From positions 235,476,001 to 235,540,000 of the forward strand of contig NC_091471.1 of the NCBI RefSeq assembly GCF_036971445.1: a DNA stretch of 64,000 bases, written 5' to 3'. Numbering within the stretch: position 1 is the first letter of the stretch; each line of letters starts with the position of its first letter. Under the pieces are notes generated by a model. The model made no database searches. It had not been told where the DNA came from and saw nothing but the letters and a program-made list of their open reading frames with translations. Positions 1 through 64,000 of this stretch are shown in pieces. Source of the DNA: Narcine bancroftii. Taxonomy: Eukaryota. Both the position numbers and the translations under genes were made by a program.

Positions 1-111
1 TTATGTGAGGTCCCCGATGGGTAGGGTCCCTGTGGGGGAGGGTGGGATCCTGGGAGGGGAATCCCAAAGGGGAGGGGTGTCTGTGGGCGGTCCTGGGCAT
101 GCACCCTGCCA

Positions 112-367
112 CTAGCTCTCCCCCTCCCCGTCCAGCAGCACATCAAGCTCAGACAGTCGCTGCCTGAGCAGCAGCTCCACTTGTTCCCCACCAACGCGGG
201 ACCTGAGGCGGGGTCTTCCACCAAACCCTGCTCGCCTCTGTCGCCCCTTCCCCTTGCGGGGGAGGCTGCCCTCGCCGAAGACTAGGGCCCTGCGCCGCCT
301 CTGCTGGCTGGTGAGGACCAGACGCCCGTCCCGGGTCAGTGGTTCCTCGAAGATCGTCTCAAACGTC
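112..367 (-). CDS. PRR14: PRR14-like last coding exon (end of Tantalus-like domain)
   Basis: Pyrimidine tract + CAG acceptor (370-368); translates R-TFETIFEEPLTRDGRLVLTSQQRRRRALVF...LDVLLDGEGES*; the ETIFEEP motif is typical of PRR14/PRR14L; phase 2 matches the previous exon. Confidence 0.9.
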
Positions 368-654
368 CTGCCAGGGGAGAAGGGGAGATGGGCGTCAGAC
401 ACTGCAGAGGACCTCACCTCACTGCAGTAGACGGGGGTCTGCCCCATCTTGCCTGATGCCCTGGAGGTCCACACCGTCGGACTGTCTGCGCCGACCCACC
501 GGACAGATGTTACAGCACAACATCATGGGCCAAAGGGCCTGTCCTACTCTGTTCCCTTGTCAGTCATCATTACAGCTTAGGACAGACCCCTATTTTTCCA
601 GCCTCCACCTCTGCCCCCGGCAACGCATCACTAACGCACACAATTGGAATCATA

Positions 655-3070
655 GAACATGACAGCACAGAAAACTGGCAACTCGGCCCCTCCAGTCCGA
701 GTCGAAACATCATCTTCCTCGTCTCACTGATCCGCACCCTGTCCATAACCCTCCAGGCCTCTCCCTTCCACGTATCTATCCATATTATTCAAAACTTACA
801 TTTACCACATCAGATGGCAGCTCATTCCACACTCCCACCCCTCTCTGAGGGAAGAAGTTCCCCCCAAACCTTTCCCCTTTCACCCTAAAGCCATGTCCTC
901 TCATATTTACCTCTCCAAATTTAAGTCTACTTGCATTTACTCTATCTACACCCCTCATAATTTTGTAAACCTCGATAAAATCTCCCCTCATCCTTCTTCG
1001 CTCCAAGAAATAAAGTCCCAACCTGTTTCATCTTCCCTGTAACTCAACTCCTGAAGATCCAGCAACATCCTAGTAAATCTCCACTGCACTCTTTCAATCT
1101 TACTGATATCCTTCCTAAAGTTCAGCGACCAGAACTGCACACAATTCTCCAAATTTGGCCTCACCAATTTCATCCCAACTCCTGTACCCAATACTTGGAT
1201 TTATAAAGGCTAAGATGCCAAGAGCTCTCTTCACAACCCTGTCCACCTGTGACGCCACTTTCAGGGAACAACGTCTCTGTATTCCTAGATCCCTCTACCC
1301 GTCCGCACTCCACAGTGCCCGACCATTCACTGTGTACGTCCACCTTGGTTTGTCCTTCCAAAATGCAGCACCTCACACTTATCTGCATTAAACTCCATCG
1401 GCCATTTTCCAGGTGGTCCAAATCCCTCTGCAAGTTTTGAAAACCTTCCTTGCCATCCACAAAGCCTGCAAACTTGCTGATCCAATTTACCACCTTATCA
1501 TCCAGATCGTTGATACAGATGACAAACAACAATGTTCCCAGCACCGATCCCTGAGGCACCCCACTGGTCACAGGCCTCCAGTCTGAGAAGGAACCACTGC
1601 TCTCCATCTTCTCCCACACAGCCAATTTCAAATCCAGTTTACAATCTCTTCATGGATACCCAGTACCTGAACCTTCTGAACTAACCTCCCATGCGGGACC
1701 TTGTCACGTAGATAACATCCATAGCCTTTCCTTCTTGGTAACCTCCTCGAAAAACTCAACAAGATTCGTTAAACATAATCTACCGCGCACAAAGCCATGC
1801 TAACTGGCCCTTATCAACCCTTGGCTGTCCAAATACTTGTATATCCGATCTTTCAGAACACCCTCCAATACAACTGGTGTCAGGCTCTCTGGCCTGTCAT
1901 TACCTGGTTTACTTTTGCAGCCTTATTTAAACAACAGAATAACAAGCTACCCTCCAATTCTCTGGCACCTCTCCCGTCTCCCCTAATAAACCGTCCCCTC
2001 TGAAATTTCCTCTGCTCACCTTAAACATGTCCTCTGGTGTTTGTTGTCGACCCCCCCACCACCCACCCCTTGGGAAAAGGCGCTGGCTGTTCACCTTTCA
2101 TAATCTCCGTAAGCGCCCCTCTCATCCTTCTTCGCTCCAAACAGAAAAGCTCCCCATCTCTGCTATCCTTGCTCGAGAAGATGTGTTCTCCAATCCAGGC
2201 CACATCCTGGTGAATCTCCTCTGCACCCCCTCCATAATTTACACAGCACCTGCTGTGGGATTGACCGTTGATAGAAACACAGAAAGAAATGTTCTGGTCT
2301 GTACCGGATATTTATCTGCCTCGTACCACTGACCTGCACCCAGTCCATGGCCCTCCATACACCTCCCAACCACAAACATTTCAAAATTTTCCTTAAATGT
2401 CCAAATTTAGCCTGCATTCACACTTCAACTGGAAGCTCGTCCCACACCCCCAGCGCGTTCTGTGAGAAAAAGTTCCCCAGAAAACTTTCCCCTAAACTTT
2501 TCCCCTTTCACACTTACCCCTGACATATCCCCTGAACTCCCCTCCCTTCACTTTGTACAGACGTCCTCTGGTGTTTGCATATCCTGCCCTGGGAAACAGG
2601 TGCTGATTGTCCACCCCATCTATGCCTATCAATCTCCTCTCATCCTTCTACGCTCCAAAGAGAAAAGTCCCAGTCATTAGACACGTTTTCCAATCCTGGC
2701 ACCATCCTGGTGAATCTCCTCTGCTCCCTCTCCACAGCTTCCCCGTCCTTCTTGTAATGAGGTGACCAGAAATGAACACAATATTCCACGAATGGTCTCA
2801 CCAGAGATTGGTAGAGTTGCAACATGACCTCTCTAATCTTCAACTCAATCCCCTTTCTAATGAAGCCTAGCGTCCCACAGGCCTTCTTAACTCTCCTATC
2901 AATCTATGCGGCGACCTTGAGGGATGTATGGATTTGGACCCCAAGGTCCTTCTGCTCATTCACACTCTTAACCCTGGACAATCTCCTGGTTTGTCCTTCC
3001 AAAAATGCATCACCTCACACTTACCCGGACTGAACTCCATTGGCCACCTCTGCCCAACTTTGCATCCTGT
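655..3070 (-). mobile_element. Decayed CR1-type LINE fragments (several 3' pieces) in PRR14 last intron
   Basis: Broken ORFs SDWRPVTSGVPQGSVLG.LLFVI.INDLD, LVRP.LEYCVQFWSP, LERRRMRGD.IEVYKIMRG, typical of CR1 ORF2. Confidence 0.85.
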
Positions 3071-3180
3071 TTAACTTTTTTTTGTAACTTGGTTCATGAA
3101 GTCCAGATAACAGCCCACTAGATCCTCTCTGCCCTCTATCACAAGGATTTCAACAGGAGGAACACACACAGGACACGTAC

Positions 3181-3252
3181 CGTTTATCGGCTGGGGCTTT
3201 GTAGTTCTTGTTTGTATATATCTCCTCAAGGCTGAATTCTTTCTTGTTCATT
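3181..3252 (-). CDS. PRR14: PRR14-like coding exon (Tantalus core)
   Basis: ttcag|...|gtacgt; 72 nt encoding MNKKEFSLEEIYTNKNYKAPADKR, matching the PRR14 KKEFSLEEIYTNKNY motif; phases 2/2. Confidence 0.93.
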
Positions 3253-3299
3253 CTGAAATGCAATGAAATACAGTCAATGTCCTGAGAAAGTGAAGGGGA

Positions 3300-4560
3300 T
3301 GAAGCGACCCCAATCAGTGTACAGATATCCCACGAGAGAGAGGGATGGAGTGACCCCGATCATTATACAGATAACCCCCTGAGAGAGACGGACAGACAGA
3401 CCCCGGTCAGTGTACAGATATCCCCCTGAGAGAGAGAGGGATGGAGAGACTCCAGTCAGTGTATGGATATCCCACTGAGAGAGAGGGATGGACGGACCCT
3501 GGTCATTGTATAGATATTCCCCTGAGAGAGTGGGATGGAGAGACCCCGGTCAGTGTACAGATATCCCGCTGAGAGAGGGATGGACAGACCCCGATCATTA
3601 TACAGATAACCCCCTGAGAGAGAAGGACAGACAGACCCCGGTCAGTGTACAGATATCCCCCTAAGAGAGAGAGAGGGATGGAGAGACTCCAGTCAGTGTA
3701 TGGATATCCCACTGAGAGAGAGGGATAGACGGACCCTGGTCATTGTACAGATATCCCCCTAAGAGAGAGAGAGGGATGGAGAGACTCCAGTCAGTGTATG
3801 GATATCCCACTGAGAGAGAGGGATAGACGGACCCTGGTCATTGTATAGATATTCCCCTGAGAGAGTGGGATGGAGAGACTCCAGTCAGTGTATGGATATC
3901 CCACTGAGAGAGAGGGATGGACGGACCCTGGTCATTGTATAGATATTCCCCTGAGAGAGAGGGATGGAGAGACCCCAGTCAGTGTACAGATATCCTGCTG
4001 AGGGATGGACAGACCCCGATCATTATACAGATAACCCCCTGAGAGAGAGGACAGACAGACCCCGGTCAGTGTACAGATATCCCCCTAAGAGAGAGAGAGG
4101 GATGGAGAGACTCCAGTCAGTGTATGGATATCCCAATGAGAGAGGGATGGACAGACCCTGATCATTGTATAGATATTCCCCTGAGAGAGTGGGATGGAGA
4201 GACTCCAGTCAGTGTATGGATATCCCGCTGAGAGAGAGGGATGGACGGACCCTGGTCATTGTATAGATATTCCCCTGAGAGAGTGGGATGGAGAGACTCA
4301 GTCAGTGTATGGATATCCCACTGAGAGAGAGGGATGGATGGACCCTGGTCATTGTATAGATATTCCCCTGAGAGAGAGGGATGGAGATACCCCGGTCAGT
4401 GTACAGATATCCGCCTGAGAGATGGGGACATAGAGACCCCAGTCATTGTACAGATATCTGCCTGAGAGATGGGGACGGAGAGACCCCTGTCATTGTACAG
4501 ATATCCGCCTGAGAGATGGGGATGGAGAGAACCCGGTCATTGTACAGATATCCCAGAGGG
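3300..4560. repeat. ~41-bp minisatellite (ctgagagagagggatggagagaccccggtcagtgtacagatatcccc-like)
   Basis: About 30 diverged tandem units visible directly; fills most of a PRR14 intron. Confidence 0.9.
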
Positions 4561-4580
4561 AAGGGGAGAGATGGATATTA

Positions 4581-4715
<135 letters not shown>

Positions 4716-4734
4716 TTATAACATTCACCAGAGG

Positions 4735-6220
4735 GGGTTATAGAGATGGGAACGTGTATAGCAGACTGGAAGTGGGGGGGGGGGTTCCAGAGAAGGGGAG
4801 GGGTGTAGGGGACCGGAGAATGGTTACAGAGTTGGGGAGGGGTGTAGGGAACTGGAGGGGAATTACAGAGTTGGGGAGGGGTGTAGGGAACTGGAGGGGA
4901 GTTACAGAGTTGGGGAGGGGTGTAGGGACGGGGGGGGGGAGTTATAGAGATGGGGAGGGTTTCAGGGGTCCAGAGGGGTTGGTTACAGAGACGGGGAGGG
5001 CTGTAGGGAACCGGAGTAGGGGGTTACAGAGAGGGAGGGGTGCAGGGGACCGGAGGGGGTGGTTTCAGAGACGGGGAGGGCTGTAGGGAACTGGAGGTGG
5101 GGGGGGGGGGTTTACAGAGAGGGAGGGGTGCAGGGGACCAGAAGGGGGGGGGGGAGGGTCACAGAGATGGGGAGGGGTGTAGGGGACTGGAGTGGGGTTA
5201 CAGAGAGGGAGTGGTGCAGGGGACCGGGGGGGGGGGGGGTGGGTTTGCAGGGATAGGGAGAGGTCTAGGGGACCGGAGGGGTTACAGAGTTGGGCAGGGG
5301 TGCAGGGAACTGGAGGGGGTGGTTACAGAGATGGGGAGGGCTGTAGGCGACAGCAGGGGGTTACAGAGACTGGGAGGGATATAGGGGACTGGAAGGGGTT
5401 ACAGAGACAGGGAGGGGTGAAGTGGACTGGAGGGGTTTACAGCGAGAAGGAGGGGTGAAGGGGACTACAGGGGGTTACAGAGACAAGAAAGGGTGTAGGG
5501 GACTAGAAGCAGTTATAGAGACAGGGAGGGGTGCAGGGAACCGGACAGGGATACAGAAACAGGGAAGGGTGTAGGGGACCGGAGGCGGTGTTACAGAGAC
5601 GGGGAGGGGTGCAGGGGACCGGAGGGTGGGGGGTTACAGGGACACAGACTGGTGTAGGGGAACAGAGGGGGATACAGAAACAGGGAAGGGTGTAGGGGAC
5701 CGGAGGCAGTGTTACAAAGACAGGGAGGGGAGGTAGGGGAGGGACCAGAAGGGAGGTGACAGGGAGGGGTGTAGGGGACCAGAAGGGAGGTTACAGAGAG
5801 AGAGGGGTGAAGGGGACTGGAGGGGGTTACAGAGACAAGAAAGGGTGTAGGAGACTAGAGGGGGTTTTAGAGACAGGGAGGGGAGGGGTGCAGGGGACTG
5901 GACAGGGATACAGAAACAGGGAAGTGTGTAGGGGACCGGAAGTGGTGTTACAGAGACGGGGAGGGGTGCAGGGGACCGGAGGGGGGGGGGGTTACAGGGA
6001 CAGACTGGTGTAGGGGAACAGAGGGGGATACAGAGACAGGTAGGGGTGCAGGGGACCAGAGGGGGATAGAGATAGGGAGGGGTGTAGGGGACCTGAGGGG
6101 GTTACAGAGACAGGGAAGGGTGTAGGGGACCAGAGGGAGGTTACAGATACCGGGCAGGGTGTAGGGGAATGGAGGATGTTACACGACAGGAGGAGTGTTG
6201 GGGGGGGGGGATACAGAGAC
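4735..6220. repeat. G-rich degenerate tandem repeat (ggggttacagagacggggaggggtgtaggggaccgga)
   Basis: Repeated gttacagaga/gtaggggacc motifs at ~36-40 bp spacing. Confidence 0.85.
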
Positions 6221-6237
6221 TGGATGGGGCCTCTCAC

Positions 6238-6388
6238 CTCTGGTCTGTATTCTGTTATTTCACCCTCCTGGGGGTCACGTAGGACAGTCTCCATCCTGCG
6301 TTTTTTTGGGGTAATGCAGGGTTCCCCTATCCCTTTTAACACTGGATGTTCTCGTACCTTGGAGTGTCTGGGTGAAGTCGGCACCTTC
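6238..6388 (-). CDS. PRR14: PRR14-like coding exon
   Basis: Branch-like ctgac, ctcaagcag acceptor, gag|gtgaga donor; KVPTSPRHSK...EYRPE; phases 2/0 fit both neighbours. Confidence 0.7.
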
Positions 6389-6607
6389 CTGCTTGAGGTA
6401 GGGAGGGAGGGCATGTCAGTGGTCCCTCGAGGAAAGGGAATTCCAGTCGCGTCACCTGCACACCCTCTCCCTTTTCCCCATGTCTCCCCCTTCCCTTCCC
6501 CTCAGCTTCTCCATCTCCCCTCTCACCTTCCCCATTCCACAACTCTCCCTCTTCCCCGGTCAGCCCCCCTTCCCCTCCCATCACCCCCATCCGCACTGCC
6601 CTTTTAC

Positions 6608-7136
6608 CTGCGGGTGGGGCTCTTCCTGCTCTCTGCCTTCTCCTCCTCCCGCTCCTCGCCCTCCGGTGGGGAATGGGCCTCCTCCCTCCTCGGCCCCCAG
6701 GGCCTGCCGGGAAAGACCTCCTTGCGGAGACAGAGGAGGTGGGGGGTCGAGTCAACCTCCCGACTGGGCTCCACTCCCCCCAGGGTGTGGCGGCGATGGC
6801 GGGGGGGCGTCCCTGAGGTGGGGCGGGGGACAGGGGAGCTTCCGGTTCCAGAGACGGGGCGGGCTGGGCAGGAGAGGCTGCGCGTTAGACGGATTGGGGC
6901 CTGGCAGGGAGGGGAGGAGATGGAGGGCTGGCAAGGAGGTGTCTCGGGGCCCCAGGGCAGGCGGTTGCCCACTTGGGACCCCCCCCAGGGCAGGTGGGTC
7001 CGGAGGGGGGAGAGGAAGATAGCCGCGAAGCCCTCTAGCTTAGACCGGATGCCCTGGATGAAGGGCGAGAGTTGCCAGCTTGTGCATGGTAGAGGGGAGG
7101 TAACTTCTGAGGAGGGGGTCCACGGCTGGGATGCAC
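6608..7136 (-). CDS. PRR14: PRR14-like large proline-rich exon
   Basis: Strong pyrimidine tract + cacag acceptor, cag|gtaaaa donor; open frame with WQLSPFIQGIRSKLEGFAAIFLSP, RLTRSLSCP, RRHT and CLRKEVF motifs characteristic of PRR14. Confidence 0.85.
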
Positions 7137-8149
7137 CTGTGGTGGAGGGGGAGAGAAAGAAATAAACACCACATCGCTGGCTGAAAGCCGGAGCCCACCC
7201 CTTCCTGTTCCCTTCACCCGCTTAGCAGGCTGTTGGTTTCTCCTGGGGCCTTTATATGATGCGCCCAAATGTCACTGATGTGCAGTGGTGGGGACAGGGG
7301 CTCACGTTCAAATCCGTCGCTGTCTGTGAGGAGTTTGCACGGTTCCCCACCAACATTCCCACCACCCACCTGGGCTTTCCCTTCAGGGGCAGATTTCTTT
7401 TCACCCTTGAGAAACATAGGGAAAGAGATGGAGAGAATGAGGGAGAATCAAGAGGGGGGAAGGGAGGGAGATAGGGGGAGGGGAGAGAAGGAGAGGGTAG
7501 GGAGGGTGAGGGGAAGGAGAGAGAGGGGAGGGAGAGAGAGAGGGGAGGGTAAGGGTGGAGAGGGAGGAGGGAGACAGGGAGGAAGGGGAATGGAGGGAGG
7601 AACGCAGGGAGGTAGGGGAGAGGGAGATCGGGGGGGGAGGGAAGAATGGAAAAGGTTGAACATTGATTCTGTCTGGATGGAGAGTGCCCAGATGGAACAT
7701 AAGATTTTCCCCCTTTCATTCTACCCAGGAATGGCAGTGAACGACCCTCTGAATTGGGCAGTTCTGGCCAGAGGAATGGCCGACAGAGTTTAATCCGCAT
7801 AGTGGGGAGGTGGGGCTGTTGGAGGTCCAATGCATGTTCATGGCAGGCCAGGACTCTGGGGAGAGGGGATCTGGTGAGGGACATCCAGGTCCACAGGCCG
7901 CCGAAAGGTGGTGAAGATGGCGTGTGGGATATTTTGCTTCATGGGGTGGGGTGCTGGATCAAGATCTTCAAATTCTCTATGGATCTGTCTTGGGGCCTTG
8001 TTGTCGATGCAACCGTGAAGGAGGCTTGCTTTCATGAGGAGTTCGAGGAGAGCCACCAAAGACTCTTGCAAACATAGAATGCTACGGCAGAGTCCAGGCC
8101 TTTCCGGTCTCGATGTCATGCTGACATGTATTCCTACCAAAAAAAAACT

Positions 8150-8850
8150 CACCCCTCCCTACCCCACAACCCTCGGTTTTCCTTCCATCCATGCGTCTGT
8201 GCAGACTCCCTTAAATGCCCCCAATGTTCCAGCCTCCATCACCCTCCCCCTGTCCAGGCATTCTTCGCCCTCATAACTCTCTGTGTACCCCTGGCTTCTC
8301 TATTAAACTCCCCTCCCTTCACTTTGTCCAGACGTCCTCTGGTGTTTGTGGATCCTGCCCTGGGAAAGAGTCGCTGACTGTCCGCCCTATCTCTAACTCT
8401 CACAATCTTGTCTCCTCTCATCCTTCTATGCTCCAAAAATCCCAGCTCTGTGAATCTTGCTTCATTAGACATATTTCTCAATCCAAGAAACATCCTGGTC
8501 AATCTCTTCTGCACCCTCTCCATGGCTTCCACATCCTTCCTGAAATGAGGTGACCAGAACTTCTGTGAGTGGTCCATGGAGAGCATTCTGATTCGTTGCA
8601 TCGCTGCCTGGTACGGAGGTGTCAACATGCAGGATACGAAGTTGTAAACCCATCACGGTCACCAGACATACTCCATTGAGGTAGCATCACAAGGGAGCAG
8701 CCTCCATCCTCAAAGACCCCTCTACCCAGGAAATGTCCTCTTCATTCTGCTACCATCGGAGAAAAGGTCCAGAAACCTAAAGTCGAGAACAGCTTCTTCC
8801 CTGCTGCAACAAGATTCCTGAATGGACAATGAATCACAGCCTCACTTTCT
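8150..8850. mobile_element. CR1 (minus) and Rex1-like (plus) LINE 3' fragments
   Basis: FWSPHFRKDVEAMERVQKRLTRM (CR1), followed by sequence similar to the Rex1-like copies at 16020-17560. Confidence 0.65.
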
Positions 8851-8864
8851 AAGAAAATTTTAAA

Positions 8865-9222
8865 TGTAGGCCCTTTTGACCCCTGAGGATATACCCCCAA
8901 TTTACATCCCATCATTGCTCTTTAACAAGCCCTTTCGGCCCACGAGGACGTGCTGCCCAATTTAACCCCATCATAGCTCTGTAACAAGCCCTTTCGGCTG
9001 ATGAGGAAGTGCTGCCCAATTTACACCCCATCACAGCTTTGTCACAAGCCCTTTCAGCCCACGAGGACATGGTGCCCAATTTACACCCCATCACCGCTAT
9101 GTAACAGGCCCTTTAGGCCCACGAGGATGTGTAACCCAATTTACCCCTGATCACAGCTCTGTAACAGGCCCTTTTAGCACATGGGGACATGCCACCCAAT
9201 TTACACCCCATCGCAGCTCTGT
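8865..9222. repeat. ~59-bp tandem repeat, about 6 copies
   Basis: Unit gccctttcggcccacgaggac..tgcccaatttacaccccatcacagctctgtaaca; resembles a reverse-oriented CR1/SINE 3' tail. Confidence 0.8.
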
Positions 9223-9754
9223 TGAGATTTCTTCTTACACTTAGAAACAGGCCAACTTGGCCCTTCTAATCCATGCCGAACACTCCCTCCCACCTAACCC
9301 CACTGACCATATAACCATCTACCAATTACAGCACAGAANNNNNNNNNNNNNNNNNNNNNNNNNNNNNNNNNNNNNNNNNNNNNNNNNNNNNNNNNNNNNN
9401 NNNNNNNNNNNNNNNNNNNNNNNNNNNNNNNNNNNNNNNNNNNNNNNNNNNNNNNNNNNNNNNNNNNNNNNNNNNNNNNNNNNNNNNNNNNNNNNNNNNN
9501 NNNNNNNNNNNNNNNNNNNNNNNNNNNNNNNNNNNNNNTGTAGATGGTTTGGAGCGAAGTGGTGTCCTGGTGGGAGGGGGCTGGGTCTTTGGGAGAGGGA
9601 GGGGCTGTGATGATGGGGAATCCAAGATGAGGGGAGAGGTGGGCAACGTAGTATACAGGACAGGGAGTGGAATGGACCCTGGGGTGTCTGACAGATGGAA
9701 TTAACCCACCCCCACGCCTGGCCTGACCCACCTCCTCTCTCCCTCTCCCCACAG

Positions 9755-9807
9755 ACCGATCGTACATGAGGTTGACAGAGAAAGAACATGAGACACTGCC
9801 GGTGGAT
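9755..9807 (+). CDS. MMGT1: MMGT1/EMC5 (ER membrane complex subunit 5) exon 2
   Basis: cccacag|...|gtgagt; 53 nt, (H)RSYMRLTEKEHETLPVD versus human HRSYMRLTEKEDESLPID. Confidence 0.93.
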
Positions 9808-10119
9808 GTGAGTGTGGGGATGGGGGGCGACGAGGTAGAGAGGAAGGGAGAAGGGATGAGAGTAAGAAGGGAAGGGAAGGGAGTGGGGAGAGGAGGAGGG
9901 AGGGGGATGGAGTAAGGGAGAAGGGGGGGAGGAGAGGGGAAGAGGGGGGAGGGAGGGGAGCATGAGGGAGAGGGAGATGGGTGCTGGTTCAGGGAGGTAG
10001 AAAGGGAGGTGTGGGAAAGAGGGTGGAGGGGTGGTGGTGGGGCATTGGGGGGGGGTGGCGTGGAAAACACCAGCTTTCTCATTCCTCTCTACCCAACTCC
10101 TCTCCTTTGCTCCTTCACC

Positions 10120-10371
10120 CCTGTCCCCTCCCCCTTGTCCCCGCCCTCTCTCCCCTCCCCCTTGTCCCCGCTCTCTCTCCCCCTCCCCCTTGTCCCCGCC
10201 CTCTCTCCCCTCCCCTTGTCCCCGCCCTCTCTCCCCTCCCCTTGTCCCCGCCCTCTCTCCCCTCCCCCTTGTCCCGCCCTCTCTCCCCTCCCCCTTGTCC
10301 CCGCCCTCTCTCCCCTCCCCCTTGTCCCCGCCCTCTCTCCCCTCCCCCTTGTCCCCGCCCTCTCTCCCCTC
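10120..10371. repeat. ~27-28-bp pyrimidine tandem repeat (ccccttgtccccgccctctctcccct) abutting the MMGT1 exon 3 acceptor
   Basis: About 9 near-perfect units. Confidence 0.9.
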
Positions 10372-10378
10372 CACGTAG

Positions 10379-10482
10379 ATTGTGCTACAGACCCTCCTCG
10401 CCTTTCTCCTCACCTGTTACGGGATCGTTCACATCGCGGGTGACTTCAAGGACATGGATGCCACGTCCGAACTCAAACACAA
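10379..10482 (+). CDS. MMGT1: MMGT1/EMC5 exon 3
   Basis: cgtag|...|gtgcgt; 104 nt, [35 protein letters not shown], near-identical to human. Confidence 0.95.
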
Positions 10483-10509
10483 GTGCGTAACCCTTCCCCA
10501 ATGCATAGG

Positions 10510-11370
10510 AGAGGGGAGCTTCACTCTGAGTCCAAGCCCTTGAGTGTGTGATGGGACAGGGGAAAGGGGACTTCACTCTTGTCCCACCCCGGGAGTGTGT
10601 GACAGGCCGGGCAGGGGAGAAAAGGCTTCACTCTGAGTCCCACCCCACCGGAGTGTGTGATTGGACAGGGGTGAGGGAGTTGAGGAGCTTCACTCTGTGT
10701 CCCACTCCATGAGTGTGTGACGGGACGAGGAGAGGGAGCTTCACTCTCTGTCCCACCCCGGGAGTGTTTGACAAGGACGGGGGAAAGGGGACTTCACTCT
10801 TGTCCCACCCCGGGAGTGTGTGACAGGGCAGGGGAGAAAAGGCTTCACTCTGAGTCCCAAACTGGGAGTGTGTGACGGGATGGGGAGAGGAAGCTTCACA
10901 CTGTGCCCCCATCCTGGGAGTGTGTGATTGGACAGGGGTGAGGGAGCTTCACTCTGTGTCCCCACTCCATGAGTGTGTGACGGGACGAGGAGAGGGAGCT
11001 TCACTCTCTGTCCCACCCCAGGAGAGTGTGACGGGATTGGGGAGAGGGAGCTTCACTGTGTGTCCCACACCGGAGTGTGTGATGGGATGGGGGAGAGGGG
11101 CTTCAGTCTGTGTCACACCCAAGGAGTATGTGAGGGAGAGGGACTTCACTTTGTATCCCACCCCGGGAATGTGTGAGGGACGGGGAGAGGGAGCTTCACT
11201 CTGTGTCCCACCCCGGGAGTGTGTGACAGTATGATGGAGAGGGGACTTCACTCTATGTCCCACCCTGGGAGTATGTGACAGTACGGGAGGTGGGGGTGGG
11301 GGGAAGAGAGCAAGCTTCACTCTGTCCCACCCCAGAAATGTGTGATTGGACAGGGGTGAGGGGAACTTGA
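10510..11370. repeat. ~52-bp minisatellite, diverged array (same family as 31105-33035)
   Basis: Unit gggagcttcactctgtgtcccaccccgggagtgtgtgacgggacggggaga. Confidence 0.9.
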
Positions 11371-12408
11371 ATGCCATGTAATTATTCTCTCCCTTCCCCT
11401 CCTCCCCTTCTCATTCTCACCCNNNNNNNNNNNNNNNNNNNNNNNNNNNNNNNNNNNNNNNNNNNNNNNNNNNNNNNNNNNNNNNNNNNNNNNNNNNNNN
11501 NNNNNNNNNNNNNNNNNNNNNNNNNNNNNNNNNNNNNNNNNNNNNNNNNNNNNNNNNNNNNNNNNNNNNNNNNNNNNNNNNNNNNNNNNNNNNNNNNNNN
11601 NNNNNNNNNNNNNNNNNNNNNNNNNNNNNNNNNNNNNNNNNNNNNNNNNNNNNNNNNNNNNNNNNNNNNNNNNNNNNNNNNNNNNNNNNNNNNNNNNNNN
11701 NNNNNNNNNNNNNNNNNNNNNNNNNNNNNNNNNNNNNNNNNNNNNNNNNNNNNNNNNNNNNNNNNNNNNNNNNNNNNNNNNNNNNNNNNNNNNNNNNNNN
11801 NNNNNNNNNNNNNNNNNNNNNNNNNNNNNNNNNNNNNNNNNNNNNNNNNNNNNNNNNNNNNNNNNNNNNNNNNNNNNNNNNNNNNNNNNNNNNNNNNNNN
11901 NNNNNNNNNNNNNNNNNNNNNNNNNNNNNNNNNNNNNNNNNNNNNNNNNNNNNNNNNNNNNNNNNNNNNNNNNNNNNNNNNNNNNNNNNNNNNNNNNNNN
12001 NNNNNNNNNNNNNNNNNNNNNNNNNNNNNNNNNNNNNNNNNNNNNNNNNNNNNNNNNNNNNNNNNNNNNNNNNNNNNNNNNNNNNNNNNNNNNNNNNNNN
12101 NNNNNNNNNNNNNNNNNNNNNNNNNNNNNNNNNNNNNNNNNNNNNNNNNNNNNNNNNNNNNNNNNNNNNNNNNNNNNNNNNNNNNNNNNNNNNNNNNNNN
12201 NNNNNNNNNNNNNNNNNNNNNNNNNNNNNNNNNNNNNNNNNNNNNNNNNNNNNNNNNNNNNNNNNNNNNNNNNNNNNNNNNNNNNNNNNNNNNNNNNNNN
12301 NNNNNNNNNNNNNNNNNNNNNNNNNNNNNNNNNNNNNNNNNNNNNNNNNNNNNNNNNNNNNNNNNNNNNNNNNNNNNNNNNNNNNNNNNNNNNNNNNNNN
12401 NNNNNNNN

Positions 12409-12554
12409 AGACCCTGAGGAACCACCCCTCCTTCTATCTGTTCAACCACAGGGGCCGCCTATTGTTCCAGACCCCGGACAGAGCCCCCCTCTCTCAGCCG
12501 CAGGCTATACCCTCCACCCTAAAACTGCGGAGACTGCAGCCGGGCCCACATTAG
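12409..12554 (+). CDS. MMGT1: MMGT1/EMC5 last exon (first ~8 nt lost in N gap)
   Basis: [48 protein letters not shown]; matches human [19 protein letters not shown]...LKLRKL. Confidence 0.93.
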
Positions 12555-13184
12555 CCCCTGAGGGCTTGGAAGGGCCCTCCTGTGACATAGCCCCTCACCT
12601 GGCCTCGTTCCTCCCTCCATGCCTCTGCCCCCAGGCGGATCCTCAGCTAAACTTTCCCAGGACAGGCCCGATGTTGTGTCCCGGACAATGTCACTTCGCA
12701 GGGCCCCTCCAGAGTGGTGGGAGAAAGAATTCCGGGTTCTGCATTTGACCTGATCCCCCCCCCCCCCCCCCCCAGGCTCCATTTGGGGCCTAGATTCCCC
12801 CTCCACCCCGGCTCCATTCGGGTCCCAGATCCCCCCCCCCGCCCCCCCCGCGGCTCCATTTGGGGCCTAGTTCCCACCCCTTTTCCAAGGCTCTGTCAGG
12901 ACCTAGTTGCCACAGGGTCCAATCTTCCAATAAGGGCCAGGGTCCCTGCGGGCAGGAGAATCAAACCCAGGTTCCATATGTTGGGCCCCTGTGGGTGGCA
13001 GAAAAACTGCCCAGGCTCCTAGTGTCTTGAGCAGGAGTTGAGGCCTGGAGACCAAGGGGAAGGACTTCATCCCCAGGGTGGGCTCCCAGAATCCCTGTTC
13101 CACCCAGGAAGCAAAGAGATGGGAAGTCCAGGTTGGGTGGGGTTGTAAGGGGAGGGTATCGGGGAGAAGGGCACCGGTTTCTGC

Positions 13185-13190
13185 AATAAA
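13185..13190 (+). terminator. Probable MMGT1 polyadenylation signal
   Basis: AATAAA about 630 nt after the stop, followed by a GT-rich downstream element. Confidence 0.65.
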
Positions 13191-13349
13191 ACCAGGCTTC
13201 TCTGGTCCAACCTTGTGTCTGTGGGCGTGTGTACTCACTGCAGAGAACATTGCTTCATCTCCTCCCCAATCCTATCCCCCACTCTGCCCTCTCCTCCTCC
13301 CTTACCCACTCTCTTCCACTCCCTTCCCGGAGGGGACATTGCCAATGAT

Positions 13350-14760
13350 ATTCTCTACCTGGTCTCCCCAATCCCGCGATGTTCCCAATTAGATTTCCTG
13401 CCTGGTCTTCCCCCAATCCCTCAACATTCCCTGTCTCCCCCAATCCTGCGACATTCCTGATGAGATTCCCTACCTGGTCTCCCACAATCCCGCAACCTTC
13501 CTGATGAGATTCCTTGTCTCCCGCATCCTGCGATGTTCCCAATGAGATTCCTTACCTGGTTCCCCCAATCCCGTGATGTTCATGATGAAATTCCCTGTCT
13601 CTCCCATCCCTCGACATTCCCGATGAGATTCCCAACCTGCTCTCCTCCCATCCGTGACGTTCCCAATGAGATTCCCTGTCTGATCTCCCCCAATCCTGCA
13701 ACGTTCCCAGTGTTATTCCCTGCCTGATCTCCCCCAATCCTGTAACGTTCCCAATGAGATTCCCTGCCTGGTCTCCCCCAATCCCTCGATATTCCTGGTG
13801 AAATTCCCTGCCTGGTCTCCCGTGATATTCCCAGTGAGATTCCCTGCCTGGTCTCCCCCAATCCCTCAATATTCCCTGTGAAATTCCCTGCCTGGTCTCC
13901 TGCGTTATTCCCAGTGAAATTCCCTGCCTGGTCTCCCCCAATCCCTCGATATTCTCGGTGAGATTCTCTGCCTGGTCTCCCCCAATCCCTCGATATTCCC
14001 TGCCTGGTCTCCACCAATCCTGCGATATTCCCAGTGAGATTCCCTCCCTGCCTTGTCTCCCTCAATCCCGCGACATTTCAAGTGAGATTCCCTGCCTGTT
14101 GGGAGAGGTCGGGGCAGTGGGATCAGTGTGGGGTCCGACACAGGGCTGTGGGGAGAGAGTAGGGCAGTGGGAGAAGTGTGGAGACTGACATGGGGCTGTG
14201 GAGAGACAGCGGGGGTGTGGGATCAGTACGGGGACCAATACAGAACTGAGAAGAATGTGGGAAAGTGGGATCAGTGTGGGCAACAACATGGAGCTGTGGG
14301 GAGAGAGAGGGGCAGAGGGATCTGTGTCATGACTGACATGGGGCTGTTGGGAGAGAGTGAGACAGATCAGAGTGGGGACCGACACGGGGCTGTGGGATTA
14401 GTGAGGGGTCTGACACGGGGCTGTGGGGAGAGAGTGGGATCAGTGTGGGGACCAACGCGGGGCTGTGGGATCAATGTGGGGACCAACACGGGGCTGTGGG
14501 ATCAATGTGGGGACCGACATGGGGCTGTGGGATCGATGTGGGGACTGACACGGGGCTGTGGGATCAGTGAGGGGACTGACATGTGGCAGTGGGGAGAGAG
14601 TGGGATCAGTGTGGGGACCAACATGAGGCTGAGGGATCAGTGTGGGGACTGACACGGGGCTGTGGGGAGAGAGTGGGGATCGACATGACTGGGGAGCATG
14701 GGGCAGAGGGATTTGTGTCATGACTGACATGGGATCTGTATGGGGGCCAATACAGGGCTG
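13350..14760. repeat. Two adjacent minisatellites (gagattccctgcctggtctcccccaatccc... to ~14100; gggatcagtgtggggaccgacacggggctgt after)
   Basis: Tandem degenerate units visible directly. Confidence 0.85.
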
Positions 14761-14949
14761 TATTCTGTTTCGATGTGTGATTTTTCGACTTGCGATTGTT
14801 TTTTGGAACGCAACCTCATCATAAGTAGAGGAATGTTGTCATCTGCTTGAACGTGTCAAACCTGATGAAACAGCTTTCTCTGGTCCATGCAGGACAAGCA
14901 TTTAATCTGTACAAATAAATACCTGCTTATATAAATAGTCTTGGAGGGT

Positions 14950-17560
14950 TAGTGTGAGCAACTCCTATGGTCATTCATCATTCTCGCTGCCTATGGGAAG
15001 AACCTGTTCCTCAGCTTGATGGTGCTGTCTCAGATTCTCCTTTATCTCTTCCCCTGACGGGAGCAGCTGAAAGACACCATATACGGGGAGGAGTGGAAGG
15101 GGGCCTCAGCGATTCTGCACGGCCTCTTCAGACAACGATCCCAGTAGATCACATCGGTGGGTGGCTGGGGGGGGCGGGTGCTATTTTCCAGTGATCCTCT
15201 CGGCCACTCTTCTGCTCCTGTGGATTGATGTCTGATCCATTTCTCTGCAGCAACTGTACTACACGGCGATGCAGCCAGCCAGGCCACTCTCGATAGAGCT
15301 CCTGTAGAAGGTTGACGTGACGGTGGCCAGTTGCCTTGCCCACTCCAGTCTTCTCAGGAAGTGCAGTCGTGGCACCTTCCTGACAGGTGAGGAGGTGCTG
15401 AGTGTCTGCCAAAGGTCACTAGTTCAGTGAACTCCAAGGAACTTGGTTTCTCCATTCTCTCCACTACAGAGTTGTTAATGTGGAGGGTAGTCGTTTCTGG
15501 TCCAGCTGAAGTCCACGATTGTCTCCATCTTGTCCAAGTTGAGACGCAGGTTCCTCTCACACCATTATCCCCCTCTAGTGCGATTCGTTGCTTATGAGGT
15601 GAACGACTTGTGTGATCTGAAAAGGTGACAAGGCTGTTGGAGCTGGACCTGGTGATGGTTATTGTGGGCTGGCAGCGTGAATAGGAGCGGGCCAAGCACA
15701 CAGCCCTGAGATCAGCTGGAGAATTTTTCGTCACAAGTTCCAAAATTCAATGTTTTGCTCAGCATTACAAATGCAAAAATAGTCTAAATACATTTTAAAA
15801 ATAAATACATTGGTGCAAACGACAAAGCAGAGGTGCTGAGCGAAGCAATCTCGCAGTCTGCATCTAGTCTCTCTAATATAAAGGAATCCACAGCGGGAGC
15901 ACCAGATGCAGTCAATGACCCCTGCAGATTCACAAACAAAGTGCTGCTTCCCAGTGCTGACACCTCGATCCGGAGTGGGTCGTTTCCCTGATTGTGTCCT
16001 CCAATCACAAAGGTGGCTCACCAGAGGCTAGACTCTGTGAGGGGTCTGAGGAGGTTCGGTCTGTCACCGAAGACTCCTGTAAACCTCTACAGATGGACCA
16101 TGGAGAGCATTCTGGCCAGTTGTATCACTGCCTGGTACAGAGGTACTAACTCAGGACAAGAATAAACTCTAGAGGGTTGTTAACTTGCCTTGCGACATCA
16201 AGGACTTTGACATGAGGCATGGTCTTCAAAAAGCAGCCTCTATCCTCAAATCCCCCACCCCTCAAGCCATGCCCTCTTCACTCTGCTACCATCGGGGAAA
16301 GGGTCCAGGAGCCCAAAGATGAGCATCACTGTCACGAGGACAGCTTCTTCCCCGCTGCCACCAGATTCCAGAATGATCTATGAACCACAGACACACCCTT
16401 TACTTTGACTTTCCACAGCAATTCGCCTATTGACACAATCGCTCCACAGCAGATGCAGTATCGCTGGCTCTCCACAGCTCTGGATCACCTCTAAAACAAC
16501 AACTCAGACACACGACTGCTCTTCATCGATGACAGAAGCATTAATGGCCTTCAACACCATTATTCCCTCAGTGCTGGTCAACAAGTTCCAAACCCTGGCC
16601 CTCTGCAACTGGATCCTTGAGTTCCTCATTGGAGACCACGGTCAGTACGATTTGGAAACTGTCTCCTCCTTACTGACAACCAACACAGACGCCCCCCCCC
16701 CCCCCCCCCCCCCCCCAAGGCTCTGTGCTTACCCCACTGCTTTACTCGTTAAACACCCACAACTGTGTGGCCGGGCACAATTCCAATGCCATCTATAAGT
16801 TTGCCGATGACTCCACGGTCATCGGCAGAATCACAGATGGCAACGAGGAAGGGTACAGGATCAGCTTGTTGAATGGGGTCACGACAACAACCTTCCTCTC
16901 AACATCAGAAAAACCAAAGAGATGATTGTGGACATCAGGAGGGAGTCGGGGAACACGTCCCAGTCCTCATCGATGGCTTGGTAATGGAGAAGGTCACAAA
17001 CTTCAAATCCCTGGGGGTAAATATATCCAAAGATCTGTCCTGGACCCTCCACATTGATGCAATCGAAAGGAAGGCTCATCAGTGGCGAGACTTTGTGAAG
17101 GGGTCTGAGGAGATTCGGTCTGTCACCGAAGTCTCTCGTAAATCTCGACAGGTGGACCGTGGAGAACATTCTGGCTCATTTTATCACTATCTGGTACAGA
17201 GGCGCCAACTCTCAGGACAAGAATAAACTCCAGAGGGTTGTTAACTCGGTCTGTGACATCACGGGCACCAGACTTCACTCCATCGAGGACACCGACATGA
17301 GGCAGGGTTTTCAAAAAGGAGCCTCTCTCCTCAAAGACCCCACAACCCAGGCCATGCCCTCTTCCCCAGTGGGGAAAAAGGTCCAGGAGCCTAAAGACAG
17401 CTTCTTCCTCGCTGCCACCAAATTCTGGAATGATCCATGAACCAAAGGCACTGCCTGGCTTTTCGTGCACTGTTATTTTTATAATGTAAGATTGCTCTAT
17501 AACGCTGCTGCAAAACACCAAATTTCGTGACTTGTTCATGACAATAAATGCTGATTCTGA
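14950..17560. mobile_element. Cluster of Rex1/Babar-type LINE fragments (minus ~14950-15720; plus ~16020-16400 and ~16420-17560) with a Penelope-like GIY-YIG fragment (~15815-15965, minus)
   Basis: AFNTIIPSVLVNK..LCNWILEFL and IYKFADDSTVIGRITDGNEEGY (Rex1-type RT); FVCESAGVI.CIWCSRCG.LYI.ET...L...F.QHL (GIY-YIG). Confidence 0.8.
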
Positions 17561-18009
17561 TTCTCTCCCTCTTGAAGTCCACAACTAGTTCCTTGGGCTT
17601 GCCAACACTAAGTGCAAGGTTGTTGATGTGACCATTTATTGATTAAATTCAGCACAGGGTGCTGTCGTGAGGCCCGGAGAATGCCATTTTGTTGGGCCTG
17701 TCTTACGTAAACTTATACCTCTCATTTTGTTTGTTTTAGATTGGTCACAGTGTTTGAGCTACCGAAAGAAAATAGACACACACACCGAGAACAGTTCAGT
17801 TTAAACAAATGTTTATTACAAATTCAAAAACTGATTTCACACTACAATATGTAAGCCCTTCCCAACTATACTTATCAATGCTTGGACTGGTCCCAACTGC
17901 CGAAGCGAGGCAACGACTGCACACTTGTAGTAGGTTGTCAGGGTGCCGGTAGCAGCTTCTCCACCTCCCCTGACCGGGACGTTGCTCAGACTCTGGCTGT
18001 TCTTCCTTC

Positions 18010-21000
18010 TTTTTTTAAATTTTTTATTTTTCACACTATAAACCACATTGATCAAGATACATACATTTTCCTTTTCAAATATATACAGTGTCGTTTTCTC
18101 CCCCCCCTCTTCCCATCCCACCCTCCCTACCTCCCCTCCCATTCATTTAAAGTTCAGAATCTAAAATACATTAAACCCGTCAAACAATGTTGTCACTCAA
18201 TAAAAACAAACAAGAATTTCCACTGAGTCAATTCTTTTCATTCCCTTCTCCTTCTGTCATTTTAGGTGGTAGATGTCCCCGGTAGGTTTTCTCTATTGTG
18301 TTTCATGTATAGCTCCCATAGTTGTTCAAATATTGTAATATTATTTCTTAAATTATATGTTATTTTTTCTAATGGAATACATTTATTCATTTCTATATAC
18401 CATTGTTGTATTCTCAAGTTATCTTCTAATTTCCAGGCTGACATAATACATTTTTTTTGCTACAGCTAGGGCTATCCTAACAAATCTTTTTTTGTGCACC
18501 ATCCAAATCAAGTCCAAATTCTTTGTTTTTTATGTCACTGAGGAGGAAGATATCTGGGTTTTTTGGTATATTACTTTTTGTGATTTTATTTAATATCTGG
18601 TTTAGATCTTCCCAAAATTTTTTCACTTTCTCGCATATCCAGATTGCATGAATTGTTGTTCCCATTTCCTTTTTACAGCGAAAACATCTGTCAGATACTG
18701 TTGGGTCCCATTTATTTAACCTTTGAGGTGTAATATATAGCCTGTGTATCCAGTTATATTGTATCATACGTAACCTCGTATTTATTGTATTTCCCATAGT
18801 TCCTGAGCATAACTTCTCCCATGTTTCATTCTTTATGTTTAGATCTTGTTCCCATTTTTGTTTAGTTTTACTATTTGTTTCCTCATTCTCCTTTTCTTGT
18901 AGTTTAATATACATGTTTGTTATACATATTTTGATTATCATTGTGTTTGTAATCACATATTCAAAATTAATTCCCTCTGGTAACCTCAGACTGCTTCCCA
19001 ATTTGTCCTTCAAGTAGGATTTCAGTTGGTAGTATGCCAACACTGTATCGTGAGTTATATTATATTTATCCTTCATTTGTTCAAAGGATAATAATTTATT
19101 TCCTGAAAAGCAATTTTCTATTCTTTTGATCCCTTTTTTCTCCTATTCTCTAAAGGAAAGGTTATCTATTGTAAAAGGGATTAGCTGATTTTGCGTCAGG
19201 ATTAGTTTTGGTAGTTGATAATTTGTTTTATTCCTTTCTACATGAATCTTCTTCCAAATATTGAGCAGATGATGTAATACTGGAGAATTCCAACGTTGTA
19301 CCAATTTTTCATCCCATTTATATAATATATGTTTGGGTATCTTCTCCCCTCTTTTATCTAGTTCTAATCTAGTCCAATCTGGCTTTTCCCTTGTTTGATA
19401 AAAATCTGATAGGTATCTTAATTGTGCGGATCAATAATAATTTTTAAAGTTTAGCAGTTGTAAGCCTCCTTGTTTATACCATTCTGTTAATTTATCTAGT
19501 GCTATCCTCGGTTTCCCCCCTTTCCATAAAAATTTCCTTATTATTTTCTTTAACTCCTTGAAGAATTTCTCCGTCAAGTGTATTGGCAATGCCTGAAATA
19601 GGTATTGTATCCTTGGGAAAATGTTCATTTTAATACAGTTTATCCTTCATATTAGTGTTAGTGGTTAGTCTTTCCAATACTCTAAGTCGTCCTGTAATTT
19701 TTTTCATTAGTGGATAATAATTGAGTTTATATAGATGGCCGAGGTTTTTATTTATTTGTATATCTAGGTATCGTATTGCTTGCATTTGCCATCTGAATGG
19801 TGATTCTTTCTTAAATTTTGAGAAATCCGCATTATTCATTGGCATTGCTTCAATTTTATTTGCGTTATTCTTGTATCCCGACACTTCTCCATATTCCTTC
19901 AATTTCTTATGTAATTCTTTTATTGATATTTCTGGTTCTGTTAAATATACTATAATGTCATCTGCAAATAAACAGATTTTATATTCCTTATCTTTTATTT
20001 TTATCCCTTTTATTTTATTTTCTGTTCTTATCAGTTCTGCTAGTGGTTCTATGGCTAACGCGAACAATAAGGGCGATAGTGGGCATCCCTGCCTTGTTGA
20101 TCTGCTAAATTTAAATTGTTTTGAAATATAGCCATTTACTGTCACTTTCGCCAATGGCCACTTATATAATGTTTTAATCCAATTAATATATTTCTCTGGT
20201 AAATTGAATTTTTGTAGTACTTTGAATAAATAATTCCATTCTAAGGCCTTCTCTGCGTCTAAAGCCACCGCTACTGTTGGAGCTTTATTTCCTTCTACTG
20301 CATGAATTAAGTTAATAAATTTACAAATATTGTCTGTTGTTCGTCTTTTTTTAATAAATCCAGTTTGGTCTAGATTTACTATTTTTGGTACATAGTCGGC
20401 TAATCTGTTTGCTAATAGTTTAGCTATTACCTTATAATCTGTGTTAGGTAAAGATATTGGTCTACATGATGCTGGTGCGAGTGGATCTTTCCCTGTCTTT
20501 GGTATTACTGGTGTTTTATTATTCGGTAGTTTTTTTATTATCTCTTGTATTTCTACTATTTCAAATGGTTCTGTTAATTTATTTTGTTCCTCTATTTGTA
20601 ATTTCGGTAGTTCAATTTTTGTTAAAAATTCATCTATTTTGTCTTCTTTCCCTTGGTTTTGAGTTTGGTATCATTGTTCGTAGAATTCTCTGAAGTTTTC
20701 ATTAATCTCCGTTGGATTATATGTGATTTGTTTGTCTTTTTTCCTTGATGCCAATACCATTCTCTTAGTTTGTTCTGTCTTAAGCTGCCATGCTAGAATT
20801 TTGTGTGTTTTTTCTCCTAGTTCATAATATTTCTGTTTTGTCTTCATTATGTTCTTCTCCACCTTATATGTTTGTAGTGTTTCATATTTTATTTTTTTAT
20901 CTGCCAATTCTCTTCTTTTAGTTGTGTCTTCCTTCATTGCTAATTCTTTTTCTATATTTGCTATTTCCCTTTCCAACTGCTCTGCTTCCTGATTGTAGTC

Positions 21001-22292
21001 CTTCTTCATCTTGGTTACAAAACTTATTATTTGCCCTCTGATGAACGCTTTCATTGCGTCCCATAGTATAAACTTATCTTTCACTGATTCCGTATTTATT
21101 TCAAAGTACATTTTAATTTGTCTTTCAATGAATTCTCTAAAATCCTGCCTTTTAAGTAGCATGGAGTTTAATCTCCAGCTCTACATTCTTGGATGGATGT
21201 CCTCTAACTCTATTGTCAATATCAGGGGTGAGTGGTCCGATAATATTCTAGCTTTGTATTCTGTTTTTCTAACTCTGTCTTGCATGCGAGCTGATAACAG
21301 GAATAGGTCTATTCTTGAGTATGTTTTTTGTCTACCCGAATAATATGAATATTCCTTTTCCTTTGGGTGTTGTTTCCTCCATATATCCAAAAGTTGCATT
21401 TCTTGCATCGATTTAATTATAAATTTGGTTACTTTGTTCTTTCTGTTAATTTTTTCCCAGTTTTATCCATGTTTGAATCCAAATTAAGGTTGAAATCCCC
21501 TCCTATTAGTATGTTCCCTTGCATATCTGCTATCTTTAAAGATATCTTGCATAAATTTTTGATCTTCTTCATTAGGTGAATATACATTGAGTAAGTTCCA
21601 AAATTCAGAATATATCTGACATTTTATCATTACATATCTCCCTGCTGGATCTATTATTTCCTCTTCTATTTTAATTGGTACATTTTTACTGATTAATATA
21701 GCTACTCCTCTAGCTTTTGAATTATATGACGCTGCTGTTACATGTCCTATCCAATCTCTCTTTAATTTCTTGTGCTCCATTTCAGTTAAGTGTGTTTCTT
21801 GCACGAATGCTATATCAATTTTTTCTTTTTTCAGTAAATTTAGCAGTTTCTTCCTTTTTATTTGGTTTTGTATTCCGTTAATATTTTAAGTCATATAGTT
21901 CAACATAGCCATTTCATACTTTGTTTATCTTTCCTTTCCGTTTCCTCATCACCTTTCCTTCTTATCCATTTCAGCTTTCTTGTTTTGAACACTTTATAAG
22001 ACATTTCTAAAACATCAAACATTTCCCTTATTCTCCTATCTAAAATTTCTTTAACCCCACTATCCCCTCCCCTTCGTGAGTTGCCCTTTATCCCTTGTCG
22101 GACAACCACATCTCCCCTCTCCATTTGGATTTGTGAATTCACTCGCAAGCGTCAACTGATTTTGTTGTGACCATAACTCCTCCCCACCCAGCCCCCCCCC
22201 AGAAAAGATTTCAATTTTCATATATAACAAAGGTCACTCTCTTAATTCCCTCCTTACTTCCTCTCTTCCCTTTCTTTCCCTTATTAATTCTT
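18010..22292 (-). mobile_element. L1-clade LINE, ORF2 (EN-RT-CCHC) plus inter-ORF region, frameshifted, lacking ORF1
   Basis: QETHL, YSRIDLFL, ALDAEKA, RQGCPLSPLLF, LFADD, C..C...H..W.C motifs; A-rich 3' tail at ~18010-18030. Confidence 0.93.
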
Positions 22293-22310
22293 CAAATACG
22301 CATACACTCG

Positions 22311-25072
22311 GGAGGAGTCATGTGATGGAGTAGTGGCCGGACGGTGAACTCCAACCCTCTCCAGAAAAGTCGGGAAAAACAAGAGAAAATACAAAGGCAC
22401 AGAAATAAAAGTTAAAGAAAAGTGAGTATAAAGGTGGAAAGAAGATGGCGACAAAAAAAGAAAAATCAAAATCAACGGTAAGAAGAGAGGAAGAGAAGAC
22501 AACGGAGGAAGAAAGAGAAGGCCTTACCTGTCTGAAGAGGCCCGCTGTGGAGAGAGAAGCCCGCTTCCTCAGGTCGGTAGAAATAGAACTACAACAATGG
22601 CTCGCAGAGCCGAGTAAAAGTGCGCAACTGCGCATGCGCATGAAAAAAAACACACCGACGGGAGGGGGGACCAGCTGGGGAGTCGATCTCCACAGCCGGC
22701 AACGACAGCTGCAGAACATCTGCAGCAAGAAGAGACCACAGAAAACAATGAAAACAAGAAAGAAGAGGAGGAAAGGGCAACAAAGAAACAACAGATGGCC
22801 AACCCAGAGGAAGAAGAAGAGGAAGAATACAGTGAAATAGATGAAGGGAAAGGCAAGGTAAATGATATACTTTCTCTTGTTAGAGGATACATGGAGTCAT
22901 TTAAAGAATGGCAAACACAGGAATTCAATGATTTAAGAAGAAGAATAAACAACACAGAAGAGAAAGTGAATAAAATAGATATGACCTTAACAGAAATGGG
23001 GGAAAAAATGGACAAGATGGAAGAACGGGCAGTAGCAGCAGAAATGGAGGTAGAAGACTTAAAAAAGAAATTGGAGGAATCTAATAAAAAAACTAAAGAG
23101 ACACAAGAACTACTAGCTCAAAAAATAGATATAATGGAAAATTATAACAGAAGAAATAACATAAAGATAGTGGGCCTTAAGGAAGATGAAGAAGGCAAGA
23201 ATATGAGGGAGTTTATAAAAGAGTGGATCCCTAAGACCCTAGGATGTCCAGAACTACAGCAAGAAATGGAAATAGAAAGGGCACATAGAGCATTGGCCTC
23301 TAAACCACAACCACAACAAAAACCAAGATCTATTGTAGTAAAATTCCTAAGATATACTACAAGAGAAAAGGTACTGGAGAAGACAATGGAAAAAGTAAGA
23401 GAGGGCAACAAACCACTGGAGTATAAAGGGCAAAAAATCTTCATTTATCCAGATATAAGTTTTGAACTCCTAAAGAAGAGAAAAGAGTTCAATACAGCAA
23501 AGGCGATTTTATGGAAGAAAGGGTATAAATTTATACTGAAGCATCCTGCGGTATTGAAAATATTTATTCCAGGACAACAAAACAGACTGTTCTCGGATCC
23601 AGAAGAAGCACGAAAATTTGCAGAACAATTACAAAAATAGACTGAGGGATGAAGACGGGTAATGAGAGTAAAAATGATCACGATTGATATGTATGTGGTT
23701 AAAGACAAAAATAGACTGAGGGATTAAGACGGGTAATGAGGGTAAAAATGACCACGATTGATATGTATGCGGGTAAAGAGGTATAAGAGTGAATAGAGAC
23801 AATGGGCATACGTGAAAGTATCTGTAATTAGAGGAAAACATAGATAGTATAGACAAGAATTAATAAGGGAAGGTAATGGAATAGAGAGAAAAAGGAGGGA
23901 ATTAAAAGAGTGACCTTTGTGGCATGAAAAGTGAAATCTTTTCTGGGGGGGCTGGGTGGGGGAAAAGAGCGGTCACTGCAAAATCAGTTGACGCTTGCGA
24001 GTGGATTCGCAAATCCAAATGGAGAGGGGAGATGTGGTTGTCCGACAAAGGATAAAGGACAACTCAGGAGGGGAAGGGGAGATTGGGGATAAAGAAGATA
24101 GAAATAGGAGAACAAGGAAAATGTTGGATGTTGTAGGAATGTTGTCTGGTAAAGAGTTGAAAATAAGAAAACAGAAATGGAAAAGGAGGAAAGGTAATGA
24201 TGGAAAAACGGAAAGAGAAGATGAACAAAATATAAAATGGCTACGCTGAACTATATGACTTTAAATATTAATGAATACATCACCAAATTAAAAGGAAGAA
24301 ACTACTAAATTTACTGAAAAAGGAAAAAATTGATATAGCATTTGTCCAAGAAACACACTTAACTGAATTGGAGCACAAGAAATTAAAGAGAGATTGGGTA
24401 GGACATGTAACAGCAGCATCGTATAATTCAAAAGCAAGAGGAGTGGCTATATTAATTAGCAAAAATGTGCCATTTAAAATAGAAGAGGAAATAATAGATC
24501 CAGCAGGGAGATATGTTATGATAAAATGTCAGATATATTCGGAGCTTTGGAATCTACTTAATATATATTCACCTAACGAAGAAGATCAAAAGTTTATGCA
24601 AGATATCTTTTTGAAGGTAGCTAATACGCAAGGGAACATACTAATAGGAGGGGATTTCAATCTGAATTTGGATCCAAATATGGATAAAACGGGGAAAAAA
24701 ATTAACAGGAAGAACAAAGTAACCAAATTTATAATTAAATCAATGCAAGAAATGAAACTTGTGGACATATGGAGGAAACAAAACCCAAAAGAAAAGGAAT
24801 ACTCATACTACTCGACTAGACATAAAACATACTCAAGAATAGACCTATTTTTGTTATCAGCTAGTATGCAAGATAGAGTAAGAAAAACAGAATATAAAGC
24901 GAGAATGCTATCGGACCATTCACCCTTAATACTGACAGGAAAGCTAGAGAACATCCCTCCAAGAATGTATAGATGGAGATTAAACCCCATGCTACTTAAA
25001 AGACAGGATTTTAGAGAATTTATTGAAAAACAATTAAAAATGTATTTTGAAGTAAATACGGAATCAGTGGAA
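22311..25072 (+). mobile_element. L1-clade LINE 5' portion (5'UTR, ORF1, endonuclease start), cut by N gap
   Basis: 5' end ggaggagtcatgtgatggagtag shared with the copy ending at 51984; ORF1 and APE endonuclease (ATG 24237, IGGDFN, SDHSP). Confidence 0.93.
22795..23640 (+). CDS. L1 ORF1p (coiled coil-RRM-CTD)
   Basis: ENYNRRNNIKIVGLKE, EIERAHR, PRSIVVKF, IFIYPDIS motifs. Confidence 0.88.
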   Translation: MANPEEEEEEEYSEIDEGKGKVNDILSLVRGYMESFKEWQTQEFNDLRRRINNTEEKVNKIDMTLTEMGEKMDKMEERAVAAEMEVEDLKKKLEESNKKTKETQELLAQKIDIMENYNRRNNIKIVGLKEDEEGKNMREFIKEWIPKTLGCPELQQEMEIERAHRALASKPQPQQKPRSIVVKFLRYTTREKVLEKTMEKVREGNKPLEYKGQKIFIYPDISFELLKKRKEFNTAKAILWKKGYKFILKHPAVLKIFIPGQQNRLFSDPEEARKFAEQLQK

Positions 25073-26049
25073 NNNNNNNNNNNNNNNNNNNNNNNNNNNN
25101 NNNNNNNNNNNNNNNNNNNNNNNNNNNNNNNNNNNNNNNNNNNNNNNNNNNNNNNNNNNNNNNNNNNNNNNNTCTCCACACTGTTCCCTTTTCTCGTTTC
25201 CTCCCTCCCCTTACCCCTCACTCTCTCTCCATGAACTCCTCTTCGCTTCCCCTCCCGCACCTCCTCCACTCCACCATGACCCCGGGATTAGAGAGGTGGG
25301 GGGAATCAGCCAGCATTCCTGCTCCCCGTCACTGCCCAGTGACCCCGGGGGTTAGAGATGGAGGGAGGATCAGCCAGGGTTTGTGCTCCCTGTCACTGCC
25401 AGTGACTCTGGGTTAGAGGGGAGGAGGTGGAAATCAGCCAGGGTTACTGGTCTAGGTCAATGTCCAGCGATCCCTGAATTAGAGAGTGGGGGTGGGGGGG
25501 TGGGAGGGGGGGGGCGGAGAAATCAGCCAGGGTCCCTGATTCCCATCACTGCCCAGTGACCCCGGGGTTAGAAAGAGGGGGAAATCTGCCAGGGTTCCTC
25601 ATCCCTGTCACTGCCCAGTGACGCAAGGGTTAATAGTTGGGGACAAAACAGAAGATCTGATACCCTGTAATGAAACTTTTCTGTCATTAATTGATAAATT
25701 TTGTAAAATGTCACCCTCTTGATTTCGGGCTCTTGCTTGTCACTACTGGTTTCCCTGATCCCACCCCTCCCCCTGTCTTCCCCCCCCCCCCACTCCCCCT
25801 CTTTCACACCCCCCTCTCTCTCTCCCCTTTTCTGTCCCCCTCCCTCTCCCCCTTCCTGTCCCACTCCCTCTCACCCCTTCCTCTCCCCCCCTCTCTCCAA
25901 TCCCTCTCCCCTACCCCCTCTTCTCCTCACCCTCTTTCCATCTCCCCTCCTCTTCCCTCTTCCCCACCCTCTCCCCCACACTCTCCCCCTCCCTCTCCCC
26001 CTCCCACTCCCCCTCCCTCTCCCCCTCCCTCTCCCCCTCCCTCTCCCCC

Positions 26050-26365
26050 TCCCCCTCCCTCTCGCCCCCCTCCCTCTCGCCCCCCTCCCTCTCGCCCCCT
26101 CCCTCTCGCCCCCTCCCTCTCGCCCCCTCCCTCTCGCCCCTCCCTCTCGCCCCCTCCCTCTCGCCCCCTCCCTCTCGCCCCCTCCCTCTCGCCCCCTCCC
26201 TCTCGCCCCTCCCTCTCGCCCCCTCCCTCTCGCCCCCTCCCTCTCGCCCCCTCCCTCTCGCCCCCTCCCTCTCGCCCCCTCCCTCTCGCCCCCTCCCTCT
26301 CGCCCCCTCCCTCTCGCCCCCTCCCTCTCGCCCCCTCCCTCTCGCCCCCTCCCTCTCGCCCCCTC
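26050..26365. repeat. 14-bp tandem repeat (ccctctcgccccct) within a ~850-bp pyrimidine tract
   Basis: About 22 near-perfect copies upstream of KDELR1 exon 2. Confidence 0.9.
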
Positions 26366-26479
26366 CCCTCTTTCCCTCTCCCCTCTCTCTGCCCGGTCTC
26401 TCTCTCCCCTTCTCCCTTCTCTCCCCTCCTCCCCTCTTTCTCTCCCCTCGTCCCCTCTTTTTCTCTCTCTCTCTCCTTC

Positions 26480-26517
<38 letters not shown>

Positions 26518-26599
26518 CCCCTCACCTCTTCCCCCTCCTCCCCTCTCTCCTCTCCCTCTCCCCATCTCTCCCTCTCCCCTCTCCCCGCACCCCCTTCAG

Positions 26600-26700
26600 G
26601 AATATCGGGGAAAAGCCAATCACTCTTTGCTGTGGTGTTCACTGCCCGCTATCTGGACCTCTTCACCAACTTCATCTCACCCTACAACACCTGTATGAAG
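26600..26700 (+). CDS. KDELR1: KDEL receptor 1 exon 2
   Basis: ttcag|...|gtaggg; 101 nt, [34 protein letters not shown] (KDELR1-type [14 protein letters not shown]). Confidence 0.95.
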
Positions 26701-26723
26701 GTAGGGCCATCCCTCAGCACCAC

Positions 26724-29700
26724 TGTAGTGACCCTGCTGTAAGGGCCACCGAGTAAAAGACGTCAACACAGCGTGAGGGTACAGTTTACTGGTTTCAATT
26801 CTCCACGTCTCCGCACTAGCCCGCTCACTCTTGGCAACGTACCCGCCGGCTTCCAGAAGTGATGTCATAGCATTGCGGCGTCACTCTCCGGCCAATGGGC
26901 TGCTACGCGGAGGTGGAAGGCCCCTTAGCCCGCACGTGGTGCTAGGTATGGGCTCCTTGGCAGTGAAGGGGAGCCCGCACCATCTTGTACCAGCAGGGTG
27001 TTGCAGAGATTCGACCTGTTTGCCTGCACAGTAGCTCAGCCCACGACACCCCGCCCCACCCCCCCACCCCAGAATCACCGCCGCTCTCTGAGCGGTTTGA
27101 CACAGTCTCTGGGCGGTCTACCTCTGTGTTTGATCCGGGGGTCTGGGGCTGGCAGGTGTGTGAATTTGAGGCGATTGACTGTGAATCTGTCCTGTCAGCT
27201 GCCAAGGTCCAATGAGATCACCACACCATCTCTCTGCAGTACCTTGAAGGGGCCACTGTACAGGTACTATAGGTGGGGGGGTTCCTTGCTGTGCTCTGCA
27301 TATGAATATATAGTAGGTAGGCTGCAGATCCACTGGAACGTGGCTGTGGCTGGGTGGCGAGCCGTGTCTGGACGGTGGCCGGGGTAGGGGGGAGGTGAAC
27401 ACCCGTTTGTTCTCTTAGCCTGTGCAGGACATCTAACACGCGGGTTTGCGGGTTGAAATGTAGGTCCCCTGGGATGGAGAGTGGTGCACCATACACCTTC
27501 CCTGCGGACGATTGCTGGCAGGTCCTCCTTCGATGTCACGTGGATCCCGAGCTGTACCTAAGGGAGCTCGTCCATCCAGTTTGGCGAGTCAGTCAGGCTT
27601 TCAAGATGGCCTTCAGGTGGCAGTGGAACCGTTCGACCAGGCCATTTGCTTGGGGACGATAGGCTGTCATGTGGTGGACCTGGCTGCTGCAGAATTTCGC
27701 CAGATTGGACCGGAGGGAGGACGTGAACTGCACCCTTCGGTCTGATGTGATGTTGGTCGGGACTCCGAAACATGCAATCTAGGTGGTGAGGAAAGCCCAG
27801 GCGCATGTCTCTGTGTCGCACGCAGCCGTGGGTATCGCCTTTGGCCAGCGGTTGAATTTGTTGATGGTCGTGAACAGGTACCTCATACCTTTGGCTTACT
27901 GGGAGGGGGCTGACGATGTCAAGGTGGACATGTTTGAACCTGCATTGCGCCAGCTCAAAAGTCTAGAGGGTTTTGGTGTGCTGGTGCACCTTGGCATGCT
28001 GGCACTGTAAGCAGGTCTGAGCCCATGGTAACGATTCGGCAGAGCCCGTGCCACATGAACTTGTCCGAGAGCAGGTGGACCGTGGACCTTATGGAGGGGT
28101 GCGATAAGCCGTGGATCTGGTTGAAAACCCACCATTGCTTGATCGGGGGTGAGATGTTGCACAGCAGGGTTAGTTCTCCTGGTGTGGGGCAGAAATCTCT
28201 GACCTTCAGGTTGGTGATGGCTGTCTGGTACGCCTGGACAACTGTGTCCTCCCTCTAGTCCTTGGCGAACTGGGCGACATCTAGCCCTCCATAGGTTGCG
28301 GCGACAGCGGCTGAGACAACGTGTCAGCTACTATGTTGGCCTTGCCGGCAATGTGGCGGATATCCGTGGTGAATTCTGATAGGTAGGAGTGGCGCTGCTG
28401 TTGTCTGGCTGACCACGGGTCAGAGACCTTGTTCAGTGCGTAGGTCAACGGTTTGTGTAGGCAGTGAACACTCTCCCCTCTAGCATGTAGCGGAAGTGCC
28501 GTATCACCAGTTACAAGGCCAGCAGTTCGTGGTCAAACGCACTGTACATGATCTCTGGTGTTCGGAGGTGCTTACTGAAGAAGGCAAGGGGTCACTAGTG
28601 CTCGACGACCCATTGCTCTAGCACCGCACCCACCACTCTGTCTGAAGTAACCGTTGTGAGGTGGGATCCGGATGCGTTTGTACCATGGCTATCGCCAGTG
28701 CTGACATGGTGCCGTGGAAAGCCTCTGTTTCCTCTGGCGTCCACTGGAGCGTCTTGTCACCGAATTTGACGGCTAAACAGGGGCTGCGTGAGGTTGGAAG
28801 CGATGATAGAAGTTGACTATCCCCAGGAACACCTGCATTCCTTTGGTTGTGCTCGGCTTAGGGAAGTTCTGGATGGCCTCCACCTTATCGAGTAGTGACG
28901 TGGTGCCTTCTAGGGTGGTGCAGTGCCACAGAAAGATTACTGTTTGCAGGCCGAACTGGGGCGGGTTCACTGTGAAGCCCGAACTGCTGCAGCCTGTTGA
29001 ACAGGCGGGTGAGGAGCGTCCAGTGGGAGCTAGCGTCGGGGCTAGGAATGACTATGACGTCTAGATAAACGAAGATGAAATTGAGGTCCCTGCGGATCAC
29101 GTCCATCAGCCGCTGGAATGTCTGGGTTGCGTTTTTGAGTCCAAAAGGCATTCTTAGGAATTCAAAGAGGCCGAAGAGTGTGATGACGGTCGTCTTCTGG
29201 ACATCGCTTGGGTGTACCGGGATCTGGTGGTACCCCTTTGCGAGGTCCACCTTGGAGAATACCCTCGTGGCAAAGTCCTGGACGAGTGGGATGGGGTACC
29301 TGACCGGGACCGTCGCCTCATTTAGAAGTCAGTAGTTGCCACATGGACGTCAACCGCCAGAGGTCTTCTGCACCATGTGGAGCAGGGAGGCCCATGGGCT
29401 GTTGGAACACCGGGAGATCCCAAACTCCTCTGTGGCGGCGAACTTGGCCTTGGCTTGTGGGAGCTTGTCTGACAGGAAACGCCAGGCTCGTGCATGCCCT
29501 GGGGGGCCGGTGGTCTCTATGTGATGTTCCACGCCAAGTGGTGGGTTGGAGTCATGGAAGTTCGGTGTCAATAGAGCCAGGTATTTGGCCAGTAGGGAGG
29601 CCTACTCACCTGGGTCCAGGGCATAGATTCCCAGTTGCAGGAAAGAGCGACTCTGCAGGGGGAGGGGGAAAGACTGGAACGTTGTGGCATTTACTAACCA

Positions 29701-31091
29701 GCATCTTGTCATGTCCACCAGCAGTTCGTGAGCCCAGAGGAAATCCGCTCCGAGTAATGCCTGTCCCACGTCTGCGATGGTTCACTCCCACTGGAAAACC
29801 TTGTCTGCAATGTGGATGGTGACCAGGCGGGTCCCGTAGCTGGGGATGGAGGACCTGTTGGCCGCTTGCATGGGAAGGCCTTTGTTGTTGTGTCTCGCCT
29901 CAAAATACGTGGGCGGGATGAGGCTAATCTCTGCGCCCGTGTCGACAAGGAAGTCCCTCTTGATCCTCTGGTCTCTAAGGTAGAGTGGGCCTTTCTGAGC
30001 ACCAACTGCTGAGGCCACTATTGGCGGCTGGCCTGCTAATTTCCATGTTGGTTTTGGTGGTGGGGTACGAGTGTGGGGGGGTGGGGAGTGCACCACCGGG
30101 CATTCCTGCCCCTGTTCTTCTCCGCGCGCCCTTTCTGTTGCCACCGTGCCATGGCTACCGCTGGTGTTTCTGGTGGGCTGGACGGGGGTGTGTGGTGGTG
30201 GAACAGCTTGTCTGCCTCCTTGGCTACGAGGTGTGGGGCGCTGAAATCCATGTCCGAAACTGCCAAGGATACGTGCACTGGTAGTTTCGAGAGGAACAGG
30301 GCCTCGAACAGGAAACAGTCAGTGTTCCCGTCTGCCAGGGCCACCACCTCATGCATTAGCTCAGAGGGGTTTCTGTCGCCCAGGCCCTGAGGATTCTGAT
30401 GGCGCTCATGCTGGCTGAGCTCTCGGGTGTGGAGGATGAAAAGTCGGAACTGCTCGTACTTTCGCTCTATTGGCAAGTTCTCCATGAAGGAGCTTACTTT
30501 GGCAGCGGCGGCGGTGTCCAGAGCGCTGATGACGTGCCCAAACTCTTTGTCCTCTGAGACGATTCTCCTGATGTGGAACTGGGACTCAGCCAGCTGCAGC
30601 CAGATCCTGGGCTGGCTTGCCCAGAGCAGCGGGAGATGTACGCCCACCGCGTTGGTCGCGAGCACTGCAACTGCGGATTCAGCTGGTTTGCTGCATGTTC
30701 GTGTGATCGATGCTGGTTCCAAAACATTGGAACCGTTGGGGTCACCACTGTAGTGACCCAATTGTAGCCTTGTTACTGAGTAGAGACATCCACACAGGGG
30801 AGGGTGAACCAAAGAATGACTTTACTGGCTTGAATTCCCTGTGTCTCCGCGCTGGCCTGCCCACTTCCGGTGACGTACCCGCCGGCTTCCGGACATGACG
30901 TCATTGCTTCATGGTGTCACTCTCCAGCTGGCGGGCTGTTACGTGAACATGGAAGGCTCCTTAGCCCGAATGTGCCGCTATGCGCGGTCTCCTCAGTGGT
31001 GAAGGAGAGCCCGCGCTATCTTGGACGGGCTGTGTGTTGCGGAGATTCAACCCAACACATTTACCCACACGGTCACTCAGCCCACTGCACA
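26724..31091 (-). mobile_element. Decayed full-length Gypsy/Ty3 LTR retrotransposon in KDELR1 intron 2
   Basis: LTRs 26724-27048 and 30749-~31091; PBS TGGTGACCCC (tRNA-Trp type) at 30747-30738; G-rich polypurine tract 27049-27070; gag LPLLWASQPRIWLQLAESQF, protease FLVDTGAEIS, RT DLAKGYHQIP..FLRMPFGLKNA; many stops and frameshifts. Confidence 0.9.
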
Positions 31092-31104
31092 CTGACTGTG
31101 TAAC

Positions 31105-33035
31105 AGGACTGGAGGAGAGGGAGCTTCACTCTGTGTCCACCCTGGGAGTGTGTGATGGGACGGGGGAGAGGGAGCTTCACTCTGTGTCCACCCCGGGAGT
31201 GTGTGACGGGATGGGGAAAAGGGACCTTCAATCTGTCCCACCCCGGGAGTGTGTGACAGGACGGGAAAGAGGGAGCTTCACTCTGTGTCCCACCCCAGGA
31301 GTGTGTGATGGGAGCTTCAATCTGTGTCCCACCCCAGGAGTGTGTGACGGGATGGGAAGAGGGACCTTCAATCTGTCCCACCCCGGGAGTGTGTGACGGG
31401 ACGGGAAAGAGTGAGCTTCAGTCTGTGTCCCACCCCAGGAGTGTGTGACGGGACGGGGGAGAGGGAGCTTCACTCTGTGACCCACCCCGGGAGTGTGTGA
31501 CGGGACGGGGGAGAGGGAGCTTCAATCTGTGTCGCACCCCGGGAGTGTGTGACGGGATGTGGGAGAGGGAGCTTCAATCTGTGTCCCACCCCGGGAGTGT
31601 GTGACGGGATGTGGGAGAGGGAGCTTCAATCTGTGTCCCACCCTGGGAGTGTGTGATGGGACGGGGGAGAGGGAGCTTCACTCTGTGTCCCATCCCGGGA
31701 GTGTGTGATGGGACGGGGGAGAGGGAGCTTCACTCTGTGTCCCACCCCGGGAGTGTGTGACGGGACGGGGAGAGGGAGCTTCACTCTGTGTCCCACCCCG
31801 GGAGTGTGTGACGGGATGTGGGAGAGGGAGCTTCAATCTGTGTCCCACCCTGGGAGTGTGTGATGGGACGGGGGAGAGGGAGCTTCACTCTGTGTCCCAT
31901 CCCGGGAGTGTGTGATGGGACGGGGGAGAGGGAGCTTCACTCTGTGTCCCACCCCGGGAGTGTGTGACGGGACGGGGAGAGGGAGCTTCACTCTGTGTCC
32001 CACCCCGGGAGTGTGTGATGGGACGGGGGAGAGGGAGCTTCACTCTGTGTCCCACCCCGGGAGTGTGTGACGGGACGGGGGAGAGGGAGCTTCACTCTGT
32101 GTCCCACCCCGGGAGTGTGTGACGGGACGGGGGAGAGGGAGCTTCACTCTGTGTCCCACCCCGGGAGTGTGTGACGGGATGTGGGAGAGGGAACTTCAAT
32201 CTGTGTCCCACCCCGGGAGTGTGTGACGGGATGTGGGAGAGGGAGCTTCAATCTGTGTCCCACCCTGGGAGTGTGTGATGGGACGGGGGAGAGGGAGCTT
32301 CACTCTGTGTCCCATCCCGGGAGTGTGTGATGGGACGGGGGAGAGGGAGCTTCACTCTGTGTCCCACCCCGGGAGTGTGTGACGGGACGGGGAGAGGGAG
32401 CTTCACTCTGTGTCCCACCCCGGGAGTGTGTGATGGGACGGGGGAGAGGGAGCTTCACTCTGTGTCCCACCCCGGGAGTGTGTGACGGGACGGGGGAGAG
32501 GGAGCTTCACTCTGTGTCCCACCCCGGGAGTGTGTGACGGGACGGGGGAGAGGGAGCTTCACTCTGTGTCCCACCCCGGGAGTGTGTGACGGGATGTGGG
32601 AGAGGGAACTTCAATCTGTGTCCCACCCCGGGAGTGTGTGACGGGATGTGGGAGAGGGAGCTTCAATCTGTGTCCCACCCCGGGAGTGTGTGACGGGACG
32701 GGGGAGAGGGAGCTTCAATCTGTGTCCCACCCCGGGAGTGTGTGATGGGACGGGTGAGAGAGAGCTTCACTCTGTGTCCCACCCCGGGAGTGTGTGACGG
32801 GACGGGGGAGAGGGAGTTTCACTCTGTGTCCCACCCCGGGAGTGTGTGACGGGACGGGGGAGAGGGAGCTTCACTCTGTGTCCCACCCCGGGAGTGTGTG
32901 ACGGGACGGGGGAGAGGGAGCTTCACTCTGTGTCCCACCCCGGGAGTGTGTGATGGGACGGGGGAGAGGGAGCTTCACTCTGTGTCCCACCCTGGGAGTG
33001 TGTGACGGGACGGGGGAGAGAGAGCTTCACTCTGT
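31105..33035. repeat. 52-bp minisatellite, about 37 homogeneous copies
   Basis: Unit gggagcttcactctgtgtcccaccccgggagtgtgtgacgggacgggggaga; ends ~30 nt before KDELR1 exon 3. Confidence 0.95.
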
Positions 33036-33064
33036 TGTCTGACCCTTTGCTGAATTCCTTGCAG

Positions 33065-33223
33065 GTTGTCTATATCAGCTGCTCCTATGGGACTGTCTGG
33101 TTGATTTATTCAAAATTTAAAGCCACATATGATGGGAATCATGACACATTTCGAGTGGAATTTTTGCTGGTGCCTGCAGCGATTTTGGCCTTTATCGTGA
33201 ATCACGACTTCACTCCTCTTGAG
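33065..33223 (+). CDS. KDELR1: KDEL receptor 1 exon 3
   Basis: gcag|...|gtgagc; 159 nt, VVYISCSYGTVWLIYSKFKATYDGNHDTFRVEFLLVPAAILAFIVNHDFTPLE. Confidence 0.95.
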
Positions 33224-33518
33224 GTGAGCGTGTTCTAGGACTGAGGGAGCCACACTGTCAGGGGGAGATGTATATACTCCGGGACCGCGGCCCATAATCG
33301 AGGCCCACCCTCCCCGGGGCCCAGACTGAGGGAGCCACTGTCGGGGAGGAGGGATCGGGGGGGGGGAAAGGAGATGTATATACTCTGGGAACTCCCTCCC
33401 CCCCTTCTCTGCCGTACATTTCCCTCCCCTCCCCTCTCTACTGTGCTCTTTCCCCCCACCTTTCTGCCGGTCTCCCCTTCCCCCATTGGACGTTGACAGA
33501 AGTTCTCTCCTGCCCCAG

Positions 33519-33771
33519 ATCATGTGGACCTTCTCCATTTACCTGGAGGCAGTGGCCATCCTGCCGCAGCTGTTCCTGGTGAGCCGGACAGGCGAGGCGG
33601 AGGCCATCACCAGCCACTATCTGTTTGCCCTGGGTCTGTACCGAGGACTCTACCTCCTCAACTGGCTGTGGAGGTACCAGACGGAGGCATTCTCCGATCT
33701 CATCGTTATCGTGGCTGGCATCGTGCAGACCGTCCTTTACTGTGATTTCTTCTACCTCTACGTCACCAAAG
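33519..33771 (+). CDS. KDELR1: KDEL receptor 1 exon 4
   Basis: cccag|...|gtcagc; 253 nt, [19 protein letters not shown]...[10 protein letters not shown]...[16 protein letters not shown]; SHYLFALG is KDELR1-like. Confidence 0.95.
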
Positions 33772-34949
33772 GTCAGCACCTCCCCTCCATCCATCCCCTC
33801 TCCATCCTCTTCTATCCATCCCTCCACTCTCCCTCCACTCTCCCTCCATCCCACCTCCCTCCCTCCATCCCTCTCTGTCCATCCTCCATCCCACATCCCT
33901 CTCCTGTCCCCCTACCTCTCCTCCGTCCACCCTCCATTCATCCTCTCTCTGTCCACCCTCCCCCCTCTATCACCCTCCCACCACACCCACTTCCCCCTCT
34001 GTCCATCCTCCCTCTCTCCGTTCCCCTCCCTCTCCTCCGTCCCCCTCCCTCTCCTCCGTCCCCCTCCCTCTCCTCCATCCCCCTCCCTCTCCTCCGTCCC
34101 CCTCCCTCTCCTCCGTCCCCCTCCCTCTCCTCCGTCCCCCTCCCTCTCCTCCGTCCCCTCCCTCTCCTCCGTCCCCTCCCTCTCCTCCGTCCCCTCCCTC
34201 TCCTCCGTCCCCTCCCTCTCCTCCATCCACCCTCCCTCTCCTCCATCCACCCTCCCTCTCCTCCATCCACCCTCCCCTCCCTCCTCCATCACCCTCCCAT
34301 ACCGCCGTCCCCTCTCTCTATCCCCCTCCCTCCGTTCCCACACCCCCTTCCCCCTCTCTCCCCCTCCCTTTGTTCTCCTCCCACACCTCCGTCCCCCTCT
34401 CTCTATTGCTCTCCGTCCATCCTCCCCTCTGTCCACCTCTCTCCATCCTGTTAATCCTCCCTCTCCTCTGTCCTCCATCCATCCACCCTCCCCTTCTTCC
34501 ATCACCCTCCCACTGCTCCGTTCCCCCTCTCTATCCCCCCCGTCCATTGTCCCCTCGTCCCCCTCTCTCCTCCGTCCCCCTCCCTGCATCCTCCCCTCCC
34601 TCCATCCATCTTTCCTTACCTCCAACCCCCTCACTCTCCCCCTCCCTCTTTCCTCTCCCTATCCTCCCTCTGTCGGGGACAGTTGGGGGGGCGTTTTCAG
34701 GGAAGGAGGGGTATGGTGGGGGAGATTCAGTGAGGGGCTTTTGTGAATGTGGGGGTTTCGGAGAGTATGGGTGTTTGGGGTGGTTGAGGGAGGGTGGGTG
34801 GTGGGGTGGGGCTTTGGTGGCTTCAGGTCAGAACAGATGGGGAGGGGCTTCAGTGAGGGTGGGGTTGGCGGAGGAGTGGATTTCGGTGAAGGATGCGTTT
34901 CCCAAGTTTATCACTAACTCTCCTTTCTCTTCCCCCCCCCCCCCCACAG

Positions 34950-34984
34950 TCTTGCAGGGAAAGAAGCTGAGTCTGCCGGCCTAG
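34950..34984 (+). CDS. KDELR1: KDEL receptor 1 last coding exon
   Basis: cacag|; VLQGKKLSLPA*; AATAAA at 35202 and 35239. Confidence 0.95.
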
Positions 34985-35369
34985 AGGTGGTCTCTGTTCC
35001 CCCTGGGGTGGGGGGGGGGGGAGAGAGGTGGTCACTGAGATCTGAGCTCTCGCTCACCTCCTGCTCACTCCCCCCTCCTCCCCGCTCTCACCCCCTCCCA
35101 CCACAGAGCAACCCCTGCCACCTCTCACCCTTCCCTGTCCGATTTCAAGGATCATTTCCATGGGTTGCCTCAGTCCTTCACCGTGGCCTGTTCTTTCTGT
35201 AAATAAATTGTAGGGTCTCATCTTCTGTGCGATATCGCAATAAAGTGTTCAGTGGCCAGGCATGAGTCTGTCTTGTTTTCCTGCACATCATCACTTAACG
35301 AAGACCTGTACACCTTCTTAACAACACTAGTGACCTGTGTGGTAGCTTCGAGTGTGTTGTCGTTTAGAG

Positions 35370-38300
35370 AGATTTCACATTTACTGTCGGAGTATGTACA
35401 TGACATCACATACAGTCCTGAGGTGCTTTTCCCTACGGGCATGGCTGAATCACCACTAACTGTACACAATGTAAACATGTATAAACAAACTGACTCTGCA
35501 ATACAGAGAGAACAAACAGACAATCAAGTGCTCAAGTAAGAGTCCCTGATTGAGACTGGAGTCTGATTGTGGAGGGGTGGCCGCTGTTCCTGAACCTGGC
35601 GGGAGTGAGTCTTGTGGCCCCTCGACCATTTTCCTGACAGCATCAGCGAGAACAGAGCGTGTGCTGGGTTGTGGGGGTCCTTGATGATCAAGCGCTCCCT
35701 CTGTAACCTCTGGCAACCCTTCAGACTGTCTACAGCAGGATCCACCTTTATGTCATCCACAAACTGCTGGACCCACCCTTCCACTTCCTCATCCAGGTCA
35801 TTTTTATAAAAATGACCGGCGCAGGGAACCAGAACGGGGAGTCCACGCCCCTCACCCCCTCCCTGCTGAAGATACGAGATGGGTCAGTGACTGCTGTGGC
35901 AAACCAGTGAGGGGTTCAGTGGTCCAAGCATTCACACAGGCTGTGGGCACCTTGCAGTTGCGGGACCTCTGCATGGGCTGCTGGTGACTGGGAGCCAGGT
36001 GTTGGAGCCGGGATTCCATTGAACGCAGAGGGCAAGAGGGGCTCCTGAGGGGTCCTGGGCTTCCTGATTGGTTTGGATCTGGAGCTTGGGTTGCCGATGG
36101 ATCGACCAGGCGGCTGTAGGAGTGTTGGAGGCAAATCCACGAGCACTCGGTGTCTCTGAAGTACTCCTGCTTCTCTTTCCCTTATTGTTAGGGGAACCTG
36201 GTGATGCTCTCGAGAATACATTGTCTGCCTTCCGGCAGGAAGAAGCCAATTTTGTGTAATCTTCAAGTTTATTAGTGTCCAAACTTGCCGAAACAGCTAT
36301 GTTTAAAAAAAACAGCAAATATATTTACATGATTTATATATAGTATATATAAAAATAACTATTTGTTAAATAAATAGTAGAATCTTGGAGGGTGAGTGTG
36401 GGCATCTCCTTTGGTTGTTCAGCATTCTCGCTGCCCATGGGAAGGAGCTGTTCCTCAGCCTGGTGGTGCTGGCTTGAATCCTCCTTTATCTCTTCCCCGA
36501 TGGGAGCAGCTGAACCATGCTGTGTGCAGGGTGGAAGGGTCCTCAATGATTTTGCGCCCCCTCTCCACAAAACAATCCCGGAAGATCACGTCTAAGGGAG
36601 GATGGGGAGACTCTGCCACCCTTATGGTTCTATGGATTGACCTCTGATTCATTTCTCTGCAGCAACCGTACCCACCCCATGATGCAGGTGGTCGGGCCGC
36701 TCTCGACAGAAGGTCGACATGAGCCTTGCCCGCCCTCCTCAGTCTTCTTAGGAAGTGCAGTCACTGTTGGGCCTTCCTGATGAGCGAGGAGATATGAGTC
36801 CACAATAGGTCACTAGTTAAGGAACTTGGTGCTTTCCACTACAGAATTGTTGATGTGTAGTGGAGGGTGGTCGTTCCTGGACCTCCTGAACTACACTATC
36901 CTCTCCTTTGTCTTGTCCACATTGAGTCTCGGGTTGTTCCGCTCGCACGATTTCACGAGATTTTCCACCTCTTCTTTGTAGTGTGATTTGTTACTGATGA
37001 GGCCGACGGCCATTGGGACCCTCTGAAAACTTGCTGACTCTGTTGGAGCTGGACCTGGCGATGAAGTTGTGGGTGAACAGGAGCGGGCTGAGCACTCAGC
37101 CCTCAGGTGCGAAGGTGCTTGACACTCTGCTACCGACCCGGGCAGACCCGCTAGGGAGTCTAGGATCCGGTTGAAGAAAGGGTCATTGAATCCCAGAGAG
37201 GACAACTTCTCCACCAGCCTCTGGGGAATGATCGTATTACATTGAAGTTGATGAACAGCAGCCTGGTGCCGTTCTCCAGCTGGGCCAGGACGGAGTGAAG
37301 GGACAAGGCTATAGCACTGTCTATGGAATGGTTCCATCAGTAGGTAACTTGAAATGGATCCAGAACACCACATCGTAAACATTATCCTCCCACCAGCACC
37401 TTCCTGTGTGGCTGCTAAATGTACCTCACTTGTTGCCCACACCACCTCCTTCACCACAGTCCAGGTCCCCAAGCAACGCTCAACTTGTGAATCCGCAGGG
37501 ACCATCTACCGCATCCGGTGCTCCCGTTGTGGTCTCTTCTATGTCGAAGAGTCGGTGCAGACTGGGAGGTCACTGTGCTGAGCACCTCTACTCCGCCTGC
37601 ACCCCAGTTGCCGACCATTTTGATTCTGTGCCCCGCTCCTCCGCTGGCATGTATGTCAACGGCCTTGTGCACTATCCCACCCAGACCACACGTCATTCAG
37701 AGGAACAACACCTGATTTTCCATCAGGGCGCTCCAGCCAGACGGCATTAACATCAACTTCATCGGTTTCTGCCGGCCCACTCCCCATTCTCCCTCCCTTC
37801 CCCATCCCTCTCCCTCCTTTCCTCCAGCTCTCTACCCCCCTTCCCTCTTGATTCACAGAGCCATCTCCCCTCCCTCTGTTTGCGGCTTCTCTACCTCTTC
37901 CCTTTGTGGGACTGCACTCCTCCCCCTCCACCGTATTGTTTGGACGCCTGCGGACATTTTTCCATACCTCACTGAAGGGCTCAAGCCCGAAATATCAGTT
38001 ATGTCAGATTCAGATGTATTGTCAGAGTACGTACATGGCACCACATACAACCCTGAGATTCCTGTGGCCCAGAGCAGAATTCGCACTTATTGGTAGTGCA
38101 AAAAAACAGCATAAACAGGGAAATTAAACAGATAACTAATGTGGACAAACTGACTCTCCAATACAGAGAGAACAAAAAGAAAATCGATCAAGTGCCCAAG
38201 TAAGAGCCCCTGATTGAGTTTGTCATTGAGGAGTCTGATGGTGGAGGGGTGGCCCCTGTTCCTGAACCTGCTGGTGCAAGTCTTGTGGCCCCTTGACCTC

Positions 38301-38880
38301 TTTCCTGATGGCAGCAGTGAGAACAGAGCGTGTGCTGCGTGGTGGGGGTCCTTGATGATCGCTGCTGCTTTCCGACGGCAGCATTCCCCGTAGATGTTCT
38401 CAGTGGTGGGGAGCTGTGTCCACTACTTTTTGGAGGGCTTTACACTCGGGGGTATTGGCATCCCCGTACCAAACAGTGATGCAGCCGGTCAGCAAACAGA
38501 GCAGATGGGGGTGGGGGGGCTCCAGTACAGATGGAGATTGTGGAGGGGACGTTCTTATCAATCCTCACTGATTGTGTTCTGGAGGTGATCCAATTACACA
38601 GTGGGGTGTTAACTCCCAGGGCTTGGAGTTTACTGATCAGTTTTGAGGGGATGATAGTGTTTAATGCTGAACCATAGTCGATAAAGAGTATCCCGATGTA
38701 TGCATCTTTGGTGTCCAGATGTTCCAGACAGTGAGATGGTATCTGCCGCAGACCTGTTGCTATGATAGGTGAACTGGAATGTATCCATGATCTGCTCCAT
38801 CACCAGCCTTTCAAAACACTTTGTCGCTGCGGATGTAAGAGCTGCTGGTCGATAGCGGGTTTTATCTTTTTTTTGGACAC
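35370..38880 (-). mobile_element. Multiple decayed Rex1-like and other LINE 3' fragments
   Basis: IIKDPHNPAHALFSL..SG, NTIIPQRLVEKLSSLG...ILD, NN..LNVDKTKE motifs; boundaries approximate. Confidence 0.7.
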
Positions 38881-40130
38881 TGACCTAAAAGTAAAAGTAA
38901 AAACACAAAATCCTGGAGAAACAAACATTATCCTTTATACAACAAAGGTAAAAATCCATAACCGACGTTTCGGCTTGGAGAAATGTCGGCAGGTGTCCAA
39001 ACAAAGAGGTCACAAAGGCAGGAGGTAATAGGTGGAGAAGGGAGGGAGGGGACAGCGGGAAGCAAGGGGTGGAGGGGTGACTGGGTAAAGGGAGAGGGAA
39101 GTATCCGCAGGATTGATTTACTGCATCTGGTACTCCCAGTGTGGTCTTCTCTACGTCAGAGAGACGGGGCTCTGTACCAGTGACAGGGACCTCCCAGGGG
39201 CCAACCCTTTCAGTTCTGTGTCGCACTCCCCACCCACTCACACGTCTGTCCATAGTCTTGTGCACTGTCCCTCCCAGACCATCCACAAATCTGATCTTCC
39301 GTCTGGGCCCTCTGCATCCGGAGGGCATTAATGTTGGCTAATCCGGTTTCTGCTGTCCGGTTTCTGCTGGCCTGCTCTCTTTTTCCCCTCCCCTCCCCCT
39401 TCCCTCTCTGCCTGTCAGCTCCACCCCTTCCCTCTCTATTCCCCCCGCTTGCTACTGTGTCCTCCCTCCCTTCTCCACTGATTACCTCCTCCCCCTTACC
39501 ATTTTGTTCAGACGCCTGCCGACATTTTCCCATGCCTTGAAGGGCTCAAGCCCAAAACGTCGGTTTTATATCTTTACCTTTGCTATATAAAGGACACTGG
39601 CCTGCTGAGCTTCTCCAAACAGGGGTGGGGGTGGGGGGGAGTTGGATCTATGAATGGAAAGGGAAGGGGGTGAAGAGATGACAGGGGGTGTAGAGCTGAC
39701 AGGGGGAAGGAGAGGGAGGGGGAAAGGAGAGCAGGCCAGCAGAAACCGGAGAAGCGTTAATGCCATTCGGCTGCAGAAGGCCCAGACGGAAAATCAGGCA
39801 TTGTCCCTCCAATTTACAGCTGGTCCTGATGCAATCGTACATGAGGCCATGGACAGATGTGTCAGCGAGGGAGTGGGGCTCGGAATCGAAGCGGTTGGCC
39901 CCTGGGGGGTCCCCATCACTGGTGTGGACAGAGTAAAGTTACCTCCCAGTCTGTGCCCCATCTCTCCGACGTAGAGAAGGCCTCACTGGGAGTACTGGAT
40001 GCAGTAAATCAACCCAGCGAATACTTACCCTTCCCTTCACCCATCCACCCCTCCTCCCCTTTCTATATCGTCATTGTTTCTGTGTAAAGGACAACGTTTG
40101 ACCAGCTGAGATTCTCCAGTGTTGGAGTCT
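37330..40130. mobile_element. Penelope-like element fragments (GIY-YIG plus 3' region) in alternating orientation
   Basis: TCESAGTIYRIRCSRCGLFYV (37485-), IYCIWYSQCGLLYVRETG (39113-), reverse copy 39760-40010; 38930-39010 is the inverted copy of 39500-39600. Confidence 0.75.
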
Positions 40131-41163
40131 TACTATAAATTATAATTCCGTGAATAGGTTGAAATAACATAAAGGCCGCTTTTTGAAGACCCCGTCTCAT
40201 GTCGATGTCCTTGATGGAGTGAAGTCTGGTTCCCGTGATGTCACAGGCCGAGTGAACAACCCTGTGAAGTTTATTCTTGTCCTGAGAGTTGGCACCTCCA
40301 TACCAGACAGTGACGGAACGAGCCAGAATGTTCTCCATGGTCCACCTGTAGAGGTTTAAAAGAGACTTCGGTGACGACCGAATCTCCTCAGACCCCGCAC
40401 AGAGTCTCACCACTGATGAGCCTTCCTTATGATTACATCAACGTGGAGGCTCCAGGACAGATCCTTGGATATATTTACCCCAGGAATTTTTTTTTAAAAA
40501 TTTTGTATTTTTCACACTATAAACCATATTGAACAAGATACATACATTTTCCTTTAATAAATATATACAGTGTCGTTTTCTCCCCCCCTTCCCTCCTCCC
40601 CTCCCTCCCTCCCTCACCTCTCCACCCACTTATTTAAAGTTCAGAATTTAAGATACATTAAACCCGTTAAACAATGTTGTCACTCAAAAAAAATAAACAA
40701 GAAATTCCACTGAGTCAATTCTTTTCATTCCCTTCTCCTTCTGTAATTTTAGGTGGTAGATGTCCCCGGTAGGTTTTCTCTATTGTGTTTCATGTATGGC
40801 TCCCATATTTGTTCAAATATTGTAATATTATTTCTTAAATTATATGTTATTTTTCCTAATGGAATACATTTATTCATTTCTATATACCTGTGATAGTACA
40901 GATCTATCACCAATGTACATAGTGTATATAGTTACTGTATCTAGACTGTGCTTACAGCGATTGGCTGAGAGCTAAGCCACACCTATTGTTTGGGCCTTAA
41001 AGGGTTGTGTCCCTAGCCAGGTCGGATCATTCCGGACTGGTCGGCCACCTGTGAAGAGCTCCGGTCTTTTGCTAATAAAAGCCTTGGTTTGGATCAACAA
41101 GTCTTTGGTTCTTTCGACGAGCTCTACAATTTTATTAGCAAAAAGAATTTTTTTTTGAAAGGG

Positions 41164-41913
41164 ATGGAGCGTTTAACTCGGCCAGAAAAACTTGATATCG
41201 ACCCACAGTCAGCTACAGCCTTCAAAGCCTTTAAGTTCTGGCTGCTGAACTTTGAAAACTTCCTGAGATTCATTCAGGTAGAGGAGGATAACCAGTGTCT
41301 AACAGCATTGCTGTCTATGGTGTCCTTGAGAGTCTACGAGAACATCCAGGATGAGACCACTTACACCGCAGCCATAAAGGTACTGAAGGAACTGTATGAT
41401 CAACCGGTGAACAGAGTTCATGCCCGGCTCATGCTTGCGTCGAGGAAGCAACAGCCCGGCGAGTCCAGCAGGGCATATTTACAAGTATTAAAGGCATTGG
41501 GCAAGGACTGTAACTGTGTGGACAAAACTGCTGCCGAGATCACTAGCGACCTCGTCCGGGATGCCTATGTGGCCGGGCTCCGGTCGAACGAAGTGAGGCT
41601 GCGTTTGCTCGAGCAAGGGGTAGAAAAACTAGAGGACGTGGCCCGGATTGCAATCACAATGGAGGATGCAGCCTTAAAGTCCACCGAGCTCTCTAGGGAC
41701 TGGACCCCTCGTTCTGATGTGAGTAGAGTGCCACCCACAACAGCACTTCCGGGAGGTTCTCCAACCTGCTTCTCGAGCGTTGACTACGTCATCCCGTTGC
41801 GTGACGTCATCCCGTTGCGTGACGTCATCGCGCAAAACTCGCCTGTCAACTGCTTCAATAACATTAAACCAGCAATGCTCTCATCCCCTCACCAGAGCAA
41901 TGGAACTGATTAA
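41164..41913 (+). CDS. Gypsy gag
   Basis: MERLTRPEKLDIDPQS...RKQQPGES...VRDAYVAGL; zinc knuckle absent. Confidence 0.8.
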   Translation: MERLTRPEKLDIDPQSATAFKAFKFWLLNFENFLRFIQVEEDNQCLTALLSMVSLRVYENIQDETTYTAAIKVLKELYDQPVNRVHARLMLASRKQQPGESSRAYLQVLKALGKDCNCVDKTAAEITSDLVRDAYVAGLRSNEVRLRLLEQGVEKLEDVARIAITMEDAALKSTELSRDWTPRSDVSRVPPTTALPGGSPTCFSSVDYVIPLRDVIPLRDVIAQNSPVNCFNNIKPAMLSSPHQSNGTD

Positions 41914-44704
41914 AGTGCATGGACACTACACCAATTGCTTATTTGACTCTGGGTCAACTGACAGTTTTATCCAGCCAGATCTGGCCTTCCGTTGGGGACT
42001 TGACATTATCCCCACTACCCAGAGGATCTCATTAGCGACGAGGTCGCACTCGACTGGGATAAAGGGGTATTGCATCGCCACGCTGGAAGTACAGGGCGTG
42101 ACGGTCACCCACTTTAAATTATTCGTCCTTCCCCAATTGTGCGCCCCAGTGTTGCTGGGATTAGACTTCCAGTGTCAGTTCCAAACGGTGTCCCTACACT
42201 TTGGGGGACCCCACGCCCCCCTCTCGGTCTGCCATCGCCCCACTCCCGAAGCACCCGAGCAACCCGCCCCCGTGCCCCGGGGCCAATCCTGCGGCCTTTC
42301 CACACTCCGGATTGCCCCGCCAGCACTCTTCGCAAACCTCACCCCTGGCTGGAAGCCTGTGGCCACCAAAAGTCGGCAATATAGTTACGAAAACAGGCAA
42401 TTCATTAGGAGTGAGGTGCGTAGATTGCTGGATGAGGGCATCATCGAACCCAGTTCAGGCCCCTGGAGAGCCCAGGTGGTGGTTGTCAAGAATGGGGAAA
42501 AACTACGGATGGTGGTCGACTATAGCCAGACCATTAACCGCTTCACACTCCTGGATGCGTACCCCCTGCCACGCATCACGGATGTGGTGAACCAGATCGC
42601 CCAGTACCGCATTTTCTCCACTATTGACCTACGTTCGGCCTACCACCAGCTCCCGATCCGCTGCGAGGACCGACCATTCACGGCCTTTGAAGCGAATGGG
42701 CGGCTATATCAATTTCTCAGGGTACCATTCGGGGTCACAAATGGTGTCGCGGTCTTCCAGCGGGAAATGGACAGGATGGTGGACCAGAACGGGCTAACCG
42801 CTACCTTCCCGTATCTGGACAATATCACCATCTGCGGCCACGACATGCAGGACCATGACGCCAACCTAGACAAATTTCTTCAAACTGCCCGTCAGCTAAA
42901 CCTGACTTACAATTTGGACAAGTGTGTTTTCCGGACCACACGACTCGCTATTCTAGGTTGTGTGGTGGAAAACGGGATAGTCATGCCAGATCCTGACCGC
43001 ATGCGTCCCTTAATGGACACCCCCCCCACATACCCAGAAAGCTCTCAAACGCTGCCTGGGCCTTTTCTCGTATTACGCCCAATGGGTTCCAAACTACGCC
43101 GACAAGGCACGTCCTCTTATCAAGACCACCTCTTTTCCCCTCTCGACCGAAGCCACAGCGGCTTTCGATCGAATCAAATCTGACATCGCTGCTGCGACGC
43201 TGCACGCGATCGATGAGTCTGTCCCGTTTCAAGTCGAGAGCGATGCATCCGACTTCGCCCTGGCAGCCACCTTGAACCAGGCCGGTCGGCCTGTAGCCTT
43301 CTTCTCCAGAACCCTCCAGGGTCCGGAGAGTAGACACTCCTCGATCGAGAAGGAGGCCCAGGCCATAGTTGAAGCGGTACGTCGTTGGAGACATTACCTC
43401 GCTGGGAGGCGCTTTACACTGTTGACTGATCAACGCGCGGTCTCCTTCATGTTCAGCAACACCCAGCGTGGTAAGATAAAAAACGACAAAATCGCCAGAT
43501 GGAGAATCGAACTCTCCACCTTTAACTATGACATCCTGTACCGGCCTGGTAAGCTCAACGACCCGCCTGACGCGCTCTCCAGGGGTCGTGCGCCAGCATA
43601 CAGATGGACAGACTACGGAAACTCCATGAGGCGCTCTGTCATCCAGGGGTCACTAGGTTTGCTCACTTTGTCAAGGCGCGCAACTTACCCTACACAGTTG
43701 AGGAGATCCGCTCCATGACCCGAGCCTGTTCGGTGTGCGCCGAATGCAAGCCCCACTTCTTCCATCCGGATAACTCCCACGTCATCAAAGCCACCCGCCC
43801 CTTCGAGCGTCTTAGCGTAGACTTTAAGGGACCCCTACCGTCGACCAACCGTAATACCTACATCCTTACGGCCATCGACGAATACTCCCGCTTCCCATTC
43901 GCTGTGGCCTGCCCAGACACCACTGCCACCTCAGTGATACAGGCCCTTCACAGTATTTTCACCATCTTCGGGTACCCCAATTCCATCCACAGTGATAGGG
44001 GGTCCTCATTCATGAGTGCAGAGCTGCAACAGTACCTTCTGGAGTGTGGTATTGCTTCAAGCAGGACCACGAGCTATAACCCACGCGGTAATGGCCAGGT
44101 CGAGAGGGAGAATGCCACCATATGGAGAGCGGTTACACTGGCTCTCCGGTCTAAAGGTCTCCCCACCTCTCACTGGCAGGAGGTTCTCACTAGTGCCTTA
44201 CACTCCATCCGCTCCCTCCTATGTACTGCAACAAATGCCACCCCCCACGAAAGGATGTTCCTTTTCCCGAGGAAATCCGAATCGGGAACCACTGTACCGG
44301 CATGGCTCACCGTCCCTGGCCCCGTCCTTTTGCGACGCCACGTCCGGCACTCAAAGAACGACCCCTTGGTCGACCGAGTGACTCTACTCCACGCGAACCC
44401 ACATTACGCATACGTGGAGTTCCCAGACGGGCGGGAGGACACTGTTTCGGTGCGGGACCTAGCTCAGGACGCGGTAGACCCAGCAAACCCCCCAACTCCT
44501 TATGCTCCAGGCCCCGTGCCGCAACAGAAGGACCAACAGCACCCCAATGACTCGGGCCACCCTGCCGACAAAACGACTGGGGAATTGAGCGACGGAGCAG
44601 TCGCACCCGATGAGCCCGCTGGCGACACCACTCCAGCGACCCCAATCCCGGCACCACGGCGGTCACGCCGGATGGTCAGACCCCCTGACCGCTACAGTCC
44701 TTGA
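41780..44704 (+). pseudogene. Gypsy pol (PR, RT, RNase H, integrase) with two frameshifts
   Basis: LFDSGS, IDLRSAYHQ, RVPFG, YLDN, ESDAS, TDQ, H-H-C-C zinc finger, D-D-E (VDFKG, HSDRG, GQVER); shifts at the C-run ~43020 and G-run ~43583. Confidence 0.88.
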
Positions 44705-45964
44705 CCTACCCCTTCCTTTTCATTCTCTCCCTCGTTTTTGTTTTTTTTTTTCCCAGGGTCAATTCTCCAAGAAGGGGTGAATGTGATAGTACAGATCTAT
44801 CACCAATGTACATAGTGTATATAGTTACTGTATCTAGACTGTGCTTACAGCGATTGGCTGAGAGCTAAGCCACACCTATTGTTTGGGCCTTAAAGGGTTG
44901 TGTCCCTAGCCAGGTCGGATCATTCCGGACTGGTCGGCCACCTGTGAAGAGCTCCGGTCTTTTGCTAATAAAAGCCTTGGTTTGGATCAACAAGTCTTTG
45001 GTTCTTTCGACGAGCTCTACAATACCATTGTTGTATTCTCAAATTATCTTCTAATTTCCAGGTTGACATAATACATTTTGTTGCTACAGCTAGGGCTATC
45101 ATAACAAATCTTTTTTGTGCTCCATCCAAATCAATTCCAAATTCTTTGTTTTTTATGTTACTTAGGAGGAAGATCTCTGGCTTTTTGGTATATTGCTTTT
45201 TGTGATTTTATTTAGTATCTGGTTTAGATCTTCCCAAAATTTTTTCACTTTCTCACATGTCCATATTGCATGAATTGTTCCCGTTTCCTTTTTACAGCGA
45301 AAGCATCTGTCTGATACTGTTGGGTCCCATTTATTTAACTTTTGAGGTGTAATGTATAGCCTGTGTATCCAGTTATATTGTATCATACGTAACCTTGTGT
45401 TTATTGTATTTCTCATGGTTCCGGAGCATAGTTTCTCCCATATTTCATTCTTTATCTTTATGCTTAGATCTTGTTCCCATTTTTGTTTGGTTTTACCATT
45501 TGTTTCCTCATTCTCCTTTTCTTGCAGTTTAATATACATGTTTGTTATAAATTTTTTGATTATCATTGTATCTGTAATCACATATTCAAAATTACTTACC
45601 TCAGACTGTTTCCTAATTTGTCCTTTTTTTTTCTTGTAGTGGTTTAAAACATTTTAATAAATATATTGACAATAAATATGAATGACTCCGCATGCTTCCT
45701 CTCGACATCCAGTATTTGAAGCCTTTAAAAATATGCTTCATAAGACTACAAGACATAGGAGCAGAAATAGGCTATTCAGCCCATTGAGTTTGCCCTACCA
45801 TTCAATCATGAGCTGATCCATTTTCTCACTACCCAGCCTTCTCCCCATAACCTTAGTAGTTAAACAAGAATCCATCAATTTCTACCTTAAATATACCCAA
45901 TGACCTAGCCTCCACAACTGCCTGTGGCAACAAATTCCACAAATCTGGTTAATGTGGGATTACT

Positions 45965-48900
45965 TTTAAAAAAATTTTTATTTTTTATTTTTCACACCAT
46001 AAATCGCATTAACCATGATACACACTTTTTCCTTTTCACACATATACAGTGCCATTTTCTCCCCCCCCCTCCCTCCTCCCATCCCACCCTCCCTACTTCC
46101 CCCCTCCCATCCATTTAAGGTATAAAATCGAGGATACATTAAACCAGTCAGACAATGTTGTCATTCAATAAAAATACACCAGAAAATTCCACTGAGTCCA
46201 TTCTTTTCATTTCCTTTTCCTTCCGTTAACTTAGGTAGTGATTGTCCCCGGTAGGTTTTCGCTATTGTGTTTAATGTAAGGCTCCCATATTTGTTCGAAT
46301 ATTTCAATATTATTTCTTAAACTATATGTTTTTTTTTCTAATGGAATACATTTATTCATTTCTATATACCATTGTTGAATTTTCAAATTATCTTCCAATT
46401 TCCAGGTTGACATAATACATTTTTTTGCTACGGCTAGAGCTATCTTAACAAATCTTTTTTGTGCATCCTTCAAATCAATTCCAAATTCTTTGTTTTTTAT
46501 GTTACTTAGGAGGAAGATCTCTGGATTCTTTGGTATATTGTTTTCTGTTATTTTATTTAATATCTGATTTAGATCTTCCCAAAATTTTTCTACTTTCTCA
46601 CATGTCCAGATTGCATGAATTGTTGTTCCCATTTCTTTTTTACATCGAAAACATCTATCAGATACTGTTGGGTCCCATTTATTTAACTTTTGAGGTGTAA
46701 TGTATAGCCTGTGTATGCAGTTATATTGTATCATACGTAACCTCGTATTTATTGTATTTCTCATTGTTCCAGAGCATAACTTCTCCCATGTTTCCTTTTT
46801 TATCTTTATATTTAAATCTTGTTCCCATTTTTGTTCAGTTTTACCATTTATTTCCTCATTCTCCTTTTCTTGAAGTTTAATATACATATTTGTTATAAAT
46901 CTTTTGATTATCATTGTATCTGTAATCACATATTCAAAGTTACTTCCCTCTGGCAAACTCAAACTGCTTCCTAATTTATCCTTCAAGTAGGATCTCAACT
47001 GGTAATATGCCAGCGCTGTATCTTGAGTTATATTGTATTTATCTTTCATTTATTCAAAGGATAAGAATCTATTTCCTGAAAAACAATTTTCTATTCTTTT
47101 AATCCCTTTTTTCTCCCATTCTCTAAAGGAAAGGTTATCTATTGTAAAAGGGAGTAACTTGTTTTGCGTCAATATTAGTTTTGGCAATTGATAATTTGTT
47201 TTATTTCTTTCTACATGAATCTTCTTCCAAATATTGAGTAGATGATGTAATACTGGAGAACTTCTATGTTGTACCAATTTTTCATCCCATTTATATAATA
47301 TGTGTTCAGGTATCTTTAACCCCTATTTTATCTAATTCTAACCTAGTCCAATCTGGCTTTTCCCTTGTTTGATAAAAATCTGATAGGTATCTTAATTGTG
47401 CGGCTCTGTAATAATTTTTAAAGTTTGGCAGTTGTAAGCCTCCTTGTTTATACCATTCTGTTAATTTATCTAGTGCTATCCTCGGTTTCCCCCCTTTCCA
47501 TAAAAATTTCCTTATTATTTTCTTTAACTCCTTGAAGAATTTCTCTGTCAGTTGTATTGGCAATGCCTGAAATAGGTATAATATCCTTGGAAAAATGTTC
47601 ATTTTAATACAGTTTATCCTTCCTATTAGTGTTAGTGGTAAATCTTTCCAATGCTCTAAAACGTCCTGTAATTTTTTCATTAGTGGATAATAATTGAGTT
47701 TATATAGTTGGTCGAGATTTTTGTTTATTTGTACACCTAGGTATCTTATTGCTTGCATTTGCCATCTAAATGGTGATTCCTTCTTAAATTTTGAGAAATC
47801 CGCATTATTCATAGGCATTGCTTCACTTTTATTTACGTTGATCTTGTAACCCGACACTTCTCCATATTCCTTCAATTTCTTATATAATTCTCTTATTGAT
47901 AGTTCTGGTTCTGTTAAGTATACTATAACATCATCCGCAAATAAACTGATTTTATATTCCTTGTCTTTTATTTTTATTCCTTTTATATTATTTTCTGTCC
48001 TTATCAATTCTGCTAGTGGTTCTATAGCTAACACAAACAATAAAGGTGATAGTGGGCATCCCTGCCGTGTTGACCTGCTTAAGTTAAATTGCTTTGATAC
48101 ATGTCCATTTACTGTCACTTTCGCTAACGGTCCCTTATATAATGCTTTAATCCAATTAATATACTTCTCCGGTAAACTGAATTTTTGCAATACTTTGAAC
48201 AAATAATTCCATTCTACTCTGTCAAAGGCCTTCTCTGCGTCTAAAGCAACTGCTACTGTTGGTGCTTTATTCCCTTCTACTGCATGAATTAAGTTAATAC
48301 ATTTACAAATATTGTCTGTTGTGCGTCTTTTTTTGATAAATCCAGTTTGGTCTAGATTTACCATTTTCGGTACATACTCTGCTAATCTATTTGCTAATAG
48401 TTTAGCTATTATCTTATAATCTGTGTTAAGTAAAGATATTGGTCTATATGACGCTGGTATGAGTGGATCTTTCCCTTGTTTTAGTATTACTGTAATTATT
48501 GCTGTTTTACATGAATCTGGTAAGCTTTGTGTTTTATCAATCTGGTTGATTACTTCCAGGAGGGGCGGAATTAATTAGTCTTTAAATGTTTTATAAAATT
48601 CTATTGGGAATCCATCCTCTCCTGGTGTCTTATTATTTGGTAATTTTTTTATTATCTCTTGTATTTCTACTATTTCAAATGGCTCTGTTAATTTATTTTG
48701 TTTCTCTATTTGTAGTTTTGGTAGTTCAATTTTAGTTAGAAATTCATCTATTTTCCCTTCTTTCCCTTCGTTTTCAGTTCGGTATAATTGTTCATAGAAT
48801 TCTCTAAAGTTTTCCTTAATTTCTTTTGGATTATATGTAATTTGTTTGTCTTTTTTCCTTGATGCCAATACCATTTTCTTAGCTTGTTCTGTCTTAAGCT

Positions 48901-51900
48901 GCCATGCTAGGATTTTGTGCGTTTTTTCACCTAGTTCATAATATTTCTGTTTTGTCTTCATTATATTCTTCTCCACCTTATATGTTTGTAGTGTTTCATA
49001 TTTTATTTTTTTATCTGCCAATTCTCTTCTTTTAGTTGTATCTTCCTTCATTGCTAATTCTTTTTCTATATTTACTATTTCCCTTTCCAACTGCTGTGTT
49101 TCCTGATTATAGTCCTTCTTCATCTTGGTTACATAACTTATTATTTGCCCTCTAATGAATTTGTTTTTCAATAAATTCTCTAAAATCCTGCCTTTTAAGT
49201 AACATGGGGTTTAATCTCCATCCATACATTCTTGGAGGGATGTCCTCTAACTTTACTGTCAATATTAAGGGTGAATGGTCCGATAGTATTCTAGCTTTAT
49301 ATTCTGTTTTTTTTTACTCTATCTTGCATATGAGCTGATAACAAAAATAGGTCTATTCTTGAGTATGTTTTATGTCTAGCCGAGTAATATGAATACTCCT
49401 TTTCCTTTGGATGTTGTTTCCTCCATATATCCAAAAGTTGCATTTCTTCCATCGATTTAATTATAAATTTGGTTACTTTGTTCTTTCTGTTAATTTTTTT
49501 CCCAGTTTTGTCCATATTTGAATCCAAATTCAGGTTGAAATCCCCTCCTATTAATATGTTCCCTTGCGTATCTGCTATCTTCAAAAAGATATCTTGCATA
49601 AACTTTTGATCTTCTTCGTTAGGTGAATATATATTGAGTAGATTCCAAAACTCCGAATATATCTGACATTTTATCATTACATATCTCCCTGCTGGATCTA
49701 TTATTTCCTCTTCTATTTTAAATGGCACATTTTTACTAATTAATATAGCTACTCCTCTTGCTTTTCAATTATACAATGCTGCTGTTACGTGTCCTACCCA
49801 ATCTCTCTTTAATTTCTTGTGCTCCAATTCAGTTAAATGTGTTTCTTGCACAAATGTTATATCAATTTTTTTCTTTTTTCAGTAAATTTAGCAGTTTCTT
49901 CCTTTTAATTTGGTTATGTATTCCATTAATATTTAAAGTCATATAGTTCAACATAGCCATTTTATACTTTGTTTATCTTCCCTTTCCGTTTCTCGATCAT
50001 TACCTTTCCTTCTTATCCATTTCTGTTTTCTTGTTTTGAACCCTTTATAAGACAACATTCCTAAAACATCAAACATTTTCCTTATTCTCCTATTTAAAAC
50101 TTCTTTAGCCCCAATCCCCCCTTCCCCTCCTGAGTTGTCCTTTATCCCTTGTCGGACAACCACATCTCCCCTCTCCTTTGGATTTGCGAATTCACTCGCA
50201 AGCGTCAGCTGATTTTGCAGTGACTGTAACTCTTCCCCACCCAGCCACCCCAGAAAAGATTTCACTTTTCATATGTAACAAAGGTCACTCTTTTAATTCC
50301 CTCCTTATTCCCTCTATTCCATTTCCTTCCCTTATTAATTCTTGTCTATACTATCTATATTTTCCTCTAAATATGGATACATTCATGTATGCACATTATA
50401 CATATACACACATATACCTCTTTACCCACATACATATAAATCGTGGTCATTTTTACTCTTATTACATGTCTTCATCTCTCTGTTTGTTTTGTAGTTGTTC
50501 TGCAAATTTCCTTGCTTCCTCTGGATCCGAGAATAGTTTTTTTCCATAAGATCGTTTTCGATGTATTGAACTCCTTCCTCTTCTTCAGGAGTTCAAAACT
50601 TATGTGTCTTTTTAGTTCGCAGTCTTTTGTACTCTCGTTACACGTCTTCATCTCTCAGTCTATTTTGTAATTGTTCTGCAAATTTTTGTGCTTCCTCTGG
50701 ATCCGAGAATAGTCTGTTTTGTTTTCCTGGAATAAATATTTTCAATACCGCTGGATGCTTTAGTATAAATTTATACCCTTTCTTCCATAAAATCGCCTTT
50801 GCTGTATTGAACTCCTTTCTCTTCTTCAGGAGTTCAAAACTTATATCTGGATAAATGAAGATTTTTTGCCCTTTGTACTCCAGTGGCTTGTTGCCCTCTC
50901 TTACTTTTTCCATTGTTTTCTCCAGTACCTTTTCTCTTGTAGTATATCTTAGGAATTTTACTAAAATAGATCTTGGCTTTTGTTGTGGTTGTGGTTTAAA
51001 GGCCAATGCTCTATGTGCCCTTTCTGTTTCCATTTCTTGCTGTAGTTCTGGACATCCTCGGATCCTAGGGATCCAATCTTTTATAAACTCTCTCATATTC
51101 TTGCCTTCTTCATCTTCATTAAGGCCCACTATCTTTATGTTATTTCTTCTGTTATAATTTTCCATTATATCTATTTTCTGAGCTAACAGTTCTTGTGTCT
51201 CTTTAACTTTTTTATTAGATTCCTCTAATTTCTTTTTTAAGTCCTCTACCTCCATTTCTACTGCTGCTTCTCGTTCTTCCACCTTGTCCATTTTTTTTCC
51301 CATTTCTGATAAGGTCATATCTATTTTATTCATTTTCTCTTCTGTATTGTTTATTCTTCTTCTTAAATCATTAAATTCTTGCGCTTGCCATTCTTTAAAT
51401 GACTCCATGTATTCTTTAATAAGAGAAAGTATATCCTTTGTCTTGCCTTTCCCTTCTTCTTCTATTTCAATGTACTCTTCCTCTTCTTCTTCCTCTGGGT
51501 TGGCCATCTGTTGTTTCTTTGTTGTCCTTTTCTTCTCTTCTTTCTTGTTTTCGTTGTCTTCTATATTCTCCTCTTGCTGCAGCTGTTCTGCAGCTGTCAT
51601 TGCCGGCTGTGGAAATCGACTCCCCAGCTGGTCACCCCTCCCGTCGTTGTGTTTTTTTGCATGCGCGGTTGCGCACTTTTACTCGGCTCAGCGAGCCATT
51701 TTTGTAGTCCACTTTCTACCGACCTGAGGGAGCGGGTTTCTCTCTCCACCGCGGGCCTCTTCGAACAGGTAAGGCCTTCTCCTTCTTCTTCCGTTGTCTT
51801 CTCTTCCTCTCTTCTTACCGTTGGTTTTGATTTTTCTTTTTTCGTCGCCATCTTCTTTCCACCTTTATACTCACTTTACTTTAATTTTTATTTTTGTGCC

Positions 51901-51984
51901 TTTGTGTTTTCCTTTGTTTTTTCCGACTTTTCTGGAGAGGGCTGGAGTTCACCGTCCGGCCACTACTCCATCACGTGACTCCTC
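45965..51984 (-). mobile_element. L1-B: full-length L1 (5'UTR, ORF1 50638-51600, disrupted ORF2)
   Basis: 5' end gaggagtcacgtgatggagtag, ORF1 and ORF2 motifs, A-rich tail ~45965-45990; TSD tcc(t/c)aatttgtcctt at 45611-45625 and 51985-51999. Confidence 0.92.
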
Positions 51985-52860
51985 TCCCAATTTGTCCTTC
52001 AAGTAGGATTTCAGTTGGTAGTATGCCAACACTGTATTGTCAGTTATATTATATTTATCCTTCAATTGTTCAAAGGATAATAGTTTATTTCCCGAAAATC
52101 AATTCTCTATTCTTTTGATCCCTTTTTTCTCCCATTCTCTAAAGGAAAGGTTATCTATTGTAAAAGGGATAAGCTGATTTTGCGTCAGTATTAGTTTTGG
52201 TAGTTGGTAATTTGTTTTATTCCTTTCTACATGAATCTTCTTCCAAATGTTGAGCAGATGATGCAATACCGGAGAATTTCTACGTAGTACCAATTTTTCA
52301 TCCCATTTATATAATATATGTTCGGGTATCTTCTCCCCTATTTTATCTAGTTCTAATCTAGTCCAATCTGGCTTTTCCCTTGTTTGATAAAAATCTGATA
52401 GGTATCTTAATTGTGTGGCTCTATAATAATTTTTAAAGTTTGGTAGTTGTAAGCCTCCTTGTTTATACCATTCTGTTAATTTATCTAGTGCTATCCTCGG
52501 TTTCCCCCCTTTCCATAAAAATTTCCTGATTATTTTCTTTAAATCCTTGAAAAATTTCTCTGTTAATCGTATTGGTAATGTCTGAAATAAATATTGTATC
52601 CTTGGGAAAATGTTCATTTTAATACAGTTTATCCTTCCTATCAGTGTTAGTGGTAAATCTTTCCAATGCTCTAAGTCGTCTTGTATTTTTTTATTAGTGG
52701 ATAATAATTGAGATGGCTGAGGTTTTCATTTATTTGTATACCTAGATATCGCATTGCTTGCGTTTGCCATCTGAATGGTGATTCTTTCTCAAATTTTGAG
52801 AAATCTGCATTATTCATTGGTATTGCTTCGCTTTTATTTGCGTTAATCTTGTACCCCGAC

Positions 52861-55800
52861 CCAATAGAATTCTACAAAACATTTAAAGACTTATTAATAC
52901 CGCCCCTCCTGGATGTAATCAACCAGATTGATGAGACACAAAACTTACCAGATTCATGTAAAACAGCAATAATTACAGTAATACTAAAACAAGGGAAAGA
53001 TCCACTCTCACCAGCGTCATATAGACCAATATCTTTGCTAAACACAGATTATAAGATAATAGCTAAACTATTAGCAAACAGATTAGCAGAACAGGTACCG
53101 AAAATGGTAAATTTAGATCAAACTGGATTTATCAAAAAAAGACGCACAACAGACAATATTTGTAAATTTATTAACTTAATTCATGCAGTAGAAGGAAATA
53201 AAGCACCTACAGTAGCAGTTGCTTTAGACGCAGAGAAGGCCTTCGACAGAGTAGAATGGAATTATTTGTTCAAAGTATTGCAAAAATTCAGTTTACCGGA
53301 GAAGTATATTAATTGGATTAAAGCGTTATTTAAGGGACCGTTAGCGAAAGTGACAGTAAATGGACATATATCAAAGCAATTTAACTTAAGCAGGTCAACG
53401 CAGCAGGGATGCCCACTATCACCTTTATTGTTTGCGCTAGCTATAGAACCACTAGCAGAATTGATAAGAATAGATAATAATATAAAAGGAATAAAAATAA
53501 AAGACAGGGAATATAAAATCAGTCTATTTGCGGATGATGTTATAGTGTACTTAACAGAACCAGAACTATCAATAAAAGAATTATATAAGAAATTGAAGGA
53601 ATATGGAGAAGTGTCGGGTTACAAGATAAACGTAAATAAAAGTGAAGCAATGCCTATGAATAATGCGGATTTCTCAACATTTAAGAAGGAATCTCCATTC
53701 AGATGGCAAATGCAGGCAATAAGATACCTAGGTATACAAATAAACAAAAATCTCGACCAACTATATAAACTCAATTATTATCCACTAATGAAAAAATTAC
53801 AGGACGATTTAGAGCATTGGAAAGATCTACCACTAACACTGATAGGAAGGATAAACTATTAAAATGAACATTTTTCCAAGGATACTATACTTATTTCCGG
53901 CATTGCCAATACAACTGACAGAAAAATTCTTCAAAGAGTTAAAGAAAATAATAAGGAAATTTTTATGGAGAGGGGGGAAACCGAGGATAGCACTAGATAA
54001 ATTAACAGAATGGCCTTTGGAAGACTACACAAAAGAGTCTGGAAAAACAACCAACTGAAAAACCTCACAAAGATAAGCGTATACAGAGCCGTTGTCATAC
54101 CCACACTCCTGTTCGGCTCCGAATCATGGGTTCTCTACCGGCACCACCTACGGCTCCTAGAACGCTTCCACCAGCGTTGTCTCCACTCCATCCTCAACAT
54201 CCATTGGAGCGCTCACACCCCTAACGTCGAGGTACTCGAGATGGCAGAGGTCGACAGCATCGAGTCCACGCTGCTGAAGATCCAGCTGCGCTGGATGGGT
54301 CACGTCTCCAGAATGGAGGACCATCGCCTTCCCAAGATCGTATTATATGGCGAGCTCTCCACTGGCCACCGTGACAGAGGTGCACCAAAGAAAAGGTACA
54401 AGGACTGCCTAAAGAAATCTCTTGGTGCCTGCCACATTGACCACCGCCAGTGGGCTGATAACGCCTCAAACCGTGCATCTTGGCGCCTCACAGTTTGGCG
54501 GGCAGCAGCCTCCTTTGAAGAAGACCGCAGAGCCCACCTCACTGACAAAAGGCAAAGGAGGAAAAACCCAACACCCAACCCCAACCAACCAATTTTCCCT
54601 TGCAACCGCTGCAATCGTGTCTGCCTGTCCCGCATCGGACTGGTCAGCCACAAACGAGCCTGCAGCTGACGTGGACTTTTTACCCCCTCCATAAATCTTC
54701 GTCCGCGAAGCCAAGCCAAAGAAAGAAAGAAAAGAAGAATAAACAAGGAGGCTTACAATTGCCAAACTTCAAAAATTATTATAGAGCCGCACAATTAAGA
54801 TACCTATCAGATTTTTATCAAACAAGGGAAAAACCAGACTGGACGAGATTAGAATTAGATAAAATAGGGGAAAAGACACCTGAACACATATTATATAAAT
54901 GGGACGAAAAATTGGTACAACATAGAACTTCTCCAGTATTACATCATCTCCTCAATATTTGGAAGAAGATTCATGTAGAAAGAAATAAAACAAATTATCA
55001 ATTACCAAAACTAATATTGACGCAAAATAAGCTACTCCCTTTTACAATAGACAACCTTGCCTTTAGAAAATGGGAAAAAAAAGGGATTAAAAGAATAGAA
55101 AATTGTTTTTCAGGAAGTAGATTCTTATCCTTTGAACAAATGAGAGATAAGTACAATATAACTGGAGATACAGCGCTGGCATATTACCAACTGAGATCCT
55201 ACTTGAAAGATAAATTAGGAAGCAATTTGAGTTTACTAGAGGGAAGTAACCTTGAATATGTGATTACAGATACAATGTTAATCAAAAGATTTATAACAAA
55301 TATGTATATTAAACTGCAAGAAAAGGAGAATGAGGAAACAAATGGTAAAACTAAACAAAAATGGGAACAAGATTTAAATATAAAGATAAAAAAGGAAACA
55401 TGGGAAAAATTATGTTCTGGAACGATGAGAAATACAATAAATACGAGGCTACGTATGATACAATATAATTGGTTACACAGACTATACATTACACCTCAAA
55501 AGTTAAATAAATGGGACCCAACAGTATCTGATAGGTGTTTTCGATGTAAAAAAGAAATGGGAACAACAATTCATGCAATCTGGACATGTGAGAGAGTACA
55601 AAAATTTTGGGATGATCTCAATCAGATATTAAATAAAATAACAGAAAACAATATACCAAAGAATCCAGAGATCTTTCTCCTAAGCAACATAAAAAACAAA
55701 GAATTTGGAATTGATTTGGAGGATGCACAAAAAAGATTTGTTAAGATAGCCCTAGCCGTAGCAAAAAAATGTATTATGTCAACCTGGAAATTGGAAGATA

Positions 55801-56168
55801 ATTTGAAAATACAACAATGGTATATAGAAATGAATAAATGTATTCCATTAGAAAAAATAACATATAGTTTAAGAAATAATATTGAAATATTCGAACAAGT
55901 ATGGGAGCCTTACATTAAATACAATAGCGAAAACCTACCGGGGACAAACATTACCTAAGTTGATGGAAGGAGAAGGAAAGAAAAGAATGGACTCAGTAGA
56001 ATTTCTGGTGTATTTTTGTTGAATGACAACATTGTCTGACTGGCTTAATGCAACCTAGATTGTATACCTAAAATGGATGAGAGGGGGGGGGGGGGGGAGA
56101 AAAAGTCACTGTATATGTGTGAAAAAGAAAAAGTGTATATCATGGCTAATGTGATTTATGGTGTGAAA
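52861..56168 (+). mobile_element. L1-C: 5'-truncated L1 ORF2 inserted antisense in L1-A
   Basis: RT (YRPISLLN, LDAEKAFD, LFADD) through the C-terminus; 16-bp TSD aatcttgtaccccgac at 52845-52860 and 56169-56184; tt/aa nick site. Confidence 0.93.
54013..54737 (+). mobile_element. RTE-clade LINE 3' fragment inside L1-C
   Basis: AFGRL...TKISVYRAVV.PTLL.GSESW, LRW.GHV.RM, terminal C..C...H...C finger; (gaaa)n tail. Confidence 0.9.
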
Positions 56169-59019
56169 AATCTTGTACCCCGACACTTCTCCATATTCCT
56201 TCAATTCCCTATGTAATTCTTTTGTTGATATTTCTGGTTCTACTAAGTATATTATAACGTCATCTGCAAATAGACTGATTTTATATTCCTTGTCTTTTAT
56301 TTTTATCCCTTTTATTTTATTTTCTGTTCTTATCAGTTCTGCCAGTGGTTCTATGGCTAATGCGAACAATAAAGGAGATAGTGGGCATCCCTGCCTTATT
56401 GATCTGCTTAAGTTAAATTGTTTTGATATATATCCGTTTACTGTCACTTTCGCCAATGGCCCCTTATATAATGCTTTAATCCAATTAATATATTTCTCTG
56501 GTAAGCTGAATTTTTGTAGTACTTTGAATAAATAATTCCATTCTACTCTGTCAAAGGCCTTCTCTGCGTCTAAAGCAACCGCAACTGTTGGAGTTTTATT
56601 TCCTTCTACTGCATGAATTAAGTTAATAAATTTACAGATATTGTCTGTTGTTCGTCTTTTTTTAATAAATCCAGTTTGGTCTAGATTTACTATTTTTGGT
56701 ACATCGTCGGCTAATCTGTTTGCTAATAGTTTAGCTATTATCTTATAATCTGTGTTAAGTAAAGATATTGGTCTATATGACGCTGGTAGAAGTGTATCTT
56801 TCCCTGTCTTTGGTATTACTGTAATTATTGCTGTTTTACATGACTCTGGTAAGCTTTGTGTTTTAACAATATTGTTGATTACTTCCAGAAGGGGAGGAAT
56901 TAATAAATCTTTAAATGTTTTATAGAATTCTATTGGGAATCCATCCTCTCCTAGTGTTTTATTGTTCGGTAGTTTTTTTATTATCTCCTGTATTTCTTCT
57001 ATTTCAAATAGTTTTGTTAATTTATTTTGTTCCTCTGTTTGTAATTTCGGTAGTTCAATTTTAGTTAAAAATTCATCTATTTTATCTTCTTTCCCTTCAT
57101 TTTCAGTTTGATATAGTTGTTCGTAGAATTCTCTAAAGTTTTCATTAATCTCCGTTGGATTATATGTGATTTGCTTGTCTTTTTTCCTTAATGCCAATAC
57201 CATTCTCTTAGTTTGTTCTGTCTTAAGCTGCCACGCTAGAATTTTGTGCGTTTTTTCTCCTAGTTCATAATATTTCTGTTTTGTCTTCATTATGTTCTTT
57301 TCCACCTTATATGTTTGTAGTGTTTCATATTTTATTTTTTTATCTGCCAATTCTCTTCTTTTAGTTGTGTCATCCTTCATTGCTAATTCTTTTTCTATAT
57401 TTGCTATTTCCCTTTCCAACTGTTCTGTTTCCTGGTTGTAATCCTTCTTCATCTCGGTTACATAACTTATTATTTGCCCTCTGATTAACGCTTTCATTGC
57501 GTCCCATAGTATAAACTTATCTTTCACTGATTCCGTATTTATTTCAAAGTACATTTTAATTTGTCCCGTTCAATGAATTCTCTAAAATCCTGCCTTTTAA
57601 GTAGCATGGAGTTTAATCTCCATCTATACATTCTTGGTGGGATGTCCTCTAACTCTATTATCAATAATAGGGGTGAGTGGTCTGATAATAGTCTAGCTTT
57701 ATATTGTGTTTTCTTAACTCTCTCTTGCATGTGAGCTGATAACAGGAATAGGTCTATTCTTGAGTATGTTTTATGTTTGCCCGAATAATATGAATATTCC
57801 TTTTCCTTTGGGTGTTGTTTCCTCCATATATCCAAAGTTGCATTTCTTGCATCGATTTAATTATAAATTTGGTTACTTTGTTCTTTCTATTAATTTTTTT
57901 TCCAGTTTTATCCATGTTTGAATCCAAATTAAGATTGAAATCCCCTCCTATTAGTATGTTCCCTTGCGTATCTGCTATCTTCAAAAAGATATCTTGCATA
58001 AATTTTTGATCTTCTTCATTAGGTGAATATACATTAAGTAAATTCCAAAACTCCGAATATTTACCCCAGGAATTTGACGTTTGTGACCCTCTCCATTACT
58101 GAGCCCTCACTGAGGACTGGGTCATGTTCCCCGACTCCCTCCTGACGTCCACCATCATTTCCTTGGTTTTGCTGATGTGTGGGAAGGTTGTTGTTGTGAT
58201 CCCATTCAACGAGCTGATCCACCTCCCTCCTGTACCCTTTCTCGTTGTCGTCTGTGATTCTGCCGACAACCATGGTGTCATCGGCAAACTTGTAGTGCAG
58301 TGGGTAAGCACAGAGCCTTGGTGGGGGGGGGGGGGGAGCGGAGCCTGTGTTGATCGTCAGTAAGGAGGAGACGTTGTTTCCAATTCATACTGACTGTGGT
58401 CTCCGATGAGGAAGTCAAGGATCCAGTTGCAGAGGTAGGTACAGAGGCCCAGGGTTTGGAGCTTGTTGACCAGCACTGAGGGAATAATGTTGAAGGCCGA
58501 GCTGTAGTTGATGAAGAGCAGCCGTGTGTATGAGTTGCTGTTTTTGAGGTGATCCAGAGCTGAGTGGAGAGCCAGCGATACTGCGTCTGCCGTGGAGTGA
58601 TTGTGTCGATAGGCGAATTGCAGCGGGTCCAGACCTTGGCTCAGGAATGTGTTCATTCTAGCCTCGACCAGCCTCTCGAAGTATTTAATCATGGTAGAAG
58701 TTAGTGTTGCTGGGTGGTCAATGTTGAGACAGCTCACGCTGCTCTTCTCAGGCACCGGGATGACTGATGCCCTTTTGAAGCAGGTGGGAACCTTTGACTG
58801 CAGCAGTGAGTGGTTGGGTATTTTTCTGATGAAAGTAAAACTGTTATGCAGCTGGCAAAAAAAATTGTGCAAAATGAATAGGTAAAAAATACAGGTTTAA
58901 AATTGCTGCACCTCACTGTTAGTTTGCCAATCACACCACACACAATCACCATCAATGAGAAAGTTCACATATCCGGCATCTACGAATCTGCAGAGATGCT
59001 GGATACTTGGGATTTTACT

Positions 59020-60135
59020 GTATTTATTGATTTTTAATTGTCTGATTTCTCATGATTGATTATAGGCCATTTTTTCTGTTTGCCAATTATGAGCAACTTA
59101 TTTGCTGATTACTGTTTTATTTATGATCACTAATTATTGATCATTCGGCATTTCTCTGATTTTTTTTGTCAATTATTGATAATTTCTGACTGTTAATCTC
59201 CAATTATTTCTTGGATTATTGATGATTTCTGAACGATAATCATCATTTATTGGGTATTTCCCATATTATTGATGATTTCTGACCATTAATCACCGATTGT
59301 TGGGTATTTCCCCGATTATTGATGATTTGTGACTGTTAATCACCAATTATTCCCAGACAAAAGGCAAAGGAGGAAAAACCCAACACCCAACCCCAACCAA
59401 CCAATTTTCCCCTGCAGCCGCCGCAACCGTGTCTGCCTGTCCCGCATCGGACTTGTCAGCCACAAATGAGCCTGCAGCTGACGTAGACTTTTACCCCCCC
59501 CCCATAAATCTTCGTCCGCGAAGCCAAGCCAAAGAAGATTGGGTATTTCCCAGATTATTGATGATTTCTGACCATTAATCTCCGATTATTGGGTATTTCC
59601 CGGATTATTGACGATCTCTGACCATTAATCATGATTATTGGATATTTCCTCAATTGTTGATGATTTCTAACTGTTAATCACCAATTATTTCCTGGATTAA
59701 AAATGATTTCTGAGTTAACCATCATTTATTGGGTATTTCCCAGATTATTGATGATTTGTGACTGATAATCACTGATTATTTCCCGGATTATAGATGATTT
59801 CTGACTGTTAATCACTGATTATTGGGTATATCCCAGATTATTGATGATTTCTGACCATTAATCATGATTATTGGGTATTTCCCAGATTATTGATGATTTC
59901 TGAGTTAACCATTTATTGGGTATTTCCAAGATTATTGATGATTTCTGACCATTAATCACCAATTATTGGGTATATCCCAGATTATTGATGATTTCTGACC
60001 ATTAATCACCAATTATTGGGAATATCCCAGGTAATTGATGATTTCTAACAGTTAATCACCAATTATTTCCCGATTGTAGATGATTTCTGAGTTAACCATC
60101 ATTTATTGGGTATTTCCCGGATTATTGATGATTTC
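59020..60135. repeat. AT-rich ~45-50-bp tandem repeat
   Basis: Unit gattattgggtatttcccagattattgatgatttctgaccattaatcacc, degenerate toward the left. Confidence 0.88.
59356..59537 (+). mobile_element. Short RTE 3' fragment
   Basis: Near-identical to 54544-54722. Confidence 0.85.
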
Positions 60136-60189
60136 TACCCTTTATCAACACTGCTCACTTTCCCAATTTAATCCAGCCAAAGCCCCTTA

Positions 60190-60492
60190 TGGCGATGAAA
60201 CCGGAAACTGAAGAGGTGGGCACAGGAGAAACTGACGTAACATCCGCCATTGAGTGAGTGCGGCCAGCCTGCCCCTGATAGGGACGTCATAGCTCCTATC
60301 CCCACACCTCCGTACGTCGTTCCCGCCGCCGGACTGCAGCCGGACGACGCGTTTCCGCCCCGTAGCCGGCCGCCTCATCGCGCAGCGAGCTGGAGGGCAC
60401 TTCCACACAGCCGTGCCCCGCTTCCGGCGGCCGGCTGCGGCGTCACGTCCGGGCGCCATTTTCGCTTCCTTCTGCAGGTCTTGGTCGACGGA
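60190..60492 (+). promoter_or_regulatory. CpG-island promoter and probable non-coding first exon of the SRSF2-like gene
   Basis: CpG-dense; ETS-like ccggaa/cttccgg, CRE half-sites tgacgt/cgtca, YY1 motif cgccatttt (~60455-60463); candidate donor gga|gtgagg at 60492/3. Confidence 0.65.
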
Positions 60493-61539
60493 GTGAGGGG
60501 AAGCGAGGGTGAGGATGAGGGAGGGAAGTAGGGGATGGAAGGTGGGGAGGGGAGGAGAAGATGGTGGGGAAGGGGGGATGGTGGGGCAGGGGGGAAGATG
60601 GTGGGGCAGGGGGGATGGTGGTCAGGGGGGAGATAGTGGGGGAAATAGGAGGGGTTGGTGTGGAGGGGAGATGTGGGCAGAGGAGGGGGTAGGGAGCATG
60701 GTTGGGAGGTGGTGCTGGAAGAGAGGATGGTTGGGGTGGGGAGGAGGCGGAGGAAGAGGGGATGAGACAGGAGGGGGATGGTGGGGAGGGGGTAGGGGGC
60801 ATGGTGGGGAGGGGGTAGGGGGGATGGTGGGGAGGGGGTAGGGGGCATGGTGGGGAGGGGGTAGGGGGGATGGTGGGGAGGGGATAGGGGGATGGTGGGG
60901 AGGGGGTAGGGGGATGGTGGGGAGCGGGTAGGGGGTGGTGGGGAGGGTAGGGGGATGGTGGGGAGGGGGTAGGGGGGATGGTGGGGAGGGGGTAGGGGGG
61001 ATGGTGGGGAGGGGGTAGGGGGGATGGTGGGGAGGGGTAGGGGGGTGGTGGGGAGGGGGTAGTGGGGTGGTGGTGGAGGAGGGTAATGCTGGAGGAGGGG
61101 TGATAGGAGGGGATGGTGGGTAGGAAGGGATGGTCGGTAGGAAGGGGTGGTGGAGGAGGTGGGGAGGGGGGGTGATGGGCAGGGTGAAGAGGTAGGGATG
61201 GTGGGCATTGTGGGGGAGAGGCAGGGTGGGGAGGGGGAAAGTGGACAGGGAAGGGATGGAGGGCAGGGAGGGGGGGAAGGAAGTAATGGTGGGCTGGGAG
61301 GGGTGTGGAAATTAGGGAGAGGGGATGAGAGGAGAGAAGAGGCAGAGTGTGGGTGAGGATGGAGGAAATGGAGATAGGTTGAGGGGGTAGGAAGAAATGG
61401 GTGGGGGAAGGGAGGGATGGGGATGAGGGGAGGAATGGGGATGAGGGAGAGGGGATATGAGGTAGGGAATGAGAAGGAAAGTAGAGAATGGAGGGAAGGG
61501 GTGATGGAGAGGTGACGGAGGGGTAAGAGAGGAAGAATT

Positions 61540-61999
61540 GGAGGCATGAGGGAAAGGTGGAGGCATGAGGGAAAGGTGGAGGCATGAGGGAAAGGTGGAG
61601 GCATGAGGGAAAGGTGGAGGCATGAGGGAAAGGTGGAGGCATGAGGGAAAGGTGGAGGCATGAGGGAAAGGTGGAGGCATGAGGGAAAGGTGGAGGCATG
61701 AGGGAAAGGTGGAGGCATGAGGGAAAGGTGGAGGCATGAGGGAAAGGTGGAGGCATGAGGGAAAGGTGGAGGCATGAGGGAAAGGTGGAGGCATGAGGGA
61801 AAGGTGGAGGCATGAGGGAAAGGTGGAGGCATGAGGGAAAGGTGGAGGCATGAGGGAAAGGTGGAGGCATGAGGGAAAGGTGGAGGCATGAGGGAAAGGT
61901 GGAGGCATGAGGGAAAGGTGGAGGCATGAGGGAAAGGTGGAGGCATGAGGGAAAGGTGGAGGCATGAGGGAAAGGTGGAGGCATGAGGGAAAGGTGGAG
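61540..61999. repeat. Perfect 19-bp tandem repeat (ggaggcatgagggaaaggt) x ~24
   Basis: Directly visible. Confidence 0.95.
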
Positions 62000-62240
62000 G
62001 AAGTGTTGGAGGGGACGAGTATGAGGGATTGGGCTGGAGGAAGTGTTGGAGGGGACGAGTATGAGGGATTGGGCTGGAGGATGAGGGGTAGGAGGTAAAG
62101 GGGAGGGGGAGGAAGTGAGGGGTGCCGGACGGAGGGGCGGCGGGAAGGATGAGGAGGTTGGGAGCCATGGCACAGCAAGAATTCGTGCACCCACTCTCAC
62201 CTTGCCCTATCCTCGGCAGGTTGGAGACTGGGACATCACC

Positions 62241-62360
62241 ATGAGTTACGACCGGAGTGGACCTCCTGATATCGAGGGCATGACCAGTCTGAAGGTGGAC
62301 AACCTCACTTACCGCACGTCTCCCGAGACACTCAAACGGGTGTTTGAGAAGTACGGGGAG
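62241..62360 (+). CDS. SRSF2: SRSF2-like (SC35) splicing factor, first coding exon
   Basis: Acceptor ggcag|g at 62219/20, Kozak cacc[43 protein letters not shown], donor gag|gtgagt; orthologue versus paralogue unresolved. Confidence 0.85.
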
Positions 62361-62584
62361 GTGAGTCCATTAACCAAGCCCGCAGGCACCTTCACCCCCT
62401 TCCCTACCTTCTCCCCAGGCATCACCTCCCCTCTGCCATGCAGGAGGGTGAGGGGTGATCTCACTGAGATTGATCTTGAGGGTGCAGAGAGTCTTTTGCT
62501 TAGAGTTGGGCAATTGGTAACCAGAGGAGGTCTGTTGTGGGAAGGACCTACATGTTGAATTTTTGATCTGTGAGGGAATATAGT

Positions 62585-64000
62585 GGGGCAGAGTGATCTG
62601 GGAGAGTGCAGTGGGGCAGAGGGACCTGGGGGAGTGCGGTGGGGCAGAGGGACCTGGGGGAGTGCGGTGGGGCGGAGGGACCTGGGGGAGTGCGGTGGGG
62701 CGGAGGGACCTGGGGGAGTGCGGTGGGGCGGAGGGACCTGGGGGAGTGCGGTGGGGCGGAGGGACCTGGGGGAGTGCGGTGGGGCGGAGGGACCTGGGGG
62801 AGTGCGGTGGGGCGGAGGGACCTGGGGGAGTGCGGTGGGGCGGAGGGACCTGGGGGAGTGCGGTGGGGCGGAGGGACCTGGGGGAGTGCGGTGGGGCGGA
62901 GGGACCTGGGGGAGTGCGGTGGGGCGGAGGGACCTGGGGGAGTGCGGTGGGGCGGAGGGACCTGGGGGAGTGAGGTGGGGCGGAGGGACCTGGGGGAGTG
63001 CGGTGGGGCGGAGGGACCTAGGGGAGTGCGGTGGGGCGGAGGGACCTGGGGGAGTGCGGTGGGGCGGAGGGACCTGGGGGAGTGTGGAGGGGCCTGGAGG
63101 AGTGCGGTGGGGCGGAGGGGCCTGGGGGAGTGCGGTGGGGCGGAGGGACCTAGGGGAGTGCGGTGGGGCAGAGGGACCTGGGGGAGTGCGGTGGGGCGGA
63201 GGGACCTGGGGGGAGTGCGGTGGGGCGGAGGGACCTGGGGGAGTGCGGTGGGGCGGATGGACCTGGGGGGGAGTGCGGTGGGGCGGAGGGACCTGGGGGA
63301 GTGTGGAGGGGCCTGGAGGAGTGCGGTGGGGCAGAGGGGCCTGGGGGAGTGCGGTGGGGCGGAGGGACCTGGGGGAGTGCGGTGGAGCGGAGGGACCTGG
63401 GGGGAGTGCGGTGGGGCGGAGGGACCTGGGGGAGTGCGGAGGGGCGGAGGGACCTTGGGGGAGTGCGGTGGGGCGGAGGGACCTGGGGGGGAGTGCGGTG
63501 GGGCGGAGGGACCTGGGGGAGTGCGGAGGGTGCTGGGGGAGTGCGGTGGGGCGGAGGGACCTGGGGGAGTGCGGTGGAGCAGAGGGACCTGGGGGAGTGT
63601 GGAGGGATCTGGGGGAGTGTGGAGGGATCTGGGGGAGTGTGGAGGGATCTGGGGGAGTGTGGAGGGATCTGGGGGAGTGTGGAGGGATCTGGGGGAGTGT
63701 GGTGGGGCAGAGGGGCCTGGGGGACTGCGGTGGAGCAGAGGGACCTGGGGGAGTGCGGTGGGGCAGAGGGACCTGGGGGAGTGCGGTGGGGCGGAGGGAC
63801 CTGGGGGAGTGCTGTGGGGCGGAGGGATCGGGGGAGTGCGGTGGGGCGGAGGGACCTGGGGGAGTGCGGTGGGGCGGAGGGACCTGGGGGAGTGCGGTGG
63901 GGCGGAGGGACCTGGGGGAGTGCGGTGGGGCGGAGGGTCCTGGGGGAGTGCGGTGGGGCGGAGGGACCTGGGGGAGTGCGGTGGGGCGGAGGGACCTGGG
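62585..64000. repeat. 28-bp G-rich minisatellite (gggggagtgcggtggggcggagggacct)
   Basis: About 50 copies running to the window end; each canonical unit carries a GC box. Confidence 0.95.

Follow-up and report, generated by a model that had tools for sequence, protein, structure and literature searches.

A chromodomain-less animal Ty3/Gypsy lineage that probably primes reverse transcription with an arm of its own LTR

Structure of the element

The window analysed here is a 64-kb stretch of DNA from Narcine bancroftii. At positions 40889-45021 it harbors a Ty3/Gypsy LTR retrotransposon of 4,133 bp (4.13 kb), which possesses TG...CA LTRs, a target duplication and a polypurine tract. Pfam analysis revealed protease, reverse transcriptase (RT), RNase H and integrase in the order typical of Ty3/Gypsy elements, and the best match among solved structures is the Ty3 RT (E 6e-31). 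The element is organized as follows.

40884-40888, plus strand: 5′ target-site duplication ATACC, inside a LINE fragment, recognized by the overlap of the flanks
40889-41128, plus strand: 5′ LTR, 240 bp, TG...CA, identical to the 3′ LTR
41164-41913, plus strand: gag, N-terminal part only, by comparison with P0273
41735-44704, plus strand: pol, with protease, RT, RNase H and integrase and no chromodomain, by Pfam and alignment with P0273
44769-44781, plus strand: polypurine tract, then AA before the 3′ LTR
44782-45021, plus strand: 3′ LTR, 240 bp, carrying a second copy of the LTR arm at 44960-44973
45022-45026, plus strand: 3′ target-site duplication ATACC

The insertion site within the LINE can be reconstructed from the window itself. 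The flanks at 40688-40888 and 45022-45186 match the contiguous segments 46170-46370 and 46366-46530, and these matches overlap by exactly the 5 duplicated bp. The end of the 5′ LTR at 41128 is separately backed by 404 contigs of run X1, the loose ends of which begin behind this position. Genomic copies of the family were surveyed through the contigs of four public runs (X1, X7, X8 and X9), and the family is abundant in the host, with 8,545 matching pieces from the X1 contigs. One X1 contig, with a joint from 41128 to 40888, links the end of an LTR to the beginning of one, the arrangement expected of tandem LTRs or of a two-LTR junction.

The first-pass annotation described the element as young. 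The two LTRs, which are 100% identical, fit this description; however, the copy is not intact. Compared with P0273, a single-frame relative that served as reference, it lacks residues 213-471, about 260 codons of distal gag including the zinc knuckle, near 41735-41772. Its pol is split over three frames, with changes near 43020-43045 and 43580-43586 that are either real or assembly errors. The window copy is thus defective despite its identical LTRs. A short tandem duplication at about 41783-41830 adjoins the point of the missing distal gag.

A perfect complement between the LTR and the primer site

As a rule, the LTR elements of animals are primed by a tRNA. Behind the 5′ LTR of this element there is no TGG, the first one falling in the region of the gag start codon. 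Instead, the segment 41130-41143, TTTTATTAGCAAAA, is the exact reverse complement over 14 nt of the LTR segment 41067-41080, TTTTGCTAATAAAA. The segments concerned are listed below.

41067-41080, plus strand: LTR arm, predicted self-primer, TTTTGCTAATAAAA, with AATAAA at 41074-41079
41081-41128, plus strand: loop between the arm and the primer site (R/U5), beginning with GCC as in most relatives
41130-41143, plus strand: primer-binding position, TTTTATTAGCAAAA, 2 nt past the terminal CA of the LTR, without TGG

Both the self-complementary site in place of a TGG and the AATAAA within the arm had been pointed out in the first-pass annotation, and both are confirmed, the former by a shuffle control as well as by the sequence. 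When the LTR was compared with the following 22 nt in 20,000 dinucleotide shuffles, none reached at least 13 paired bases, the best being 12. A sliding control over 61,669 positions outside three N gaps gave at least 13 at two sites only: the element's own and a C/G low-complexity run near 35000. A chance complement of two AT-rich stretches might be suspected from the composition of the 14-mer, which has only two G/C, and from the local fold, the 111-nt region 41060-41170 being no more stable than its own shuffles (z 0.04; the folding energy of the whole region is uninformative). This explanation is refuted by the two controls together with the position-fixed covariation described below, and we consider its probability negligible.

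Among the variants listed for runs X1, X7, X8 and X9, none of at least 5% falls within 41067-41080, against eight substitutions in 40889-41066. Minor variants of the primer site, 41138 G>A and 41140 A>T, account for 4-9% of depth in X1, X7 and X9. The same three runs contain a diverged LTR form that departs from the window LTR before 41073, and its last letters would, if carried on the same molecule, pair with the variants at 41138 and 41140.

Covariation of the two arms among relatives

A pattern scan for the gag motif yielded at least 120 metagenome loci (about 400 estimated) and 3 genome-bin loci. Among these 123 loci, 43 had no long enough flanks or lay outside the 80 with full flanks. Counts were restricted to the 45 loci in which the gag start is intact and preceded by 170 nt of sequence, plus the window, the other loci being excluded; these 46 loci form 26 families at 75% DNA identity. 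Given that the families are related and most loci come from few data sets, the counts below are not independent.

In a search anchored on the gag start only, a perfect stem of 11-18 bp was present in 32 of the 46 loci, against 18 of 8,450 control windows from the same loci. By family, this search, which is not anchored on the LTR end, found a stem of at least 11 bp in one or more members of 19 of the 26 and none of 11 in the other seven; on inspection by eye, L016/L040, L024, L027, L028 and L048 resemble decayed or missed stems, and L058 and L076 show none. When the search was anchored on the LTR end, with a junction rule fixed after the data were seen, the best-paired member representing each family and the pairing register chosen by best pairing, the junction was present in 21 of the 26 families, and in 18 of these 21 the pairing starts at primer position 1 and is unbroken for 11-18 bp. 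Paired against its own LTR, the primer site reaches 11 in these 18 of 21 families, compared with 8 of 420 pairings with the LTRs of other families. Across all 38 junction loci, the run is at least 11 in 27, ten of the first 11 positions are paired in 34, and broken runs occur in 11. The smallest perfect stem seen in the lineage is 11 bp.

Sequence analysis further revealed that stem positions 1-4 are nearly invariant among the 21 families, while positions 5-11 are paired in all 21, each of them showing between two and four kinds of base pair. Position 12 is paired in 20 of 21 families and position 16 in 12, with a drop to 3 at position 17. Single paired changes that alter both arms also separate close relatives, at position 9 between L001 and L022 and at position 7 between L008 and L064 and between L026 and L053; L038 and L054 differ by a paired change at position 14. 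The covariation between R and the primer site that the first-pass annotation had named as a test is hence found, the two arms changing together across the 26 families as well as within close pairs. As far as sequence comparison can tell, it supports well the proposal that the element self-primes.

The position of the site is likewise conserved. In every element that has two LTRs and a readable LTR end, the downstream arm begins 2 nt past the terminal CA. The window provides an internal control for this register, listed here.

26785-31052, minus strand: second Gypsy element, decayed, with LTRs 75% alike and a DUF7041 gag

Its primer site, TGGTGACCCC, resembles the tRNA-Trp site reported for CsRN1 elements, and the TGG of this tRNA-primed element stands in the same +2 register. 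In the self-complementary lineage, no TGG lies near the LTR end in any of the 38 junction loci. ARAGORN detected no tRNA gene within the 64-kb window, and Rfam gave no meaningful match at 40880-41200 (best E 4).

A fragment of a host tRNA or another small RNA might nevertheless act as the primer, with the LTR arm merely mimicking it, since half-tRNA priming is known in copia lineages (PMC6317226). Against this stand the lack of TGG at the junction loci and of a meaningful Rfam match. Moreover, the site varies by family at positions 5-16 and tracks its own LTR even between near-identical copies. Because the site changes with the LTR of its family, priming by a host RNA is, on the sequences compared, very unlikely.

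RNA structure around the arm

In folds predicted from the 5′ end of the arm, the stem has a pairing probability of 0.94-0.99 in 18 of 18 families. A helix of at least 4 bp begins on the first base past the arm in 13 of the 18 families, whereas 3.8 would be expected when the first four bases are kept constant. This helix, starting at the first base of the loop, measures 4-9 bp in most relatives; in the window copy it is only 3 bp or interrupted, so that the copy itself falls short of the 4-bp threshold.

The transcript of Tf1 is described as a three-duplex structure, with two further duplexes beside the primer site (PMC10085805). This "pretzel", with its geometry as worded in PMC10085805, was not found here: the bases that follow the arm pair with the end of U5 in 1 of 18 families (5.5 expected), and a helix between leader and loop beats shuffles in none of the 18.

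The poly(A) signal and the transcript start

The first-pass annotation had further proposed that the primer doubles as the poly(A) signal. This fits the family of the window and 13 of 21 families, in which a canonical hexamer (AATAAA or ATTAAA) lies within the arm, and it is not general, the other 8 having none there. In L001 the AATAAA is found downstream of the arm instead, and several families have variant hexamers only. The frequent overlap allows another reading, in which the stem has a regulatory function, masking the 5′ poly(A) signal or acting in packaging or translation, and priming takes some other route; the gag start, about 15-45 nt from the primer site, is compatible with such a role. 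However, the stem is kept in the 8 families without a canonical hexamer in the arm and in L001 with its AATAAA elsewhere, and a regulatory role leaves both the fixed +2 register and the missing tRNA site unexplained. We therefore regard a purely regulatory stem as unlikely.

The remaining question concerns where the transcript begins relative to the arm. Upstream of the arm, the 5′ LTR contains the following feature.

40960-41033, plus strand: possible core promoter, with ATTGG at 40960, TTAAAG at 40997 and an initiator-like match with A at 41029

We take these three motifs to be predicted core promoter elements; their spacing is canonical and would set a rival start at 41029. In this variant, transcription would begin upstream of the arm, at 41029 or near 40960, and the element would self-prime from an internal arm behind a long 5′ tail, or else with the 3′-LTR arm at 44960-44973 of the same or a co-packaged RNA. 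Consistent with an upstream start, none of 18 families has a TATA box 15-45 nt upstream of the arm. Position 10 of the arm is G in 19 of 21 families and position 11 is A or T, a pair that we take to resemble an initiator motif, and yet pairing continues to 13-16. On the other hand, the promoter arrangement is not seen in relatives, and the fall in pairing from 12/21 families at position 16 to 3/21 at position 17 is what a nearby 5′ end would give; Tf1 and Tj1, too, prime with the 5′ end of the transcript. We assign this variant a minor share of our overall confidence in self-priming.

A start at or close to the arm is preferred. By analogy, an initiator-like motif at positions 11-10 would yield an 11-nt primer, as in Tf1, and the pairing out to 13-16 suggests, from the sequences compared, starts scattered a few bases upstream. 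Two contigs of X7, guessed to be an RNA run, have an A-rich loose end behind 41091, too weak to count.

A putative model of self-priming

Taken together, this chromodomain-less animal Ty3/Gypsy lineage likely primes reverse transcription with its own LTR arm rather than with a tRNA. In Tf1, the transcript's initial 11 bases pair with the primer site and RNase H cuts (PMC7175516; the mechanism is also described in PMC4600332 and PMC5341516). On this analogy, we propose a model for the present lineage. Transcription would start at or slightly upstream of the arm, most likely at 41065-41070, a range that includes the 41065-41067 put forward in the first-pass annotation. The arm would then fold onto the primer site at 41130-41143, and the cut by RNase H would fall after 41080, where the stem adjoins the second helix, which in most relatives starts with the following base. 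From the 3′-OH so released, minus-strand synthesis would proceed through U5 and the remainder of R. In the family of the window, the arm copy in the 3′ LTR (44960-44973) would supply AATAAA for polyadenylation, the arm in the 5′ LTR being cap-proximal and paired. Finally, plus-strand copying of the primer would carry its sequence back into the primer site, rewriting it in every cycle; this would account for the persistence of a perfect complement. The self-primer of Tf1, for its part, is reportedly not removed.

The model is amenable to experiment. Given that the family is present in high copy with identical LTRs in the host, its transcript start and strong-stop DNA are directly testable.

Phylogeny of the lineage

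Proteins named as Narcine bancroftii are 94-98% (gag) and 99% (RT) identical to the element. RT relatives at 51-80%, known as protein sequences only, come from stingrays, catsharks, corals, an anemone, spiders, flukes, a whipworm and a sea slug. The long relatives consist of one reading frame, about 1,200-1,450 aa in length, and carry a CCHC knuckle. An RT alignment search of viral_contigs found no relative, and the ESM Atlas returned generic retrotransposon gag clusters only. No clade name for the lineage appears in the accessible text of PMC2774666, PMC8556966, PMC5443660, PMC3601003 or PMC6934838.

The absence of a chromodomain after the integrase, as stated in the first-pass annotation, holds for the window copy and for the lineage. 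Pfam detected none in the integrase tail of the window or in 10 long relatives at E 0.05, and PF00385 was found in none of 120 long homologues among the matches listed, the same scan finding it in L144, L170, L193 and L198.

Phylogenetic trees were built without named references and contain no Tf1 or sushi sequence; the first comprises 38 rows, with 16 of 54 omitted as fragments, frame-crossing or redundant, and the second 20 rows. In the RT/RNase H tree the lineage forms one clade of 21 rows (100/100) on a long stem. It lies apart from six chromovirus-type rows that bear a chromodomain or a Tf2-type SH3 (99/98); its loosely placed neighbours are two Gypsy elements with envelope genes (82/89). 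Topology tests marginally rejected its nesting with four fungal-type chromoviruses (p-AU 0.042), and did not reject a sister position to all five chromoviruses (p-AU 0.33). The first-pass suggestion of a lineage separate from Tf1/sushi is in line with its own RT clade and the missing chromodomain; a separate origin is not established, given the latter p-AU value and a tree without Tf1 or sushi.

Several side observations were made among the sequences surveyed. Envelope genes occur in Gypsy-type elements at L139:3549-5681 and L125:5188-7014 (a Monjiviricetes-type fusion glycoprotein and a baculovirus F-like protein). L121, L122 and L123 represent this animal retrotransposon on contigs filed in bacterial genome bins, probably reflecting eukaryotic contamination of the bins. 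The ray protein P0122 aligns with gag 1-186 and, after that, with the final part of the integrase frame, which suggests that the family includes non-autonomous copies with internal deletions; another ray protein, P0123, has 17 members. P0121, P0127 and P0041, annotated as host genes (DnaJ B13, endophilin-B1-like and PSTPIP1a isoforms), contain gag or RT of the lineage and are either gene-model chimeras or LTR-driven fusion transcripts.

Comparison with known elements

Self-priming as a mechanism is already known from the Tf1/sushi group and predicted for the Tcn1 and TAR lineages (PMC6317226). As described in the sources cited, the Tf1/sushi chromoviruses, including Tf1/Tf2 of S. pombe, Tj1 and Tosmo/Tcry, share with the present lineage the Ty3/Gypsy domain order, the lack of a tRNA site, and a primer site directly after the LTR that complements an LTR arm; the minimum stem found here also equals the Tf1 primer in length (PMC10085805, PMC7175516, PMC4600332, PMC5341516). 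In contrast, our lineage has neither a chromodomain nor a Tf2-type SH3, forms a separate long-branched RT clade and has stems of 11-18 bp. It also differs from Tf1 in having a local hairpin right after the arm instead of the pretzel, and an arm that often overlaps the poly(A) hexamer.

The Tcn1 clade, comprising moss and fungal chromoviruses, and the TAR copia lineage were predicted as self-primers by the same kind of criterion, an LTR complement of at least 10 bp starting 0-5 bp after the 5′ LTR (PMC6317226). They differ in their plant or fungal hosts, and in being chromoviruses (Tcn1) or Ty1/copia (TAR). In fungal GalEa copia elements, a "conserved hairpin site" near the 5′ LTR is proposed to replace the tRNA site, which is likewise missing (PMC5445492); there the two arms are both located downstream of the LTR and their sequence is conserved, whereas here one arm is inside the LTR and the sequence is variable.

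Two groups of animal elements were compared by anatomy. Cigr-1 is about 4.2 kb in length, with 245-bp LTRs and one reading frame, an anatomy that our lineage resembles. The Cigr-1/MolGy clades have marine invertebrate hosts and are likened here by description only; the main text of their report makes no mention of primer sites (PMC6238403). Elements of the CsRN1 clade are also small metazoan Gypsy elements without a chromodomain, and one is present in the same window. They are described with a tRNA-Trp site, a CHCC gag motif and a 4-bp duplication (PMC2582038), whereas the present lineage has no TGG, CCHC in the relatives and a 5-bp duplication. These three differences speak against membership in the CsRN1 clade.

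In the literature examined, Gypsy self-priming is confined to the Tf1/sushi chromoviruses and tested mainly in fission-yeast elements. Our search found no report of it in a non-chromovirus, chromodomain-less animal Gypsy element; subscription journals, Repbase, GyDB and the supplements of PMC6238403 lay outside its scope, so an earlier mention is possible. If the model is correct, tRNA-free priming would prove more widespread, occurring also in a second lineage, one of animals that lacks a chromodomain and differs in RNA structure, and it perhaps arose more than once. Such elements would, by inference, also escape tRNA-derived small RNAs aimed at the primer site. Tools that require a tRNA match to call primer sites will mis-annotate the whole lineage.

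More tentatively, and with somewhat less than even confidence, we suggest that self-priming arose separately from Tf1/sushi in an old and large Gypsy lineage that is spread over cartilaginous fish and many invertebrates. This may have involved an RNA architecture of its own, in which the roles of transcription initiator, of primer and, in many cases, of poly(A) signal would fall to one stretch of 11-17 nt, and the RNase H cut would be set by a hairpin stacked against the 3′ end of that stretch rather than by a pretzel.

Other features of the window

Further features of the window are as follows.

25790-26450 and 31113-33100: tandem arrays of 14-bp and 52-bp units
33495-33770, plus strand: exon of a KDEL receptor (ER lumen protein-retaining receptor), Pfam E 8.5e-25
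about 45000-52900, minus strand: several copies of LINE elements, in which endonuclease, RT and ORF1-like frames are present

The Gypsy element sits in one of the LINE fragments, and it may lie in or near the KDEL receptor gene.
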